A stretch of 60,109 nucleotides of DNA, filler included. It is 6 parts of 6 records of this genome, joined end to end, with 100 filler letters (N's around TTAATTAATTAA, not from the genome) between each part and the next. Parts side by side here need not be neighbours in the genome. Positions count along the whole stretch, not along the records: positions 37,668 to 45,394 come from DRR723986_1310; 5 more parts are not named here. One strand, 5' to 3'. The notes under the pieces are model-generated. The model was not told the origin of the DNA. It worked only from the letters and a program-made list of their open reading frames with translations, and ran no database searches. The translations under genes and the position numbers were made by a program. Positions 1 through 60,109 of this stretch are shown here, one piece after another; positions within the stretch are counted from its first letter, which is position 1; each line of letters starts with the position of its first letter.

Positions 1-2
1 GC

Positions 3-359
3 ACCCACCCCCATTGGGGCGAGGATGACACAGAATGCGCCACGCGCCGCCTGATCGAGGAAATGGGCATTCGTGACCTGCCGCTTAGCCATGTGGGGCA
101 GATCGAATATCGCGCCGATGTCGGCAATGGCATGGTCGAACACGAGGTAGTGCAAGTGTATCGCGCCCGCGCCGCCGCTGACCTGCCAATGAAGCTGAAC
201 CCGCGCGAGGTGGAAGATGCCACCTGGGTCAGCCTGCCGGTTCTCAACAGCGCGATCGAGCGCACGCCGGCCCGCTTTACCCCATGGCTGCAGATCTACA
301 TGCGCGATCACGCCGGCATGATCTTTCCCGAATTGGCGGTATCTGGGCCTGTGGCCTAG
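3..359 (+). CDS. idi: Isopentenyl-diphosphate delta-isomerase type 1 (5' truncated)
   Basis: Frame from base 3 reads THPHWGEDDTECATRRLIEEMG...EHEVVQVY...NPREV...RFTPWL, which are Nudix-fold IDI motifs; PGC context. Confidence 0.9.
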   Translation, partial: THPHWGEDDTECATRRLIEEMGIRDLPLSHVGQIEYRADVGNGMVEHEVVQVYRARAAADLPMKLNPREVEDATWVSLPVLNSAIERTPARFTPWLQIYMRDHAGMIFPELAVSGPVA

Positions 360-392
360 CCGCCCTGGGGCGCGGGCCGTGTCCTTTGGGCT

Positions 393-854
393 TTAGGCAT
401 AGGCAGGATTGCGGCGCAAAACCGAATAATTCAACGCGCCCGCAATGCTGACCCACAGCAAATAGGGCACCATCAAAGCCCCCGCCAATAGGCTGATCTG
501 GGCAAAGCTGATCACACAAGCCAGCACAAACAGCCACAGCCCCGCCATGGCAATCAGCGCCGCGCGCATCCGGTGCAGGCCAAAAAAGATGGGCGACCAC
601 AATGTGTTAAAGGCAATCTGCGCGCCCCAAAACGCCAGCGCCTGCCCGCCCTGCCCGCTTTGCGCAACCAACATCGCAGCATAGGACATGGCAATGTAAA
701 GCGTGGTCCAAACCAGCGGAAACACAAAGCCCGGGGGCGTCCAGCGGGGTTTGTTCAGCGCCTCATACCATTGGCCCGGCTGAAACATCGCGCCGGTGGC
801 AGCGGCCGCACCACAGGCGGCCAAAAACGTGAAAAAAAGGCCCCAATCCATCAT
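393..854 (-). CDS. tspO: Tryptophan-rich sensory protein TspO/CrtK
   Basis: WYEALNKPRWTPPGFVFPLVWTTLY, NTLWSPIFFG and PYLLWV motifs; downstream of crtB; start placed at MMDWGLF. Confidence 0.95.
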   Translation of the reverse strand: MMDWGLFFTFLAACGAAAATGAMFQPGQWYEALNKPRWTPPGFVFPLVWTTLYIAMSYAAMLVAQSGQGGQALAFWGAQIAFNTLWSPIFFGLHRMRAALIAMAGLWLFVLACVISFAQISLLAGALMVPYLLWVSIAGALNYSVLRRNPAYA

Positions 855-949
855 CTGCCGCCCCGCCCCTTTGCTGGGTTTTGCCAATGCCGCAGCGCGG
901 CGCCTACACCCTAGCTAGGGGCGATTTGGCCCAGTTCAAGCAACCCGCG

Positions 950-1957
950 CTAGGGGCGCGCCATATCATCGTGCTGGCGCAAGCGGGCCAGCACATCGAT
1001 CAACGCATCCGAGCGGCGGAATTCGCCCCCATCAACAGCCGCGGCCTGCACCAAAAACGCCACTTCCGACCGGGGGGGCGCATAAAGCGTGGCCATGCCC
1101 GGCTGCACCACACTGGCGCCCGCCCGCAGCCCCGACCAGGCCAAAAGCCGCAGCTTGGTGGCAGATGTGGTGCGCGCGCGCCGGCCGATGCTGTCGCAGC
1201 CCTGCGCCCGCAGCGCCGCGCCGATGGCGGCGTATATGTGGCGCGCGGCAAAAATGCCGGTGCGGCAATCAAGCGGCAGCGCGGCGATACCCGGCTCGGC
1301 CCGCTGGTATAGCTTGTCTGCCTCGCAAAGCAGCCGCGCCACCAGCGCCTGCACCTCGGGCGATAGGGCGGGGCGGCGCAAAAACGCATCGCGGCACAGG
1401 CCCGCTGCGGCAAACCAGTCGTGTGGCAAATAAAACCGGCCATTGCGTGCATCTTCGCCCACATCGCGGGCGATATTGGTCAGCTGCATCGCCAGCCCCA
1501 AATCGCAGGCGCGGGCCAAACGGTGGCGATCGCGCACGCCCATCAGCACGCACATCATCACCCCCACCACAGATGCCACCCGCGCAGAATAGGATAAAAC
1601 ATCGGAAAACGTGGGGCATTGGCGCCCCTCGGCATCCCATGCCAAGCCTTCCAGCAGGGCCTCGGGCAGGGCGCGCGGCATGTCATATTCGGCCACCATC
1701 CGGGCAAAGGCGCGATCTACCGGGTCGTCAAAGGGCTGGCCTGCATAGGCGTGATCCAAACGTTCTTGCAGGTGCAGCACGGCCGCGGCGGGGTGGCGCC
1801 CCTCGTCTACCGCGTCATCGGCCAGGCGGCAAAAGGCATAAAGCACATAGGCCGGGTCGCGCACGCGGCTTGGCAGCAGCTTTGAGGCGGCATGAAACGA
1901 CAGCGAGCCGGTGCGAATAGCCGCCCGGCAAAATTCCATATCAGCGGTGGCGCTCAT
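950..1957 (-). CDS. crtB: Phytoene synthase
   Basis: GSLSFHAASKLLP, YAFCRLADDAVD, LGLAMQLTNIARDVGEDA motifs. Confidence 0.97.
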   Translation of the reverse strand: MSATADMEFCRAAIRTGSLSFHAASKLLPSRVRDPAYVLYAFCRLADDAVDEGRHPAAAVLHLQERLDHAYAGQPFDDPVDRAFARMVAEYDMPRALPEALLEGLAWDAEGRQCPTFSDVLSYSARVASVVGVMMCVLMGVRDRHRLARACDLGLAMQLTNIARDVGEDARNGRFYLPHDWFAAAGLCRDAFLRRPALSPEVQALVARLLCEADKLYQRAEPGIAALPLDCRTGIFAARHIYAAIGAALRAQGCDSIGRRARTTSATKLRLLAWSGLRAGASVVQPGMATLYAPPRSEVAFLVQAAAVDGGEFRRSDALIDVLARLRQHDDMARP

Positions 1958-3504
1958 TCTGCGGCCATCCGGGGCGCGGCCATTGGGTGCAAGGCATCGG
2001 GCACCATCTGCGCCATAACCTCGGCCGTGCCAATCACGCCGGGCAAGCCCGCACCGGGGTGGGTGCCTGCCCCGGCCAGAAACAGGCCCGGCAGTTCCTC
2101 GGATACGTTATGGGGGCGGAACCATGCGCTTTGCAGGATGCGCGGCTCGATTGAAAAGCCAGCCCCCAAAGGCGAAAGATAGCGATCGCGAAAGGTTTCG
2201 GGGGTGAACACCAGGCTGGGGCCAAGATGGCGCCCAAGGCCGGGCAGCAACCTTTCTTCCAGCATATTTTGCATTTTCTGCCGGTAGGTTTCGGCCATTG
2301 CCGCCCAATCTGTTGGGTCGTCATGGCCCAAATGCGGCACGGGTGACAGCGCATAAAACGTATCATCCCCAGCCGGCGCCACCGTTTCATCGGTGACAGA
2401 GGGGCGGTGGACATAAAGGCTCATGTCATCGGCCAGATGCCCACGCTGGAAAATATCGCGGATATGGGTTTTATAGCGCGGCCCCACAGCAATGGTGTGA
2501 TGGCCCACATCGGGCCACAGGGCGCGCGTGCCCTTGGTGCCAAAATACCAAACAAACAGCCCCATCGACCAGCGCATGCCGCGCATTTTGGCATCGCTCC
2601 AGCGTTTTCGGGGGTGGTTGCGCAACAGCCGCGTATAGGTGTGGCCCGCATCGGCATTCGAGACCACAACATCGGCCGCAATATGCGCCCCACCCGCCAG
2701 ATCAACGCCCGAAACCCGCCCACCGGCGGTGGTGATTTCATCAACCTCGGTGCCCATCAACACCTGCCCGCCCTGCGCCTCGATCACGCGCACCATGGCC
2801 TGCGCGATGGCCTGCACACCGCCCATGGCGTAATGCACGCCAAAGGCTTTTTCCAAGTGGCTGACCAGAATATACATCGAGGTCACATGAAACGGATCGC
2901 CGCCAATAAAGAGCGGATGAAAAGACAGGGCAAAACGCAGCTTTTCGTTTTTCACCCGACGCGCGGCATGGGCATAGACCGAACGATCGGCGCGCATCAT
3001 TGCAAATTTTGGCAAAACCTTGATCAGATCGGCCAGTTTGTGCATGGGCCTGCGGCCCAGGTCCTCGTAGCCAAACCAATAGCGCGCCTCGGCATCTTGC
3101 AAAAACTTGGTGTAGCCCGGCACATCGCCCTTGGCCAGTTTCGCCACCTCTTTCATCATGGCGTCTTCGTCTTGGCGGGCGGCAAAACGGGTGCCATCGG
3201 CCCAGCGAATTTCGTAAAACGGGTCCATCGGCACAAGGCTGACATCGCGATCGAAATCGCGCCCACAGGCGGCCCACAGATCGCGCAAGCCCTGTGGCAC
3301 GGTGACAATGGTTGGCCCCAAATCAAAGCGGTGCCCCTCTTGGGTGATAGACGAGCCGCGCCCGCCCGGCTGATCTAGCCGGTCAATCACCGTCACCTCA
3401 TAGCCCTTGGCCCCCAGCCGCATGGCAGCTGCCAACCCACCAAGCCCGGCACCAATGACAATGGCACGCGAGGGCATCTGCGCAGAGCGCGGCCTAGCCG
3501 GCAT
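1954..3504 (-). CDS. crtI: Phytoene desaturase
   Basis: VIGAGLGGLAAA FAD motif, FDLGPT, GAGTHPGAGLPGV; 4-nt overlap with crtB; GGAGG upstream. Confidence 0.97.
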   Translation of the reverse strand: MPARPRSAQMPSRAIVIGAGLGGLAAAMRLGAKGYEVTVIDRLDQPGGRGSSITQEGHRFDLGPTIVTVPQGLRDLWAACGRDFDRDVSLVPMDPFYEIRWADGTRFAARQDEDAMMKEVAKLAKGDVPGYTKFLQDAEARYWFGYEDLGRRPMHKLADLIKVLPKFAMMRADRSVYAHAARRVKNEKLRFALSFHPLFIGGDPFHVTSMYILVSHLEKAFGVHYAMGGVQAIAQAMVRVIEAQGGQVLMGTEVDEITTAGGRVSGVDLAGGAHIAADVVVSNADAGHTYTRLLRNHPRKRWSDAKMRGMRWSMGLFVWYFGTKGTRALWPDVGHHTIAVGPRYKTHIRDIFQRGHLADDMSLYVHRPSVTDETVAPAGDDTFYALSPVPHLGHDDPTDWAAMAETYRQKMQNMLEERLLPGLGRHLGPSLVFTPETFRDRYLSPLGAGFSIEPRILQSAWFRPHNVSEELPGLFLAGAGTHPGAGLPGVIGTAEVMAQMVPDALHPMAAPRMAAE

Positions 3505-3550
3505 GGCAACCTCCTATTTTCAGGGCAGATTCAGCGCTCTTGGCTGAATG

Positions 3551-3601
3551 TGTCAATATAAACTTACACAAAGCGCTTTACACTGTCTACACCCCGTGAC
3601 A
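3551..3601. promoter_or_regulatory. Two PpsR/CrtJ operators (TGT-N12-ACA) in the divergent crtI/crtA promoter
   Basis: TGTcaatataaacttACA at 3551-3568 and TGTctacaccccgtgACA at 3584-3601. Confidence 0.88.
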
Positions 3602-3630
3602 TTCTTCTTCTGTCAGCAAAGGAAGCCACC

Positions 3631-4341
3631 ATGCAGACAACCATGCTTAGCCTGTTCCGGTTTGATCGGACCTCAGATCGCCTGTGGGTGCTGGGGCAAA
3701 TGGGCTTGGCGCGGTTTCAGATGCCCCGCGCAAAGGGCCTGCAATTTTGGAAATTATGCGGCACCGGCACCGGCGAAGGGTTCACCCCGCGCCCCAACTG
3801 GGGGGTTTGGGCGATTTTAACGGTTTGGGACAGCCCCGCCGCCGCCCAGGCCGCCAGCCGCATGGCCCCGTTTTGCCATTGGTCTGCCCGCGCCAGCGAA
3901 AGCTACAGCTTGCGCCTGGCGCCGCTGTCGGCGCGGGGGCAATGGGCCGGGCAAGCGCCGTTTTCGCCCCACACCACAGCCCACAGCCAGGGCCCCATCG
4001 CAGCGCTGACGCGGGCCAGCGTGAAACTGGGCCATGCCCTGCAGTTTTGGGGCCGCGTGCCCGATATTTCCGCAAAAATCGGCCAAGACCCCGCCGTGCT
4101 GTTCAAAATCGGCATCGGCGAGGTGCCCTTGCTGCACCAAGTCACCTTTTCGGTATGGCCAGATGCCACCAGCATGGCCGCCTTTGCCCGCCGCGGCGCC
4201 CACGCCGAGGCCATTCGCGCCGTGCGCGACAATGGCTGGTTTGCCGAAGAATTATACGCCCGCTTTCAGGTGCTGGGCACCGAAGGCCGATGGCACGGGC
4301 ACGATCCAATCGCCCGCCATCTTGCACAGGAGGCCGCATGA
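3631..4341 (+). CDS. crtA: Spheroidene monooxygenase
   Basis: FWKLCGTGTGEGFTPRPNWG, FKIGIGEVPLLHQVTFSVW, WFAEELYARF motifs. Confidence 0.95.
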   Translation: MQTTMLSLFRFDRTSDRLWVLGQMGLARFQMPRAKGLQFWKLCGTGTGEGFTPRPNWGVWAILTVWDSPAAAQAASRMAPFCHWSARASESYSLRLAPLSARGQWAGQAPFSPHTTAHSQGPIAALTRASVKLGHALQFWGRVPDISAKIGQDPAVLFKIGIGEVPLLHQVTFSVWPDATSMAAFARRGAHAEAIRAVRDNGWFAEELYARFQVLGTEGRWHGHDPIARHLAQEAA

Positions 4342-5339
4342 CACCTTTCCCCTTCTCCGCCATCGTCGGCCAAGACGAGATGAAAACCGCCATGATCCTC
4401 ACCGCGATTGACCCGCGGATTGGCGGCGTTTTGGTTTTTGGCGATCGTGGCACTGGCAAATCGACAGCCGTGCGCGCCTTGGCTGCGCTGCTGCCCCCCA
4501 TTCAGGCGGTGCAAGGCTGCCCCGTCAACTCGGCCACAGCCGCCGATTGCCCCGATTGGTTCACCCCAACCGCCACTGCCACCGAAACCCGCCAAACGCC
4601 AGTGGTCGATCTGCCCTTGGGCGTGTCAGAAGACCGGGTAACAGGGGCCTTGGATATCGAGCGAGCGCTGACCAGCGGCGAAAAGGCCTTTGCCCCCGGC
4701 CTGCTGGCACGCGCCAACCGCGGGTATTTGTATATCGACGAGGTTAATCTGCTGGAAGATCACATCGTGGATCTGCTGCTGGATGTGGCCCAATCGGGCC
4801 AAAACGTGGTGGAACGCGATGGCCTGTCCATTCGCCATGCGGCGCGGTTTGTGCTGGTGGGCTCGGGCAACCCCGAAGAGGGCGAATTGCGCCCGCAGCT
4901 GCTTGATCGCTTTGGCCTGTCGGTCGAGGTGCGCAGCCCCGACGATATCGAAACCCGGGTCGAGGTTATCCACCGCCGCGATGCCTATGAAAACAGCCAC
5001 GCCAGCTTTATGGCGCAATGGCAGCCGCAAGATGCCGCGCTGCGCGCCCAAATTGTGGCGGCGCGCCAGGGGCTTGCGGCGGTGAAAAGCACCTCGATCG
5101 CGCTTTATGATTGTGCTGCGATCTGCCTGGCCTTGGGGGCCGATGGCCTGCGTGGCGAGCTGACATTGCTGCGCGCGGCGCGCGCCCTTGCCGCCTTTGA
5201 AGGTGCCGCCGAGCTGACCCGCGCCCATATTCGCGCCGTGGCCCCCATGGCCCTGCGCCACCGCCTGCGCCGCGATCCGCTAGACGAGGCCGGCAGCACC
5301 ACCCGCGTCACCCGACAATTGGCCGAAGTGCTGCCCTGA
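4338..5339 (+). CDS. bchI: Magnesium chelatase ATPase subunit I
   Basis: MTPFPFSAIVGQ, Walker A GDRGTGKS, YIDEVNLL; ATG overlaps the crtA stop after GGAGG. Confidence 0.97.
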   Translation: MTPFPFSAIVGQDEMKTAMILTAIDPRIGGVLVFGDRGTGKSTAVRALAALLPPIQAVQGCPVNSATAADCPDWFTPTATATETRQTPVVDLPLGVSEDRVTGALDIERALTSGEKAFAPGLLARANRGYLYIDEVNLLEDHIVDLLLDVAQSGQNVVERDGLSIRHAARFVLVGSGNPEEGELRPQLLDRFGLSVEVRSPDDIETRVEVIHRRDAYENSHASFMAQWQPQDAALRAQIVAARQGLAAVKSTSIALYDCAAICLALGADGLRGELTLLRAARALAAFEGAAELTRAHIRAVAPMALRHRLRRDPLDEAGSTTRVTRQLAEVLP

Positions 5340-7156
5340 TGGCACTGGATGCCACATCAGGCAACGACAGGCCCGGCCCCGCCCCGGGCACGCCCTGGGC
5401 CCATGCCCAATTGGCCCTGACGCTGCTGGCAATCAACCCGCAGGGGCTGGGCGGGCTGTGGCTGATGGCGCGCGCAGGCCCGATGCGCGAACGCCTGCTG
5501 GCGCAGCTGGCCCCCTTTGCCCCGCAGCGCCTGCACCCGGCCATGCCCCCCGATAGCCTGGCAGGCGGAATGGACATTGCCGAAACCCTGCTGGCCCAAG
5601 CCCCTCGCTGGCGCCCCGGCCTATTGGCCAAGGGCGGTTGGGCGGTTCTCAGCTCGGCCGAGCGCACCAGGCCCGCCACCGCAGCGATGATCATCGATCA
5701 GGCCCGCACGGCCTGTGCCGCGGGCCGGCCCACTGCGCTTTTGGCCCTTGATGAAAGCGCAACCGAGGCCGAAGCCCTGCCCAGCCCCCTGGCCGAGGCC
5801 CTGGGCCTTTTTGCCGATCTCGATGGCCTGGCCCTGGCCGATTGCCCCGATGCCGCGATGCCACAGCAGAAAATCACCGCCGCCCAAGCCATGCTGGCGG
5901 GGGTGGCGCTGGCCGATGGGGCGCTAACCGCCATTGCGCAAACCTGCCAGATCTTGGGCATTGCCAGCCCCCGCGCGGCGCTGTTTTGCATGGCCGCAGC
6001 GCGGGCCCATGCGGCATTGCAGGGCCGGCATGTGACCAACACCGCAGATCTGGAAATCGCGGCAGCCCTGGTGCTGGCCCATCGCGCCACGCGCCAGCCC
6101 GAAACCCCACCCGATCAGGCCGCCACCCCGCCGCAAGACAGCCCTCCACCGCCACCGCCGCCAGACACCCCGCAAACAGATAGCGCGCCGCCAGACAGCG
6201 CGCCCGCTGACATGGCCGATGATGCACCCCCACCCCAGCCCGAGCCCACCACCGCCGAGATGCTGATCGCCAGCGCCCAGGCCGCCCTGCCCCACGACCT
6301 GCTGGCACGGCTGCAAGCGGGGCGGATCGCACGGCAAATGGCCAAGGGCGCCGCCGGCGCCGGTGCACGCCAGGCCAGCAGGCTGCGCGGCCGCCCCCTG
6401 CCCCCGCGCAGCGGCAAGCCCGGCGCAGGCCAAAGGGTAGATATTTTCGCCACCCTGCGCCAAGCCGCGCCGTGGCAGAAAATTCGCCGCGCAGCCCTGC
6501 AGGGCCCGCACGCCTCACAAGGCGCAAGCGGGCAGCGCCTGATGATCTGGCCCGCCGATATCCAGCTAAAGCGGTTCCAGGCCCGCCAGGAACGCGCCCT
6601 GTTTTTTCTGGTCGATGCCTCTGGATCGGCCGCAGTGGCCCGCCTGGCCGAGGCCAAGGGCGCGATCGAGCTGATGCTGGCCCAGGCCTATGCGCGCCGC
6701 GATCATGTGGCCTTGATCACCTTTCGCGGCACCCAGGCCGAATTGGCCCTGCCCCCCACCCGGGCCTTGGTGCAGGCCAAACGCAGCTTGGCAGGCTTGC
6801 CCGGCGGCGGCGCCACGCCGCTGGCCCATGCATTGGATATGGCCCGCGCCTGTGTGGCCCAGGCCCGCGCGCGCGGGCAAACACCCGCGCTGGCGGTTTT
6901 GACCGATGGGCGCGGCAATATCGCCCTGGATGGCAGCGCCAATCGCCAAGCCGCGCAGGCCGATACCACACGCATGGCGCAGGCCTTGCAGGCCATGCGC
7001 GTGCCCGCGCTGGTGCTTGACACCAGCCTGCGCCCCCGCCCCGATGTGCACACGCTGGCCATGGCGCTGGGGGCCGAATTGGTGCGCCTGCCGCGCGCCG
7101 ATGCACATGGGCTATCGGCCACCCTGGGCGCGGCCCTGGGGCGCGATCTGGCATGA
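5339..7156 (+). CDS. bchD: Magnesium chelatase subunit D
   Basis: Degenerate AAA N-terminus, Pro-rich linker, vWA MIDAS DASGS, GGATPLA, TDGRGN. Confidence 0.95.
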   Translation: MALDATSGNDRPGPAPGTPWAHAQLALTLLAINPQGLGGLWLMARAGPMRERLLAQLAPFAPQRLHPAMPPDSLAGGMDIAETLLAQAPRWRPGLLAKGGWAVLSSAERTRPATAAMIIDQARTACAAGRPTALLALDESATEAEALPSPLAEALGLFADLDGLALADCPDAAMPQQKITAAQAMLAGVALADGALTAIAQTCQILGIASPRAALFCMAAARAHAALQGRHVTNTADLEIAAALVLAHRATRQPETPPDQAATPPQDSPPPPPPPDTPQTDSAPPDSAPADMADDAPPPQPEPTTAEMLIASAQAALPHDLLARLQAGRIARQMAKGAAGAGARQASRLRGRPLPPRSGKPGAGQRVDIFATLRQAAPWQKIRRAALQGPHASQGASGQRLMIWPADIQLKRFQARQERALFFLVDASGSAAVARLAEAKGAIELMLAQAYARRDHVALITFRGTQAELALPPTRALVQAKRSLAGLPGGGATPLAHALDMARACVAQARARGQTPALAVLTDGRGNIALDGSANRQAAQADTTRMAQALQAMRVPALVLDTSLRPRPDVHTLAMALGAELVRLPRADAHGLSATLGAALGRDLA

Positions 7157-8028
7157 CGGTGCCCCCACCAGACTGGCCCCGCCGCGAGGCCTCGCATTTT
7201 CTGCGCCTGTCACCGCATGAATGGCATGTTCAGATTTTCGGCTCGGGCCCTGATGTATTGGCTTTGCATGGGGCGGGGGCCTCGTCGCACAGTTTTCACC
7301 CGCTGATTGCGCATTTGCCCGGCTACCGGCTGATCGTGCCCGACCTGCCGGGCCAAGGGCTGACGCGCGCGGGCGGAACCCAGCGGCTGGGGCTGGATGC
7401 CATGGCCGATGATCTGAACGCGCTGTGCCAATCGCAGGGCTGGCGCCCACAAGCCATTTTGGGCCATTCCGCAGGCGCCGCCGTGGCGCTGCGCATGGCC
7501 GAGGTGATGCCCAACCCACCCGCCTCGGTGGTGGGGCTGAACGCAGCGCTTGGCCCCTTTGGTGGCTTTGAGGGCTGGCTTTTTCCCAAACTCGCGCGCG
7601 CCATGTCGGCCAGCCCCTTTATCGCCGCGCTGGTCACGCGGTTTTCGGCCAGTGGCCGCCAGGTCGAGCGGCTGCTTGCAGGCACCGGATCAAGCCTGGA
7701 TGCCGATGGCATTGCCAATTATCGCCGCTTGGTGGCACGCACTAGCCATATCGAGGGCACCTTGGGCATGATGGCGCAATGGCAGCTTGAACCGCTGTTG
7801 GAACGGCTGCCGCAAAACTTTGTCAGCTGCTTGCTGCTGGCCAGCAGCAACGACCGCGCCGTGCCACCCGAGGTGTCGAAAAACGCCGCATTGCGCCTGC
7901 CTGATTGCACCTATGTCGAACTGCCAGGCTATGGGCATTTGATGCATGAAGAGGCGCCGGGCGAAGTAGCCAAATTTCTGCGCCCCTTCCTTGACAGCCA
8001 CACCAAAGCCCCGCGGCTGGTGCGCTAG
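7153..8028 (+). CDS. bchO: Alpha/beta hydrolase BchO
   Basis: LHGAGASSHSF, GHSAG nucleophile, GHLMHEE; follows bchD. Confidence 0.93.
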   Translation: MTVPPPDWPRREASHFLRLSPHEWHVQIFGSGPDVLALHGAGASSHSFHPLIAHLPGYRLIVPDLPGQGLTRAGGTQRLGLDAMADDLNALCQSQGWRPQAILGHSAGAAVALRMAEVMPNPPASVVGLNAALGPFGGFEGWLFPKLARAMSASPFIAALVTRFSASGRQVERLLAGTGSSLDADGIANYRRLVARTSHIEGTLGMMAQWQLEPLLERLPQNFVSCLLLASSNDRAVPPEVSKNAALRLPDCTYVELPGYGHLMHEEAPGEVAKFLRPFLDSHTKAPRLVR

Positions 8029-8031
8029 CGG

Positions 8032-9258
8032 CTAGGGCATTGGCCCCTCAAAGCGCCAATTGCGCCGGCGCGGCACGCGCACCGCCAGCATAGGCTTCAG
8101 CAGCGGCTGGGCATAGCGCCGCAGATCCAGCGCCTCGTGCACCCCCACGCTTTCGCAGCCATCGATCTGGGTGCGCACCGCCGCGCGGGTGTAAAACGGC
8201 GCATCCAGCATCGCCAGCACCTGCGCCGGGCGATAGCCCGGGTCGGCGCGGGTTTCGCGGCGCACCGCCCACAGGCTGCGCGGCAAGGCGGCACGGGGGG
8301 GCGCCTCGATCTCTTCGGTGCGGCCATCTGCGGAAAACCGCAGCGCCTGGGCGCGCGGCGTGCCATCGCGCAATTCGGCGTCATAAAAACACGTGGCCCC
8401 ACCCGCAGTGGGAAAGCGCCCCCAAGTCCAGTAATTGAAATCCGCCTCCAGGGCGGCGGTGCCGTAATTGGCATCGAAATAGCCATGCCCCTGCCAGCGA
8501 TGGCCCGGCGCGATATCAACCTCGATGCGGGCGATCGGGGCAAAGGGCTGCCAGTGGTGGCGCCCGGCGCCATCAAGCTGAAAGGGCGTGCCAAACAGCG
8601 CCTCTGGGTGCAGCACAATGCGCCCGCGCACCCGCCCCACGATGGGCGGCGAGGAGATTTCATTCAGCTCGATCACCAGCTTATCGCCCTGCCAATGCAT
8701 ATGGCTGGGGCCCACCTGCAACACATCGCGCGATTGCCGCAGCGCCGGGCGGCCGCGATCTGTCATGGTAAAACGGCCCTGTGGGCCATAGGTGGCCACG
8801 TTGATGCAGCAATGGTTTTGCGGATCGCGCCGCCCCGACCAGCGATACCACGGCGAAAAGACCGAGCCGATAAACCCGATTACAGAAACCGCCCGCGTGC
8901 CGCAGTCGCTGATACCGTCGACATACCACCACGCATAGCCATCAGGCGCGACCGCGCGGGTGAAATCTGGTCGGATTGCACCGCTTGCGCCGCGTGCTGG
9001 CCCGACAGCAGCGCCATCGGTACCCCCGCCCCCGGGTGCACCCCGCCCCCGGCCAGATACAGCCCCGCCAGCCCCGTGCGGGCCTGTGGGCGCTGAAACG
9101 TCGCCCATGTGCTGTTCGGGCTTTGGCCGTAAAGCGCCCCCTGACTGGCGGGAAAGAGCTGGGCGAATTGCGCCGGCGTCGTCAGCTGCGCCGCCTGTGG
9201 CCAGGGCCCCATCTGCAGCCCGAAATGGCGCAGCCGCGCCAAAGGATGATTTTGACAT
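8032..9258 (-). CDS. crtC: Hydroxyneurosporene synthase (carotenoid 1,2-hydratase); start uncertain, N-terminus overlaps crtD
   Basis: GYAWWYVDG, FIGSVFSPWY, GHGYFDAN, LDAPFY motifs; AAAGGA upstream of the ATG at 9258. Confidence 0.9.
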   Translation of the reverse strand: MSKSSFGAAAPFRAADGALATGGAADDAGAIRPALSRQSGGALRPKPEQHMGDVSAPTGPHGAGGAVSGRGRGAPGGGGTDGAAVGPARGASGAIRPDFTRAVAPDGYAWWYVDGISDCGTRAVSVIGFIGSVFSPWYRWSGRRDPQNHCCINVATYGPQGRFTMTDRGRPALRQSRDVLQVGPSHMHWQGDKLVIELNEISSPPIVGRVRGRIVLHPEALFGTPFQLDGAGRHHWQPFAPIARIEVDIAPGHRWQGHGYFDANYGTAALEADFNYWTWGRFPTAGGATCFYDAELRDGTPRAQALRFSADGRTEEIEAPPRAALPRSLWAVRRETRADPGYRPAQVLAMLDAPFYTRAAVRTQIDGCESVGVHEALDLRRYAQPLLKPMLAVRVPRRRNWRFEGPMP

Positions 9259-10433
9259 CTTTCCGTCCTTTCGTCCTGTGCCGCCACCGCGGGCGCATTC
9301 AGGATCATTTGAAACCGCTCGGGCCCATCGGGGGTGCCATCCAACCGATCTTGGGCACAGACATAAATGGTGGGCGCGCTCGGGGTTTGATTGCGCGACA
9401 GGGGCTGAAATTCGGCGGCCTCGTCATCGGCAAAAAACACCGAATGATAGCCCAAGGCATCGCGCCCCAGCCCCGTGGGCGCCACCTGCGCGGCAAAGGT
9501 CCAGACCCGCGCCGACAGGCTGCGCGCCGGGTGTAATTTGGGCCGGCCGGGCGCGGCACCCAGCAGCGCTGGCAGGGCCAAAGGATCGCCGTTAAACACC
9601 ACTGTGTGTGCCGCGATCTGGCTGCCATCCGCCAGGCACACCCCCGCCACGCGCCCGCCTTGGTGCAAGATGCGCTGCACCCCGGTGCCAAGGCGCAGCT
9701 GGCCGCCCAAATCAACAAACCGCCGCGCCAGGGCCTGCGCCAGCGCCGCCATGCCCCCGCGCACCGCCCAAACGCCCTGCGCCTCGGCCTGCCAGACCAG
9801 CCCCAGCACCGCCGGCGCCAGCAAGGGGTTGCCGCCCACATAGGTGGCATAGCGGCCAAAGAGCTGGCGCAGCTTTGGCTGGCGAAAACTGGCGCGCAAC
9901 GCGCTGTGCAGGCTGCGCCCCGGCGCCAGCCATGGCCAAATGGCAGGGCGCATCAGCGCCGCACGGGCCGCCGGGCCAATGCGGGGCTGGGGGCTGCGCA
10001 TGATCGGGCCATCAAAGGCCTGAAACAGCTGTGCAGTGGCGCGCGAAAAGCGCAGGAAATCTTGCCGCGCCCGCGCGCCAAAGGCCGCCTCGATCGCGGC
10101 GGCATTGGCCTCGGGGCTGTGGCCCAGATCCAGCCGCGTGCCATCGGGCCAGAAATGGCGGGCCAATTCGGGCAGGGGCTGCAGATCAAGCGCCGCGTCA
10201 AGGCTGGCGCCGGTATCGTGAAACAGTTGCGCCAAAACATCGCGCAGCGTCAGCACTGTGGGCCCGGCATCGACCGGGCCTGCCGCGCTGGGCATTTGGC
10301 GCATTTTGCCCCCGGGCCAGGGGTGCGCGTCGCATAGGGTAACAGCCCGGCCCGCCGCGGCCAAACGCATGGCCGCAGCCAGCCCGCCCATGCCAGCCCC
10401 AACGACGACAACACTGTCTTTGCCATTTTCCAT
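8880..10433 (-). CDS. crtD: 1-hydroxycarotenoid 3,4-desaturase
   Basis: VVGAGMGGLAAA, DAGPTVLT, LFGRYATYVG, HPGAGVPMA; start trimmed to MENGKDS. Confidence 0.95.
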   Translation of the reverse strand: MENGKDSVVVVGAGMGGLAAAMRLAAAGRAVTLCDAHPWPGGKMRQMPSAAGPVDAGPTVLTLRDVLAQLFHDTGASLDAALDLQPLPELARHFWPDGTRLDLGHSPEANAAAIEAAFGARARQDFLRFSRATAQLFQAFDGPIMRSPQPRIGPAARAALMRPAIWPWLAPGRSLHSALRASFRQPKLRQLFGRYATYVGGNPLLAPAVLGLVWQAEAQGVWAVRGGMAALAQALARRFVDLGGQLRLGTGVQRILHQGGRVAGVCLADGSQIAAHTVVFNGDPLALPALLGAAPGRPKLHPARSLSARVWTFAAQVAPTGLGRDALGYHSVFFADDEAAEFQPLSRNQTPSAPTIYVCAQDRLDGTPDGPERFQMILNAPAVAAQDERTERCQNHPLARLRHFGLQMGPWPQAAQLTTPAQFAQLFPASQGALYGQSPNSTWATFQRPQARTGLAGLYLAGGGVHPGAGVPMALLSGQHAAQAVQSDQISPARSRLMAMRGGMSTVSATAARGRFL

Positions 10434-10463
10434 GTCAGGAATTCTTGACTCGCAGCAAAAATA

Positions 10464-10505
10464 TGTCCAGTTTAATTTACACACACCTGTCATGTTTTTT
10501 AGACA
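10464..10505. promoter_or_regulatory. Two PpsR/CrtJ operators in the divergent crtD/crtE promoter
   Basis: TGTccagtttaatttACA at 10464-10481 and TGTcatgttttttagACA at 10488-10505; near-match TGT-N12-ACT at 10433-10450. Confidence 0.88.
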
Positions 10506-10524
10506 TGCCGCAAAGGAGACTGCC

Positions 10525-11403
10525 GTGGATCTGGGTTTACGCATCGACAAGGCCATGACCGCCGCGATTTCGCAGGCACAAGGCACAAGCGAACCAGCCG
10601 GCACCGTGCCCGGCCGCCTGGCTGCCGCGCTGAATTACGCCGTAACGCCGGGGGGCGCGCGCATTCGGCCCACAATATGCCTATCGGTGGCACGCGCCTG
10701 CGGCGACGACGCCCCAGACCTAGCCGATCGCGCAGCCGTTGCGCTGGAAATGATACACTGCGCCTCGCTGGTGCATGACGATCTGCCCTGTTTCGATGAT
10801 GCCAGCTTTCGGCGCGGCAAACCCACCTTGCACCTGGCATTTTCCGAGCCGCTGGCGGTGCTGACGGGCGACAGCCTGATCATCGCCGCCTTCGAGGCGC
10901 TGGCCGCAGCCGGCCCCCACCACGCCCCGCGCGCGCTGCAGCTGCTGCAGCTGCTGGGGCGCCACACCGGCATGCCGCATGGCATTTGCGCAGGCCAAGG
11001 CTGGGAAAGCGAGGCGCAGGTTGATCTGCGCGCCTATCACCGCTCGAAAACCGCGGCGCTGTTCGTGGCCGCCACCCAGATGGGCGCGGTGGCCGCCGGC
11101 CACGAGGCCCAGCCATGGGCCGAATTGGGCGACCGCATTGGCGAGGCTTTCCAAGTGGCAGACGATCTGCGCGATGCGCTTTATGATGCGCAAACCCTGG
11201 GCAAACCCACCGGCCAAGACAAGGCGCACAGCCGCCCCTCGGCCGTGGAAGAGCTGGGCGTAGATGGCGCCATCCGCCGCCTGAAAGATTGCCTGGGCGG
11301 CGCCATCGCCAGCATTCCCTCGTGCCCGGGCGAGGCAGGGCTGGCACAGATGGTGCGCCTTTATGCCGACCGCATGACCCCCAGCCTACCCGCCAAGGCC
11401 TGA
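10525..11403 (+). CDS. crtE: Geranylgeranyl diphosphate synthase
   Basis: GGARIRP, HCASLVHDDLPCFD, FQVADD; GTG start after AAGGAG. Confidence 0.95.
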   Translation: MDLGLRIDKAMTAAISQAQGTSEPAGTVPGRLAAALNYAVTPGGARIRPTICLSVARACGDDAPDLADRAAVALEMIHCASLVHDDLPCFDDASFRRGKPTLHLAFSEPLAVLTGDSLIIAAFEALAAAGPHHAPRALQLLQLLGRHTGMPHGICAGQGWESEAQVDLRAYHRSKTAALFVAATQMGAVAAGHEAQPWAELGDRIGEAFQVADDLRDALYDAQTLGKPTGQDKAHSRPSAVEELGVDGAIRRLKDCLGGAIASIPSCPGEAGLAQMVRLYADRMTPSLPAKA

Positions 11404-11405
11404 TC

Positions 11406-12542
11406 GTGGCCGATGCCGCCCACCCGCCTGCGGGGCGCAGCACGCCCGAGCGGCCCGCGCGCCTGCATGGCTGGCTGAACCGGCTGGTTGCCAGCCCCGG
11501 CTTTCAGCGGTTTTGCACCCGCGTGCCCGGCCTAAGCCATCTGGCCCGGCGCGAAGGCGCGGCGCTGTTTGGGGTGATGCAGGGCTTTGTTGAAAGCCAG
11601 GCGCTGATGGCGCTGGTGGAACTGGGCGCGCTGGAACGGCTGGCGCGCGCACCCGCCACCACGCCTGCGCTGGCCCGCGCCCTGAACATCCCCGCCGAGC
11701 GGCTACAGGTATTGCTGCAGGCGGGCGCCGCAATGCAGCTGCTGAAACGCCGGCGCGATGGCCGCTTTGCCCTATCGCCACGCGGCGCTGCGTTTTTATC
11801 CATGCCAGCCCTGCCCGCCTTGGTGCGCCACCACCGCGTGCTTTATGCAGATCTGGCCGATCCAGCGGCTTTCTTTCGCGGCGAAACCCAACCCGAACTG
11901 GCGCAGTTTTGGCCCTATGTGTTTGGGCCCGGCGCCCAGATCGACCCAGGCGCAACCGCGCGCTATTCAGAACTGATGGCCGAAAGCCAGGCCCTGGTCA
12001 CGCAAGATGCGCTGGCCAGCCTGTCGTTTAAGGGCGTGCAATCGCTGCTTGATGTGGGTGGCGGCACCGGTGTGTTTTTGCGCGCCCTGCACGCGCGCGC
12101 ACCACAGCTGCAGCTGGCCCTGTTTGACCTGCCCCAAGTGGTAGATCAAAGCACCCTACCGCAAGCCATCGCCCGGCATGGCGGCTCGTTTCGCACCGAT
12201 GCTTTGCCCAAAGGCGCCGATATGATCACACTGATCCGTGTGCTGTTTGACCATGCCGACAGCACGGTTTTAACCCTGCTGCAGCGCTGCCACCACGCCC
12301 TGCCCCCCGGCGGGCGGCTGGCGATAGTCGAGCCGATGTCAGGCGGGGCCAGCCCCGACCCGCACACGGATGTGTATTTTTCAATTTACACATTGGCCAT
12401 GCAAACCGGCCGCACCCGCAGCGCCGATGAGATTGCAGCACTGCTCAGCCAATGCGATTTCGCTGAAATAAAGGCCAAAAAGGGCAAACGCCCCTTTGTG
12501 ACCAGCGTGATCGAGGCGCAAAAGCCCCACAGCCCCAGTTAG
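11406..12542 (+). CDS. crtF: Demethylspheroidene O-methyltransferase
   Basis: FWPYVFG, LDVGGGTG SAM motif, AMQTGRTRS; start approximate. Confidence 0.93.
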   Translation: MADAAHPPAGRSTPERPARLHGWLNRLVASPGFQRFCTRVPGLSHLARREGAALFGVMQGFVESQALMALVELGALERLARAPATTPALARALNIPAERLQVLLQAGAAMQLLKRRRDGRFALSPRGAAFLSMPALPALVRHHRVLYADLADPAAFFRGETQPELAQFWPYVFGPGAQIDPGATARYSELMAESQALVTQDALASLSFKGVQSLLDVGGGTGVFLRALHARAPQLQLALFDLPQVVDQSTLPQAIARHGGSFRTDALPKGADMITLIRVLFDHADSTVLTLLQRCHHALPPGGRLAIVEPMSGGASPDPHTDVYFSIYTLAMQTGRTRSADEIAALLSQCDFAEIKAKKGKRPFVTSVIEAQKPHSPS

Positions 12543-12555
12543 CAGCGCCAGCTTG

Positions 12556-12599
12556 TGTCAATTAATATTGACAGAAAAAAGTGTAAGTATAAGATTACA
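12556..12599. promoter_or_regulatory. Tandem PpsR/CrtJ operators 8 bp apart upstream of bchC
   Basis: TGTcaattaatattgACA at 12556-12573 and TGTaagtataagattACA at 12582-12599; classic bchC promoter geometry. Confidence 0.92.
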
Positions 12600-12661
12600 A
12601 CAAGGCGTCGACTCGAGTGAACACTCGCATAAAACGGCGCCGCACCCGCATGGAGGCGAAT

Positions 12662-13618
12662 TTGCAGACAGAGGCCATCCTTCTTTCAGCCCCACGTCAA
12701 ATAGGCGTGCAGCAGGTGGGTATTACCCCGCCTGGGCGGTCGGATGTGGTGGTCGAGATTGCGCATTCCGGCATCTCTAGCGGCACAGAAAAGCTGTTTT
12801 GGTCGGGTGATATGCCCCCCTTTCCCGGCATGGGCTATCCGCTGGTGCCCGGCTACGAGGCCGTGGGCGAGGTGGTCGAGGCGGGCGCAGATAGCGGGCT
12901 GAAATGTGGCGACCGGGTTTTTGTGCCCGGCGCAAGCTGCTTTACCACCAGCGCCGATGCCCAGGTTTTCGCCCTGTTTGGTGGTGCGGCACGGCGGCTG
13001 GTCAGCGATGCATCGCGCGTGGTGCAGGTAGATGCGGGCCTGGGCGCCGAGGGCGCGCTGCTGGCCCTGGCGGCAACCGCACACCACGCCATAGCCGGCA
13101 GTCAAGGCCGCTTTGCCGGGCTGATTGTGGGCCATGGCGCCCTGGGGCGGTTGCTGGCGCGCATCACCATGGCGCTGGGCGGCCCTGCCCCAACGGTTTG
13201 GGAAACCAACCCCGCGCGTATGGGCGGCGCCACGGGCTATCATGTTTGCGCGCCCGAAACCGCGCCTGAGGCGCGCTATGATCTTATCATCGATGCCTCG
13301 GGCGCCCATGGGCAGCTCGACCGGCTGATCACACATTTGGCCCCGGGGGGCGAGGTGGTTTTGGCCGGGTTTTACACCCAGCCCCTTAGCTTTGCCTTTG
13401 TTCCCGCCTTCCTGCGCGAGGCGCGTTTGCGCGTGGCCGCAGAATGGCAGCCCGCCGATCTGCACGCCACCCGCGCGCTGCTGGATCGGGGCGCGCTGTC
13501 TTTGGCCGGGCTGATCACCCACCACACCGCACCAGCCCAGGCAGAAGCCGCCTATCAGCGCGCCTTCACCGACCCGGACTGCCTGAAAATGATTATCGAC
13601 TGGGAGAGCGCCGCATGA
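12662..13618 (+). CDS. bchC: Bacteriochlorophyllide a dehydrogenase
   Basis: [38 protein letters not shown] start after GGAGG. Confidence 0.95.
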
Positions 13619-14619
13619 CACTGGATATTCCAAACCTGAAGGCCATGGACGCACGCCTGCGCCAAGAGGCGCATGAAGAGCCCACGCTAGAGGTGCCCCA
13701 AGACCCCCCCAGCAAACACACGCAGATCATCGCGATCTATGGCAAGGGCGGCATTGGCAAAAGCTTCACACTGGCCAATCTAAGCTGCATGATGGCCGAA
13801 ATGGGCAAGCGCGTGCTGCTGATCGGCTGTGACCCGAAATCAGATACCACCAGCCTGCTGTTTGGCGGCAAGGCCTGCCCCACCATCATCGAAACCTCGA
13901 CCACCAAAAAACTGGCGGGCGAAGAGGTGCAAATTGGCGATGTATGTTTCAAGCGCCACGGCGTTTTCGCGATGGAGCTGGGCGGCCCCGAAGTGGGCCG
14001 TGGCTGCGGCGGGCGCGGCATCATTCACGGCTTTGAGCTGCTGGAAAAGCTGGGCTTTCACGACTGGGATTTCGACTATGTCTTGCTCGATTTTCTGGGC
14101 GATGTGGTGTGCGGCGGCTTTGGCCTGCCCATTGCCCGGGATATGGCGCAAAAGGTTATTCTGGTGGCCTCGAACGATCTGCAATCGCTCTATGTGGCCA
14201 ATAATGTCTGCTCGGCCGTGGAATATTTCCGCAAACTGGGCGGCAATGTCGGCGTGGCCGGGCTGGTGATCAACAAAGATGATGGCACCGGCGAGGCGCA
14301 AGGCTTTGCCAAGGCGGCCGGTATCGACATTCTGGCCAGCATCCCGGCCGATGAAGACCTGCGGCGCAAATCGGCCAATTACCAGATTGTGGGCACCGCC
14401 AACAGCCAATGGGGTAGCCTGTTTGAAGGGCTGGCCAGCGCCGTGGCCGAGGCCCCGCCAATGCGCCCCCGCCCGCTGGATCAAGACGGGCTGCTGGCGC
14501 TGTTTGACAGCAAGGAAACCGGTGGCGACGTGGTGCTGGAACCGGCCACCGACGCCGATATGCGCGGCAAATATTCTCAGCCCGCAGTCTCGCTCGAGGT
14601 GATCTATGACGACGCCTAA
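13615..14619 (+). CDS. bchX: Chlorophyllide a reductase iron protein X
   Basis: [31 protein letters not shown]. Confidence 0.97.
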
Positions 14620-16135
14620 GCCCCCCAGCGCCCAAAGCGCACCAACACCCCCGCAGGCCGATGGCATGGGCTGCCACGCCCCGGCCGAGGCCATGCAGGC
14701 CCAGGCCCGTGCCGCGGGCAATGGCGAGATTTTGGATCAATTCGCAGCCGATTATCCGCGCGGCCCCCATGACAAACCCGAATCCATGTGCCCCGCCTTT
14801 GGCTCGTTGCGAGTGGGGCTGCGCATGCGCCGGGTGGGCACCATCTTGTCTGGCTCAGCCTGCTGCGTTTACGGGCTGTCGTTTGTCTCGCATTTCTATG
14901 GCGCGCGCCGCTCGGTGGGCTATGTGCCGTTCAGTTCCGAAACGCTGGTTACGGGCAAGCTGTTCGAAGACATCCGCGAGGCGGTGTATAAAATGGCCGA
15001 CAGCGCACGCTATGACGCGCTGGTCGTCACCAACCTATGCGTGCCCACCGCCAGCGGGGTGCCTTTGCGCCTGCTGCCGCGCGAAATCGACGGTGTGCGC
15101 ATCATTGGCATCGATGTGCCAGGCTTTGGCGTGCCAACCCATGCCGAGGCCAAGGATGTGCTGGCCGGCGCCATGCTGAAATACGCCCGCGAAGAGGCAC
15201 AGGCCGGCCCCGTTGCCGCCCCTGCCCGCGGCCGCACCACCCGCCCCAGCGTTACCCTGCTGGGCGAGATGTTTCCCGCAGATCCCATGATGATTGGCGC
15301 CATGCTGGCCCCCATGGGACTAGAGGCAGGCCCGGTGCTGCCCGCGCGCGAATGGCGCGAGATGTATGCCGCGCTGGATGGTGCGGCGGTGGCGGCCATT
15401 CATCCGTTTTACACCGCCAGTATCCGCGAATTTCAGGCCGCGGGCCGGCCCATCATCGGCTCGGCCCCTGTGGGGGTTGAGGGCACGCGCGCTTGGCTGG
15501 CGGCGATTGGTGCAGCGCTAGAGATACCGCAGCCGCAGGTGGCCGCCGCCCAAAACGCATTTTTGCCCGCCATCAAGGCCGCGCTGGCTGCCGCCCCCAT
15601 ACGCGGGCGTATCACGCTTTCGGGCTACGAGGGGTCGGAATTGCTGGTGGCGCGGCTTTTGGTCGAAAGCGGCGCCGATGTGGCCTATGTGGGCACCGCC
15701 TGCGCCGCCAGCCCATGGAGCGCCGATGACAGGGCCTGGCTGGAAAGCCGCGGTATTGCGGTGAAATTCCGCGCCTCGCTGGCCGATGATCTGGCCGCGG
15801 TTGATGGGCTGTCCCCCGATCTGGCCATCGGCACCACCCCGGTGGTGCAGCACGCCAAAGAGCGGGGCATCCCTGCGCTTTATTTCACCAACCTGATTTC
15901 CGCCCGCCCGCTGATGGGCCCGGCAGGTGCCGGCAGCTTGGCCGAGGTGATCAACGCCGCCATCGCCGGACGCCCGCGTATGGATAAGATGCGCGCCTTT
16001 TTCGAAGGCGTGGGCACAGGCGATAGCACCGGCATCTGGGAAGGCGCGCCCAACCTGCGCCCCGAATTCCGCGATCGCCAGCTGAAAAAGCTGGAAAAGG
16101 CCCGCCGCGCCGCCAAAGCCGAGGAGATGATCTGA
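14606..16135 (+). CDS. bchY: Chlorophyllide a reductase subunit Y
   Basis: [34 protein letters not shown]. Confidence 0.97.
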
Positions 16136-17595
16136 TGCTGGTCGAAGATCATGATCGTGCGGGCGGCTATTGGGGCGCGGTTTACGCCTTTTGCGCCGTC
16201 AAGGGCCTGCAAGTTGTGATCGACGGGCCAGTGGGCTGTGAAAACCTGCCCGTGACATCGGTGTTGCACTACACCGATGCCCTGCCCCCCCATGAATTGC
16301 CCATCGTCACCACGGGCCTTGGCGAAGAAGAGCTGGGCCGCGATGGCACCGAGGGCGCAATGCGCCGGGCCTGGCAAACGCTGGATCCTGCCTTGCCAGC
16401 GGTGGTGGTCACAGGGTCGATTGCCGAAATGATCGGCGGCGGCGTTACGCCCCAGGGCACGAATATTCAGCGCTTTTTGCCCCGCACCATCGACGAGGAT
16501 CAATGGCAGGCGGCCGATCGCGCCATGACGTGGATTTTCACCGAATTCGGCATGACCAAGGGCCGCATGCCCCCCGAGGCCAAACGCCCCGAAGGCGCGC
16601 GCCCGCGGGTGAATATCCTGGGCCCGATGTATGGCACGTTCAACATGCCCTCGGATCTGGCCGAAATCCGCCGCCTGGTCGAAGGCATCGGCGCCGAGGT
16701 GAACATGGTGATGCCCATGGGCGCCCATCTGGCCGAAATGCGCAATCTGGTGAATGCCGACGCCAATATCGTGATGTATCGCGAATTTGGCCGCGGCCTG
16801 GCCCAGGTGTTGGGCAAGCCCTATCTGCAAGCGCCCATTGGCCTGGAATCGACCACCCTATTCCTGCGCAGCCTGGGCGATATGCTGGGGCTGGACCCCG
16901 AGCCATTCATCACCCGCGAAAAACATTCCACGCTTAAACCTGTCTGGGATTTGTGGCGCTCGGTTACGCAAGATTTTTACGCCACCGCCTCCTTTGGCAT
17001 TGTTGCCAACGAAACCTATACCCGCGGCTTGCGCAATTATCTGGAAAACGATTTGGGCCTGCCTTGCGCCTTTGCAGTGCCACGGGTGGCGGGGCAGAAA
17101 ACCGATAATTTCGATGTGCGCGCGCAACTGGCCGAAAAGCGGCCCCTGGTTGTGTTCGGATCGATCAACGAAAAAATCTATATGGCCGAGGCGAAAGCAG
17201 GCTTTGGCCCGGCGCCCTCGTTCATTGCGGCCAGCTTTCCAGGCGCCGCCATTCGCCGCCACACCGGCACGCCCTTTATGGGCTATGCCGGCGCCACCTA
17301 TGTGCTGCAAGAGCTGTGCAATGGCCTGTTTGATGCGCTGTTTCACATCCTGCCCTTGGCCAGCGACATGGATGCAGCCCCCGCCACGCCCAGCCGCATG
17401 GCGCGCAGCCTGCCCTGGTCAGAGCAGGCCCAAACCGAATTGGACCGGATTGTTGCAAAACACCCGATCTTAACCCGCATTTCCGCCGCCCGCCAACTGC
17501 GCGACGCCATCGAGCGCGCCGCACTGGATGCCGGGGCCGAGGAAATCAGCAGCGATCTGGTGCGCGGCGCAAGCCTCGCCACAGCTGCGCCATGA
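16135..17595 (+). CDS. bchZ: Chlorophyllide a reductase subunit Z
   Basis: [24 protein letters not shown]-terminal PCP_red-like domain. Confidence 0.97.
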
Positions 17596-17608
17596 GAGGA
17601 GAAGAAAA

Positions 17609-17830
17609 ATGACTGATCTCCGCGTAAACGGGGCCCGGCCCCGGGGCGTGCCAACGCATAGCCTGGAATACGATTTCTATTTCGCAACCGTCTTTGTGGT
17701 GGCGCTGTTTGTCGGGGTGCAAACCTGGACATGGCGGCTGATCACCCAGCGGCGATTGCCGAAAAACGGGCCGATCAAACGGGCGTTGAAAGATGCCCAT
17801 GTGATCGCCCCGATCATATTCCGCAGCTGA
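17609..17830 (+). CDS. pufQ: PufQ
   Basis: 73 aa with EYDFYFATVFVV and a C-terminal IAPIIF; first puf gene after bchZ; GAGGAG upstream. Confidence 0.88.
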   Translation: MTDLRVNGARPRGVPTHSLEYDFYFATVFVVALFVGVQTWTWRLITQRRLPKNGPIKRALKDAHVIAPIIFRS

Positions 17831-17943
17831 CACTGCGGGATGCAAGTTCCCGTGGGCCAGGGTCTGCGGGAGAGGTGCCCGGCGCAAGCCGGCGCCATCC
17901 CAGCCGCAGGGGGTGCGGTGCAGTCTGATATCCGGAGGTTATT

Positions 17944-18093
17944 ATGACTGGAAAATCTGATCTGTCCTTCACAGGTCTTACCGATGAGCAGGCCCAGGAA
18001 CTGCACTCGGTCTATATGAGCGGGCTTTGGCTGTTCGTCACCATCGCGGTGATCGCTCACTTGGCCGTGTTCATCTGGCGTCCTTGGTTCTGA
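17944..18093 (+). CDS. pufB: Light-harvesting complex 1 beta chain (not in ORF track)
   Basis: Hand translation gives [57 protein letters not shown]. Confidence 0.97.
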
Positions 18094-18107
18094 GAGAGGA
18101 TTGAAGC

Positions 18108-18269
18108 ATGAGCAAGTTCTATAAAATTTGGCTGATCTTCGACCCTCGCCGCGTTTTCGTGGCCCAAGGTGTCTTCCTGTTCCTTCTCGCCGCGATGATC
18201 CATCTCGTGCTGTTGTCCAACGACGGCTACAACTGGTTCGAAATCGCAGCGCAGAAATACGGTCGCTAA
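18108..18269 (+). CDS. pufA: Light-harvesting complex 1 alpha chain (not in ORF track)
   Basis: Hand translation gives [53 protein letters not shown]. Confidence 0.97.
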
Positions 18270-18288
18270 TAGCGCCAAGCGCGCTCGT

Positions 18289-18324
18289 TCTGCGGGCGAA
18301 ATTTGTCCCGATTTCGCCCGCAGA
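18289..18324 (+). promoter_or_regulatory. pufA-pufL intercistronic stem-loop (mRNA stability element)
   Basis: Perfect 14-bp stem tctgcgggcgaaat / atttcgcccgcaga, at the position of the known pufBA-protecting hairpin. Confidence 0.8.
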
Positions 18325-18377
18325 TTCCCATTAAACCCTGACGGCCAATTGGCCGGCAAGCTTACGCGGAGGGAAGC

Positions 18378-19226
18378 ATGGCACTGCTGAGCTTCGAGCG
18401 GAAATACCGCGTGCCAGGCGGCACGTTGGTCGGCGGGAACCTGTTCGACTTTTGGGTCGGGCCCTTCTACGTCGGTTTTTTCGGGGTCACGACGATCTTT
18501 TTCGCCGTCCTCGGAACGCTCTTGATACTTTGGGGGGCCGTGCTGCAAGGCACTTGGAACCCCTGGTTGATATCAATCAACCCGCCCGCCCTGGAATACG
18601 GGTTGGGCATGGCGCCCTTGAAAGAGGGTGGTCTATGGCAAATCATCACGATTTGCGCTGTGGGGGCCTTTGTTTCTTGGGCCCTACGCGAGGTAGAAAT
18701 TTCGCGCAAACTGGGGATGGGGCTGCATGTGCCCTTTGCCTTTGGCGTGGCAATTTTTGCCTATGTGACACTGGTCGTTATTCGCCCACTGCTTATGGGG
18801 GCTTGGGGCTATGCCTTTCCCTATGGGATTTGGACGCATCTCGATTGGGTGTCGAACACGGGCTATAATTACGGCAATTTCCACTATAACCCTGCCCATA
18901 TGATCGCGGTGAGCTTCTTTTTCACCACGACACTGGCGCTGGCCTTGCATGGCGCGCTGATCTTGTCTGCCGCCAACCCCAAGGATGGCGAAAAGATGAA
19001 AACCCCAGATCACGAAGATACATTCTTCCGCGATCTTATCGGGTATTCGGTGGGCACGCTGGGCATTCACCGTGTGGGTCTGTTGCTGGCGCTGAACGCG
19101 GGCTTTTGGTCGGCTGTTTGTATCGTCATCTCGGGCACCATCTGGTTCGACCAATGGGTTTATTGGTGGGATTGGTGGCTGGAACTGCCCTGGTGGGCCG
19201 ATATCGCAGGAGGCGTAAATGGCTGA
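18378..19226 (+). CDS. pufL: Photosynthetic reaction centre L subunit
   Basis: [29 protein letters not shown]. Confidence 0.99.
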
Positions 19227-20142
19227 GTATCAGAACATATTTACCCAAGTGCAGGTTCGTGCCGCACCCGAAATGGGCATGATAGAAGATGTAGACCTAA
19301 GCAACCGCACCAAAAGCGCCAGCTTTTCCAACCTGATGGGCTGGATCGGCAACGCGCAGCTTGGCCCCGTTTATCTGGGTGCCATGGGTGTGCTTAGCCT
19401 TGCGGCCGGTGCCGTATGGTTTGTGATGGTTGGCATGTGGTTCTGGTATCAGGCGGGCTTTAACCCGGCCGTGTTCATGCGCGACCTGTTTTGGTTGTCG
19501 CTCGATCCCCCGGCGCCCGGCTATGGCCTGTCGATCCCGCCCATGGCGGAAGGCGGCTATTACCTGATTGCCTCGTTCTTTTTGCTGATTTCAGTGCTTA
19601 GCTGGTGGGTGCGCACATGGCTGCGCGCCGAGGCGCTGGGCATGGGCAAACACGTGGCATGGGCGTTTTTATCGGCGATCTGGCTGTTCATGGTGTTGGG
19701 CTTTTTCCGCCCCATCCTGATGGGCTCGTGGTCCGAGGCAGTGCCCTATGGCATCTTCACCCATCTCGACTGGACCAACCTGTTCAGCCTGCAATATGGC
19801 AACCTGTTCTATAACCCGTTCCATGCCCTTTCGATTGCCTTCCTTTATGGCTCGGCCCTGCTGTTTGCGATGCATGGCGCGACCATTCTGGCGGTCAGCC
19901 GGTTTGGTGGCGACCGCGAGCTAGAGCAGATCGTGGACCGGGGCACCGCCTCGGAGCGCGCGGCGCTGTTTTGGCGCTGGACCATGGGCTTTAACGCCTC
20001 GATGGAAGGTATTCACCGCTGGGCGTGGTGGTTTGCAGTGCTGTGCACCCTGACGGGCGGTATCGGCATTCTGCTGACAGGCACCGTTGTGGATAACTGG
20101 TCGGACTGGGCAGCCATTCATGGCTATCGCCCCACCTACTAA
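19219..20142 (+). CDS. pufM: Photosynthetic reaction centre M subunit
   Basis: [36 protein letters not shown]. Confidence 0.99.
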
Positions 20143-20154
20143 GAGGATCAAGAC

Positions 20155-20385
20155 ATGGCTGAACATGACTATATCCAAGAAACTCCCACCCAGCGGCTAA
20201 GCCGGTGGATCTTTTCCGAGATGATGCGCGGGGCGGCCTATGCGGCAGTGTTCGTGCTGGGGCTTGGGCTGCTTTTGTGGGGGATTTATCTGGTTGGGTT
20301 GCTGCTGCCGGAAGACAGCAAAACCGCACCCGGCCCCATGCCCTATAGCGCCATCAGCGCCCCCGTTGATCACGCGCAGGCATAA
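20155..20385 (+). CDS. pufX: RC-LH1 core complex protein PufX
   Basis: 76 aa with one TM helix, [16 protein letters not shown]...LLPEDSK; directly after pufM with GAGGA RBS. Confidence 0.85.
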
Positions 20386-20539
20386 GCGATTGGCACCCGC
20401 CCGGCGCAACAGCTACGGGCGGGGCCCACAGAACCGGGGGCCGGGCCTTGGCCCACCACCCCCAAACCAGGTTTGGCCTGTCAACAGGGCCAAACACCCG
20501 GGCGAGTGACGCCCGGCTCCCTTCCTGGTCTCCAGGAAC

Positions 20540-20576
20540 TGGTGCCGTGCGGTTCTGCCCACGGCACCATTTTTTT
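20540..20576 (+). terminator. Rho-independent terminator of the puf operon
   Basis: tggtgccgtg / cacggcacca stem followed by T7. Confidence 0.8.
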
Positions 20577-20627
20577 GGCGCCTTGCCAGCCAAGGCCGCC
20601 AATGACACCCAAAAAAGGAACCGCGCC

Positions 20628-21872
20628 ATGACTGCACAGGCCCAAAACAGCCGCACCCCCCACCTAGACAGGGTGGCAGGCCCCGCCGATCTGCGCGATT
20701 TCACCGATATCGAACTGGCCACGCTGGCCCAAGAGCTGCGCGCCGAAACCATCGAAACCGTCAGCCGCACCGGCGGGCATTTGGGCTCGTCTTTGGGGGT
20801 GGTGGAATTAACCGTGGCGCTCCATGCCGTGTTTCGCACCCCATTTGACAAGCTGATCTGGGATGTGGGCCACCAATGCTACCCGCATAAAATACTTACA
20901 GGGCGGCGCCACAAAATGGCCAGCCTGCGCCAAGAAGGCGGCATTTCCGGGTTTACCAAACGCGCCGAAAGCCCGTTTGACCCGTTTGGCGCGGCCCACA
21001 GCTCGACCTCGATTTCCGCGGCCCTGGGCTTTACCATTGGGCGCGACATGGGCCAGCCCACAGGCGATGCGATTGCCGTGATCGGCGATGGCTCTATCAC
21101 CGCTGGCATGGCCTATGAGGCGCTCAACAACGCCGGCGCCGAAGGGCGGCGGCTGTTTGTGGTGCTCAACGACAACGCCATGTCTATCGCCCCGCCCGTG
21201 GGCGCGCTAAGCCATCACCTCACCCATATCGACAGCCCCGCCGAAAAGCTGCGCGATATCGCCGAAGGGCTGGTATCTACCCTGCCCGGCCCGCTGCGCG
21301 AACTGGCCCGCCACGCCCGCGAAACCGCCTTTGGCCAGCGCCCGCCCGCAACCATGTTTGAACATCTGGGCTTTACCTATGTCGGGCCGATCGATGGCCA
21401 CAGCATGCCCGATTTGCTGGCCACGTTCCGCGCCGTGCGCAACCGCGCCGAGGGGCCTGTGCTGATCCATGTGCGCACCCAAAAGGGCAAGGGCTATGCC
21501 CCCGCCGAACAATCCGATTGCAAATATCACGGCGTGGCCAAATTCGATCTTCAATCAGGCAATCAGCGCAAATCCAACAGCAGCGCCCCCAGCTACACCG
21601 CCGTCTTTGGCCAGGCCCTGACCGAGGCCGCCGCCCAAGACCCGCTGATTGTGGGGGTCACAGCCGCCATGCCCAGCGGCACCGGGCTAGATGTGATGGC
21701 CCGCCGCTTTCCCAGCCGTGTCTATGACGTGGGCATCGCCGAGCAACACGCCGTCACCTTTGCCGCCGGTATGGCCGCCAGCGGGCTAAAGCCCTTTTGC
21801 GCCATCTATTCCACCTTTTTGCAGCGCGCCTATGACCAGATCGTGCATGACGTGGCGCTGCAGGGCCTGCCC
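20628..21872 (+). CDS. dxs: 1-deoxy-D-xylulose-5-phosphate synthase (3' truncated)
   Basis: [27 protein letters not shown]...[11 protein letters not shown]. Confidence 0.97.
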
Positions 21873-21972
21873 NNNNNNNNNNNNNNNNNNNNNNNNNNNN
21901 NNNNNNNNNNNNNNNNTTAATTAATTAANNNNNNNNNNNNNNNNNNNNNNNNNNNNNNNNNNNNNNNNNNNN
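21873..21972. other. Artificial contig spacer
   Basis: N44-TTAATTAATTAA-N44; genes are cut on both sides. Confidence 0.98.
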
Positions 21973-22441
21973 TCTGGGCTATGGCCTGTCGGGTGATGCC
22001 TACCACATCACCGCCCCGTCCGAGGATGGCGATGGCGGCTACCGCGCCATGGAAGCGGCGCTGAAGCGCGCGGGCCTGACGCCGGATGCGGTGGATTACA
22101 TCAACGCCCACGGCACCTCTACCATGGCCGACACGATCGAACTGGGCGCGGTGGAGCGCCTGTTGGGGGACAAGGCGGGTCTGGCCACCATGTCATCCAC
22201 CAAATCCTCTGTCGGGCACCTTCTGGGCGCTGCTGGCGCGATCGAGGCGATCTTCTCGATCCTTGCGATCCGCGATCAGGTGGCACCGCCGACGATCAAT
22301 CTGGATAACCCGGCGGTTGCGCCCAAGCTGAACCTTGCCGCCAATGCCAAGCATGAGCGCGAGATCAACATCGCGCTGTCCAACAGCTTCGGCTTCGGTG
22401 GCACCAATGCGTCGCTGGTCATGGGCAAGGTTGCCGACTGA
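21973..22441 (+). CDS. fabF: Beta-ketoacyl-ACP synthase II (5' truncated)
   Basis: YINAHGTST, KSSVGHLLGAAG, SNSFGFGGTN. Confidence 0.95.
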
Positions 22442-23610
22442 TGTGGAAGCATGTCGCTGCCAACGGGATGAGCCTGCTCATCGTCGGCTTCATCGCTTTT
22501 GCGGGGGCCGTGGCCTGGGGACAGCGGCAGTATACCTCTGTCGGTCCACTGGCGGAGCCCACCTATTTCGAGGTGTCACGGGGCGAAAGTCTGACCTCGG
22601 TCTCGGAAAACCTTGAAGCGGCGGGGGTGATTTCCAGCGCCACCATCTTCCGGCTTGGCGCGCGCTATACCGAACGATCCGAGGATCTGCGCTTCGGGAA
22701 TTACGAGATTCCGGCGGGCGTTTCGATGGATGAGGTGATGGAAATCCTGTCTTCCGGTGCGCCCTCGACCTTCCGTTACACGGCCACTTACGTGATCCGG
22801 GGCGGTGCGGGTGGCGGCGAGATGCGGTTGCGCGAACGGGTGCCGGGCACTGGGGATCTGGTGGAGCTGGCGACGTTCGAGGGCGGCGCCGACCTGCCGA
22901 CGGAATATGTGGCGCTGGTCGAAGCGGGAACGCCGATTGTCTACCGGGTTTCGGTGCCGGAGGGGCTGACCGTTTACCAGATCGTCGAAGGGCTGCGCGG
23001 CGCGGATTTCCTGGAAGATGACGTGGTCGATCTGCCCGCCGAGGGCACTCTGGCGCCCGACACCTACGAAGTGGTGCGCGGCACATTGATTTCCGAGATG
23101 CTGACGGACATGGCCGACGCTCAGACCGGGATCCTGCTGGCGGCATGGGCCGGGCGGGCCGAGAACCTGCCCTATGACACGGTCGAAGAGGCGCTGATCA
23201 TGGCGTCGCTGATCGAGAAGGAAACCGGGGTCGCCGATGAACGCGGCGAGATCGCGGGGGTCTTCGTGAACCGGCTTGAGGCAGGGATGCGGCTGCAAAC
23301 CGACCCGACGATCATCTATGGCGAATCCGAGGGGCGGGGCTTCCTCGGCCGGGGGATTCGGCAAAGCGAGCTCGTGAATGACAACAACCCGTGGAACACT
23401 TATCGCATCGATGGGCTGCCGCCGACGCCGATTGCAAACCCCGGACGGGCCGCGATCGAGGCGGCGGTGAACCCGTCGAGCACTGACTATCTGTTCTTTG
23501 TGGCCGATGGGTCCGGTGGCCACGCATTCGCGTCGAGCCTGGCGGAGCATAACGAGAATGTGCAGGCTTGGCGGGCGATTGAAGCAGCTCGGGCAGCGCA
23601 GGAAAACTAG
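22441..23610 (+). CDS. mltG: Endolytic transglycosylase MltG
   Basis: N-terminal TM, ASLIEKET, RLQTDPT, GLPPTPIANPG, YLFFVADG. Confidence 0.95.
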   Translation: MWKHVAANGMSLLIVGFIAFAGAVAWGQRQYTSVGPLAEPTYFEVSRGESLTSVSENLEAAGVISSATIFRLGARYTERSEDLRFGNYEIPAGVSMDEVMEILSSGAPSTFRYTATYVIRGGAGGGEMRLRERVPGTGDLVELATFEGGADLPTEYVALVEAGTPIVYRVSVPEGLTVYQIVEGLRGADFLEDDVVDLPAEGTLAPDTYEVVRGTLISEMLTDMADAQTGILLAAWAGRAENLPYDTVEEALIMASLIEKETGVADERGEIAGVFVNRLEAGMRLQTDPTIIYGESEGRGFLGRGIRQSELVNDNNPWNTYRIDGLPPTPIANPGRAAIEAAVNPSSTDYLFFVADGSGGHAFASSLAEHNENVQAWRAIEAARAAQEN

Positions 23611-23637
23611 GGATTTCGCTGCGCTTCGCGCATCGAC

Positions 23638-23752
23638 CGGCGCGGCCCTGACGGGCCGCGTTTTGCGTTGCGGCACGCGGTTGGGTTGAGTGGGGCGCTG
23701 CCCCCGTCGCCTGCGGCTCCTCCCCCGGAGTATTTGGGCCAAGAAGAAGGGG
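23638..23752. repeat. Putative interspersed REP-like palindromic element(s)
   Basis: Hairpin cgcggccc-tgac-gggccgcg followed by ggggcgctgccccc...cccccggagtatttgggccaagaagaag; resembles Rhodobacteraceae intergenic repeats as I recall them; single copy in this window. Confidence 0.45.
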
Positions 23753-23809
23753 GTTAATGGTTTCTTGCCAAGGTGAGAGTTTGTTAACTATTTGAAAGTA
23801 ATAAACTTA

Positions 23810-23838
23810 TTGACTTACCGAGCGGTCTTCGGTACAAC
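23810..23838 (+). promoter_or_regulatory. Putative GTA head-tail cluster promoter
   Basis: TTGACT-N17-TACAAC after an AT-rich stretch; taccga/tcggta inverted repeat overlaps the spacer. Confidence 0.6.
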
Positions 23839-23863
23839 TTGTGACATGCTGGAAGAAGTGGGC

Positions 23864-23900
23864 AAGCGGCCCCGGGGATGACCTCGGAGGTCGCTTTTTC
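23864..23900 (+). terminator. Terminator-like hairpin in the GTA operon leader
   Basis: aagcggcc-ccgggg-atga-cctcgg-a-ggtcgctt followed by further T residues, upstream of the g1 ATG. Confidence 0.55.
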
Positions 23901-23949
23901 ATTTCTGCTCGTGCGGATTCATTTTTTGAAAGCACGGGGATTATCAAAC

Positions 23950-24270
23950 ATGACGACGAAATCCGATGAGGATGACGCCTGCACCGAAATTACGGTGGCG
24001 CGGGCGATGAAGGCGTTCGACGTGACAGTGGACGCGTTGGAGGACGCGGTGGATCGGTTGCGCGCGGAGGAGGCGGTGTCGCCTGGGGCGGTTATCAAGG
24101 ACCTCAAGGAAATGAACAGCGCCTTCACGCTGGCGCTGAACCTGAAGGAGAAGGCACGTGACGCGAAACGGGGACCAGATGGCAGGCGGGCCGGAGAGCT
24201 TGACCTCGACGGAGCGCGGGCTGAGATCGGGCTCCGCCTTGCTTGCCTGCGCGGCGTCTCGGACGGTTGA
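23950..24270 (+). CDS. GTA small terminase (RcGTA g1-like)
   Basis: 106 aa helical protein ending ELDLDGARAEIGLRLACLR; sits between mltG and the large terminase. Confidence 0.85.
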   Translation: MTTKSDEDDACTEITVARAMKAFDVTVDALEDAVDRLRAEEAVSPGAVIKDLKEMNSAFTLALNLKEKARDAKRGPDGRRAGELDLDGARAEIGLRLACLRGVSDG

Positions 24271-25567
24271 GGGCTTTCTGGATGGTCTGAGCGACAATGC
24301 GCTGGCGGCGTTGCCGTGGCTGTTCGAGTTTTGGGCCTTGCCGCACCAGTTGCCGCCTGCGGGCCTGTGGCGGGCCTGGGTGGTGCTGGGCGGCAGGGGG
24401 GCGGGCAAGACCCGTGCCGGGGCTGAATGGGTGCGAGGGATGGTGGAGGGCGCGACGCCTCAAGCCCACGGTCGTGCCCGGCGGGTGGCGCTGGTGGGGG
24501 AAAACTATGACCAGGTGCTGGCCGTGATGGTGAAGGGGGAGAGCGGGCTTTTGGCCTGCTCCCCCCCGGATCGCCGCCCGCGTTGGGTGGCGGGGGAACG
24601 GATGCTGGTCTGGCCCAATGGCGCGGAGGCACGGCTTTATTCGGCGCATGACCCGGAAGCGTTGCGGGGGCCGCAGTTTGACGCGGCCTGGGCCGATGAA
24701 CTGGCGAAATGGCCCAAGGCGGCAGAGACCTGGGACATGCTGCAATTCGCGCTGCGGCTGGGGGACCAGCCACAGGTTTGCGTGACGACCACGCCGCGCA
24801 ATGTGGGGGTGCTGAAGGATTTGCTGACGCGGGACAGCACCGTTATGACCCACGCGCCCACTGAGGCGAACCGGGCGTTTCTGGCGGACTCGTTTTTGGA
24901 GGAGGTGCGGGCGCGCTATGGCAATACGCGGCTTGGCCGGCAGGAACTTGATGGTGAGCTGATCGAGGAAGCAGACGGGGCGTTGTGGACGCAGGCCACG
25001 CTGGATGGCGCGCGGGTGGATGCGGTTCCGGAGGGCGCGCGGATCACGGTGGCGGTTGACCCGCCGGTGACAGGCCATGCGGGGTCTGACGCTTGCGGGA
25101 TCGTCGTGGTGGGGGTCGTTCAGGACGGGCCGCCGCGGGATTGGCATGCTGTTGTGATCGAGGATTGCACCGTTCAGGGCGTGTCGGCCAGCGGCTGGGC
25201 CGAGGCTGCGGTGGCGGCCTATGAACGGCACGGCGCCGACCGGATGGTGGCCGAGGTCAATCAGGGCGGTGATCTGGTTCTGGATGCGGTTAGGATGGTC
25301 GATCCGCTGATCAACGTGCGCTCGGTCCATGCCTCTCGTGGCAAGGTGGCGCGGGCCGAACCGGTGGCGGCCTTGTACGAACAGGGGCGGGTCGGGCATC
25401 TGCCGGGGTTGGCAGAGCTGGAGGACCAGATGTGCCGTATGACGATCACGGGGTACGAAGGGCGCGGCAGCCCGGACCGGGTGGACGCGCTGGTTTGGGC
25501 GCTGACGGACGGGATGATCCTGCCCGCACGCGGGGCGCTGGCCCGGCCGGGCATCCGGCAGATCTGA
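24200..25567 (+). CDS. GTA large terminase (g2)
   Basis: Walker A GGRGAGKT, LRGPQFDAAWADE, VAVDPP, SPDRVDALVWA; probable TTG start after GGAGAG. Confidence 0.95.
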   Translation: MTSTERGLRSGSALLACAASRTVEGFLDGLSDNALAALPWLFEFWALPHQLPPAGLWRAWVVLGGRGAGKTRAGAEWVRGMVEGATPQAHGRARRVALVGENYDQVLAVMVKGESGLLACSPPDRRPRWVAGERMLVWPNGAEARLYSAHDPEALRGPQFDAAWADELAKWPKAAETWDMLQFALRLGDQPQVCVTTTPRNVGVLKDLLTRDSTVMTHAPTEANRAFLADSFLEEVRARYGNTRLGRQELDGELIEEADGALWTQATLDGARVDAVPEGARITVAVDPPVTGHAGSDACGIVVVGVVQDGPPRDWHAVVIEDCTVQGVSASGWAEAAVAAYERHGADRMVAEVNQGGDLVLDAVRMVDPLINVRSVHASRGKVARAEPVAALYEQGRVGHLPGLAELEDQMCRMTITGYEGRGSPDRVDALVWALTDGMILPARGALARPGIRQI

Positions 25568-25663
25568 ATTCAATCACGCAAGGGGGCGTTCATCCGCCCT
25601 TTCGGAGCGCTTTCGCGGGCTATGCGGGGGCGCTCTTTTGACATGGACCAAGGAGACAAGCGG

Positions 25664-26836
25664 ATGGTGTTGGATTTCTTGCGAAGATCGCAACCGGAGG
25701 TGCCGGAGGCCAAGGCTTCGGCCACGGGGCGGGTGGTGGCCTGGGCTGGCGCGGGACGTGTGGCGTGGAGCCCGCGCGATACGGTGTCACTGATGAAAAC
25801 GGGCTTTACCGGCAACCCGGTCGGGTTCCGCTCGGTCAAGCTGATCGCAGAGGCCGCTGCTGCGGTTCCGGTGATCTGCCAGGATCTGGAGCGGCGCTAT
25901 GAGCTGCATCCGATGCTGAGCCTGCTGGCGCGGCCCAACGGGGCGCAGGGGCGGGCGGAGTTCCTGGAGGCGCTGTTTGCGCAGCTGCTGCTGTCGGGCA
26001 ATGGCTATGTGGAAGCAGTCAGCCCGGACGGCGCGCTGCCCGGTGAACTGCATGTGCTGCGGTCCGACCGGATGAGCCTTGTTCCCGGTGCCGATGGCTG
26101 GCCGGTGGCCTATGACTACGTCGTGGGGACCAAAAAGCACCGGTTCCATGTGCAGGGGCAAAGCCCCATCTGCCATGTGCGCCTGTTCCATCCGCAGGAT
26201 GATCATTACGGGCTGTCGCCGATGCAGGCGGCGGCGAATGCGCTGGATGTGCATAACAGCGCCTCGCGGTGGTCGAAGGCGTTGCTGGACAACGCGGCGC
26301 GGCCCTCGGGCGCGATTGTCTATCGTGGGGCGGATGGGGCGGGCACGATGACCGCCGATCAGTTCGAACGCTTGCAGGCCGAGATGGAAAGCCACCATCA
26401 GGGGGCGCGCAATGCCGGGCGGCCGATGCTTTTGGAAGGCGGCCTGGACTGGAAGCCGATGGGGTTCAGCCCCTCTGACATGGAGTTCCAGAAAACCAAG
26501 GACGCCGCCGCGCGGGATATCGCGCTGGCCTTCGGGGTGCCGCCGATGCTGCTGGGGATTCCCGGCGATGCGACCTACGCCAATTATGCTGAAGCCAACC
26601 GGGCCTTCTATCGCCTGACGGTGTTGCCGCTGGCCTCCAAGGTGCTGGCGTCGCTGGCGCATTGGCTGGCGGGCTATTCGGGCGAGGTGGCCGAGTTGCG
26701 CCCCGATCTCGATCAGGTGCCGGCGCTGGCTGCGGAACGGGATGGGCAGTGGCGCAGGGTGGCCGAGGCCGATTTCCTGACCGCTGCGGAGAAGCGCGCG
26801 ATGCTGGGGCTGCCGCGACTGGCGGAGGATGAATGA
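25664..26836 (+). CDS. GTA portal protein (g3)
   Basis: HK97-type portal motifs LLSGNGY, DDHYGLSP, LLEGGLDW, AFGVPPMLLG. Confidence 0.95.
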   Translation: MVLDFLRRSQPEVPEAKASATGRVVAWAGAGRVAWSPRDTVSLMKTGFTGNPVGFRSVKLIAEAAAAVPVICQDLERRYELHPMLSLLARPNGAQGRAEFLEALFAQLLLSGNGYVEAVSPDGALPGELHVLRSDRMSLVPGADGWPVAYDYVVGTKKHRFHVQGQSPICHVRLFHPQDDHYGLSPMQAAANALDVHNSASRWSKALLDNAARPSGAIVYRGADGAGTMTADQFERLQAEMESHHQGARNAGRPMLLEGGLDWKPMGFSPSDMEFQKTKDAAARDIALAFGVPPMLLGIPGDATYANYAEANRAFYRLTVLPLASKVLASLAHWLAGYSGEVAELRPDLDQVPALAAERDGQWRRVAEADFLTAAEKRAMLGLPRLAEDE

Positions 26837-27081
26837 GCGACCGGGGGACGAGCAGCGGGTCGCGCTTTCTCTATGCCCCCTTCGACGCGGCCAATGCCCG
26901 GATCGAGGCCAATGAACGCGTTCATGAGGAACGCTGGCAGGCGCTGGAATACCGGCTGAAGGCCATAGAGAGCCTGCTGGACCGGCTGGAACGGCGGCTT
27001 TGGCTGGCGGTGTTCGGCGTGGTCAGCGTGGTTCTGGCACAGGGAATAAATGACCTCATTCAGATGAGCTCTGGTGGATAG
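26833..27081 (+). CDS. GTA head formation protein (g3.5-like)
   Basis: FLYAPFD...RLERRLWLAVFGV; coiled coil plus C-terminal hydrophobic helix, between portal and protease. Confidence 0.85.
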   Translation: MSDRGTSSGSRFLYAPFDAANARIEANERVHEERWQALEYRLKAIESLLDRLERRLWLAVFGVVSVVLAQGINDLIQMSSGG

Positions 27082-27090
27082 GAGACTGGA

Positions 27091-27654
27091 ATGTATGAAC
27101 TTTCCCAAAGTGGATTGGAGACGAAATTTTGCCGTTTCGATGAGGCGCTAACCGTCAGCGACGGCCATGTGATCGAGGGCTATGCAAGCCTGTTCGGGGC
27201 CTGTGACCAGGGCGGCGACGTGGTGCAAAAAGGCGCCTATGGCCGCAGCCTGAAGGGGCTGTCGGATCAGGGTCGCCGGGTCAAGATGCTGTGGCAGCAC
27301 GACCCGTCGCAGCCAATTGGTGTCTGGGACGAGCTTCGCGAAGATGGCAAGGGGCTGTGGGTTCGGGGCCGGATTCTGGATGCGGTGGAAAAGGGGCGCG
27401 AGGCTGCTGCGCTGATCGGAGCGGGTGCGATTGACGGGCTGTCGATCGGCTATCGCACGGTGCGCGCAACCAAGGATGACAGGGGCCAGCGGCTTCTGAA
27501 CGAGGTGGAGCTTTGGGAAGTGTCGCTGGTGACCTTCCCAATGCTGCCGCAGGCGCGGGTGGGTGCCCACAAGGCCGAAGAGGCCAAGGGCGACTTCCTG
27601 CATGAACTGGCGACGGTGTTTCAGGACGCCCGCCGCAAACTGGCGGCGCGTTAA
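27091..27654 (+). CDS. GTA HK97 prohead protease (g4)
   Basis: IEGYASLF, MLWQHD, DGLSIGY, LWEVSLVTFP. Confidence 0.95.
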   Translation: MYELSQSGLETKFCRFDEALTVSDGHVIEGYASLFGACDQGGDVVQKGAYGRSLKGLSDQGRRVKMLWQHDPSQPIGVWDELREDGKGLWVRGRILDAVEKGREAAALIGAGAIDGLSIGYRTVRATKDDRGQRLLNEVELWEVSLVTFPMLPQARVGAHKAEEAKGDFLHELATVFQDARRKLAAR

Positions 27655-27688
27655 GGCCCGCACTTCTCTCAACAATCAGGATGACGTG

Positions 27689-28805
27689 ATGACCGAGACC
27701 AAGTCTTCGGGCGGCGGCGCCCCCATGCTCATGGCACAGGACGCAACCGCCGAGGTGAAATCTGCACTGGCCGGATTTCTGAATGAATTCAGCCAGTTTC
27801 AGGACGATGTTTCCATCAAGATTCAAAAACAGGAAGAGCGTATCTCCATGCTGAACACCAAGACCATGACCCATCTGCGCCCCGCGCTTTCGGCCTCTGC
27901 GAACGAGGGTGCCCCCCACAAGAAGGCCATCGGCGCCTATCTGCGGACCGGTGACGATGACGGCCTGCGCGGGCTGGAACTGGAAGGCAAGGCGCTGAAC
28001 ACTGCGGTGAACGCCGAGGGTGGTTACCTTGTCGATCCGCAGACCGCCGAGCAGATCCAGGGCGTGCTGCGCTCGTCCTCTTCGCTGCGCACCATCGCCA
28101 ATGTGGTGAATGTCGAGGCGACCTCGTTTGACGTGCTGGTCGACCACACCGATGTGGGTGCGGGCTGGGCCACGGAAACAGCCGCGACCACGGAAACCGA
28201 CACGCCGCAGATCGAGCGGATTTCGATCCCGCTGCACGAACTTTCGGCGCTGCCCAAGGCGTCTCAGCGGCTGCTGGACGACACCGCGTTCGACATTGAA
28301 GGCTGGCTTGCTGGCCGCATCGCCGACAAGTTCGCCCGCGCCGAGGCATCGGCCTTTGTGTCTGGCGACGGGGTGGACAAGCCGACGGGTTTCCTGACTC
28401 ACTCGACTGTCGATGATGCCAGCTGGACCTGGGGCAATCTGGGCTATGTCATCACCGGCACAGCGGGCGATTTCGCGGCGGTGAACCCGGCTGATGCAGT
28501 GGTCGATCTGGTCTATTCGTTGGGCGCGCGCTACCGCGCCAATGCGTCTTTCGTGATGAACTCCAAAACCGCGGGTGCAGTGCGCAAGATGAAGGATGCC
28601 GATGGCCGCTTCCTGTGGTCCGACGGTCTGGCCGCTGGCGAGCCCGCGCGCCTGATGGGCTATCCGGTGCTGATCGCCGAAGACATGCCCGACATCGCGA
28701 CGGATGCCATGGCGATTGCCTTTGGCGATTTCGGGTCCGGCTATACTATCGCCGAACGTCCCGACCTGCGCGTGCTGCGTGACCCGTTCAGCGCCAAGCC
28801 GCATG
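27689..28805 (+). CDS. GTA major capsid protein (g5, 3' truncated)
   Basis: AEGGYLVDP, ASQRLLDD, GDGVDKPTGFL, LRDPFSAKPH. Confidence 0.95.
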
Positions 28806-28905
28806 NNNNNNNNNNNNNNNNNNNNNNNNNNNNNNNNNNNNNNNNNNNNTTAATTAATTAANNNNNNNNNNNNNNNNNNNNNNNNNNNNNNNNNNNNNNN
28901 NNNNN
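28806..28905. other. Artificial contig spacer
   Basis: N44-TTAATTAATTAA-N44. Confidence 0.98.
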
Positions 28906-30311
28906 ATCTGGCGCACCACGGTGTTGATCATGTCCTCCGCCTTGGAGGCCAGCATCACCTTGCGGGTCTGCGGGTTGTCCGCCTTGGCAAGCAGGGATTT
29001 GAACGTCAACATCTCACCGAAGACACTGGCCGTTTCCGCCAGGGTCAGCGGTGTCGGCGCCATCAGCGGTCCGTTGGGTGCCGCCAGCACCTGGTGAACG
29101 CCGTGACCCAGTTCATGGGCAAGGGTCATCACGTCGCGGATCTTGCCCTGGTAGTTGACCAGCACATAGGGGTGTGCGCTTGGCACTGTCGGATGCGCAA
29201 ACGCACCGGGCGCCTTGCCGGAGCGGGCCGGCGCATCGATCCAGCGCCGGTCGAAGAACCGGCCTGCGATTTCCGCCATGTCGGGTGAAAAGGCGCTGTA
29301 GGCGGACAGCACCGTGTCCTTCGCTTCATCCCAGGGGATCACTCGCGTGTCGGCGTTCGGCAGAGGTGCGTTGCGGTCCCAGGTGTTGAGCTGGTCCATA
29401 CCCAGCCACTTTGCCTTCAGCTTGTAGTAGCGATGCGACAGGCGCGGATAGGCATCGCGCACGGCTGCCACCAGCGCATCGACAACTACCCGCTCGACCC
29501 GGTTGGAAAGATGGCGGCTGTCGGCAATGTCCGTGAAATTCCGCCAGCGGTCGGAAATTTCCTTGTCCTTGGCCAGCGTGTTGGTGATCAGCGTGAAGGT
29601 GCGCAGGTTTTCCTTGAAGGTCTGCGTCAGAGCTTCAGACGCCTTGCGGCGGGTATCGGGCGAAGGATCCACCAGCATGTTGAGCGTCGGTTCAATCGAC
29701 AGTTCCTGGCCGTCGACATCGAACGTCAGCGAGGCCATCGTCTCGTCGAAGAGCCTGTTCCAGGCACCCGCGCCCGTGACGGACTTTTCGTGGAACAGTT
29801 GCTCCACCCGGTCTTCCAGCTGATAGGGCTTGCCTTTGCGCAGATCCTCGATCCACGGCAGGTAATGTGCAAACTGGCTGTCCTGAAGCGCAGTTTCCAT
29901 CACGCCGTCATCGATCTTGTTCATCTCCAGCGTGAAGAACAGAAGATGCGAACTTGCCGTCGTGATCTGCTCCTGCACATCGCCATAGAATTTCTGCGAC
30001 GCGGGTTTGATCGTGTTTTCCGAATAGACCAGGCCGGCGAAGGAAATCAGCCTGCCCATCAGGTCTTCAAGTTCCTCATAGGCGCGAATTGCCGTGACCA
30101 GCGCGGGAACATTGCTCTGGGCCATATCGGCCAGCCTGCCCTTGTAGGACGTCTCGAAGGTTTTCGACCGCTCCAGGATCTCCTTCAGGTCGGCAGCAAC
30201 CTCCGGCGCGTCGACCGCGGGATAGAGATCCGTGAGGTCCCATTCGGGAAGCGCTCCGAGATCTCCTGAAGCGGCGGCCTGGGGGGCATGGACGGGATGT
30301 GGAATGGGCAA
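28906..30311 (-). CDS. pepF: M3 family oligoendopeptidase F (3' truncated)
   Basis: LPEWDLTDLY, GKAPGAFAH, TLAHELGHGVHQ (HExxH), AETASVFGE. Confidence 0.93.
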
Positions 30312-30500
30312 GTTTTTTCTCCGGTGCGCCTGCGGACGAACGGGTCCGGCAATCTTCTGTTGTTAGAATTAGTAGGCCGGGAAAAGGCCCGCCTGCAATC
30401 TGACTGTGAAAACTTTTTTGCCTGCACTTGGACGATTTGTTTACCCAATTGCGACCAGAATGGTTCGAAACGAGACAATTCGGGACGAGCGAAACCGCCA

Positions 30501-32075
30501 ATGCAAGCACTCAGCGGCAAAATTCTCATTGTTGATGACGATCCCATCCAGCGCAGGTTGCTTCAGGAAGCCGTGAAAAAATTCGGCTACCGGTCGAAAA
30601 CGGCCGAGAATGGTGCCGAAGCGGTGCGCATCATGTCGAGCCCGGAAGCCAGCGAGATCGACCTGATCATTCTCGACATGGTGATGCCCGAGCTTGACGG
30701 CCTGGGCGTTCTGGAACGTCTGCGCTCCGACAAGAACGCAACGCCGGTCATCGTTCAAACCGCCCACGGCGGCATCGATACCGTGGTCAACGTCATGAAC
30801 GCGGGCGCTCAGGATTTCGTCGTGAAACCGGTGGCGCCGGAACGACTCAATGTCTCGATCCGCAACCTTCTGAAGACATCCGCTCTGGAAGGCGAAATCA
30901 CCCGGATCCGCAAACAGGCTTCGGGCACACTGACCTTCGCCGACATCATCACCCACTCGCCGGCCATGGAACGGGTGATCAATCTGGGCAAGAGGGCCGC
31001 CGCGTCGAACATTCCGATCCTGATCGAAGGGGAAAGCGGCGTCGGCAAGGAAATGATCGCCAGCGCCATTCAGGGATCCAGCGACCGCAAGTCCAAACCT
31101 CTGGTCACGGTCAACTGCGGTGCTATCCCCGACAATCTGGTCGAATCGATTCTCTTCGGCCACGAGAAGGGCGCGTTCACCGGCGCGGTCGACAAGCATG
31201 TCGGCAAGTTTCAGGAAGCTCATGGCGGAACGCTGTTCCTGGACGAGGTTGGCGAGCTGCCTCAGGAAGTTCAGGTCAAGCTGCTGCGCGCCCTGCAGGA
31301 AAGCGAGATCGACCCGATCGGCGCTCGCCGCCCGGTGAAAGTGGATTTCCGTCTGATCTCGGCAACCAACCGCCGCCTGATCGACCAGGTGAAGGAAGGT
31401 GTCTTCCGGGAAGACCTTTATTACCGGCTCAACGTTTTCCCGATATGGATCCCGCCGTTGCGCGACCGGCGAGAGGACATTCCCGCGCTCACCCGCCATT
31501 TCCTGGCCCGTTTCGCGGCAGAGGAAGGCAAGCCTCAGGTGGCCGGCGTCACCGCGGACACGCTCGCGATGCTCCAGGAGTATCACTGGCCGGGCAATAT
31601 CAGGCAGCTGGAGAACGCGGTATTCCGCGCTGTCGTCTTGTGCGACGGCCCGCAACTGACGATCAACGATTTCCCGCAGGTTGCCGCGGCAACGGAACAG
31701 ACCGCCACTCCGGGCGCAACGATCCAGCCTCAGACACAGTTGGCCTACCCGGACCGATTGTCTGGAGGCGATCTTGCCGCAGCGCCGGTCCGCCCGAGCG
31801 AACCCTCGGTTCCACCGCACCACACCCCCTCGGCTCCCGCCCCTCAGGCAGGTTTTGAGCAAGCGGCACCCTTCGGTTTCATGCGCAACCTCGACCAGGA
31901 GGGCCATGTCCGCAAGTTGACCGATATCGAGGAGGAACTGATTCGCGCAGCGATCAATCATTACTCCGGACGCATGACAGAAGTTGCCAAACGGTTGGGA
32001 ATCGGCCGATCCACGCTCTATCGCAAGCTCAAGGAATACGGATTGGACGAGAGCGGCAAGGACGCGGCAGCCTGA
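30501..32075 (+). CDS. Sigma54-dependent response regulator (REC-AAA-Fis HTH), TacA-like
   Basis: ILIVDDD/LDMVMP receiver, GESGVGKE, GAFTGA, LGIGRSTLYRKL; divergent from pepF. Confidence 0.92.
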   Translation: MQALSGKILIVDDDPIQRRLLQEAVKKFGYRSKTAENGAEAVRIMSSPEASEIDLIILDMVMPELDGLGVLERLRSDKNATPVIVQTAHGGIDTVVNVMNAGAQDFVVKPVAPERLNVSIRNLLKTSALEGEITRIRKQASGTLTFADIITHSPAMERVINLGKRAAASNIPILIEGESGVGKEMIASAIQGSSDRKSKPLVTVNCGAIPDNLVESILFGHEKGAFTGAVDKHVGKFQEAHGGTLFLDEVGELPQEVQVKLLRALQESEIDPIGARRPVKVDFRLISATNRRLIDQVKEGVFREDLYYRLNVFPIWIPPLRDRREDIPALTRHFLARFAAEEGKPQVAGVTADTLAMLQEYHWPGNIRQLENAVFRAVVLCDGPQLTINDFPQVAAATEQTATPGATIQPQTQLAYPDRLSGGDLAAAPVRPSEPSVPPHHTPSAPAPQAGFEQAAPFGFMRNLDQEGHVRKLTDIEEELIRAAINHYSGRMTEVAKRLGIGRSTLYRKLKEYGLDESGKDAAA

Positions 32076-32310
32076 ATTGAGGCAAATCATAGCGCAAACT
32101 GTCGATTTCGACGATATTTTGACGCATTCTCCGGGTAACCACCGCTACCGGAGCGTTTTTGCACTACGCGCTTGCGCCGTTGCAGTTCTGCAACGATTAT
32201 CAGCGAAGCGAAAATAGGGTAAAAACTTCTTAACCTGCGGCAGCTAGGCTATGCATCCTGCTGGGGAGCACGGGATGGGTGAAAGCCCTCTGAAAACGGC
32301 GAGATAGAGA

Positions 32311-34134
32311 TTGCGTACACGGTTAGTTGATTTCGACGCCGTCGGTTGGCTGAAGCGTGCCGCGAAAGCGGCCGGCGCGTTTGCTGTCGTGTCTGCGTGC
32401 CTGGTCACCTTTGCCCAGGCCGAGACGCGTACCCTGAAGCTGTACAACACGCATACCAAAGAGCGTGTGTCGATTACTTTCAAGAAAAACGGCCGCTATC
32501 TGCCGGATGGTCTGCGCGAAGCCAACCGCTTCCTGCGCGACTGGCGCCGTAACGAAATGACCAAGATCGATCCGGAACTTCTGGATCTGGTCTGGGAAGT
32601 ATACCAGAAGGTGGGCGCAAGCCAGCCGATCCACGTCGTCTCCAGCTACCGGTCTCCCGCAACCAACAACATGCTGCGCAAGCGGTCCTCTGGCGTTGCC
32701 AAGAACAGCCAGCACACGCTCGGCAAGGCGATGGACTTTTTCATTCCCGGCGTGAAACTTGCCACCCTGCGTGCCACTGGCCTGCGCAAGGAAGTGGGCG
32801 GCGTCGGCTATTATCCGAGATCCGGGTCCCCCTTCGTGCACATGGACACCGGCAGTGTCCGTCACTGGCCGCGCATGAGCCGTTCCGAACTGGCTCGCGT
32901 GTTCCCGGACGGCAAGACACTCCACTTTCCGTCCGACGGCAAACCTATGAGCGGCTACAAGGTTGCGCTCGCCGAAAGCAAGTCCGGCCGGTCGAGAAGT
33001 TCCAAACCGACGATCGTCGCGTCCAACACGCGCTCAAGCTCTTCCAATGGCCTGAGCACGCGCGACCAGAATCTGACCCGCCCGGGCAAACCGATTCCGG
33101 TAACCGCGCAGGATGACAATGCGTCCTCCGGTGGCGGCAACCTGTTTGCCAGCCTCTTTGGCGGCGGCAACAACCGTGACAACACATCCAAGCGTCCGGG
33201 CGCAGTTGGCAACACGCCGCCGGCACCGGTTGCCGAAGCCCCGGCTGTGGTGATCGAAAATCCGCCTGTTCCCAGCCGGAAGGTCCTGGAAAGCGAACCG
33301 GAAGCACCGGCAGCAGCACCGATTGTCGTGGCCAGCAACGCGCCGATCGTGAAACCGCCTGCAGATATTCCCGCCGTGGCGGCAAGCAAGACGCCTCCGC
33401 CCGCACCGAACACGCTTGATGCACAGCGGTTTGCAATCGAGACCGGGCAACCGGGCGCGCCGACACAAGGTGCAAACCCGGCTCCCGAGAAAGCAATCGA
33501 CTCGCGGTTCCAGGTAGCCTCGCGCACGCCGCAGCAGAAACCCAGCAAGGGTCTTAGCGATGCTGCCAAGGTTGCAGCGGCTAATCTCGGCCTGACCGGC
33601 GATGTCCCCGTTCCGGGCTCCGCTCCGACCGATGATCCGGTCGCAGCCATTGCCGCGGCAACGGGTACTTCCGTACCTTCTCCGGTGCCTGCACCGCGTT
33701 CGGAAACGACGCTCGCCTATGCTTCGGCCTCTGCAGCACCGACGAGCCTGAGCCGCTCGCTGCGTCCGTCGGTAAGCGAACCGGCACGGGCACAGGCCAA
33801 TCGGCCGGCAGCCGGTGCCACCGCCAAGACAGCCCCTGCACGCCAGCAGTCCGTTTCAGGCCGGATCCCGCGTGATCAGATTGTCGATCCGCTTGCCGGT
33901 TTTGCAAGCCTGCCGGACAAATCCGCTCCGACGCTTCTGTCCGGCGCAGGCACCACGCGTCATCAGACCTTCGCGTGGCTCAGCCACCCCAACCAGCGCC
34001 AGCTGAAGAACGTGATGATGCCGGGCAACCGCTTTGTCTCCGCCAGCTTTGAAAACAATCCTTACGGCGACCTGCGCACAGACCGGTTCGACGGTCCGGC
34101 AGTGGTCATCCTTCCGGTACGCTTCGCGCGCTGA
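32311..34134 (+). CDS. DUF882/YcbK (peptidase M15-like) exported protein with long Pro/Ala-rich tail
   Basis: Signal peptide, SSYRSPATN, SQHTLGKAMDF, GGVGYYP...FVHMDTG; start uncertain. Confidence 0.88.
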   Translation: MRTRLVDFDAVGWLKRAAKAAGAFAVVSACLVTFAQAETRTLKLYNTHTKERVSITFKKNGRYLPDGLREANRFLRDWRRNEMTKIDPELLDLVWEVYQKVGASQPIHVVSSYRSPATNNMLRKRSSGVAKNSQHTLGKAMDFFIPGVKLATLRATGLRKEVGGVGYYPRSGSPFVHMDTGSVRHWPRMSRSELARVFPDGKTLHFPSDGKPMSGYKVALAESKSGRSRSSKPTIVASNTRSSSSNGLSTRDQNLTRPGKPIPVTAQDDNASSGGGNLFASLFGGGNNRDNTSKRPGAVGNTPPAPVAEAPAVVIENPPVPSRKVLESEPEAPAAAPIVVASNAPIVKPPADIPAVAASKTPPPAPNTLDAQRFAIETGQPGAPTQGANPAPEKAIDSRFQVASRTPQQKPSKGLSDAAKVAAANLGLTGDVPVPGSAPTDDPVAAIAAATGTSVPSPVPAPRSETTLAYASASAAPTSLSRSLRPSVSEPARAQANRPAAGATAKTAPARQQSVSGRIPRDQIVDPLAGFASLPDKSAPTLLSGAGTTRHQTFAWLSHPNQRQLKNVMMPGNRFVSASFENNPYGDLRTDRFDGPAVVILPVRFAR

Positions 34135-34161
34135 AGCATCGACCAGTGAAAGATTGAGCAT

Positions 34162-34194
34162 AAAAAAAGAGCGGCTTTTCAGCCGCTCTTTTTT
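34162..34194. terminator. Bidirectional intrinsic terminator
   Basis: aaaaaagagcggct-tttc-agccgctctttttt between convergent genes. Confidence 0.9.
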
Positions 34195-34224
34195 CTTGTC
34201 GTGAACCGCGGTTACCGCAGCTTG

Positions 34225-34494
34225 TCAGCCTTCGCCGCCGCCAGCACCACCAGCCATGCCAAGTGCATGCAGGTAGAGGTCGAGAACCGCCTCTTCCTCT
34301 TCACGCTCATGCGGCTGCTTCTTGCGCAGGGAAACGACCTTCCGCAGGATCTTGACGTCAAAGCCGTTGCCCTTGGCTTCGGCATAGACGTCCTTGATGT
34401 CATCGGAGATGACTTTCTTTTCTTCTTCAAGACGCTCGATACGCTCTACAAACGCGCGCAGCTGGTCGCCTGCCACTCCACCGGGATCGGACAT
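34225..34494 (-). CDS. gapR: GapR-like nucleoid protein (DUF2312)
   Basis: [17 protein letters not shown]...[15 protein letters not shown]...LYLHALGM. Confidence 0.92.
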
Positions 34495-34646
34495 GTTTTC
34501 TGTTTCTCCTTCTCGTACTTCCTTGTCGCGCAGTGCGCGGTCTCAATGGCCGCGGCTGATATGAGCCGCCGTCAATAACCTGGCCGTGCGTTGCCAGACT
34601 CCGCATTGGCCGTCAAGCAGCCAAGCAAGCCGAGGCAACCCCCGGC

Positions 34647-34943
34647 TCAGTGTTGGGGTTTATTCTTTTCAAAGGCGGCCTGCTGATCCGCAGTCGCCTC
34701 GGTCTGGTATTTGGCCTTCCAATCGTCGTAAGGCATGCCGTAGACGATTTCGCGGGCCTCGGATTTTTCCAGGGAAACGCCCTTGTCCTGCGCCGCGTCC
34801 TGATACCAGTTGGAAAGGCAGTTACGGCAGAAACCGGCCAGATTCATCATGTCGATGTTCTGAACGTCCGTCCGTCCACGCAGATGTTCCACAAGGCGTC
34901 TGAAAACCGCGGCTTCCAGTTCGAGTTTCGTCTGATCGTCCAT
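34647..34943 (-). CDS. DUF1244 family protein
   Basis: ELEAAVFRRL...DVQNIDMMNLAGFCRNCLSNWY...VYGMPY. Confidence 0.88.
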   Translation of the reverse strand: MDDQTKLELEAAVFRRLVEHLRGRTDVQNIDMMNLAGFCRNCLSNWYQDAAQDKGVSLEKSEAREIVYGMPYDDWKAKYQTEATADQQAAFEKNKPQH

Positions 34944-34980
34944 CCCGAAGGTCTCCCTGTCCCGGACCGGTAGCCCGGCC

Positions 34981-35790
34981 TTAAGCAGCGTCGCTACGCG
35001 ACTTGAAATGCTGGATCCGCCGGCAGTCGGACATGCCGGCAATTTTTCTCAGAACCGGCTCGAGTCGGTCCGCCCATTCAAGCGCTCCAGCCGCGTCGGC
35101 AATCAGATCCTGCCGCAGTTCCAGAAGCGCATGTGCCACTCCCCGGCGGGTTGCGTGCCGGTACATTGTGTCGTTTTTGAGAGCTCCGTCGTAGGGCTCG
35201 TTGTCACCGACGACGATGTCTTCCTGCGCTCTCAAGCCTTCAAGCATGGGCTGAACGGCTCTTGGGTCGCTGTCCCACAGAACGGTGACATGCCAGGGCC
35301 GCGGCACGCCGCGCCAGACCGGCGTGAAACTGTGAATGGAGACAATCACCGGCGGCTCGCTCACTTCCATCATGGCATCCAGCGTCTGGTCGATGAGGTC
35401 GTGATAGGGCTTGTGGAACCGGTCGATGCGGATCGCCCGCTCCTTCGTGTCGACCTTTGCATTGCCCGGCACGACGGCACCGTCCGACAGGCGCATGATC
35501 AGCGTGGGGTCGTCATCGCCCCGGTTCGGATCGATCAGCAGCCGAGAATAGGTGGTCAGGCAAGCTGGTGCATTGAGTCGCTTCGCAAGTTCGAGCGTGA
35601 CCGCGCGCGCACCGATGTCATAACCGATATGGCGTTCGAACTGTTCGGCCGGAACGCCGAGATCGCCATAAGGCTCAGGGACCGTGTTGCGGGCGTGATC
35701 GCACAAGAGCAGCAATCCGGAAGTAAAATCGCCCTTTACGTATTCGGTCGGCTGAAAGGCCCGGCCGGTTTCGGCTGCTGGTTCTATCAT
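34981..35790 (-). CDS. N-formylglutamate amidohydrolase
   Basis: LCDHA, HIGYDIGA, SRLLIDPNR, SIHSFTP, DNEPY, ELRQDL. Confidence 0.92.
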   Translation of the reverse strand: MIEPAAETGRAFQPTEYVKGDFTSGLLLLCDHARNTVPEPYGDLGVPAEQFERHIGYDIGARAVTLELAKRLNAPACLTTYSRLLIDPNRGDDDPTLIMRLSDGAVVPGNAKVDTKERAIRIDRFHKPYHDLIDQTLDAMMEVSEPPVIVSIHSFTPVWRGVPRPWHVTVLWDSDPRAVQPMLEGLRAQEDIVVGDNEPYDGALKNDTMYRHATRRGVAHALLELRQDLIADAAGALEWADRLEPVLRKIAGMSDCRRIQHFKSRSDAA

Positions 35791-36200
35791 GTCTCGCTTC
35801 GTGGAAACTTTTATGGCTCGCTATCGCGCAGGCGGTCAGGTTTACGGCAAACCGGCGAAGGAACCAAGCCCGAAAACACCGCTTTCCGGCGGCAACACCG
35901 CAGGCCATCCACACCTTCCACACCCTTCCTTGCAATCAAGGCACCTGTGTTTTTGCCAAGGTGTGTACAACGCGGTATACGCTTTATTGACAGCTAACAC
36001 CGATCTGAGGCGGAGCGGCCATGTTCCCGCCCCATTTCTGACGGCATAGGGGGTGGGACTGTTCATTTGGACAAAAAATCCGGACGGTTCGGGAAACAAG
36101 TCTGGGCGAAAGGCTCCGTATCCCGTTAACGACGTTGACAAGGCCCCCTTGTCGACGCAAAAAGCGAATGTCTGTAAAGCAGCAAAGCGAACGACTGCAT

Positions 36201-36689
36201 ATGTTTAAGGTTGGGGAACGGAACCAGGGCGAGTCTCGGGCATGTATCAGCGTGCCTGTGAAATTTGCCTTTGCTGCATTCCTCACCGTGCTGTTTTTCT
36301 CCGCATCCAGTGACGAAGCCAGAGCTGATCTGCGCCTTTGCAACAAGACCGACAGTCAGGTTGGTGTAGCCATCGGCTACAAGGACAAGACCGACTGGGT
36401 CACCGAAGGCTGGTGGAACCTTGCTTCCAATTCCTGCGAGACCCTGGTACCCGGGGCGCTGGTGTCACGATACTATTACATCTACGCAGTTGATTATGAC
36501 CAATTCGGCGAATGGGGTGGCCGGGCGTTCATGTGCACCCGGGAAAAGGAATTCACCATTCGCGGAATTGAGGACTGTGTGGCTCGCGGATTCGAACGGA
36601 CAGGCTTTTTTGAAATCGACACGGGCGAACAGAGCAGCTGGACGGTCCAGCTGACCGAACCCGTGCAACAGGGGACAGGTGGGCGATGA
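36201..36689 (+). CDS. DUF1036 family exported protein
   Basis: ADLRLCNKT...TEGWW...YYYIYA...DCVARGF...IDTGEQ; upstream of pyk; start uncertain. Confidence 0.85.
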
Positions 36690-37567
36690 GGCGTAACCGG
36701 CGAGTCAAAATTCTTGCAACTCTCGGACCCTCCTCCTCAGAACAAGACATCATCGAAAAATTGTATCGCTCCGGTGCGGACGTGTTCCGCATCAACATGA
36801 GCCATACCGATCATGATCGTCTGAAGATGCTCGTTGAACGCATCCGTTCTGTTGAGGAGAAGGTTGGACGACCAATCGGCATTCTGGCCGATCTGCAGGG
36901 ACCCAAGCTGCGTGTGGGAACGTTTGCCGACGGCCCGGTCATGCTGGAAAACGGCGCAACGTTCACGCTGGACGCCGACAAGTCCGGCGGCAGTGTCGAC
37001 AGGGTACACCTGCCGCATCCCGAAATTCTTCAGGCTCTCGAGCCGGGCCACCGCCTGCTGCTCGATGACGGCAAGATCCAGCTCAAGGTTCTGGAAGCCG
37101 ACCGCACCAGGGCCGTGACGGAAGTCGTCGTCGGCGGCAAGCTGTCAGACCGCAAGGGCGTCAGCGTTCCCGATTCGGAAATCGCAACAAGCGCCATGAC
37201 CGAGAAGGACCACAAGGACCTGATCGCCGCCCTCGACCAGAACGTCGACTGGGTAGCCCTGTCCTTCGTGCAGCGCCCGGACGACATTGCCGAAGTGCGC
37301 AAGATCACCCGTGGCCGCGCCGGCGTCCTGGCCAAGATCGAAAAGCCGCAGGCCATCGGCCGGCTGGACGAGATCATCGAACTGTCCGACGCCATCATGG
37401 TTGCCCGTGGCGACCTGGGCGTGGAACTGCCTCTGGAACAGGTTCCCGGCCTTCAGAAGCGCATCACCCGCGCCTGCCGTCGTGCCGGCAAACCGGTCGT
37501 GATCGCCACGCAGATGCTGGAATCCATGATCAACGCACCGGTGCCGACCCGCGCCGAGGTGTCCGAC
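36686..37567 (+). CDS. pyk: Pyruvate kinase (3' truncated)
   Basis: [40 protein letters not shown]. Confidence 0.97.
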
Positions 37568-37667
37568 NNNNNNNNNNNNNNNNNNNNNNNNNNNNNNNNN
37601 NNNNNNNNNNNTTAATTAATTAANNNNNNNNNNNNNNNNNNNNNNNNNNNNNNNNNNNNNNNNNNNN
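37568..37667. other. Artificial contig spacer
   Basis: N44-TTAATTAATTAA-N44. Confidence 0.98.
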
Positions 37668-38329
37668 TGGGTCTTCTCCATCTGCCGCTTGACGCGGTTT
37701 TTGATCTTCCGCTCCATCTGCAGCATGCCCATCTCGCTCTCCATGAGCGCGAAGACCTTTTCGAGGCGTTCCTTCACGTCCGTGAGTTCGAGCAGTTCCT
37801 GCTTGTCGGAGAGTTTGACAGAGAGGTTCGACGCCACCGAGTCGGCCAGGCGGCCGGCATCGGTCATGGCCGCAATCGTGCCCACCGATTCCGGCGGGAT
37901 CTTGCGGTTCAGCTTCACGTAATTCTCGAACTGCTCCTGCACGGCACGCATCAGGGCCTGCACGTCGGAATTGTCCGTTTCGGCTTCTTCCAGCGTTTCG
38001 ACTTCGGCTTCGAAATAGTCACCGCGATCGATCAGCTCATTTACGCGCGCACGTGTCTTGCCTTCGACCAGCACTTTCACGGTGCCGTCGGGCAGCTTCA
38101 GCAGTTGGAGGATGGTAGCGATCGTGCCGGTTTCGTGCACGTCATCGGAGCCGGGATCGTCGATCGCAGCATCCAGCTGGGCCACCAGCATGATTTCATT
38201 GTCTGCCTCTTCGATCATTTCGAGGGCGCGAACCGACTTGTCGCGGCCCACAAAGAGCGGGGCGACCATGTCGGGAAAAACCACGATGTCCCGAAGCGGC
38301 AACACCGGAAGGTTCTTGGTCTTTGGCAT
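37668..38329 (-). CDS. lon: Endopeptidase La, N-terminal part (3' truncated)
   Basis: LPVLPLRDIVVFP, LFVGR, QLLKLPDGTVKVLVEG, RVKRQMEKT. Confidence 0.96.
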
Positions 38330-38416
38330 GTAACTGCCTCCTTCGTATTATGGTCCCGCCTGGCGGCGACCATGTGACCCTACCTGCCAATGATGACGGG
38401 AGTCGGGCGATGTACC

Positions 38417-38447
38417 AGATGTGGAGAGTGGCAACGGCCGCTTCAAC
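38417..38447 (-). promoter_or_regulatory. Putative RpoH (sigma32) promoter of lon
   Basis: Minus strand reads GTTGAA-N17-CCACATCT, close to the alphaproteobacterial heat-shock consensus, about 90 nt upstream of lon. Confidence 0.6.
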
Positions 38448-38495
38448 CCGGCCCCTGCGCAACAAAATTGTGATTTACCCCGCCCCTGCCCGCAA

Positions 38496-39797
38496 TCAGG
38501 GCGCTGCGGCCCGCCATGCCTTTGCGGCAGCCTTTTCCGATTTCTGATTGGCCAGAAAGGCCGACAGGACGCCAAGTTTCTCATCTGGCTCCCCTCCCGC
38601 ACCGAGCCGTTTCAGCTGCTCATAATACCACCCCATGGCGCCGAAACCGTTAAGCGCCTTGACGAGTTTGATCGGTGAGTGCGGCCCCAGCAGGCCCGGC
38701 CCGATGCGTAGTTTCTGTTCCCACCGGTCCAGCGCATCCTGCGTGCCGTCCAGCAAGCGGGTCGGCGCAGCCGTATCGACACAAAGCGGCCGGCCAAGGC
38801 CGATCAGGTCCGCCTCGCCTGCCGCCAAGGCGTCATTCATCGCGGCGACAGTGCGGAAACCGCCGGTGACCATCAGGGGCATCTTCGCCCGGTCCTGCAC
38901 GGCGCGGGCATATTTCAGGAAATAGGCCTCCCGCGCGCGGGTCGACTCGGCGACCGGCTGGTCGAAGGCCGGCTGCAGGCCTTCCTGGTCCATCATTTTC
39001 GGCTGCTCGTAATTGCCGCCGGAAATCTCCACGAAATCAACGTTCAGCGTATCGAGGAGGTCGATCACGCCGAGGCAGTCCTCAAAGCTGAAGCCGCCTT
39101 TCTGGAAGTCTGCCGAATTCAGTTTCACAGACACGGAAAAGCCGGGGCCCGCCGCCGCCTTCGCCTCTTCCACGCAGGCGACCAGCAATCTTGCCCGGTT
39201 TTCAAGCGGGCCACCCCATTCGTCCTGGCGCTGATTGGCCAGCGGGGACAGGAAGGAGGACAGGAGGTAACCATGGGCGGCATGGACCTGAATACCGTCA
39301 AACCCGGTCTGTTTCGCGACTGTCGCGGCCCGGCCGAAACCTTCGATCACGGCCTGGATCTCGTCCGCCGTCATGGCGCGGGGCGATCCGAACTGACCGC
39401 CCGGCAGGCCGAGCGCCACAGGGCTTGGCGCAGCCGGCCGCGGATTTACCAGTTTCGGCGTCTGGCGCCCGGCATGGCTGACCTGCATGACCAGCGCCGC
39501 GCCATGGCTTTTCGCCGCCTTGGCCCAGCGGGCGAACCCGTCCAGTTCCTCATTCGAGACCTTCGGCCCGATGACGACATTCCCCACCTGTTCGAGGTGG
39601 TCATGGTCGATCTGGACATTGCCGGTGATGATGCCGCCAAGACCGCCTTCGGCCCAGCGCCGATAGAGCGTGACATGTGCCTCAGTGACCCGGTTGCGCG
39701 AATCAGCCAATCCCTCTGTCATTGCCGCTTTCACAAGACGGTTGGGAAATGTCAGCCCGCTGGCCAGGGTTAATGCAGTGTTAATCGTGGCAGTCAT
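38496..39797 (-). CDS. NADH:flavin oxidoreductase (OYE family)
   Basis: NRLVKAAMTE, HAGRQ, HAAHGYLLSSFLSP, KLNSADF; start trimmed to MTATINT. Confidence 0.92.
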   Translation of the reverse strand: MTATINTALTLASGLTFPNRLVKAAMTEGLADSRNRVTEAHVTLYRRWAEGGLGGIITGNVQIDHDHLEQVGNVVIGPKVSNEELDGFARWAKAAKSHGAALVMQVSHAGRQTPKLVNPRPAAPSPVALGLPGGQFGSPRAMTADEIQAVIEGFGRAATVAKQTGFDGIQVHAAHGYLLSSFLSPLANQRQDEWGGPLENRARLLVACVEEAKAAAGPGFSVSVKLNSADFQKGGFSFEDCLGVIDLLDTLNVDFVEISGGNYEQPKMMDQEGLQPAFDQPVAESTRAREAYFLKYARAVQDRAKMPLMVTGGFRTVAAMNDALAAGEADLIGLGRPLCVDTAAPTRLLDGTQDALDRWEQKLRIGPGLLGPHSPIKLVKALNGFGAMGWYYEQLKRLGAGGEPDEKLGVLSAFLANQKSEKAAAKAWRAAAP

Positions 39798-39851
39798 TGA
39801 TGTTCCCCCAATATCGACACTGACTCGTGACGCCCTTAAGGGAGACCATAA

Positions 39852-41855
39852 ATGGCCGCCGCCAAGCAAGCAAAGCTGTTCGACCAAATGAGCTCCGACA
39901 CGTCCGGTTACTCCGCCAAGGACATTGAAGTCCTCGAAGGGCTTGAGCCTGTCCGCAAACGCCCCGGTATGTATATCGGCGGCACGGACGAGCGCGCCTA
40001 TCACCACCTCTTCGCTGAGGTGCTGGACAATGCGATGGACGAAGCCGTCGCCGGCCACGCCAACCGGATCGAGATCGATCTCGACGCCGAAGGCTACCTG
40101 ACCGTCACGGACAATGGCCGCGGCATTCCGGTCGACCCGCACCCGAAATTCCCCAAGAAATCCGCCCTCGAAGTCATCATGACCACGCTGCACTCGGGCG
40201 GGAAGTTCTCCGACAAGGCCTATGCCACAGCGGGCGGCCTGCACGGCGTCGGCATCTCGGTGGTGAACGCCCTGTCCGAGCATGTCGAAGTAGAAGTCGC
40301 GCGCGACAAGCGGCTATATCGCCAGTGCTTCTCCCGCGGACTCGTCGAAGGCAAGCTGGAGAAGGTCGGCGCAGCGCCGAACCGGCGCGGCACGTCGGTG
40401 AAGTTCAAACCTGACCACCAGATCTTCGGCGACAAGATGCGCTGGCGCCCGGCGCGCCTGTTCCAGATGGCGCGCTCGAAGGCCTATCTCTATCGCGGCG
40501 TCGAAGTGCGCTGGAACTGCGACCCGTCCCTCCTTCCTGAAGATTCCAAGATCCCGGCTGAGGCTGTCCTCTCCTACCCGAATGGCCTCGCTGACCAGTT
40601 GGCGGAAGTGTTCGGCGGCAAGGCGACGATCACCGAAGCGCCGTTCACCGGCCTTGTCGACATGGGCGCCGAGGGCAAGGTGGAATGGGCTATCGCGTGG
40701 ACACAGGCCGGCTTCGGCGAGAGCGACGGCTTTGCCCGCTCCTACTGTAATACGATCCCGACACCCGAAGGCGGCACGCACGAGGCGGGCTTCCGTTCGG
40801 CGATCACCAAGGGCCTGCGCAATTTCGGTGAGCTGACCGGCAACAAGAAAGCCGGCGACATCACCGCTGACGACATCATGGGCCATTCGGGCCTGTTACT
40901 GTCTGTCTTCATCCGCGGCCCGGAATTCGTCGGCCAGACGAAAGACAAGCTCTCCACCACCGCTGCCTTCCGCCTCGTCGAGAACGCTGTGCGGGACCGG
41001 TTCGACCACTGGCTGGCCGGCAGCCCGAAAGAAGCCGACAAGCTGCTGACCTGGGCGATCGACCGCGCCGATGAGCGCGCGCGCCGCAGGAAACAGAAAG
41101 AAATCAACCGCAAGTCCGCAACCAAGAAGCTGCGCCTGCCCGGCAAGCTGGCGGACTGTTCGGAAAAAGGCCCGGACGAGACCGAGCTGTTCCTCGTCGA
41201 GGGAGACTCGGCTGGCGGCAGCGCCAAGCAGGCGCGCGACCGGAAAACGCAGGCCATCCTGCCGCTGCGCGGCAAGATCCTGAACGTCGAGAGCGCCTCG
41301 CTCGACAAGATGATGGCCAATCAGGAGATCAACGATCTCGCCCTGGCGCTCGGCACCCAGCTCGGCAAGAAATTCGCCATCGATGACCTGCGTTACGAGC
41401 GCATCATCATCATGACCGACGCCGACGTGGACGGCGCCCACATTGCGGCGCTGCTGATCACCTTCTTCTACCGGATGACGCCGGGACTCATTGAATCCGG
41501 ACGACTTTTCCTGGCGATGCCGCCGCTCTACAAGCTCTCCAACAAGGGCACGATCGTCTATGCGATGGACGATGAGGACCGCGCGGCGAAGATGAAAGAG
41601 CATTTCAAGCCGAACCAGAAGGTCGACATGACGCGCTTCAAGGGTCTCGGCGAGATGAACCCGGCGCAGCTGAAAGAGACCACGATGAACCCGGCCACCC
41701 GCACGCTCGCCCGCGTGACGCTGCCGGATTCCATGGACGAGCTGACCGAGATGAAGCCCGCCGAACTCATCAACACGCTGATGGGCAAGAAGGCTGAGCT
41801 GCGCTTTCGCTTCATTCAGGAAAACGCGGCCTTCGTGGAAGACCTGGACATTTAA
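39852..41855 (+). CDS. parE: DNA topoisomerase IV subunit B
   Basis: EVLEGLEPVRKRPGMYIG, GGLHGVG, LPGKLADC, VEGDSAGGS, MTDADVDG; 667 aa, shorter than a proteobacterial GyrB. Confidence 0.93.
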   Translation: MAAAKQAKLFDQMSSDTSGYSAKDIEVLEGLEPVRKRPGMYIGGTDERAYHHLFAEVLDNAMDEAVAGHANRIEIDLDAEGYLTVTDNGRGIPVDPHPKFPKKSALEVIMTTLHSGGKFSDKAYATAGGLHGVGISVVNALSEHVEVEVARDKRLYRQCFSRGLVEGKLEKVGAAPNRRGTSVKFKPDHQIFGDKMRWRPARLFQMARSKAYLYRGVEVRWNCDPSLLPEDSKIPAEAVLSYPNGLADQLAEVFGGKATITEAPFTGLVDMGAEGKVEWAIAWTQAGFGESDGFARSYCNTIPTPEGGTHEAGFRSAITKGLRNFGELTGNKKAGDITADDIMGHSGLLLSVFIRGPEFVGQTKDKLSTTAAFRLVENAVRDRFDHWLAGSPKEADKLLTWAIDRADERARRRKQKEINRKSATKKLRLPGKLADCSEKGPDETELFLVEGDSAGGSAKQARDRKTQAILPLRGKILNVESASLDKMMANQEINDLALALGTQLGKKFAIDDLRYERIIIMTDADVDGAHIAALLITFFYRMTPGLIESGRLFLAMPPLYKLSNKGTIVYAMDDEDRAAKMKEHFKPNQKVDMTRFKGLGEMNPAQLKETTMNPATRTLARVTLPDSMDELTEMKPAELINTLMGKKAELRFRFIQENAAFVEDLDI

Positions 41856-41986
41856 GGCAGGTGCCGTACCGGCGCCTCGCGCCTCACAGGAACCAGGCTC
41901 CGGGCGAGCCGGCCTTTTTGTAATTTGTTGACTTGCGGCCCGTCCGCCCGAACACTCCCCTCATAAAAATAAGGGGAGGAAAAACA

Positions 41987-42409
41987 GTGTACTCACAGAA
42001 AGACTGGCTGCTCATCTTCGGGGCTGGCCTGTTCCTGCTGGGCCTCGTCACAGGCTTTGTCGGGCCGCTTTTGCTCAATCCGCGGATGGGCCTGTCCTCG
42101 CATCTGGAGGGCCTGATGAACGGCACCTTCCTGATTGCCGTCGGCGCGATCTGGGACCGGGTCCACCTCGGCCCGGCGCTCAAGAAGACGGCATTTGGCC
42201 TGTTCCTGTTCGGCACGACCGCGAATTGGGCGACCGTTTTCCTCGCCGCGGCCTGGGGCGCGAGCGCGCTGATGCCGATCTCCGGCGCGGGCCATACGGG
42301 CACGCCGTTTCAGGAAAATATCATCGCGACGCTGCTGATGGTGCTGTCTTTCGCCATGCTGATCGCGACCGCACTGATGCTCGCCGGGCTCCTGCGCAAA
42401 CGCGCCTGA
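41987..42409 (+). CDS. Four-TM membrane protein, StyC (styrene oxide isomerase)-like
   Basis: GTG start after GGGGAGG; four hydrophobic helices; SSHLEGLMNG resembles the H-x5-NG heme-ligand segment of StyC. Confidence 0.6.
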   Translation: MYSQKDWLLIFGAGLFLLGLVTGFVGPLLLNPRMGLSSHLEGLMNGTFLIAVGAIWDRVHLGPALKKTAFGLFLFGTTANWATVFLAAAWGASALMPISGAGHTGTPFQENIIATLLMVLSFAMLIATALMLAGLLRKRA

Positions 42410-42504
42410 GGTGGTGGATAAGGGCCTCGCCGGACCATGTAAAACACCGTGTAAAGACCGTGTATGGACCATTTATACGCGGCTAGCGGGGTGCTCCTAG
42501 GCCT

Positions 42505-42615
42505 TCTGGAGCCGACAATGAACAGGATCGCCACCAGCGCATCGACACAGTCATAGACCGTACCATAGGCGACATAGACCTCCCTGTGGCGCGGCATCGT
42601 AGTACACTTTTGTTC
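42505..42615 (-). pseudogene. Possible YrhK-like membrane protein remnant
   Basis: RHREVYVAYGTVYDCVDALVAILFIVGS resembles a YrhK-family N-terminus, after which similarity stops. Confidence 0.35.
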
Positions 42616-42720
42616 GTTCGGAACGGCTCTCCCGGGTTTGAAGCGAGGCACTTGGCGCAGCGGCCCGTAAATCAGGTGGCGGCACCCGGTCGGTCCACTA
42701 GCAATTCAGTTTTCAAACTT

Positions 42721-43137
42721 TCAGGAAGTCTCCACTTGATGGGCGGCAACACTTACATCCTTCTCAACGAGTGTGCCCCATTCTCCTCTGCCTTCTCGAC
42801 ATCTCAATACTAACTTTCCAGACTTATCAATCGAAATCGGTATTGGAGGAGTAGCAAATAGATCAGGTTCAGTTCCGTTTGCATTTAGTTGTAATTCGAC
42901 CCCGGATTTCGGCTCGTCATTTAGACAGAATTGAAATTCCAAATCAAAGACCCCTGTTGTCTTTGGAATAAGCTCACAAAAGAGTCGGAGCATAATTTGG
43001 CCTGGAATTTGGGATAATATAATGCTGTAGGAATACACCCCTATCAGTATGTACTTTCCCGTATCTTCTCTTCTTACATCGTCACAGAGAATGGGGTTTC
43101 TGAGCACGATGTTTTTAAGCTCAACATGACCACTCAT
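42721..43137 (-). CDS. Beta-rich hypothetical protein (DUF6941-like), third gene of low-GC operon
   Basis: ILCDDVRREDTGKYILIGVY motif with alternating beta-strand pattern; ATGA overlap with the upstream gene. Confidence 0.75.
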   Translation of the reverse strand: MSGHVELKNIVLRNPILCDDVRREDTGKYILIGVYSYSIILSQIPGQIMLRLFCELIPKTTGVFDLEFQFCLNDEPKSGVELQLNANGTEPDLFATPPIPISIDKSGKLVLRCREGRGEWGTLVEKDVSVAAHQVETS

Positions 43138-43613
43138 CTGGTTCCGACCCCTGATACAGATACTGTAGTTCCATGCCGCGTGCTCGTGGTGGGCAAAGAC
43201 CTATCTGAAATATGTACCGTACCCGAACTTGTTTGTGTTGGCGACGACACGTGAATGGCCGGAGCGGAAACATGACCATAGTCTATGGCCCACTCGTGAG
43301 CAAAATTGGGAGTCAGTCGATCATCAAACTTTACGATATTGCAATCCATCTCCGCATCGAGAGACAACAATAAGTCACTAAGCGTGTCCAAAGTCAGATT
43401 TGATGGTTGTGACAACCACCTTGTAATTTGAGATGGGTCTTTTTTGAGTTTTTCAGCGACAATCTTTTTGGTAATCCCAGTTTCCTCAGCTTGCTGCTGG
43501 AAAAAGAGGATCAATTCGGAGAAAAACCGATTGCGAGTGCGCTCTCTTTGGTAGAATAATTCGCGATCGCAAATAGGTTCCACGGCACTACCTTCATTTA
43601 AAATATTTTCCAT
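43134..43613 (-). CDS. XRE/Cro HTH protein (putative antitoxin) with disordered Ser/Thr-rich C-terminal tail
   Basis: GITKKIVAEKLKKDPSQITRWLSQPSNLTLDTLSDLLLSLD is an XRE HTH pattern; the ATG at 43613 overlaps the upstream gene by 20 nt. Confidence 0.8.
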   Translation of the reverse strand: MENILNEGSAVEPICDRELFYQRERTRNRFFSELILFFQQQAEETGITKKIVAEKLKKDPSQITRWLSQPSNLTLDTLSDLLLSLDAEMDCNIVKFDDRLTPNFAHEWAIDYGHVSAPAIHVSSPTQTSSGTVHISDRSLPTTSTRHGTTVSVSGVGTR

Positions 43614-44103
43614 CCAAAGCTCCACTAACCAGGTCTTTAATCTCTGTACTGTCCAAAGGTTTGTAGGTGTGGCAAAGAGCTCTCCATTCGGCTTTGGCCC
43701 GAGACTTCGCATCTTTCCACGCCTTGGATTCAAACTCTCCCAGTTGACATCTGAATTCGTGGTGAGTTGCCACGAAGACATCCTTTTCTGCAAAGAAACC
43801 GAGCACCCGAATGGACGGAGTTGGTCGCACTGATCGAATCTCCCAAACGCAATCACGTGGAGGATGCAGCAAATAAAGGTACTTTGGATCGATAGGCTGA
43901 CCTTCTACAAAGCGCTCTAAAGTGGCTCGAAGCTGCGCTACACGAAGGTCCCATTCAGGGGCTCCAATAGGAGAATTGAGAACATCCCACAGTTCCTCTG
44001 ACACAAACATCATCCGCCTCGGTGAAGTGCCGGGCCTCAAAGGCAAAAGAGGGAACAACATTCCCTCATCAACCCTGTGTTTCAATGTAGCTCTAATTGA
44101 CAT
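43594..44103 (-). CDS. Putative RelE/HigB-like toxin
   Basis: LHPPRDCVWEIRS...SIRVLGFF...VFVATH matches the RelE/ParE-fold beta-sheet pattern; directly upstream of an HTH gene; alternative TTG start at 44112. Confidence 0.65.
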   Translation of the reverse strand: MSIRATLKHRVDEGMLFPLLPLRPGTSPRRMMFVSEELWDVLNSPIGAPEWDLRVAQLRATLERFVEGQPIDPKYLYLLHPPRDCVWEIRSVRPTPSIRVLGFFAEKDVFVATHHEFRCQLGEFESKAWKDAKSRAKAEWRALCHTYKPLDSTEIKDLVSGALDGKYFK

Positions 44104-44112
44104 AAAAGTCAA
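44097..44112. promoter_or_regulatory. Palindromic putative operator over the toxin start codon
   Basis: TTGAC-ataaaa-GTCAA. Confidence 0.55.
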
Positions 44113-44264
44113 CCTAAATGATTCTACTCATCTGCAATCTAAGCTTTATCATTACGCCACCTTAAGTCGACAAAAACTACCCCTAACAATTACACGCACG
44201 ACAACAAGAATTTCAAAGGCCGTCTTCAATTGCCTCCCTCGCCGTTCCACCCTAAATGCTCTTC

Positions 44265-45394
44265 ATGAGCAAAAATCTGAAAATCCTGGTCGCGCAGCTC
44301 AATCCTGTGGTGGGCGACATCAGGGGGAACCTTGAGCTGGCGCGCGGGGCCTATGCCGAGGCGAACGACAAGGGCGCTGACCTGCTTGTCCTCTCCGAAC
44401 TGTTCATCCTTGGCTATCCGGCCGAGGATCTGGTGCTGAAACCGGCCGCCGTGGAAGACTCCATGAAGGCGGTGCAGGCCCTCGCCGCGGAGACAAAAAA
44501 CGGCCCAGCCGTGATTATCGGCAGCCCCTGGATGGACGGGGCGAGGCGGCACAATTCCGCCGTGCTGCTGAAAGATGGCGCGGTGGCCGGGCGCTATGAC
44601 AAGCGCGAGCTGCCGAACTATGGCGTGTTCGACGAGAAGCGCATCTTCGATGCGGGCGAAGGCCCCCTGCCCGTGTTCGACCTTGGCGGCATTCCAGTCG
44701 GCATCGCGATCTGTGAGGACATCTGGTATCCGCGCGTGCCGTCTGGGCTGGCCGAGGCGGGCGCCGAAATGCTGATCGTGCCGAACGGCTCCCCCTGGCG
44801 CCGCACCGTGCAGGTGGAGCGGCACACTAGCTTCTCCGCCTGGACCAAGACCGGCGTGCCCTACCTTTTCGTGAACCAGGTGGGCGGGCAGGACGAACTG
44901 GTCTTCGACGGGGCGAGCTATGCCGTCGATTTCGACGGGACGGAGCATCAGCTGCTCGGCGATTTCGTCACCGGCACGGCGCTGGTCAATTTCGATGGCG
45001 AGACGCACCAGTTTTCAAGCGAGGCGAAGGCAGAGCTGACCAGCGGCTGGGAAGCCGAATACCGCGCGGCGGTGATGGCGCTCGGCGATTACGTCAACAA
45101 GAACCGCTTCCCCGGCGTCGTGCTGGGCATGAGCGGCGGCATCGACTCGGCGCTGACGGCGGCGATTGCCGTGGACGCGCTGGGGCCGGAACGCGTGTGG
45201 TGCGTGATGCTGCCGTCGAAATATACGTCCTCTGACAGTCTGGAAGACGCGAAGCTGTGTGCCGAGGCGCTCGGCGCGCGCTATGACACGATCAATATCC
45301 GCCCCGGCGTGGACGCGCTGGACGAGATGCTGAGCGAGCAGTTCGCCAGTACGCAGCCGGACACGACGGAAGAGAACATCCAGTCCCGCCTGCG
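44265..45394 (+). CDS. nadE: Glutamine-dependent NAD+ synthetase (3' truncated)
   Basis: AQLNPVVGD, KRELPNYGVFDEKR, ICEDIW, SGGIDS, ENIQSR. Confidence 0.96.
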
Positions 45395-45494
45395 NNNNNN
45401 NNNNNNNNNNNNNNNNNNNNNNNNNNNNNNNNNNNNNNTTAATTAATTAANNNNNNNNNNNNNNNNNNNNNNNNNNNNNNNNNNNNNNNNNNNN
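45395..45494. other. Artificial contig spacer
   Basis: N44-TTAATTAATTAA-N44. Confidence 0.98.
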
Positions 45495-45753
45495 CACCGC
45501 CACCACAATTGTCGCCGCCCCCGTTGGCATTCAGATGGCAAATACGCTCGGGGTGTCCGCCGATCCATTCTTAATGGCTGTGGCCGTTGCCGCCTCTGCC
45601 GCGTTCCTTACCCCCATTGGGCACAAGAACAACACGCTGATCCTAGGCCCCGGCGGCTATCAATTCGGCGATTACTGGCGCATGGGCTTGCCGCTGGAAA
45701 TCCTGATCATTGCCGTTTCCATCCCCGCCATTCTGGTCTTTTGGCCAATGTAG
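45495..45753 (+). CDS. SLC13 family permease (C-terminal fragment)
   Basis: AASAAFLTPIGHKNN...GPGGYQFGDYWRMGLP...FWP. Confidence 0.88.
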
Positions 45754-45812
45754 GCGCCTGTGACCCTCTGCGCCGTTGCCAAATCGTACTCGTGCACGGT
45801 AAAGCCGCGCCT

Positions 45813-46547
45813 ATGAAACCCTTTCTGATCTTGCAGTTGCGCCCCGAAACCGATGCGGCTGATGCCGAGTTCGCCTCGATCCTCGATAAATGCGGCCTGA
45901 CAGCGGACCGCACCCATCGCATTCGTTTGGATTGCGAAGATCTGCCAAAGGGGCTGAACGTCACAGATTATGCCGGCGTCATTGTCGGCGGTGGCCCGGG
46001 ATGCGTCAGCGACGATCCGGCCACCAAACCAGCGGCCGAGGCCCGGATCGAAGCCGCCATTCTTGGCCTGATGCCACAGATCACCCAGCACGATCACCCT
46101 TACATGGGGTGCTGTTATGGTCTTGGCGTTCTAACCGCACATCTGAACGGCGACATGAGCAAGGCCCAATACGGTGAACCCGTTGGCCCTTCGACCTGCA
46201 CGCTGACAGCTGAGGCCGCCACCGATCCCCTGACCCGTGGCCTCGCCCCCCGGTTCGAGGCTTTTGTCGGTCACAAAGAAGCCGTGCAAAGCCTACCGCC
46301 CGGGTGCGTGCATCTGATCGCCTCTGATCCCTGCCCGTTCCAAATGATCCGCTGGGGCGAAAACGTCTATGCCACGCAGTTCCACCCCGAAGCCGACGCA
46401 AATGATTTTGAACAGCGCATCAACATCTACAAAAACCACGGCTATTTCCCACCCGAAGATGCCGACAGCCTGATCGCTGCGTGCCACGCCAGCGACGTGA
46501 CACAACCCGGCGAAATCCTGCGCCGGTTCGTGCAACGCTATGGCTAA
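45813..46547 (+). CDS. Class I glutamine amidotransferase
   Basis: MKPFLILQLRPE, GGGP, GCCYG, TQFHPE. Confidence 0.9.
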   Translation: MKPFLILQLRPETDAADAEFASILDKCGLTADRTHRIRLDCEDLPKGLNVTDYAGVIVGGGPGCVSDDPATKPAAEARIEAAILGLMPQITQHDHPYMGCCYGLGVLTAHLNGDMSKAQYGEPVGPSTCTLTAEAATDPLTRGLAPRFEAFVGHKEAVQSLPPGCVHLIASDPCPFQMIRWGENVYATQFHPEADANDFEQRINIYKNHGYFPPEDADSLIAACHASDVTQPGEILRRFVQRYG

Positions 46548-46621
46548 GGGTATGAAAACCCCCATTGCCTGATCGATAACCCTGCGGCTAAGCTGAACAA
46601 AACGACTTTGGGAGGGTTGTT

Positions 46622-47479
46622 TTGGATCTACTTATCAGTGTTGGATTGCCGCTTGCGCTCGCGATCATCATGCTATCGCTAGGCGTTGGGTTAGAGGCGG
46701 CTGATTTCCGACGCGTGTTCACCCGTGGGTTTCCCTTTGTCATCGGCGCACTCAGTCAGGTTGTGCTGCTGCCGGTTGTGGCCTTTTGCGTTGTAACACT
46801 CTTTGCGTTGCCCCCTGAAATTGCTGTTGGAGTCATGTTGCTCAGCTTCTGCCCCGGCGGTGTCACCAGCAACATCCTGTCCAAACTGGCCCAGGGCGAT
46901 GTGGCCCTATCGGTCACACTGACCGCCGTGATTAGCCTGTTGTCCATCGTGACCGTACCCATTCTAGCCGCTAGCTCGGTCACCTATTTCATGGGCGACA
47001 ACGCCCCCGTTGTATCGGTCACCGACATCGCCATCGCCATGTTCCTGATCACCACACTGCCCGTGGCCCTTGGCCTAACCTTTCGTCACTATTTTCGCGG
47101 CCATGCCATGATGGTCGAGGGGCCTCTGTCCAAATTGGCAACCGTCCTGTTTGTGGTCATCGTAGGCGTCGCCTTGGCTGGGAACTGGCAATTGTTCATC
47201 GACAACTTGGGCATCATGGGTGCCGGATTGATCACCCTCAACCTGTCCCTGTTGCTGCTTGGGCTCATGCTTGCCCGTATGGCTGGGCTGACGTGGCAGG
47301 AAAGCAAAACCATTTCCATTGAAACCGGCATTCAGAACTCGACCCTCGGCATTACTCTGGCAGCTCTGATCACTGGGACCACAACCGGCTTTAGTCCACT
47401 TGCTCTACCCGCCGCCGTCTACGGCATTACTATGTACATCGTTGCCGCCCCCTTCCTCCTTTGGTTCCGTAGCCGCTGA
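46622..47479 (+). CDS. Bile acid:sodium symporter family protein
   Basis: CPGGVTSN, GDVALSV, ETGIQN. Confidence 0.92.
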   Translation: MDLLISVGLPLALAIIMLSLGVGLEAADFRRVFTRGFPFVIGALSQVVLLPVVAFCVVTLFALPPEIAVGVMLLSFCPGGVTSNILSKLAQGDVALSVTLTAVISLLSIVTVPILAASSVTYFMGDNAPVVSVTDIAIAMFLITTLPVALGLTFRHYFRGHAMMVEGPLSKLATVLFVVIVGVALAGNWQLFIDNLGIMGAGLITLNLSLLLLGLMLARMAGLTWQESKTISIETGIQNSTLGITLAALITGTTTGFSPLALPAAVYGITMYIVAAPFLLWFRSR

Positions 47480-47490
47480 AAGGTTCCCCC

Positions 47491-49152
47491 ATGCCCGCAA
47501 ATACCGCAGATGCCATCATTATCGGCTCAGGCCTTGCAGGTCTGGTCGCCGCCGCCGAATTGGGCGATCGGGGCAAACGCGTGATCCTGCTGGATCAGGA
47601 ATCTGAAACGTTTCTGGGCGGTCAGGCCTTTTGGTCCCTTGGCGGGTTGTTCATGGTCAATACCCCCGAACAGCGCCGTATGGGCATAAAAGACAGTCCA
47701 GACCTTGCGATGCGTGATTGGATGGGCAGCGCCCAGTTCGACCGGCCTGAGGATCTGTGGCCGCGCAAATGGGCTGAATCCTATGTTGAATTCGCCGCCG
47801 GAGAAATGCGCCCTTGGCTGCATCAAATGGGGTTGCGCTGGTTTCCTGTTGTCGGTTGGGCGGAACGGGGGGGATCATATGCAGATGGCCATGGCAATTC
47901 CGTCCCACGGTTCCATATCACATGGGGTACCGGACCGGGCGTATTGGAACATTTCGTGCGTCGGGTGCGCGAACATGCCGCCAATGGCTTGATCGACATG
48001 CGTTTTCGACACCAAGCCAGCCATATCATTATGCAAAACGGCAGCGCGACGGGCGTTTCCGGAGAAATTCTGGCGCCTGATACAGCAGATCGCGGAGTGA
48101 AGACCAACCGCGATGAAATCGGCGAATTCGAAGTCTACGCCCCATCCGTCATCGTCACCTCTGGTGGCATTGGCGGAAACTTTGAAATGGTGCGCAAAAA
48201 CTGGCCGCGCGACCGGCTAGGCACACCACCCAAAGACATGATCGCAGGCGTTCCGTTTCACGTAGACGGCCGTATGATCCCGATCAGCCAAAAGGCAGGC
48301 GGACATGTGATCAACAATGACCGCATGTGGCACTATACCGAAGGCGTCAAAAACTGGGATCCGATCTGGCCCTCGCACGGTATCCGTATCCTGCCCGGCC
48401 CCTCTTCGATGTGGTTCGACGCCACCGGCAATCGCCTGCAACCGCCCTGCCTGCCGGGTTTTGACACGCTGACCACGCTCAAGGAAATCCTAAAAACCGG
48501 ATATGAATACAGCTGGTTCGTGCTGACCCAAAAGGTGATCAAGAAAGAATTCGCCCTGTCCGGGTCTGAGCAAAACCCTGATTTCACCTCTGGCAAATGG
48601 GCCGAGGTCATCCGCAAGCGCATTCTGACCGGTGCCAAAGCCACCGCCCCTATCGAAGCGTTCAAAGAAAAAGGCGAGGATTTTGCCGTTGCCAACACGC
48701 TGGGCGATTTGGTGCGCTGCATGAACCAGATGGGCGATGACCTGATCGACGAAACCAACCTGCGCGCCCAGATCGAAGCCCGCGATGCCCAGATCGACAA
48801 CCCGTTTTCCAAAGATGCACAGGTCATGGCCATTCACGCAGCACGCAACTATCGCGGGGATCGCCTGATCCGCACCGCCAAACCGCACAAGTTCCTCGAC
48901 CCAGCCAATGGCCCCCTGATCGCAGTCAAGCTGCACGTCCTGACCCGAAAAACGCTCGGGGGACTGCAAACCAATCTGGACAGCCAGATGGTCGGAGCCG
49001 ATGGTCAGGTGGTGCCGGGGCTCTTCGCCGCTGGCGAGGTCGCGGGATTTGGCGGTGGCGGATACCATGGATACAACGCCCTCGAAGGGACATTCTTGGG
49101 CGGTTGTATCTTTTCGGGGCGCAACGCGGGACGATCCCGCGCTATCGCCTGA
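47491..49152 (+). CDS. FAD-binding dehydrogenase (KsdD-like family)
   Basis: IGSGLAGL, GGQAFWSLGG, HGNSVPRFH, TRKTLGG, LEGTFLGGC. Confidence 0.9.
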   Translation: MPANTADAIIIGSGLAGLVAAAELGDRGKRVILLDQESETFLGGQAFWSLGGLFMVNTPEQRRMGIKDSPDLAMRDWMGSAQFDRPEDLWPRKWAESYVEFAAGEMRPWLHQMGLRWFPVVGWAERGGSYADGHGNSVPRFHITWGTGPGVLEHFVRRVREHAANGLIDMRFRHQASHIIMQNGSATGVSGEILAPDTADRGVKTNRDEIGEFEVYAPSVIVTSGGIGGNFEMVRKNWPRDRLGTPPKDMIAGVPFHVDGRMIPISQKAGGHVINNDRMWHYTEGVKNWDPIWPSHGIRILPGPSSMWFDATGNRLQPPCLPGFDTLTTLKEILKTGYEYSWFVLTQKVIKKEFALSGSEQNPDFTSGKWAEVIRKRILTGAKATAPIEAFKEKGEDFAVANTLGDLVRCMNQMGDDLIDETNLRAQIEARDAQIDNPFSKDAQVMAIHAARNYRGDRLIRTAKPHKFLDPANGPLIAVKLHVLTRKTLGGLQTNLDSQMVGADGQVVPGLFAAGEVAGFGGGGYHGYNALEGTFLGGCIFSGRNAGRSRAIA

Positions 49153-49158
49153 TCTGGC

Positions 49159-49893
49159 TTAGCGCACCAATCGCATCCGCAACACGATCTCGCCTGCCTC
49201 ATCAGTGAACGACAGCTCCTCGCCCGCGCGATCAAAGGAAACGATGCCCGCCAGCGTTTTGAGGAACGCGCGCTCCTGCGTGTCCAAATCTGGTGGGCAC
49301 GCCATCAAAGTCCCTGCCATTTCGCTGGGAAAACTGACTTTACCGCCCGCCAGCAACTGTGGCTCGACTTCGACGGCTCCCATGAACCGATTGCAGCCTC
49401 CGGTGGCCCCAAAACGCCCCTCGTCCGCGAACTCGATTTCGGGTAAACGCGGCCCTTTCAGCACCTCGCCCTGCATCTCATAAGCCTGCCATTTCCCGGC
49501 GGATAGATCGTTCAATATGGGAAACACCTCAACATCTACAGTATCCGACGCGCCGCGCGTCAGAACCGGAACAACCGACGTATTGGTAAACAGCAACACG
49601 CCCTCGTTCAGGACCTGCGCTTGGATGGCATAGCTCATACGATCATCAATCAGCGCATCGTCATACTCCAACGCGAATTCGGCTGGCAATGCATCCACTT
49701 TGTAGCGCTTGCTGGATAGAACCTCGGCCGCCACATCTTGGCGCGAGATATCAACCAACCGCACATCCAGCACAGAATGCTCTGGCATCTCTGCAGGCTT
49801 CACGTTGCTAATGGTACCCGACACCGTACCCGCCATGGCGGCCCCGGTTAAACCCGTGCTCATCACCAACGCCGCTAAAATTCCTCTTACCAT
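49159..49893 (-). CDS. Exported YbaY/YscW + META (HslJ) domain protein
   Basis: Signal peptide, VRLVDISRQD, GGCNRF, TLMACP...QERAF. Confidence 0.85.
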   Translation of the reverse strand: MVRGILAALVMSTGLTGAAMAGTVSGTISNVKPAEMPEHSVLDVRLVDISRQDVAAEVLSSKRYKVDALPAEFALEYDDALIDDRMSYAIQAQVLNEGVLLFTNTSVVPVLTRGASDTVDVEVFPILNDLSAGKWQAYEMQGEVLKGPRLPEIEFADEGRFGATGGCNRFMGAVEVEPQLLAGGKVSFPSEMAGTLMACPPDLDTQERAFLKTLAGIVSFDRAGEELSFTDEAGEIVLRMRLVR

Positions 49894-50025
49894 CCGACCA
49901 ATCCACCTAACCAAACATGCTTCGTTTCCAAATAGATCGGAACCCATTTGGCATTTTCAAGTCAAGGAAACTTTGATCAGCAACAGGTCGCTCAGAACAC
50001 ACTGTTTCACAGCGTGCGATATCCC

Positions 50026-51804
50026 CTAAAGCGGCCAAATCAACGGGATCAGAGCCGAGGCCAGCAGGCCAACCGTCAGGTTCAAGGGAATCCCCACCCG
50101 CATGAAATCCGTGAACCGGTATCCGCCCGGGCCATAGACCAACATGTTGGTTTGATAGCCTATCGGGGTCGCAAACGAGGCCGACGCCGCAACCATCACC
50201 GCCACAACCAAGGGGCGCGCGTCAATGCCCATCGCATCGGCCAACCCAATGGCAATCGGCGTCACCACCACAGCCACCGCATTGTTCGACACAAGTTCCG
50301 TCAGAATCGAGGTCAGCAAATAGATCGCCCAGACCACCAAGAACGGCGGCACCATCCCCAGTGACGGCGCAAGCGCATCCACGATCAACCGCACCGCGCC
50401 CGAGCTTTGCAAGGCTGCACCAATGGCCAGCATCGAAAAAATCAACGCAAGCAATCGTCCGTCAATAAAAGAAAACGCCTCATCCGCATCGATGCAGCGC
50501 GTGATCAACACCAAAGCGACCGCAAGAATGGACAACAACAGGATCGGTGCCACCCCAATCGCCGCCAGCACCACAATCGCCACCAATGCGGCAATTGCAA
50601 TCGGTGCATGGCTGCGTCGGTAGGCGCGCGCCGAAGGTTGCGAAATATCGACCAGCTCCGTGTCCGCGGCCAATCGTTGGATATCGCCGGGCGCGCCTTC
50701 TAACAGCAGCGTATCCCCGACCCGAACAATCAGATCATCCAATTGGCGACCGATATTCTGGTTCCGCCGGTGCACCGCCAGAACATACACACCATAGCGT
50801 CGGCGCAAGCGCAGCGCGCCCAAGGACCGCCCCACCATCTTGCACCCCGGAGTGATCAATACCTCAACGGTCGAGGTTTCGACCTCGGACACCTGATCGA
50901 CGGTCTGCACCTCTTTGTTGGTTTGCAGGCCCATCAACTCGGCCATCTTAGTGCGCAAAACCACCCGATCCCCGGCTTTCAATTCCACCGATTTCAGATC
51001 GCGACGCAAAGACAGATCGCCCCGGATCACATCCACCAGCCGCACGCCCTGCCGTTTGAACAACGCCACAGTCGTTGCCATGTCCCCAATCAGGTTGCTG
51101 TCACTGGGAATAACCACCTCGGTAAAGAACTTTTTGCGTGACCCGTCCCCCAACAGGCTGGCCATGCTATCGCGTTCCGGCAACAGGCGCGGCGCGACAA
51201 AACGCAAATACACCATGCCGTAAATCACGATCACGATACCCAATGGGGTGACTTCGAAAATTGAAAACGCAGCCATCCCCTGCGCCCGGGCAACCCCATC
51301 TACCAACAGGTTTGTTGATGTCCCAATCAAGGTCATCGTACCGCCCATGATAGCGGCATAACTGAGCGGTATCAAAAGCTTAGAGGCCGACATTCCCAAG
51401 GTGCGCGCGATCTGCACAAACACCGGGATCATCACCACCACAACCGGAGTATTGGACACAAAGGCCGACGCAATGACCACAAAGGCCATCAGCAACCCAA
51501 TCGCAATGCGCGGGTTCACTTGCGCCTGTTTCTGCGCCACCGAGGTAAACGCATCCAAGGCCCCGGTCCGGACCAATGCCCCCATGATGATGAACATCGC
51601 CGCAATCGTCCACGGCGCAGGGTTGGCCAGAACTGGCAAGGCCAACTCATAGGGCAGCACACCGGTGATCAACATCACCGACACACCCGCAATCGCAACC
51701 ACTTCGGTCGGAAACGTCTCTCGCAGGAACAGCACAAACATGCCACCCACGATCAACAGCGCAACAATCGCACCGGCTGTTTCAGAAAGCTCAAATAGCT
51801 GCAT
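50026..51804 (-). CDS. SLC13 family permease with TrkA-C domains
   Basis: SNTPVV, GTSTNL, two TrkA-C repeats, TPIGYQTN. Confidence 0.92.
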   Translation of the reverse strand: MQLFELSETAGAIVALLIVGGMFVLFLRETFPTEVVAIAGVSVMLITGVLPYELALPVLANPAPWTIAAMFIIMGALVRTGALDAFTSVAQKQAQVNPRIAIGLLMAFVVIASAFVSNTPVVVVMIPVFVQIARTLGMSASKLLIPLSYAAIMGGTMTLIGTSTNLLVDGVARAQGMAAFSIFEVTPLGIVIVIYGMVYLRFVAPRLLPERDSMASLLGDGSRKKFFTEVVIPSDSNLIGDMATTVALFKRQGVRLVDVIRGDLSLRRDLKSVELKAGDRVVLRTKMAELMGLQTNKEVQTVDQVSEVETSTVEVLITPGCKMVGRSLGALRLRRRYGVYVLAVHRRNQNIGRQLDDLIVRVGDTLLLEGAPGDIQRLAADTELVDISQPSARAYRRSHAPIAIAALVAIVVLAAIGVAPILLLSILAVALVLITRCIDADEAFSFIDGRLLALIFSMLAIGAALQSSGAVRLIVDALAPSLGMVPPFLVVWAIYLLTSILTELVSNNAVAVVVTPIAIGLADAMGIDARPLVVAVMVAASASFATPIGYQTNMLVYGPGGYRFTDFMRVGIPLNLTVGLLASALIPLIWPL

Positions 51805-51879
51805 TCAGATCCATATTGCCCCTATTAGGAATATCAGGAGCTATAGCTTTGCTGATCTGCCCCGGTTGAACAAGTCAGA

Positions 51880-52692
51880 TCAGGGTGCGGCCTGTTGTAA
51901 TCGCCCGCCAACCCGCACCATGCTGATTTTTTTGGCTTCGCCTGTCCGATCATCCGTATCCACAAAAACCCCTGACAGGGTCGCCTCGCCCGTTGCGGGC
52001 GTAAACCGGGATTTGGGCATACCGGTGATAAAGCGCCGCATTGGCTCGCTTTTCTCCATCCCAATGACCGAATTGTAATCCCCACACATGCCTGCATCGC
52101 TCAGATAGCCCGTGCCGCCGGGCAACACCATCGCATCCGCCGTTGGAACGTGGGTGTGCGTGCCAACCACTAGACTGGCGCGGCCATCGCAATAATGCCC
52201 CATCGCCATCTTTTCCGAGGTCGCCTCACAATGCATATCAACGATGATCGCCTGCGCCAGCCCGCCACGCGGGTGGGATTTCAGGATCGGTTCAATTGCC
52301 GAAAACGGATCATCAAACGCGCGTTTCATGAACACCTGCCCCAGCACCTGAAGCACCAGAACCTTGCGTCCACAGGGGGCCTTGAACAAGCGAAACCCCT
52401 TGCCCGGTGCGTTTTTGGCAAAATTCACCGGCCGGATGATGCGCTGTTCTTTTTCGATGAACTGCAACATGTCTTTTTGATCAAACGCATGGTCGCCCAG
52501 CGTCAGGCAATCGGCCCCCGCATCCAGCAAGGTTTTGGCATGTTCGCCCGATAACCCCATACCGTTGCTGGCATTTTCGCCGTTCACCACAACAAAATCC
52601 AACCGCCAGTCTTTGCGCAGACGCGGCAGGTGCTCGCTTATGGCAGCGCGTCCCGCACGCCCCATAACATCGCCTAGAAACAAGATCCTCAT
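51880..52692 (-). CDS. YmdB-family metallophosphoesterase
   Basis: FLGDVMG, NGEN, GDHAFD, DMHCEATSEK, GTHTH. Confidence 0.93.
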   Translation of the reverse strand: MRILFLGDVMGRAGRAAISEHLPRLRKDWRLDFVVVNGENASNGMGLSGEHAKTLLDAGADCLTLGDHAFDQKDMLQFIEKEQRIIRPVNFAKNAPGKGFRLFKAPCGRKVLVLQVLGQVFMKRAFDDPFSAIEPILKSHPRGGLAQAIIVDMHCEATSEKMAMGHYCDGRASLVVGTHTHVPTADAMVLPGGTGYLSDAGMCGDYNSVIGMEKSEPMRRFITGMPKSRFTPATGEATLSGVFVDTDDRTGEAKKISMVRVGGRLQQAAP

Positions 52693-52809
52693 GCCGATGG
52701 TCCTATGCGGGGGACCACCATGTCACAAGCCTTAATCGCTCTATGGCTTAAAAACCGCACCCAAGTGTTGCCCTGCCCAGCCCCGCAACCCAATGCGCGC
52801 AGAGCTAGA

Positions 52810-53367
52810 TCAGAACGTCAACACCCGGCTTTCGGTCACCAACATGTCCAACGGTTGGTCCGTCGGTTCCAACGGCAGGCTCTCTGTCTCTTGCGCGTCA
52901 AAGGCGAACCCAATCGCCAATGTGGCGCGTTTCGCCCGCAACCCTTCTAGCGTGCGATCATAAAACCCGCCGCCATAGCCAAGCCGCCCGCCCGTCCGAT
53001 CAAAGGCCACCATCGGCACGATCAGAATTTCTGGTTCAAAGAAATCAGCAACCTCAGGAACCTTGGCCCCAAACGGCCCGTCTTTCAGAATGCCCTCAGG
53101 GGTCCAGGTCGAAAACTTCAACGGCTGACCTGCGGCCTGAATGACCGGAACACCAACGGGGCCATAGGCGGACGCCTCGGCCATCGCCGCAATCGGATCA
53201 ATCTCGGTCCGGATCGGCATATACCCCGACAAGGGAACGCCCCGATGCCCCGCAAGGATTTCAGACAACCGCCCCGCCATGCCCGGCAGTCGCGCATCAA
53301 ACGCAGCCTTGCGTCGCGCAAACCCATCCTTGCGCGCCTGCGCTTTGATGTCCGTAAGATCGGTCAT
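52810..53367 (-). CDS. 5-formyltetrahydrofolate cyclo-ligase
   Basis: VPMVAFDRTGGRLGYGGGFYDR. Confidence 0.94.
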   Translation of the reverse strand: MTDLTDIKAQARKDGFARRKAAFDARLPGMAGRLSEILAGHRGVPLSGYMPIRTEIDPIAAMAEASAYGPVGVPVIQAAGQPLKFSTWTPEGILKDGPFGAKVPEVADFFEPEILIVPMVAFDRTGGRLGYGGGFYDRTLEGLRAKRATLAIGFAFDAQETESLPLEPTDQPLDMLVTESRVLTF

Positions 53368-53376
53368 GTCGTGCTC

Positions 53377-54046
53377 CTAGATCAACACAGCGGCCGCAAG
53401 GCCGAGAAAGGCAAAGAATCCAACTACATCCGTCACCGTGGTCACAAATGTGCCCGAGGCCAACGCCGGATCAACGCCCACCTTCTCCAAAATCACAGGA
53501 ATGCCTGTCCCTGCGAGCGCGGCAACGACCAAATTGACCACCATTGCGGCGGCGATCACAAGCCCCAAGATCGGCAGTCCAAACCAAGCCCATCCAATCA
53601 CACCCATCACAATGGCAAAGATGATCCCATTGGCGACCCCCACCATCACTTCGCGTCGCAGAACCCGCCACAGGTTTGACCCGGTCAAATCGCGCGTGGC
53701 CAAGGCCCGCACCGCCACTGTCAAACTTTGCGTACCGGCATTGCCCCCCATCGATGCCACGATCGGCATCAACACCGCCAGCGCCACGAAATTCGAAATC
53801 GTCTTGTCGAAAATCGAAATCACCAACGATGCCAGAATGGCAGTCGCCAGATTGACTGCCAACCACGGCAGACGTTGTTTGGCCGTCTCAACCACCGAAT
53901 CCGACAGGTTGCTTTCGCCAACCCCCGCCAGACGCAGGATGTCTTCTTCGTGTTCGTCATCTAGAACAGCCATCGCGTCATCAATGGTGATGGCACCGAC
54001 CAAACGCCCTTCATCATCCACCACCGGGGCCGAGATCAGGTGATAC
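53377..54046 (-). CDS. mgtE: Magnesium transporter MgtE (5' truncated)
   Basis: GRLVGAITIDD, RLPWL, MGGNAGTQ, DPALAS...TDVVG. Confidence 0.95.
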
Positions 54047-54146
54047 NNNNNNNNNNNNNNNNNNNNNNNNNNNNNNNNNNNNNNNNNNNNTTAATTAATT
54101 AANNNNNNNNNNNNNNNNNNNNNNNNNNNNNNNNNNNNNNNNNNNN
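54047..54146. other. Artificial contig spacer
   Basis: N44-TTAATTAATTAA-N44. Confidence 0.98.
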
Positions 54147-54681
54147 CGTGCCGGTGGTGGCGATCTCGAACGACGATACCGGCATTTCCGAAGACCCCAA
54201 TGTGCGCTTCGAAGTTGCCAAGAAGATCGTGGAACGTGCCGCCGATTTCGGGATCCCCGCGCATGACATCGTGGTTGACCCGCTGGTGATGCCCGTCGGC
54301 GCGATGGCAACCGCTGGTCAGCAGGTCTTTGCCCTCGTGCGTCGCCTGCGCGAGGAGCTGGGGGTGAACACCACCTGTGGCGCGTCAAACATCAGCTTCG
54401 GCCTGCCCAACCGCCACGGCATCAACGCAGCCTTCCTGCCCATGGCCATCGGCGCGGGCATGACCAGTGCGATCATGAACCCGGTGCGCCCGGTGGAGAT
54501 GGAGGCGATCAACGCTGCCAACTTCCTGATGAACCACGATCCCAACGGCGGCAAGTGGATCAACTTTGCCAAGGTGCTGGAAGCGACCCAGGCCGGAACC
54601 CCCTTCGCCGAGGCCGCAGCAGCAGCCATGGCCGCAGGTGGCGGCCGGGGTGGGCGTCGTGGTGGGCGTCGCCGCGCTTAA
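54147..54681 (+). CDS. Methyltetrahydrofolate:corrinoid methyltransferase (pterin-binding module of split MetH), 5' truncated
   Basis: VVDPLVMP, NTTCGASNISFGLPNR, GMTSAIMNP. Confidence 0.9.
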
Positions 54682-54693
54682 TCCGTCGTTAAC
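54678..54693. promoter_or_regulatory. Perfect CtrA box
   Basis: TTAA-tccgtcg-TTAAC, 23 nt upstream of the next ATG. Confidence 0.7.
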
Positions 54694-54716
54694 CTGAAAT
54701 GGGCGAAGGTAGCTGC

Positions 54717-54947
54717 ATGAGCTATCTTCGCCCCATTCAGATTGATCGCCACTGGCTCAATCAAATCTTCACCGCCCAAGCTGTTGCAAAGGGCGGCGTC
54801 GTGCGCCGCAAAATCACCGATGTTGACGCAAAGGTGGGACGGCAGACACTGGAGCTCGAAGTCAGACGTCGCGGGTTTCACCTGATCGAGGCTGGCACTC
54901 AGTTCATCATTGTATGCGATACGGGCCATATCCGATTGATCTGCTGA
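54717..54947 (+). CDS. Small conserved Rhodobacteraceae protein of unknown function
   Basis: 76 aa, WLNQIFTAQAVAKGGVVRR...EVRRRGFHLIE...QFIIVC; I recall this family being auto-labelled phosphoribosylanthranilate isomerase, but it is far too short for TrpF. Confidence 0.75.
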   Translation: MSYLRPIQIDRHWLNQIFTAQAVAKGGVVRRKITDVDAKVGRQTLELEVRRRGFHLIEAGTQFIIVCDTGHIRLIC

Positions 54948-55044
54948 CAAAAATCTTGATCCAAGATTTTTGTGGTCGCGCCTCAAGGATTTTGGTCCAA
55001 AATCCTTCCCTGTCAGGTGGAAGATTTTTGTGACAAAAATCTTC
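54947..55044. repeat. Array of three related AT-rich palindromes (REP-like)
   Basis: acaaaaatcttg-atc-caagatttttgt (54947-54973), aaggattttgg-t-ccaaaatcctt (54985-55007), gaagatttttgt-g-acaaaaatcttc (55020-55044). Confidence 0.85.
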
Positions 55045-55100
55045 ATTCCGGTCGGGAAAGCGACTAACTACGGCATCTGACGCAGAACAAGGCCCGGTCC

Positions 55101-55808
55101 ATGCCGCCTCCTCCTCAGATAGACTCGGCGGCGCCGTCATGGCGAGAATCTCTGCCGCGACTTGCAATCAAGCTGGTTGTCCTGGTCACAATCGTGATCC
55201 TGTCGCACTATGTCATCGACTATGCCCTGACATGGGCTGAAAGCCTGCCAGCAAGGGCAGAGGCCCGCGCCGAGCGTTTGATTCTCCTCGCGATTTTCGT
55301 GACTTACGCATTGCTGATTGCCTTGCCTTTCGTACCCGGAATCGAGATCGCGATCGCGCTTCTGGTTCTGCGGGGCCCCGAATTCGCCGTCCCAATCTAT
55401 CTGGCCACGATGGGTGGCCTGTCGCTTGCCTTTCTCGCCGGGCACCTGGTTCCAATCCGGTCGCTGCGACGCCTGTTTCTTGACCTGCATCTGGTCAAGG
55501 CCGCTGCCTTGGTCGACCGGCTGGCCCCGCTCGGACCCGGCCAACGGGTGCGCGAGCTTCAGCGCTCCCTGCCCCGCAAACACGCGCGCTTTGCCATACG
55601 CTATCGCTATGTCGGACTTGCGCTTCTGATCAATATGCCGGGATCCGGGCTTATCGGCGGCGGCGGCGGGATCTGCCTGATGGCCGGTATGAGCGGCGTT
55701 TTCACACCGCGCATCACGCTGCCCACACTTGCTGTGGCAATCCTGCCGTTCCCCCTTTTCATGTGGTTCGCAGGAACCAGCGGCCTTATGCCCTGGCTGC
55801 CTGCATAG
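55101..55808 (+). CDS. Hypothetical integral membrane protein (possibly DedA/VTT-like)
   Basis: Several TM helices, LPFVPG and NMPG...GGGGG motifs. Confidence 0.7.
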   Translation: MPPPPQIDSAAPSWRESLPRLAIKLVVLVTIVILSHYVIDYALTWAESLPARAEARAERLILLAIFVTYALLIALPFVPGIEIAIALLVLRGPEFAVPIYLATMGGLSLAFLAGHLVPIRSLRRLFLDLHLVKAAALVDRLAPLGPGQRVRELQRSLPRKHARFAIRYRYVGLALLINMPGSGLIGGGGGICLMAGMSGVFTPRITLPTLAVAILPFPLFMWFAGTSGLMPWLPA

Positions 55809-55912
55809 GTCGTTTTTGTGCCCCATGCCGCAACCCGGCCGGAAATTGACGTTTCGCTCCTTTCGCTTGCCCACCAACGCGTTAAAACGATCCGCAAAGG
55901 AAAGGCGCGCGC

Positions 55913-57958
55913 ATGTCTGATACTCCTCTCGTGATCTTTACCCCCTCGGGCAAGCGGGGCCGGTTCCCGGTTGGGACCCCCGTTCTTACCGCTGCCCGCA
56001 AGCTTGGCGTGGACCTTGATTCCGTCTGTGGCGGGCGGGGAATCTGCTCCAAGTGCCAGATATCGCCCTCTTACGGCGACTTTCCCAAACATGGCGTCAC
56101 CGTCAGCGAAGATGCCTTGTCAGAGTGGAACGCGGTCGAGGCGCGCTATGATCGGGTTCGCGGCCTCAAGAAGGGCCGCAGACTTGGCTGTCAGGCCACG
56201 GTGCAGGGCGATATCGTCATCGACGTGCCCGCCGAAAGCCAGGTCCACCGTCAGGTTGTGCGCAAGGCGGCCTCTGATCGCGCCATTGTCATGGATCCGG
56301 CCACGCGGCTGGTCTTTGTCGAGGTGGAAGAACCTGACATGCACGAACCCTCGGGCGATTTCGAGCGGTTGCGCAGCGCCCTGAAAAACCAATGGCAGAT
56401 CGAGAATGTCAGCGCTGGCCTGTCCCTGATGCGCAAGCTGCAACCGGTTTTGCGGAAAGGAAAATGGCAGGTCACCGTGGCGCTGCATCAGGCGCAGGGC
56501 ACGACCGGCTTTCGTATCCTCGACATCTGGCCCGGTCTGCACGAAGGCGGCATTTACGGCCTTGCCATCGACCTTGGGTCCACCACCATCGCGGCGCATC
56601 TTTGTGATCTGTCCGACGGGCGCGTGCTGGCCTCATCCGGTCTGATGAACCCGCAAATCCGGTTTGGCGAAGACCTGATGAGCCGTGTCAGCTATGCGAT
56701 GATGAACCCCGGTGGCGATATCGAAATGACCAATGCAGTGCGCGAGGCGATCAATGCGCTGGCCGGTGAAATTGCGGCAGAGGGCGGGATCGATCCGCGT
56801 CTGATCGTGGAAACCGTCTTCGTCTGCAACCCGGTCATGCACCATCTTTTGCTTGGCATCGACCCGGTGGAACTGGGCCAGGCCCCCTTTGCGCTGGCCA
56901 CCTCGTCGTCACTTTCCCTGCCAGCGAAAGAGCTTGACCTGACAGCGCTGAATGCCGAGGCGCAGGTCTACGTTCTGCCTTGTATCGCGGGGCATGTGGG
57001 GGCCGATGCCGCCGCCGTGGCGTTGTCGGAGGAACCCAATAAGTCCGAAGACCTCGTTCTGGTCGTCGATGTGGGCACCAATGCCGAGATTCTGTTGGGC
57101 AACAAGGACAAGGTGCTGGCCTGTTCCTCGCCCACAGGCCCCGCGTTTGAGGGCGCGCAGATCAGTTCCGGCCAGCGCGCCGCCCCCGGTGCGATCGAAC
57201 GGTTGGAGATTGACCCGGTCACCAAGGAACCCCGCTTCCGCATCATCGGCAGCGATCTGTGGTCCGACGACCCCGGCTTTGCAGAGGCGACGGCAGTCAC
57301 CGGCGTCACCGGCATTTGCGGGTCCGGCATCATCGAGGCTGTTGCGGAAATGCGCCTTGCGGGGATTCTGGATGCTTCGGGCCTGATTGGCTCGGCGGAA
57401 CAGGTTGGCACCCCTCGCTGCGAGGCCGAAGGGCGCACTCATGTCTACCTGATCCATGATGGCAGTGCCGATGGCGGCCCGCGCATTACCGTCACGCAGG
57501 GCGATATCCGTGCAATCCAACTGGCGAAATCGGCACTTTATGCGGGTGCCAAGCTGTTGATGGATGAAATGGGCGTGGACACGGTTGACCGGGTCACGCT
57601 GGCGGGTGCGTTCGGCGCCCATATCAGCCCGAAACACGCGATGGTTCTGGGCATGATCCCCGATGCGCCGCTGGAAAAGGTGACAAGCGCCGGCAATGCC
57701 GCCGGTCATGGCGCGCGGATTGCGCTGTGTTCACGCGAGGCACGCGCCCGGATCGAAACGGTCGTGCGGCAGATCCACAAGATCGAAACTGCGGTGGAAC
57801 CCAAGTTCCAGGAGCATTTCGTGAACGCCTCGGCCATCCCGAACGCGGTAGAGCCGTTTCCGATCCTCAATAGCATTGTCACCCTGCCAAAGGTCCATTT
57901 CGGTGCAGCGGGTGGGGATGGGTCCGATGGCGGACGGCGCAGGCGACGCCGGGGCTGA
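55913..57958 (+). CDS. ASKHA-domain reductive activator of corrinoid proteins (RACo/RamA-like) with N-terminal 2Fe-2S domain
   Basis: SVCGGRGICSKC...RLGCQ, IDLGST, DVGTNAE, GICGSG, AGAFG. Confidence 0.9.
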   Translation: MSDTPLVIFTPSGKRGRFPVGTPVLTAARKLGVDLDSVCGGRGICSKCQISPSYGDFPKHGVTVSEDALSEWNAVEARYDRVRGLKKGRRLGCQATVQGDIVIDVPAESQVHRQVVRKAASDRAIVMDPATRLVFVEVEEPDMHEPSGDFERLRSALKNQWQIENVSAGLSLMRKLQPVLRKGKWQVTVALHQAQGTTGFRILDIWPGLHEGGIYGLAIDLGSTTIAAHLCDLSDGRVLASSGLMNPQIRFGEDLMSRVSYAMMNPGGDIEMTNAVREAINALAGEIAAEGGIDPRLIVETVFVCNPVMHHLLLGIDPVELGQAPFALATSSSLSLPAKELDLTALNAEAQVYVLPCIAGHVGADAAAVALSEEPNKSEDLVLVVDVGTNAEILLGNKDKVLACSSPTGPAFEGAQISSGQRAAPGAIERLEIDPVTKEPRFRIIGSDLWSDDPGFAEATAVTGVTGICGSGIIEAVAEMRLAGILDASGLIGSAEQVGTPRCEAEGRTHVYLIHDGSADGGPRITVTQGDIRAIQLAKSALYAGAKLLMDEMGVDTVDRVTLAGAFGAHISPKHAMVLGMIPDAPLEKVTSAGNAAGHGARIALCSREARARIETVVRQIHKIETAVEPKFQEHFVNASAIPNAVEPFPILNSIVTLPKVHFGAAGGDGSDGGRRRRRRG

Positions 57959-57999
57959 TCCCTGCTAGCATGGGCGGGCATCCAGACCGGAGACCGCCC

Positions 58000-58551
58000 A
58001 TGCCGCTTTTCCCCAGCCTTCCCAGCCCGGCCCGCCTGTCCGATCTGCTGTCCCGCCATCCGGCCCATGCGGGGCCGCTCTTGATGCATGTCGAAGGCGT
58101 GATGCATGCGGGCGCACCGCTGACAGCAGCACAATGCGAGCTGATCGCGGCCTATGTGTCGGGCCTCAATGCCTGCGCCTTCTGCCACGGATCGCACCGG
58201 ATCTATGCCGAGGCGCTTGGCATCGAACCGGGCCTCATAGACGCGCTGCTGGACGACCCCGACACCGCGGCCATAGCCCCGAAGATGCGGCCCCTGCTGG
58301 CCTATGTGGCCAAGCTGAACAGCCTGCCAAGCCGCCTGACCCCCGCAGATGTGGCGGCTGTAACGGATGCCGGCTGGTCCGAAGCGGCGCTCTATCATGC
58401 GGTGCAGGTCTGTGCGGTGTTCAACCTCTTTAACCGGCTGGTCGAAGGCGCTGGCGTCGATTTTGCCTACGGATCGGACGCCGACCTGACCCCGGCCGAC
58501 CGCAGCGCCGACTACGCGGGCTTTGCCAAACGGCTTGGGGTTCTGGACTAG
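58000..58551 (+). CDS. Carboxymuconolactone decarboxylase/AhpD family protein
   Basis: ELIAAYVSGLNACAFCHGSH (CxxC), FNLFNRLVEG. Confidence 0.88.
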   Translation: MPLFPSLPSPARLSDLLSRHPAHAGPLLMHVEGVMHAGAPLTAAQCELIAAYVSGLNACAFCHGSHRIYAEALGIEPGLIDALLDDPDTAAIAPKMRPLLAYVAKLNSLPSRLTPADVAAVTDAGWSEAALYHAVQVCAVFNLFNRLVEGAGVDFAYGSDADLTPADRSADYAGFAKRLGVLD

Positions 58552-58622
58552 GGTTATCACGACTTGCAAATGTCCGGGGCCGCGTCAGACTGGGCCGCGT
58601 TCCAGTTACGAGGTCAAGGCCC

Positions 58623-60008
58623 ATGAAAGCCCGCAAGATCGTTATCTGCTTTGACGGAACCGGCAATGAGGTCGGCGATTTTCAAACGAATATCATCAAG
58701 CTTTACAACGCCTTGCGCGACGATGACGATCAGATCACCTATTACGTTCCCGGCGTCGGCACCTTTGATGAGCCGCGTCTCTTCGACTGGAAATGGCGGC
58801 AGAAGGCGCGATCGGTTGCCGGTCTGGCCTTCGGTCTGGGGTTGGAGGATGACGTGCTCGACGCCTATCGCTTCCTCTGCCAGTCCTATAAAAGCACCGC
58901 GCAGAAGAACAAGGAATGGAGCTATGAGCAGGGCCTGAAAAAGCAGCTCGGGGTGCCCGCCAAGGCCCCCCGCCCCGAGGCTCAGAAGGATCAAATCTAC
59001 ATCTTCGGCTTTTCCCGCGGGGCCTATGCGGCGCGTATTCTGGCGGGGTTCATCCATAATTTCGGGCTGATCGAGCCGGACAAGCTGCATCTGGTGACCG
59101 GGGCCTTCCGCGCCTATCGGGCTGTTCCCGACCACGACCGCGACCAACCCCATTCGGTCACCTTCCGCCAGTTGCGCCGCTACGACGACACGCTGAAACC
59201 CGATCAGAGCGTGCCCATCCGGGCCCTGTGCCTCTTCGACACTGTCAGCTCCATGGTCGGGTTCGAGCGCCCCATTCGGTCACTGGTGAAAAACTACAGC
59301 CCCATGGAACTCCGCATCCATGCCAATGTGCTGTCGAACCCCTCTGTACGGATCGTGCTGCACGCGTTGGCACTCGATGAACGGCGCTCGATGTTCCGCC
59401 CGCTGCTGTGGGACCAGCGAGAGCCCTATTTCGGCAACCGCTTTCGCCATGAGAACCAGATGCGGCAGCAATATGTGCGCCAGAGGTGGTTTCCCGGCTA
59501 TCATTCCGACATTGGCGGCAGCCCGAGAGAGAGGGAATCCGGCATCGGCAAGCTGACCCTTCTGTGGATGCTGGACGAACTGGAAAGGCAGGAAATCGCG
59601 GCGGATCGGGAAGATCGCGCCAAGTCCCCGCCCACCCCCGGTCACAGCCTGCCTCTGCCGCCGCCGGGGCTGAAGCTGAACCCAAAGCGCCGCAAGGTGC
59701 ATTTCGAAGGCGCAAACCCCAAGGCGAGCGCGCTTGATGGCACGCCCTATGCCCGCCCCGACGCGATGGCCGAGATCCATGACAGCATGTCCGCCTGGTG
59801 GTATCCGCTTGAAATCCTACCCAAGTCCATCAAGCGCCGCCGCTGGCCGGGCCGTCTGCCGGTGCTGTGGAAATGGTATCTGCCGCTGGAAGAACCCCGC
59901 TTCATTCCGGGCGATCACCAGATCGACGCCAGCGTCACCGACCGCATGGCGCGCTGGCCGTTCTACCGGCCCCAAAATCTGCGCAGCAAATGGCCCGACG
60001 GGCCTTGA
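58623..60008 (+). CDS. DUF2235 (Tle1-like) alpha/beta hydrolase
   Basis: IVICFDGTGN, YVPGVGT, FGFSRGAY, FDTV, HALALDERR, WFPGYHSDIGG. Confidence 0.9.
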   Translation: MKARKIVICFDGTGNEVGDFQTNIIKLYNALRDDDDQITYYVPGVGTFDEPRLFDWKWRQKARSVAGLAFGLGLEDDVLDAYRFLCQSYKSTAQKNKEWSYEQGLKKQLGVPAKAPRPEAQKDQIYIFGFSRGAYAARILAGFIHNFGLIEPDKLHLVTGAFRAYRAVPDHDRDQPHSVTFRQLRRYDDTLKPDQSVPIRALCLFDTVSSMVGFERPIRSLVKNYSPMELRIHANVLSNPSVRIVLHALALDERRSMFRPLLWDQREPYFGNRFRHENQMRQQYVRQRWFPGYHSDIGGSPRERESGIGKLTLLWMLDELERQEIAADREDRAKSPPTPGHSLPLPPPGLKLNPKRRKVHFEGANPKASALDGTPYARPDAMAEIHDSMSAWWYPLEILPKSIKRRRWPGRLPVLWKWYLPLEEPRFIPGDHQIDASVTDRMARWPFYRPQNLRSKWPDGP

Positions 60009-60046
60009 CTGTCCCCGGGCCCCGGATTACCCCCGGCACCCAGAGC

Positions 60047-60109
60047 GCGGGTATGGTGAAATGGTATCATGCGAGCTTCCCAAGCTTAAGGTGCGGGTTC
60101 GATTCCCGC
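60047..60109 (+). tRNA. tRNA-Gly(CCC), 3' end cut by window edge
   Basis: GCGGGTA acceptor 5' strand, D-loop TGG, anticodon loop TTCCCAA, T arm GCGGG-TTCGATT-CCCGC. Confidence 0.92.

Follow-up and report, generated by a model that had tools for sequence, protein, structure and literature searches.

The window, i.e. the whole stretch of DNA that was analysed (60,109 nt), contains a triad of co-oriented, overlapping genes, referred to here as genes 1 to 3 (Table 1). The ATG of gene 2 is located 20 nt inside gene 1, and an ATGA is common to genes 2 and 3. For gene 1, the alignment of homologues points to the ATG at position 44103 as the likely start, yielding a protein of 169 aa that begins with 'MSI...'. 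This arrangement had been described in a first-pass annotation, together with the motifs VWEIRS...IRVLGFF and CDDVRRE.GK..LIGV; the overlaps were found in the sequence and both motifs are present in the translated genes.

Table 1 Features of the triad locus (positions along the window)
Feature	Position	Strand	Remarks
Gene 1	43594-44112	minus	172 aa from TTG at 44112
Gene 2	43134-43613	minus	159 aa, ATG start 'MEN...'
Gene 3	42721-43137	minus	138 aa
Intergenic region, gene 1 to divergent NAD synthase gene	44113-44255		presumed promoter/operator of the triad, by position
AT-richer islet carrying the triad	~42650-44300		GC profile
GyrB/ParE-type topoisomerase B subunit	39852-41855		flank of the triad
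ORF without Pfam match	41933-42409		158 aa, flank of the triad
NAD synthase	from 44256		flank of the triad, divergent from gene 1

The triad is carried by an islet with a GC content of 0.40-0.50 versus 0.59-0.66 in the flanks (300-nt windows); overall, the three genes have a GC content of 0.458, compared with 0.614 in their own flanks. An AT-richer islet had been noted before, as had its site between the parE-adjacent gene and nadE and the lack of mobility genes. These observations hold: a scan of 21 ORFs (180 aa or longer) from the 30-58 kb region revealed no integrase or transposase. The whole window is free of tRNA genes, and only short, chance-level direct repeats border the islet. Since parE and nadE are not adjacent in the nearest genomes compared for synteny, the borders of an insertion could not be defined. 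Upstream of gene 1, no operator-like inverted repeats of at least 8 nt were found, and a promoter and terminator scan gave no excess of sites over shuffled sequences.

Gene 1 is predicted to encode a toxin-like protein of HigB type with a RelE fold. The HigB-like core comprises residues ~32-150. Ahead of it lies an N-terminal extension of ~30 residues, which is conserved in the family alignment with the pattern MSIxxxI...MLFPLxPxAxG. The 167 homologues are mostly ~170 aa long and share the 'MSI' start and the VWEIRS/PSIRVLG core; none contains a Pfam domain. Residues R57, Y78, E91, R93, R102, R121 and K136 are invariant across the family. The AF2 model (pLDDT 74.9) has HigB toxins as its top Foldseek matches (prob 0.97-0.99) and superposes on whole HigB chains, which supports the RelE/HigB-like fold suggested by the first-pass annotation, with its antiparallel sheet packing against N-terminal helices. 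In VIA, residues 32-150 match S. pneumoniae HigB (6af4_C) with Z 10.3 and an rmsd of 2.6 A over 107 residues; Z is 8.4 for M. tuberculosis HigB1 (7awk) and 4-5.6 for RelE, YoeB and YafQ. No match was found among the Pfam, NCBIfam, PADLOC (E<=1) and PHROG models, Pfam Gp49 (PF05973) reaching only E 0.1 and 13.1 bits, under its gathering score of 23.9 bits. Solved structures searched with the sequence profiles of genes 1 and 3 likewise gave no meaningful match.

Judging from its place behind gene 1, its HTH domain and its overlap with gene 1, gene 2 probably encodes a HigA-like XRE-HTH antitoxin and autorepressor. A conserved N-terminal helix motif (YYRQRxKNR) is followed by the HTH region (residues ~43-94), a second conserved motif (IVRFxDRxxPNxxHPL) and a C-terminal tail of ~50 residues that is rich in Ser, Thr and Pro and variable in sequence. 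Across the family, ~35-60 residues follow the PNxxHPL motif. Pfam HTH_3 matches gene 2 under threshold (E 1.3e-3), a PHROG transcriptional regulator at 4.6e-6, and the PADLOC models PDC-M64C and PDC-M64B at 5e-10 and 1e-6, both in the HTH region. These matches and the poorly conserved tail agree with the earlier description of an XRE HTH protein with a long tail.

The product of gene 3 is an all-beta, Ig-like sandwich, whose N-terminal hairpin carries the motif CDDVRxExxGKxxLIGVY; its AF2 model (pLDDT 95.7) has 12 strands and no helix. By sequence comparison, it is a divergent member of DUF6941. The Pfam model (PF22091) matches the protein itself only in its N-terminal half, with E 4.3e-3 and 17.8 bits, under the 27-bit gathering score; it recognizes 21 of 26 family members (best 3.2e-10), and the Rhizobium tropici copy scores 46.7 bits. 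In hhalign, the gene 3 family aligns to canonical DUF6941 over 126 columns (98.2%, E 4.7e-14), and DUF6941 is also the assignment of the nearest ESM Atlas clusters, at 0.95. The family profile matches 6517 clusters at 50% identity (E<=1e-3). A beta-rich, DUF6941-like protein that is not SecB had been anticipated. SecB has long helices; the gene 3 model has none, and no Pfam match to SecB was found at E<=1.

In VIA, gene 3 matches many unrelated Ig-like domains (best Z 8.8), and its fold is treated here as a generic sandwich. PDE6-delta and RhoGDI head the Foldseek list with E about 1e-4; at a TM of 0.4 and an rmsd of about 9 A, kinship to either was rejected. A catalytic Cys in the CDD motif was also discarded: as many canonical DUF6941 members carry Ala at this position, the motif does not represent a conserved catalytic site. 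The name DUF6941 was absent from the literature searched, and the titles and abstracts searched on tripartite TA (toxin-antitoxin) systems contained no triad of this kind.

Recurrence of the triad had been set beforehand as a test. Gene 2 follows gene 1 in all 20 genome loci, and gene 3 follows in 19 of them; where a metagenome locus extends 700 nt or more downstream, gene 2 is found in 44/45 cases and gene 3 in 42/45. The junction between genes 2 and 3 is tight as well. Measured from the nearest start codon, gene 3 overlaps the stop of gene 2 by 4 nt in 10 of the 19 genome loci, by 1 nt in two and by 11 nt in one, and starts 1-16 nt past it in the remaining six. The same order with such junctions in 19/20 and 42/45 loci is more than chance. 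Because the triad co-occurs so widely, two of the outcomes that the first-pass annotation had listed against its own reading, among them the lack of these three genes elsewhere, do not apply.

The triad is also mobile. Complete copies are found on the Rhizobium tropici conjugative plasmid pRtrCIAT899b and in the temperate Synechococcus phage MinM1, here directly after an S24/HTH repressor gene. The GC content of the triad is lower than that of its flanks at each of the 18 genome loci for which it was determined (median difference -0.12). No significant hits were obtained by tblastn of gene 3 against plasmids or of canonical DUF6941 against phages, and the literature searched did not mention 'MinM1' with 'cyanophage'. 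This mobility, with the carriage by a conjugative plasmid and by a temperate phage beside its repressor gene, would suit a gene 3 product acting chiefly as sensor of a phage or stress protein in an abortive-infection switch, without a role in folding or stabilizing the antitoxin. Phages also encode proteins of the same size with a fold similar to gene 3 (TM 0.65-0.76), and there is a precedent for such a switch: the HigBAC toxin of E. coli is activated when the major tail protein of lambda breaks the contact between antitoxin and chaperone (PMC11980606). Against a predominant sensor role stand the housekeeping flanks with no defence island in the window, the lack of PADLOC models for gene 1 or gene 3 (no match at E<=1), the lack of gene 1 family members among the matches to IMG/VR viral contigs, and the frequency of DUF6941 as a stand-alone gene in Chloroflexota. 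A purely sensory gene 3 is considered improbable. Sensing and an action on the antitoxin are mutually compatible.

RelE folds alone do not imply toxicity. An indirect sign of toxicity is seen in the pattern of gene disruption. In one genome (G037), an IS transposase gene interrupts gene 1 and leaves genes 2 and 3 intact. Of the 57 internal metagenome copies of gene 1, eight are split between frames, compared with 0/54 for gene 2 and 0/40 for gene 3 (Fisher p = 3e-4 against genes 2 and 3 pooled), with the restriction that counts were taken from HMM matches at E<=1e-3; these may overlook broken copies of genes 2 and 3, which are less conserved. At two loci (L133 and L134), genes 2 and 3 appear degraded as well. 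This confinement to gene 1 argues against a non-toxic regulatory or accessory cassette, in which a nuclease-less, Gp49-like RelE-fold protein would be combined with an HTH regulator and a passenger DUF6941 protein. A cassette of this type would be in line with the position of the MinM1 copy in a lysogeny-control region and with the fact that most DUF6941 genes have no TA link. The Pfam name Gp49 refers to phage-derived proteins, which would also fit, as would the score of gene 1 under that model's threshold. However, the Arg, Glu, Tyr and Lys residues of gene 1 are invariant across its family, and a passenger would not be expected to be kept in 61 of 65 loci (19/20 genome and 42/45 metagenome loci) with overlapping stop and start codons, nor to adjoin six other TA architectures (see below). 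A non-toxic cassette is regarded as very unlikely. It is highly probable that the triad is a true TA-like module of three components, the toxin having a HigB fold.

DUF6941 genes are also found next to other TA pairs. In Alphaproteobacteria, the orders HicA-HicB-DUF6941 (L022) and ParE-like/HTH_3/DUF6941, the latter with an ATGA overlap (L027), are observed. In Chloroflexota, DUF6941 comes first and is followed by a 75-80 aa ORF and ParE (L036/L038/L045), an 83-aa ORF and YafQ (L039), HicA and HicB (L043/L028), or an RHH+PIN (VapBC) pair located 3' of it (L035), with a spacing of 3-81 nt to the downstream pair. Such a pair is present at 7 of 30 Chloroflexota loci, representing about 4 independent lineages. 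By chance, a TA neighbour is expected for roughly 0.05-2.6% of genes, an estimate based on 0-5 ParE and 2-41 PIN copies per genome with the upper end tripled for other TA families. Since the other 23 of the 30 loci have no recognizable TA neighbour and DUF6941 is encoded in 127 of 301 Chloroflexota genomes, the family evidently has a life outside TA systems. In Pseudomonadota, the Pfam model finds it in only 3/401 and 4/401 sampled genomes, a model that misses at least one copy of the triad (G037). At the ParE and YafQ loci of Chloroflexota, the middle ORFs (75-83 aa) have no long tail and match no Pfam family even at E<=1; they are therefore candidate antitoxins by position only.

These neighbourhoods bear on the question which partner gene 3 acts on. 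Including the triad of the window, DUF6941 adjoins the gene in the antitoxin position in six of seven gene arrangements. The exception is the arrangement with HicA and HicB in Chloroflexota, where it adjoins the toxin gene HicA, as would be expected if gene 3 acted on the toxin instead, binding the N-terminal extension of gene 1 as a co-inhibitor, or as an activator or targeting factor. PasC is an example of a third component that strengthens neutralization. Gene 1 and gene 3 are indeed nearly always found together, and the ~30-residue extension is absent from the solved HigB toxins that were superposed. Other toxins adjoining DUF6941, however, are of ordinary size (HicA 79-86 aa, ParE 88 aa, YafQ 96 aa, PIN 149 aa), so that DUF6941 does not need a toxin extension. 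Moreover, the translational coupling of gene 3 is to gene 2 and not to gene 1, and in the sole fused form it is gene 2 that gene 3 is linked to. In this singleton (P0151, 235 aa), the core of gene 2 is fused in frame to the gene 3 domain. It was found among the best 150 of the 6517 profile matches and is located on a single contig of 1205 bp, possibly as an assembly artefact; a word search for fused or longer DUF6941 relatives, itself weak evidence, returned none. An action on the toxin is accordingly rated as unlikely.

For an action on the antitoxin, the tail of gene 2 is a probable point of contact. The pattern phi-x-phi-x-phi, as in a short beta-strand, is present within the last 16 residues of 26 of 51 unique tails, compared with 14.6 +/- 3.3 among shuffled tails, where one of 500 shuffles exceeded the observed count (maximum 27), and with 7/51 in the middle of the tail. 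The strict strand pattern is absent from the tail in the window (…GTTVSVSGVGTR). At two loci (L019 and L069), an unrelated ORF takes the place of gene 3, and the tail of gene 2 is different and longer; neither of these alternative third ORFs matches a Pfam family, SecB included. A prediction of the complex of genes 2 and 3, made without alignments or controls, gave a score of 0.00 and is uninformative either way.

Taken together, the triad would be best explained as a type II TA module of three translationally coupled genes that is spread by horizontal transfer. The data establish its anatomy, folds, recurrence and mobility; toxicity, neutralization and the contact of gene 3 with the antitoxin are inferred. 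From its fold, gene 1 most likely cleaves mRNA on the ribosome, and gene 2 is predicted to neutralize gene 1 and to repress its own operon. Gene 3 would be an integral third component whose most likely task is to bind the antitoxin and to control how stable or available it is. It would probably dock where the variable tail ends in a short segment resembling a beta-strand. Gene 3 may thus play the part of the SecB-like chaperone in toxin-antitoxin-chaperone (TAC) systems, on an unrelated fold. The toxin would be freed once the hold of gene 3 is lost or titrated; a phage protein or stress is a possible trigger, and the data point to no particular one. For the picture as a whole, a mobile tripartite TA module with a DUF6941 partner acting on the antitoxin, the chances are judged to be about even. 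Taken by itself, the action of gene 3 on the antitoxin is put forward tentatively, at somewhat less than an even chance.

A wider reading is doubtful. DUF6941 could be a widespread new class of TA partner that captures a short strand at the end of the antitoxin by strand addition and gates its stability. Independent recruitments would have brought it into HigBA-like, HicAB, ParE-type, YafQ and VapBC modules of two or more phyla, and onto phages and plasmids. It would be a functional SecB(TA) analogue on an unrelated fold, possibly serving as the point at which a phage triggers the switch.

The triad offers a testable role for DUF6941, a family without known function, and defines a HigB-like toxin family outside the Pfam, NCBIfam, PADLOC and PHROG models. 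Among TA switches that are coupled to a third protein, TAC is the best understood, and it was recently shown to sense phage proteins. To our knowledge, only SecB-like proteins have so far been found in the role of its third protein, and DUF6941 could represent a novel type of accessory or sensor protein in TA systems. If DUF6941 does control antitoxins, accessory TA control arose at least twice, on different folds, and the family would be a marker for further three-gene TA or defence systems.

Among known systems, paaR-paaA-parE, omega-epsilon-zeta and pasABC combine a two-gene TA core with one accessory gene per operon, and Caulobacter higBA reportedly has a downstream transcription factor gene. 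Where known, the third genes of such modules encode DNA-binding regulators or small helical proteins; none of them is known to be a DUF6941 or Ig-like sandwich. Two-gene HigBA modules (S. pneumoniae PDB 6AF3/6AF4; V. cholerae HigBA2) resemble the triad in the toxin-first order and the XRE-HTH antitoxin. They lack a third gene, however, whereas the triad almost always has one, and S. pneumoniae HigB, although the closest solved fold to gene 1, is only 18% identical and ~50 residues shorter, the difference being the N-terminal extension and a C-terminal tail of gene 1. Gene 2 further resembles the PADLOC candidate PDC-M64, matching its models B and C in the HTH region, and runs ~65 residues past its match to the 93-position PDC-M64C profile; the literature searched does not mention 'PDC-M64'. 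Canonical DUF6941 is common in Chloroflexota and mostly stand-alone, in contrast to the triad-linked family of gene 3.

The closest parallel is TAC, as represented by M. tuberculosis HigB1-HigA1-SecB(TA) and E. coli HigBAC. It shares with the triad the order of toxin, antitoxin and third gene, a HigB-fold toxin (M. tuberculosis HigB1 being among the best structural matches of gene 1) and an HTH antitoxin; the variable tail of gene 2 may correspond to the variable C-terminal extension of TAC antitoxins. It differs in its third protein, which is SecB and not an all-beta, Ig-like sandwich of the DUF6941 family. In addition, the presumed antitoxins of some TA pairs beside DUF6941 lack an extension, and in those operons DUF6941 is the first gene. 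The first-pass proposal of a parallel three-component TA system with a non-SecB fold thus stands in part: the DUF6941 fold and the recurrence of the triad speak for it, whereas the short middle ORFs and the many TA-free loci of Chloroflexota speak against a strict analogy to TAC. A parallel is also seen at the level of families. Antitoxins of the HigA, MqsA and HicB families have recruited SecB chaperones, and those that belong to TAC systems have a variable extension at the C-terminus; more than 7% of SecB sequences are linked to TA systems (PMC5105189). SecB is a mostly free-standing family of which a subset was recruited to several TA families (PMC5105189), and the same distribution is seen for DUF6941.

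The candidate module on record DRR723986_1310 consists of three overlapping minus-strand genes, together termed the triad, which encode a toxin-like protein (gene 1), an HTH antitoxin candidate (gene 2) and a divergent DUF6941 (PF22091) protein (gene 3). The ATG of gene 2 lies 20 nt within gene 1, and genes 2 and 3 overlap in a common ATGA. GC content is 0.40-0.50 across ~42650-44300 and 0.59-0.66 on both sides (triad 0.458, flanks 0.614), and none of the 21 ORFs of ≥180 aa in a scan of 30-58 kb of the window is an integrase or transposase. The anatomy given in the first-pass annotation, including both overlaps, the AT-richer islet and the lack of nearby integrase or transposase genes, is thus confirmed in the sequence. 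No tRNA is found in the window. The ORF between the topoisomerase gene and the islet has a hydrophobic, membrane-like sequence. An N run at ~45400-45540 breaks the NAD synthase ORF, with an X run at the C-terminal end of the translation, and is the only cause of an apparent GC dip there. A 309-aa ORF elsewhere in the window matches only the pyruvate kinase barrel domain (profile positions 2-301 of 328); it is short for a pyruvate kinase and may be truncated or continue in another frame.

Coordinates and arrangement of the triad, its flanks and the compared loci
Feature	Locus	Position	Strand	Remarks
Gene 1	Window	43594-44112	-	ORF
Gene 2	Window	43134-43613	-	ORF
Gene 3	Window	42721-43137	-	ORF
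GyrB/ParE-type topoisomerase subunit gene	Window			Triad flank, housekeeping
158-aa ORF	Window	41933-42409	+	No Pfam match; between topoisomerase gene and islet; convergent with gene 3
NAD synthase gene	Window	starts 44256		Triad flank, housekeeping
309-aa ORF	Window	36686-37615	+	Pyruvate kinase barrel
Split triad	L001 (G037:C1)	211-2649		Gene 1 N-terminal piece 211-408, C-terminal piece 1567-1854
Transposase ORF, 339 aa	L001	405-1424	opposite to triad	
103-aa ORF	L019	4105-4413		Unrelated to DUF6941, in gene 3 slot
Third ORF, ≥152 aa	L069	1052-1507		Open at contig end; overlaps gene 2 stop
Gene 2 homologue	L143 (pRtrCIAT899b, NC_020061.1)	2967-3422		Reads as an open frame of 152 aa, with an annotated hypothetical protein on either side
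Complete triad	L144/L145 (MinM1, ON981384.1)	22210-23607		Annotated hypothetical / HTH / hypothetical
RHH+PIN	L035			Downstream of DUF6941
Unassigned 75-80 aa ORF + ParE	L036, L038, L045			Downstream of DUF6941; orthologous loci
Unassigned 83-aa ORF + YafQ	L039			Downstream of DUF6941
HicA+HicB	L043, L028			Downstream of DUF6941

A word-based search yielded 167 homologues of gene 1, mostly ~170 aa long, with a mean column identity of 58%, a core motif VWEIRS...PSIRVLGxF...DVFVAT and a Pfam domain in none. Since they begin with a conserved 'MSI', the start of gene 1 is likely the ATG at 44103. Gene 1 itself matches Pfam Gp49 only below threshold (E 0.1) and has no match in NCBIfam, PADLOC or PHROGs. 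Its AF2 model (pLDDT 74.9) retrieves HigB toxins as top Foldseek matches (prob 0.97-0.99, E about 0.02). Because residues 32-150 align over whole HigB chains, gene 1 is predicted to be a HigB-type RelE-fold protein, in line with the RelE/HigB-like pattern noted earlier, with a ~30-residue family-specific N-terminal extension and a ~20-residue C-terminal tail. The best structural match is S. pneumoniae HigB 6af4_C (Z 10.3, rmsd 2.6 A, 107 residues), followed by M. tuberculosis HigB1 (Z 8.4); RelE, YoeB and YafQ reach Z 4-5.6. Gene 1 is similar to HigB in fold but lies outside the Pfam Gp49 model.

The HTH region of gene 2 (residues ~43-94) matches HTH_3 below threshold (E 1.3e-3), the PADLOC profiles PDC-M64C (5e-10) and PDC-M64B (1e-6), and a PHROG transcriptional regulator (4.6e-6). 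Conserved among its homologues are an N-terminal helix ('YYRQRxKNR'), the HTH itself and the motif 'IVRFxDRxxPNxxHPL'; the 35-60 residues after this motif are poorly conserved, with much Ala, Ser, Thr, Val and Pro. The earlier description as an HTH protein with a long tail holds. Among 51 unique tails from loci with gene 3, an alternating hydrophobic pattern falls within the last 16 residues in 26, compared with 14.6 +/- 3.3 in shuffles (maximum 27 in 500) and 7/51 at mid-tail. The tail of the window's own gene 2 failed the strict pattern.

Gene 3 of the window scores 17.8 bits against DUF6941 (cut-off 27), while the model matches 21/26 members of the gene 3 family (best 3.2e-10). The family profile matches canonical DUF6941 with 98.2% probability (E 4.7e-14, 126 columns), and the closest ESM Atlas clusters are also DUF6941. 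The AF2 model (pLDDT 95.7) is all-beta, with 12 strands and no helix. Known folds retrieved are generic Ig-like sandwiches only, namely PDE6-delta and RhoGDI (TM about 0.4), the Wzt carbohydrate-binding domain and GH2 Ig-like domains (best Z 8.8), with no sign of likeness to SecB; a beta-rich, non-SecB partner had been anticipated. Better matches are uncharacterised phage proteins of similar size (TM 0.65-0.76), and in a rival explanation gene 3 would mainly be a phage sensor, rather than a partner of the antitoxin as favoured here. At E<=1e-3 the profile matches 6517 representative clusters, and the best 150 of these are nearly all single-domain proteins of 118-174 aa.

The triad was not found in 40 of the 41 compared relatives of the nearest genome and is present in one, the same-class G037. 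A pattern scan of species-representative genomes revealed 19 loci, mostly in Alphaproteobacteria MAGs but also in Bradyrhizobium sp. LjRoot220, a Woeseiaceae MAG and an Anaerolineales MAG. The survey bears out the triad as a recurring unit: with G037 included, gene 2 comes directly second in 20/20 loci, after gene 1, and a gene 3 homologue is third in 19/20, with weak matches in L013 and L016. The nearest start of gene 3 overlaps the gene 2 stop by 4 nt in 10 of these 19, by 1 nt in two and by 11 nt in one, and lies 1-16 nt downstream in the remaining six. A metagenome scan added 80 loci (70 non-duplicate); where at least 700 nt follow gene 1, gene 2 is present in 44/45 and gene 3 in 42/45, the exceptions being L069, with a different third ORF, and the degraded L129 and L133. 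The replacement third ORFs of L019 and L069 match no Pfam family, and both loci have longer and different gene 2 tails. The third slot looks exchangeable.

The triad is a mobile module. It is AT-richer than its flanks in 18/18 genome loci (median difference -0.12), and tblastn finds it complete in two annotated records. One copy is on pRtrCIAT899b, a conjugative plasmid from Rhizobium tropici CIAT 899, with IS21 and IS66 elements and an integrase gene around it; the gene 2 homologue of this copy does not appear in the PLSDB gene table, known as incomplete. The other copy is in Synechococcus phage MinM1, a temperate phage that also carries integrase and ParB-family genes, and directly follows an S24-peptidase/HTH repressor gene.

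Gene 1 appears to be selectively disrupted. In G037 it is interrupted by an IS transposase gene, with genes 2 and 3 intact. Among metagenome copies inside contigs, frame splits affect gene 1 in 8/57, gene 2 in 0/54 and gene 3 in 0/40 (gene 1 vs the other two pooled, Fisher p 3e-4); assembly errors may contribute to these counts, and the HMMs may miss fragments of the less conserved genes. Genes 2 and 3 look degraded too in L133 and L134. These are indirect signs that gene 1 may be harmful, to be weighed against a rival explanation of the cassette as non-toxic and regulatory. That the triad is a genuine TA-like module of three components, its toxin having the HigB fold, is very probable.

Outside the triad, the Pfam model detects DUF6941 in 3/401 sampled Pseudomonadota and 4/401 same-class genomes, figures too low for this branch because the model misses G037, and in 127/301 Chloroflexota genomes (123/297 without four unpublished genomes, from which no loci were used). 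In Alphaproteobacteria, L022 encodes HicA-HicB-DUF6941, with ~45 residues in HicB past the ribbon-helix-helix (RHH) domain, and L027 a ParE-like/HTH_3/DUF6941 series with an ATGA overlap; L023, L025 and L026 have no TA pair beside DUF6941. In Chloroflexota, a same-strand TA pair lies 3-81 nt downstream in 7/30 loci (about four independent lineages). This is a clear excess, as chance predicts only ~0.05-2.6% per random gene, estimated from ParE and PIN counts (0-5 and 2-41 genes per genome) and tripled at the upper end for other TA families. Beside DUF6941 in the other 23 loci are genes such as those for thymidylate kinase, LOG, KAS, sulfatase and EPSP synthase. In five Chloroflexota loci (L046-L050), DUF6941 is preceded on its own strand, at a distance of ~52-93 nt, by a conserved ~150-aa ORF without Pfam family and with a hydrophobic C-terminal half, which may be a further partner of the family.

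Of the readings considered, a tripartite type II TA module whose DUF6941 partner would work on the antitoxin has the best support. This reading draws on genes 2 and 3 being translationally coupled, the strand-like ending of the gene 2 tail, the differing tails where the third gene is swapped, and the position of DUF6941 next to the antitoxin-position gene in 6/7 arrangements (window's triad counted); a rival explanation has gene 3 act instead on the toxin's family-specific extension. Action on the antitoxin is also suggested by P0151, a singleton protein of 235 aa on one 1205-bp contig. It joins the gene 2 core (MENTS...HTH...RFSD) in frame to a gene 3 domain, without a tail between, and may be either a natural fusion or an artefact of assembly. 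A simple tail-addiction model is disfavoured, because the Chloroflexota middle ORFs are short and DUF6941 comes first in the operon. Control of the antitoxin by gene 3 is proposed only tentatively, with somewhat less than even confidence.

No PADLOC model covers gene 1 or gene 3, and neither DUF6941 nor PDC-M64 is named in the literature searched. The chaperone or defence role suggested in the first-pass annotation is kept as a hypothesis. The triad would resemble toxin-antitoxin-chaperone (TAC) systems in its workings but is ruled out as a true TAC, since the SecB-like chaperone that defines them was looked for and is absent. According to PMC5105189, SecB is mostly free-standing, with over 7% of sequences TA-linked, and is recruited to HigA, MqsA and HicB antitoxins. 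Set beside that account, DUF6941 has a similar pattern, mostly free-standing with a TA-linked subset.
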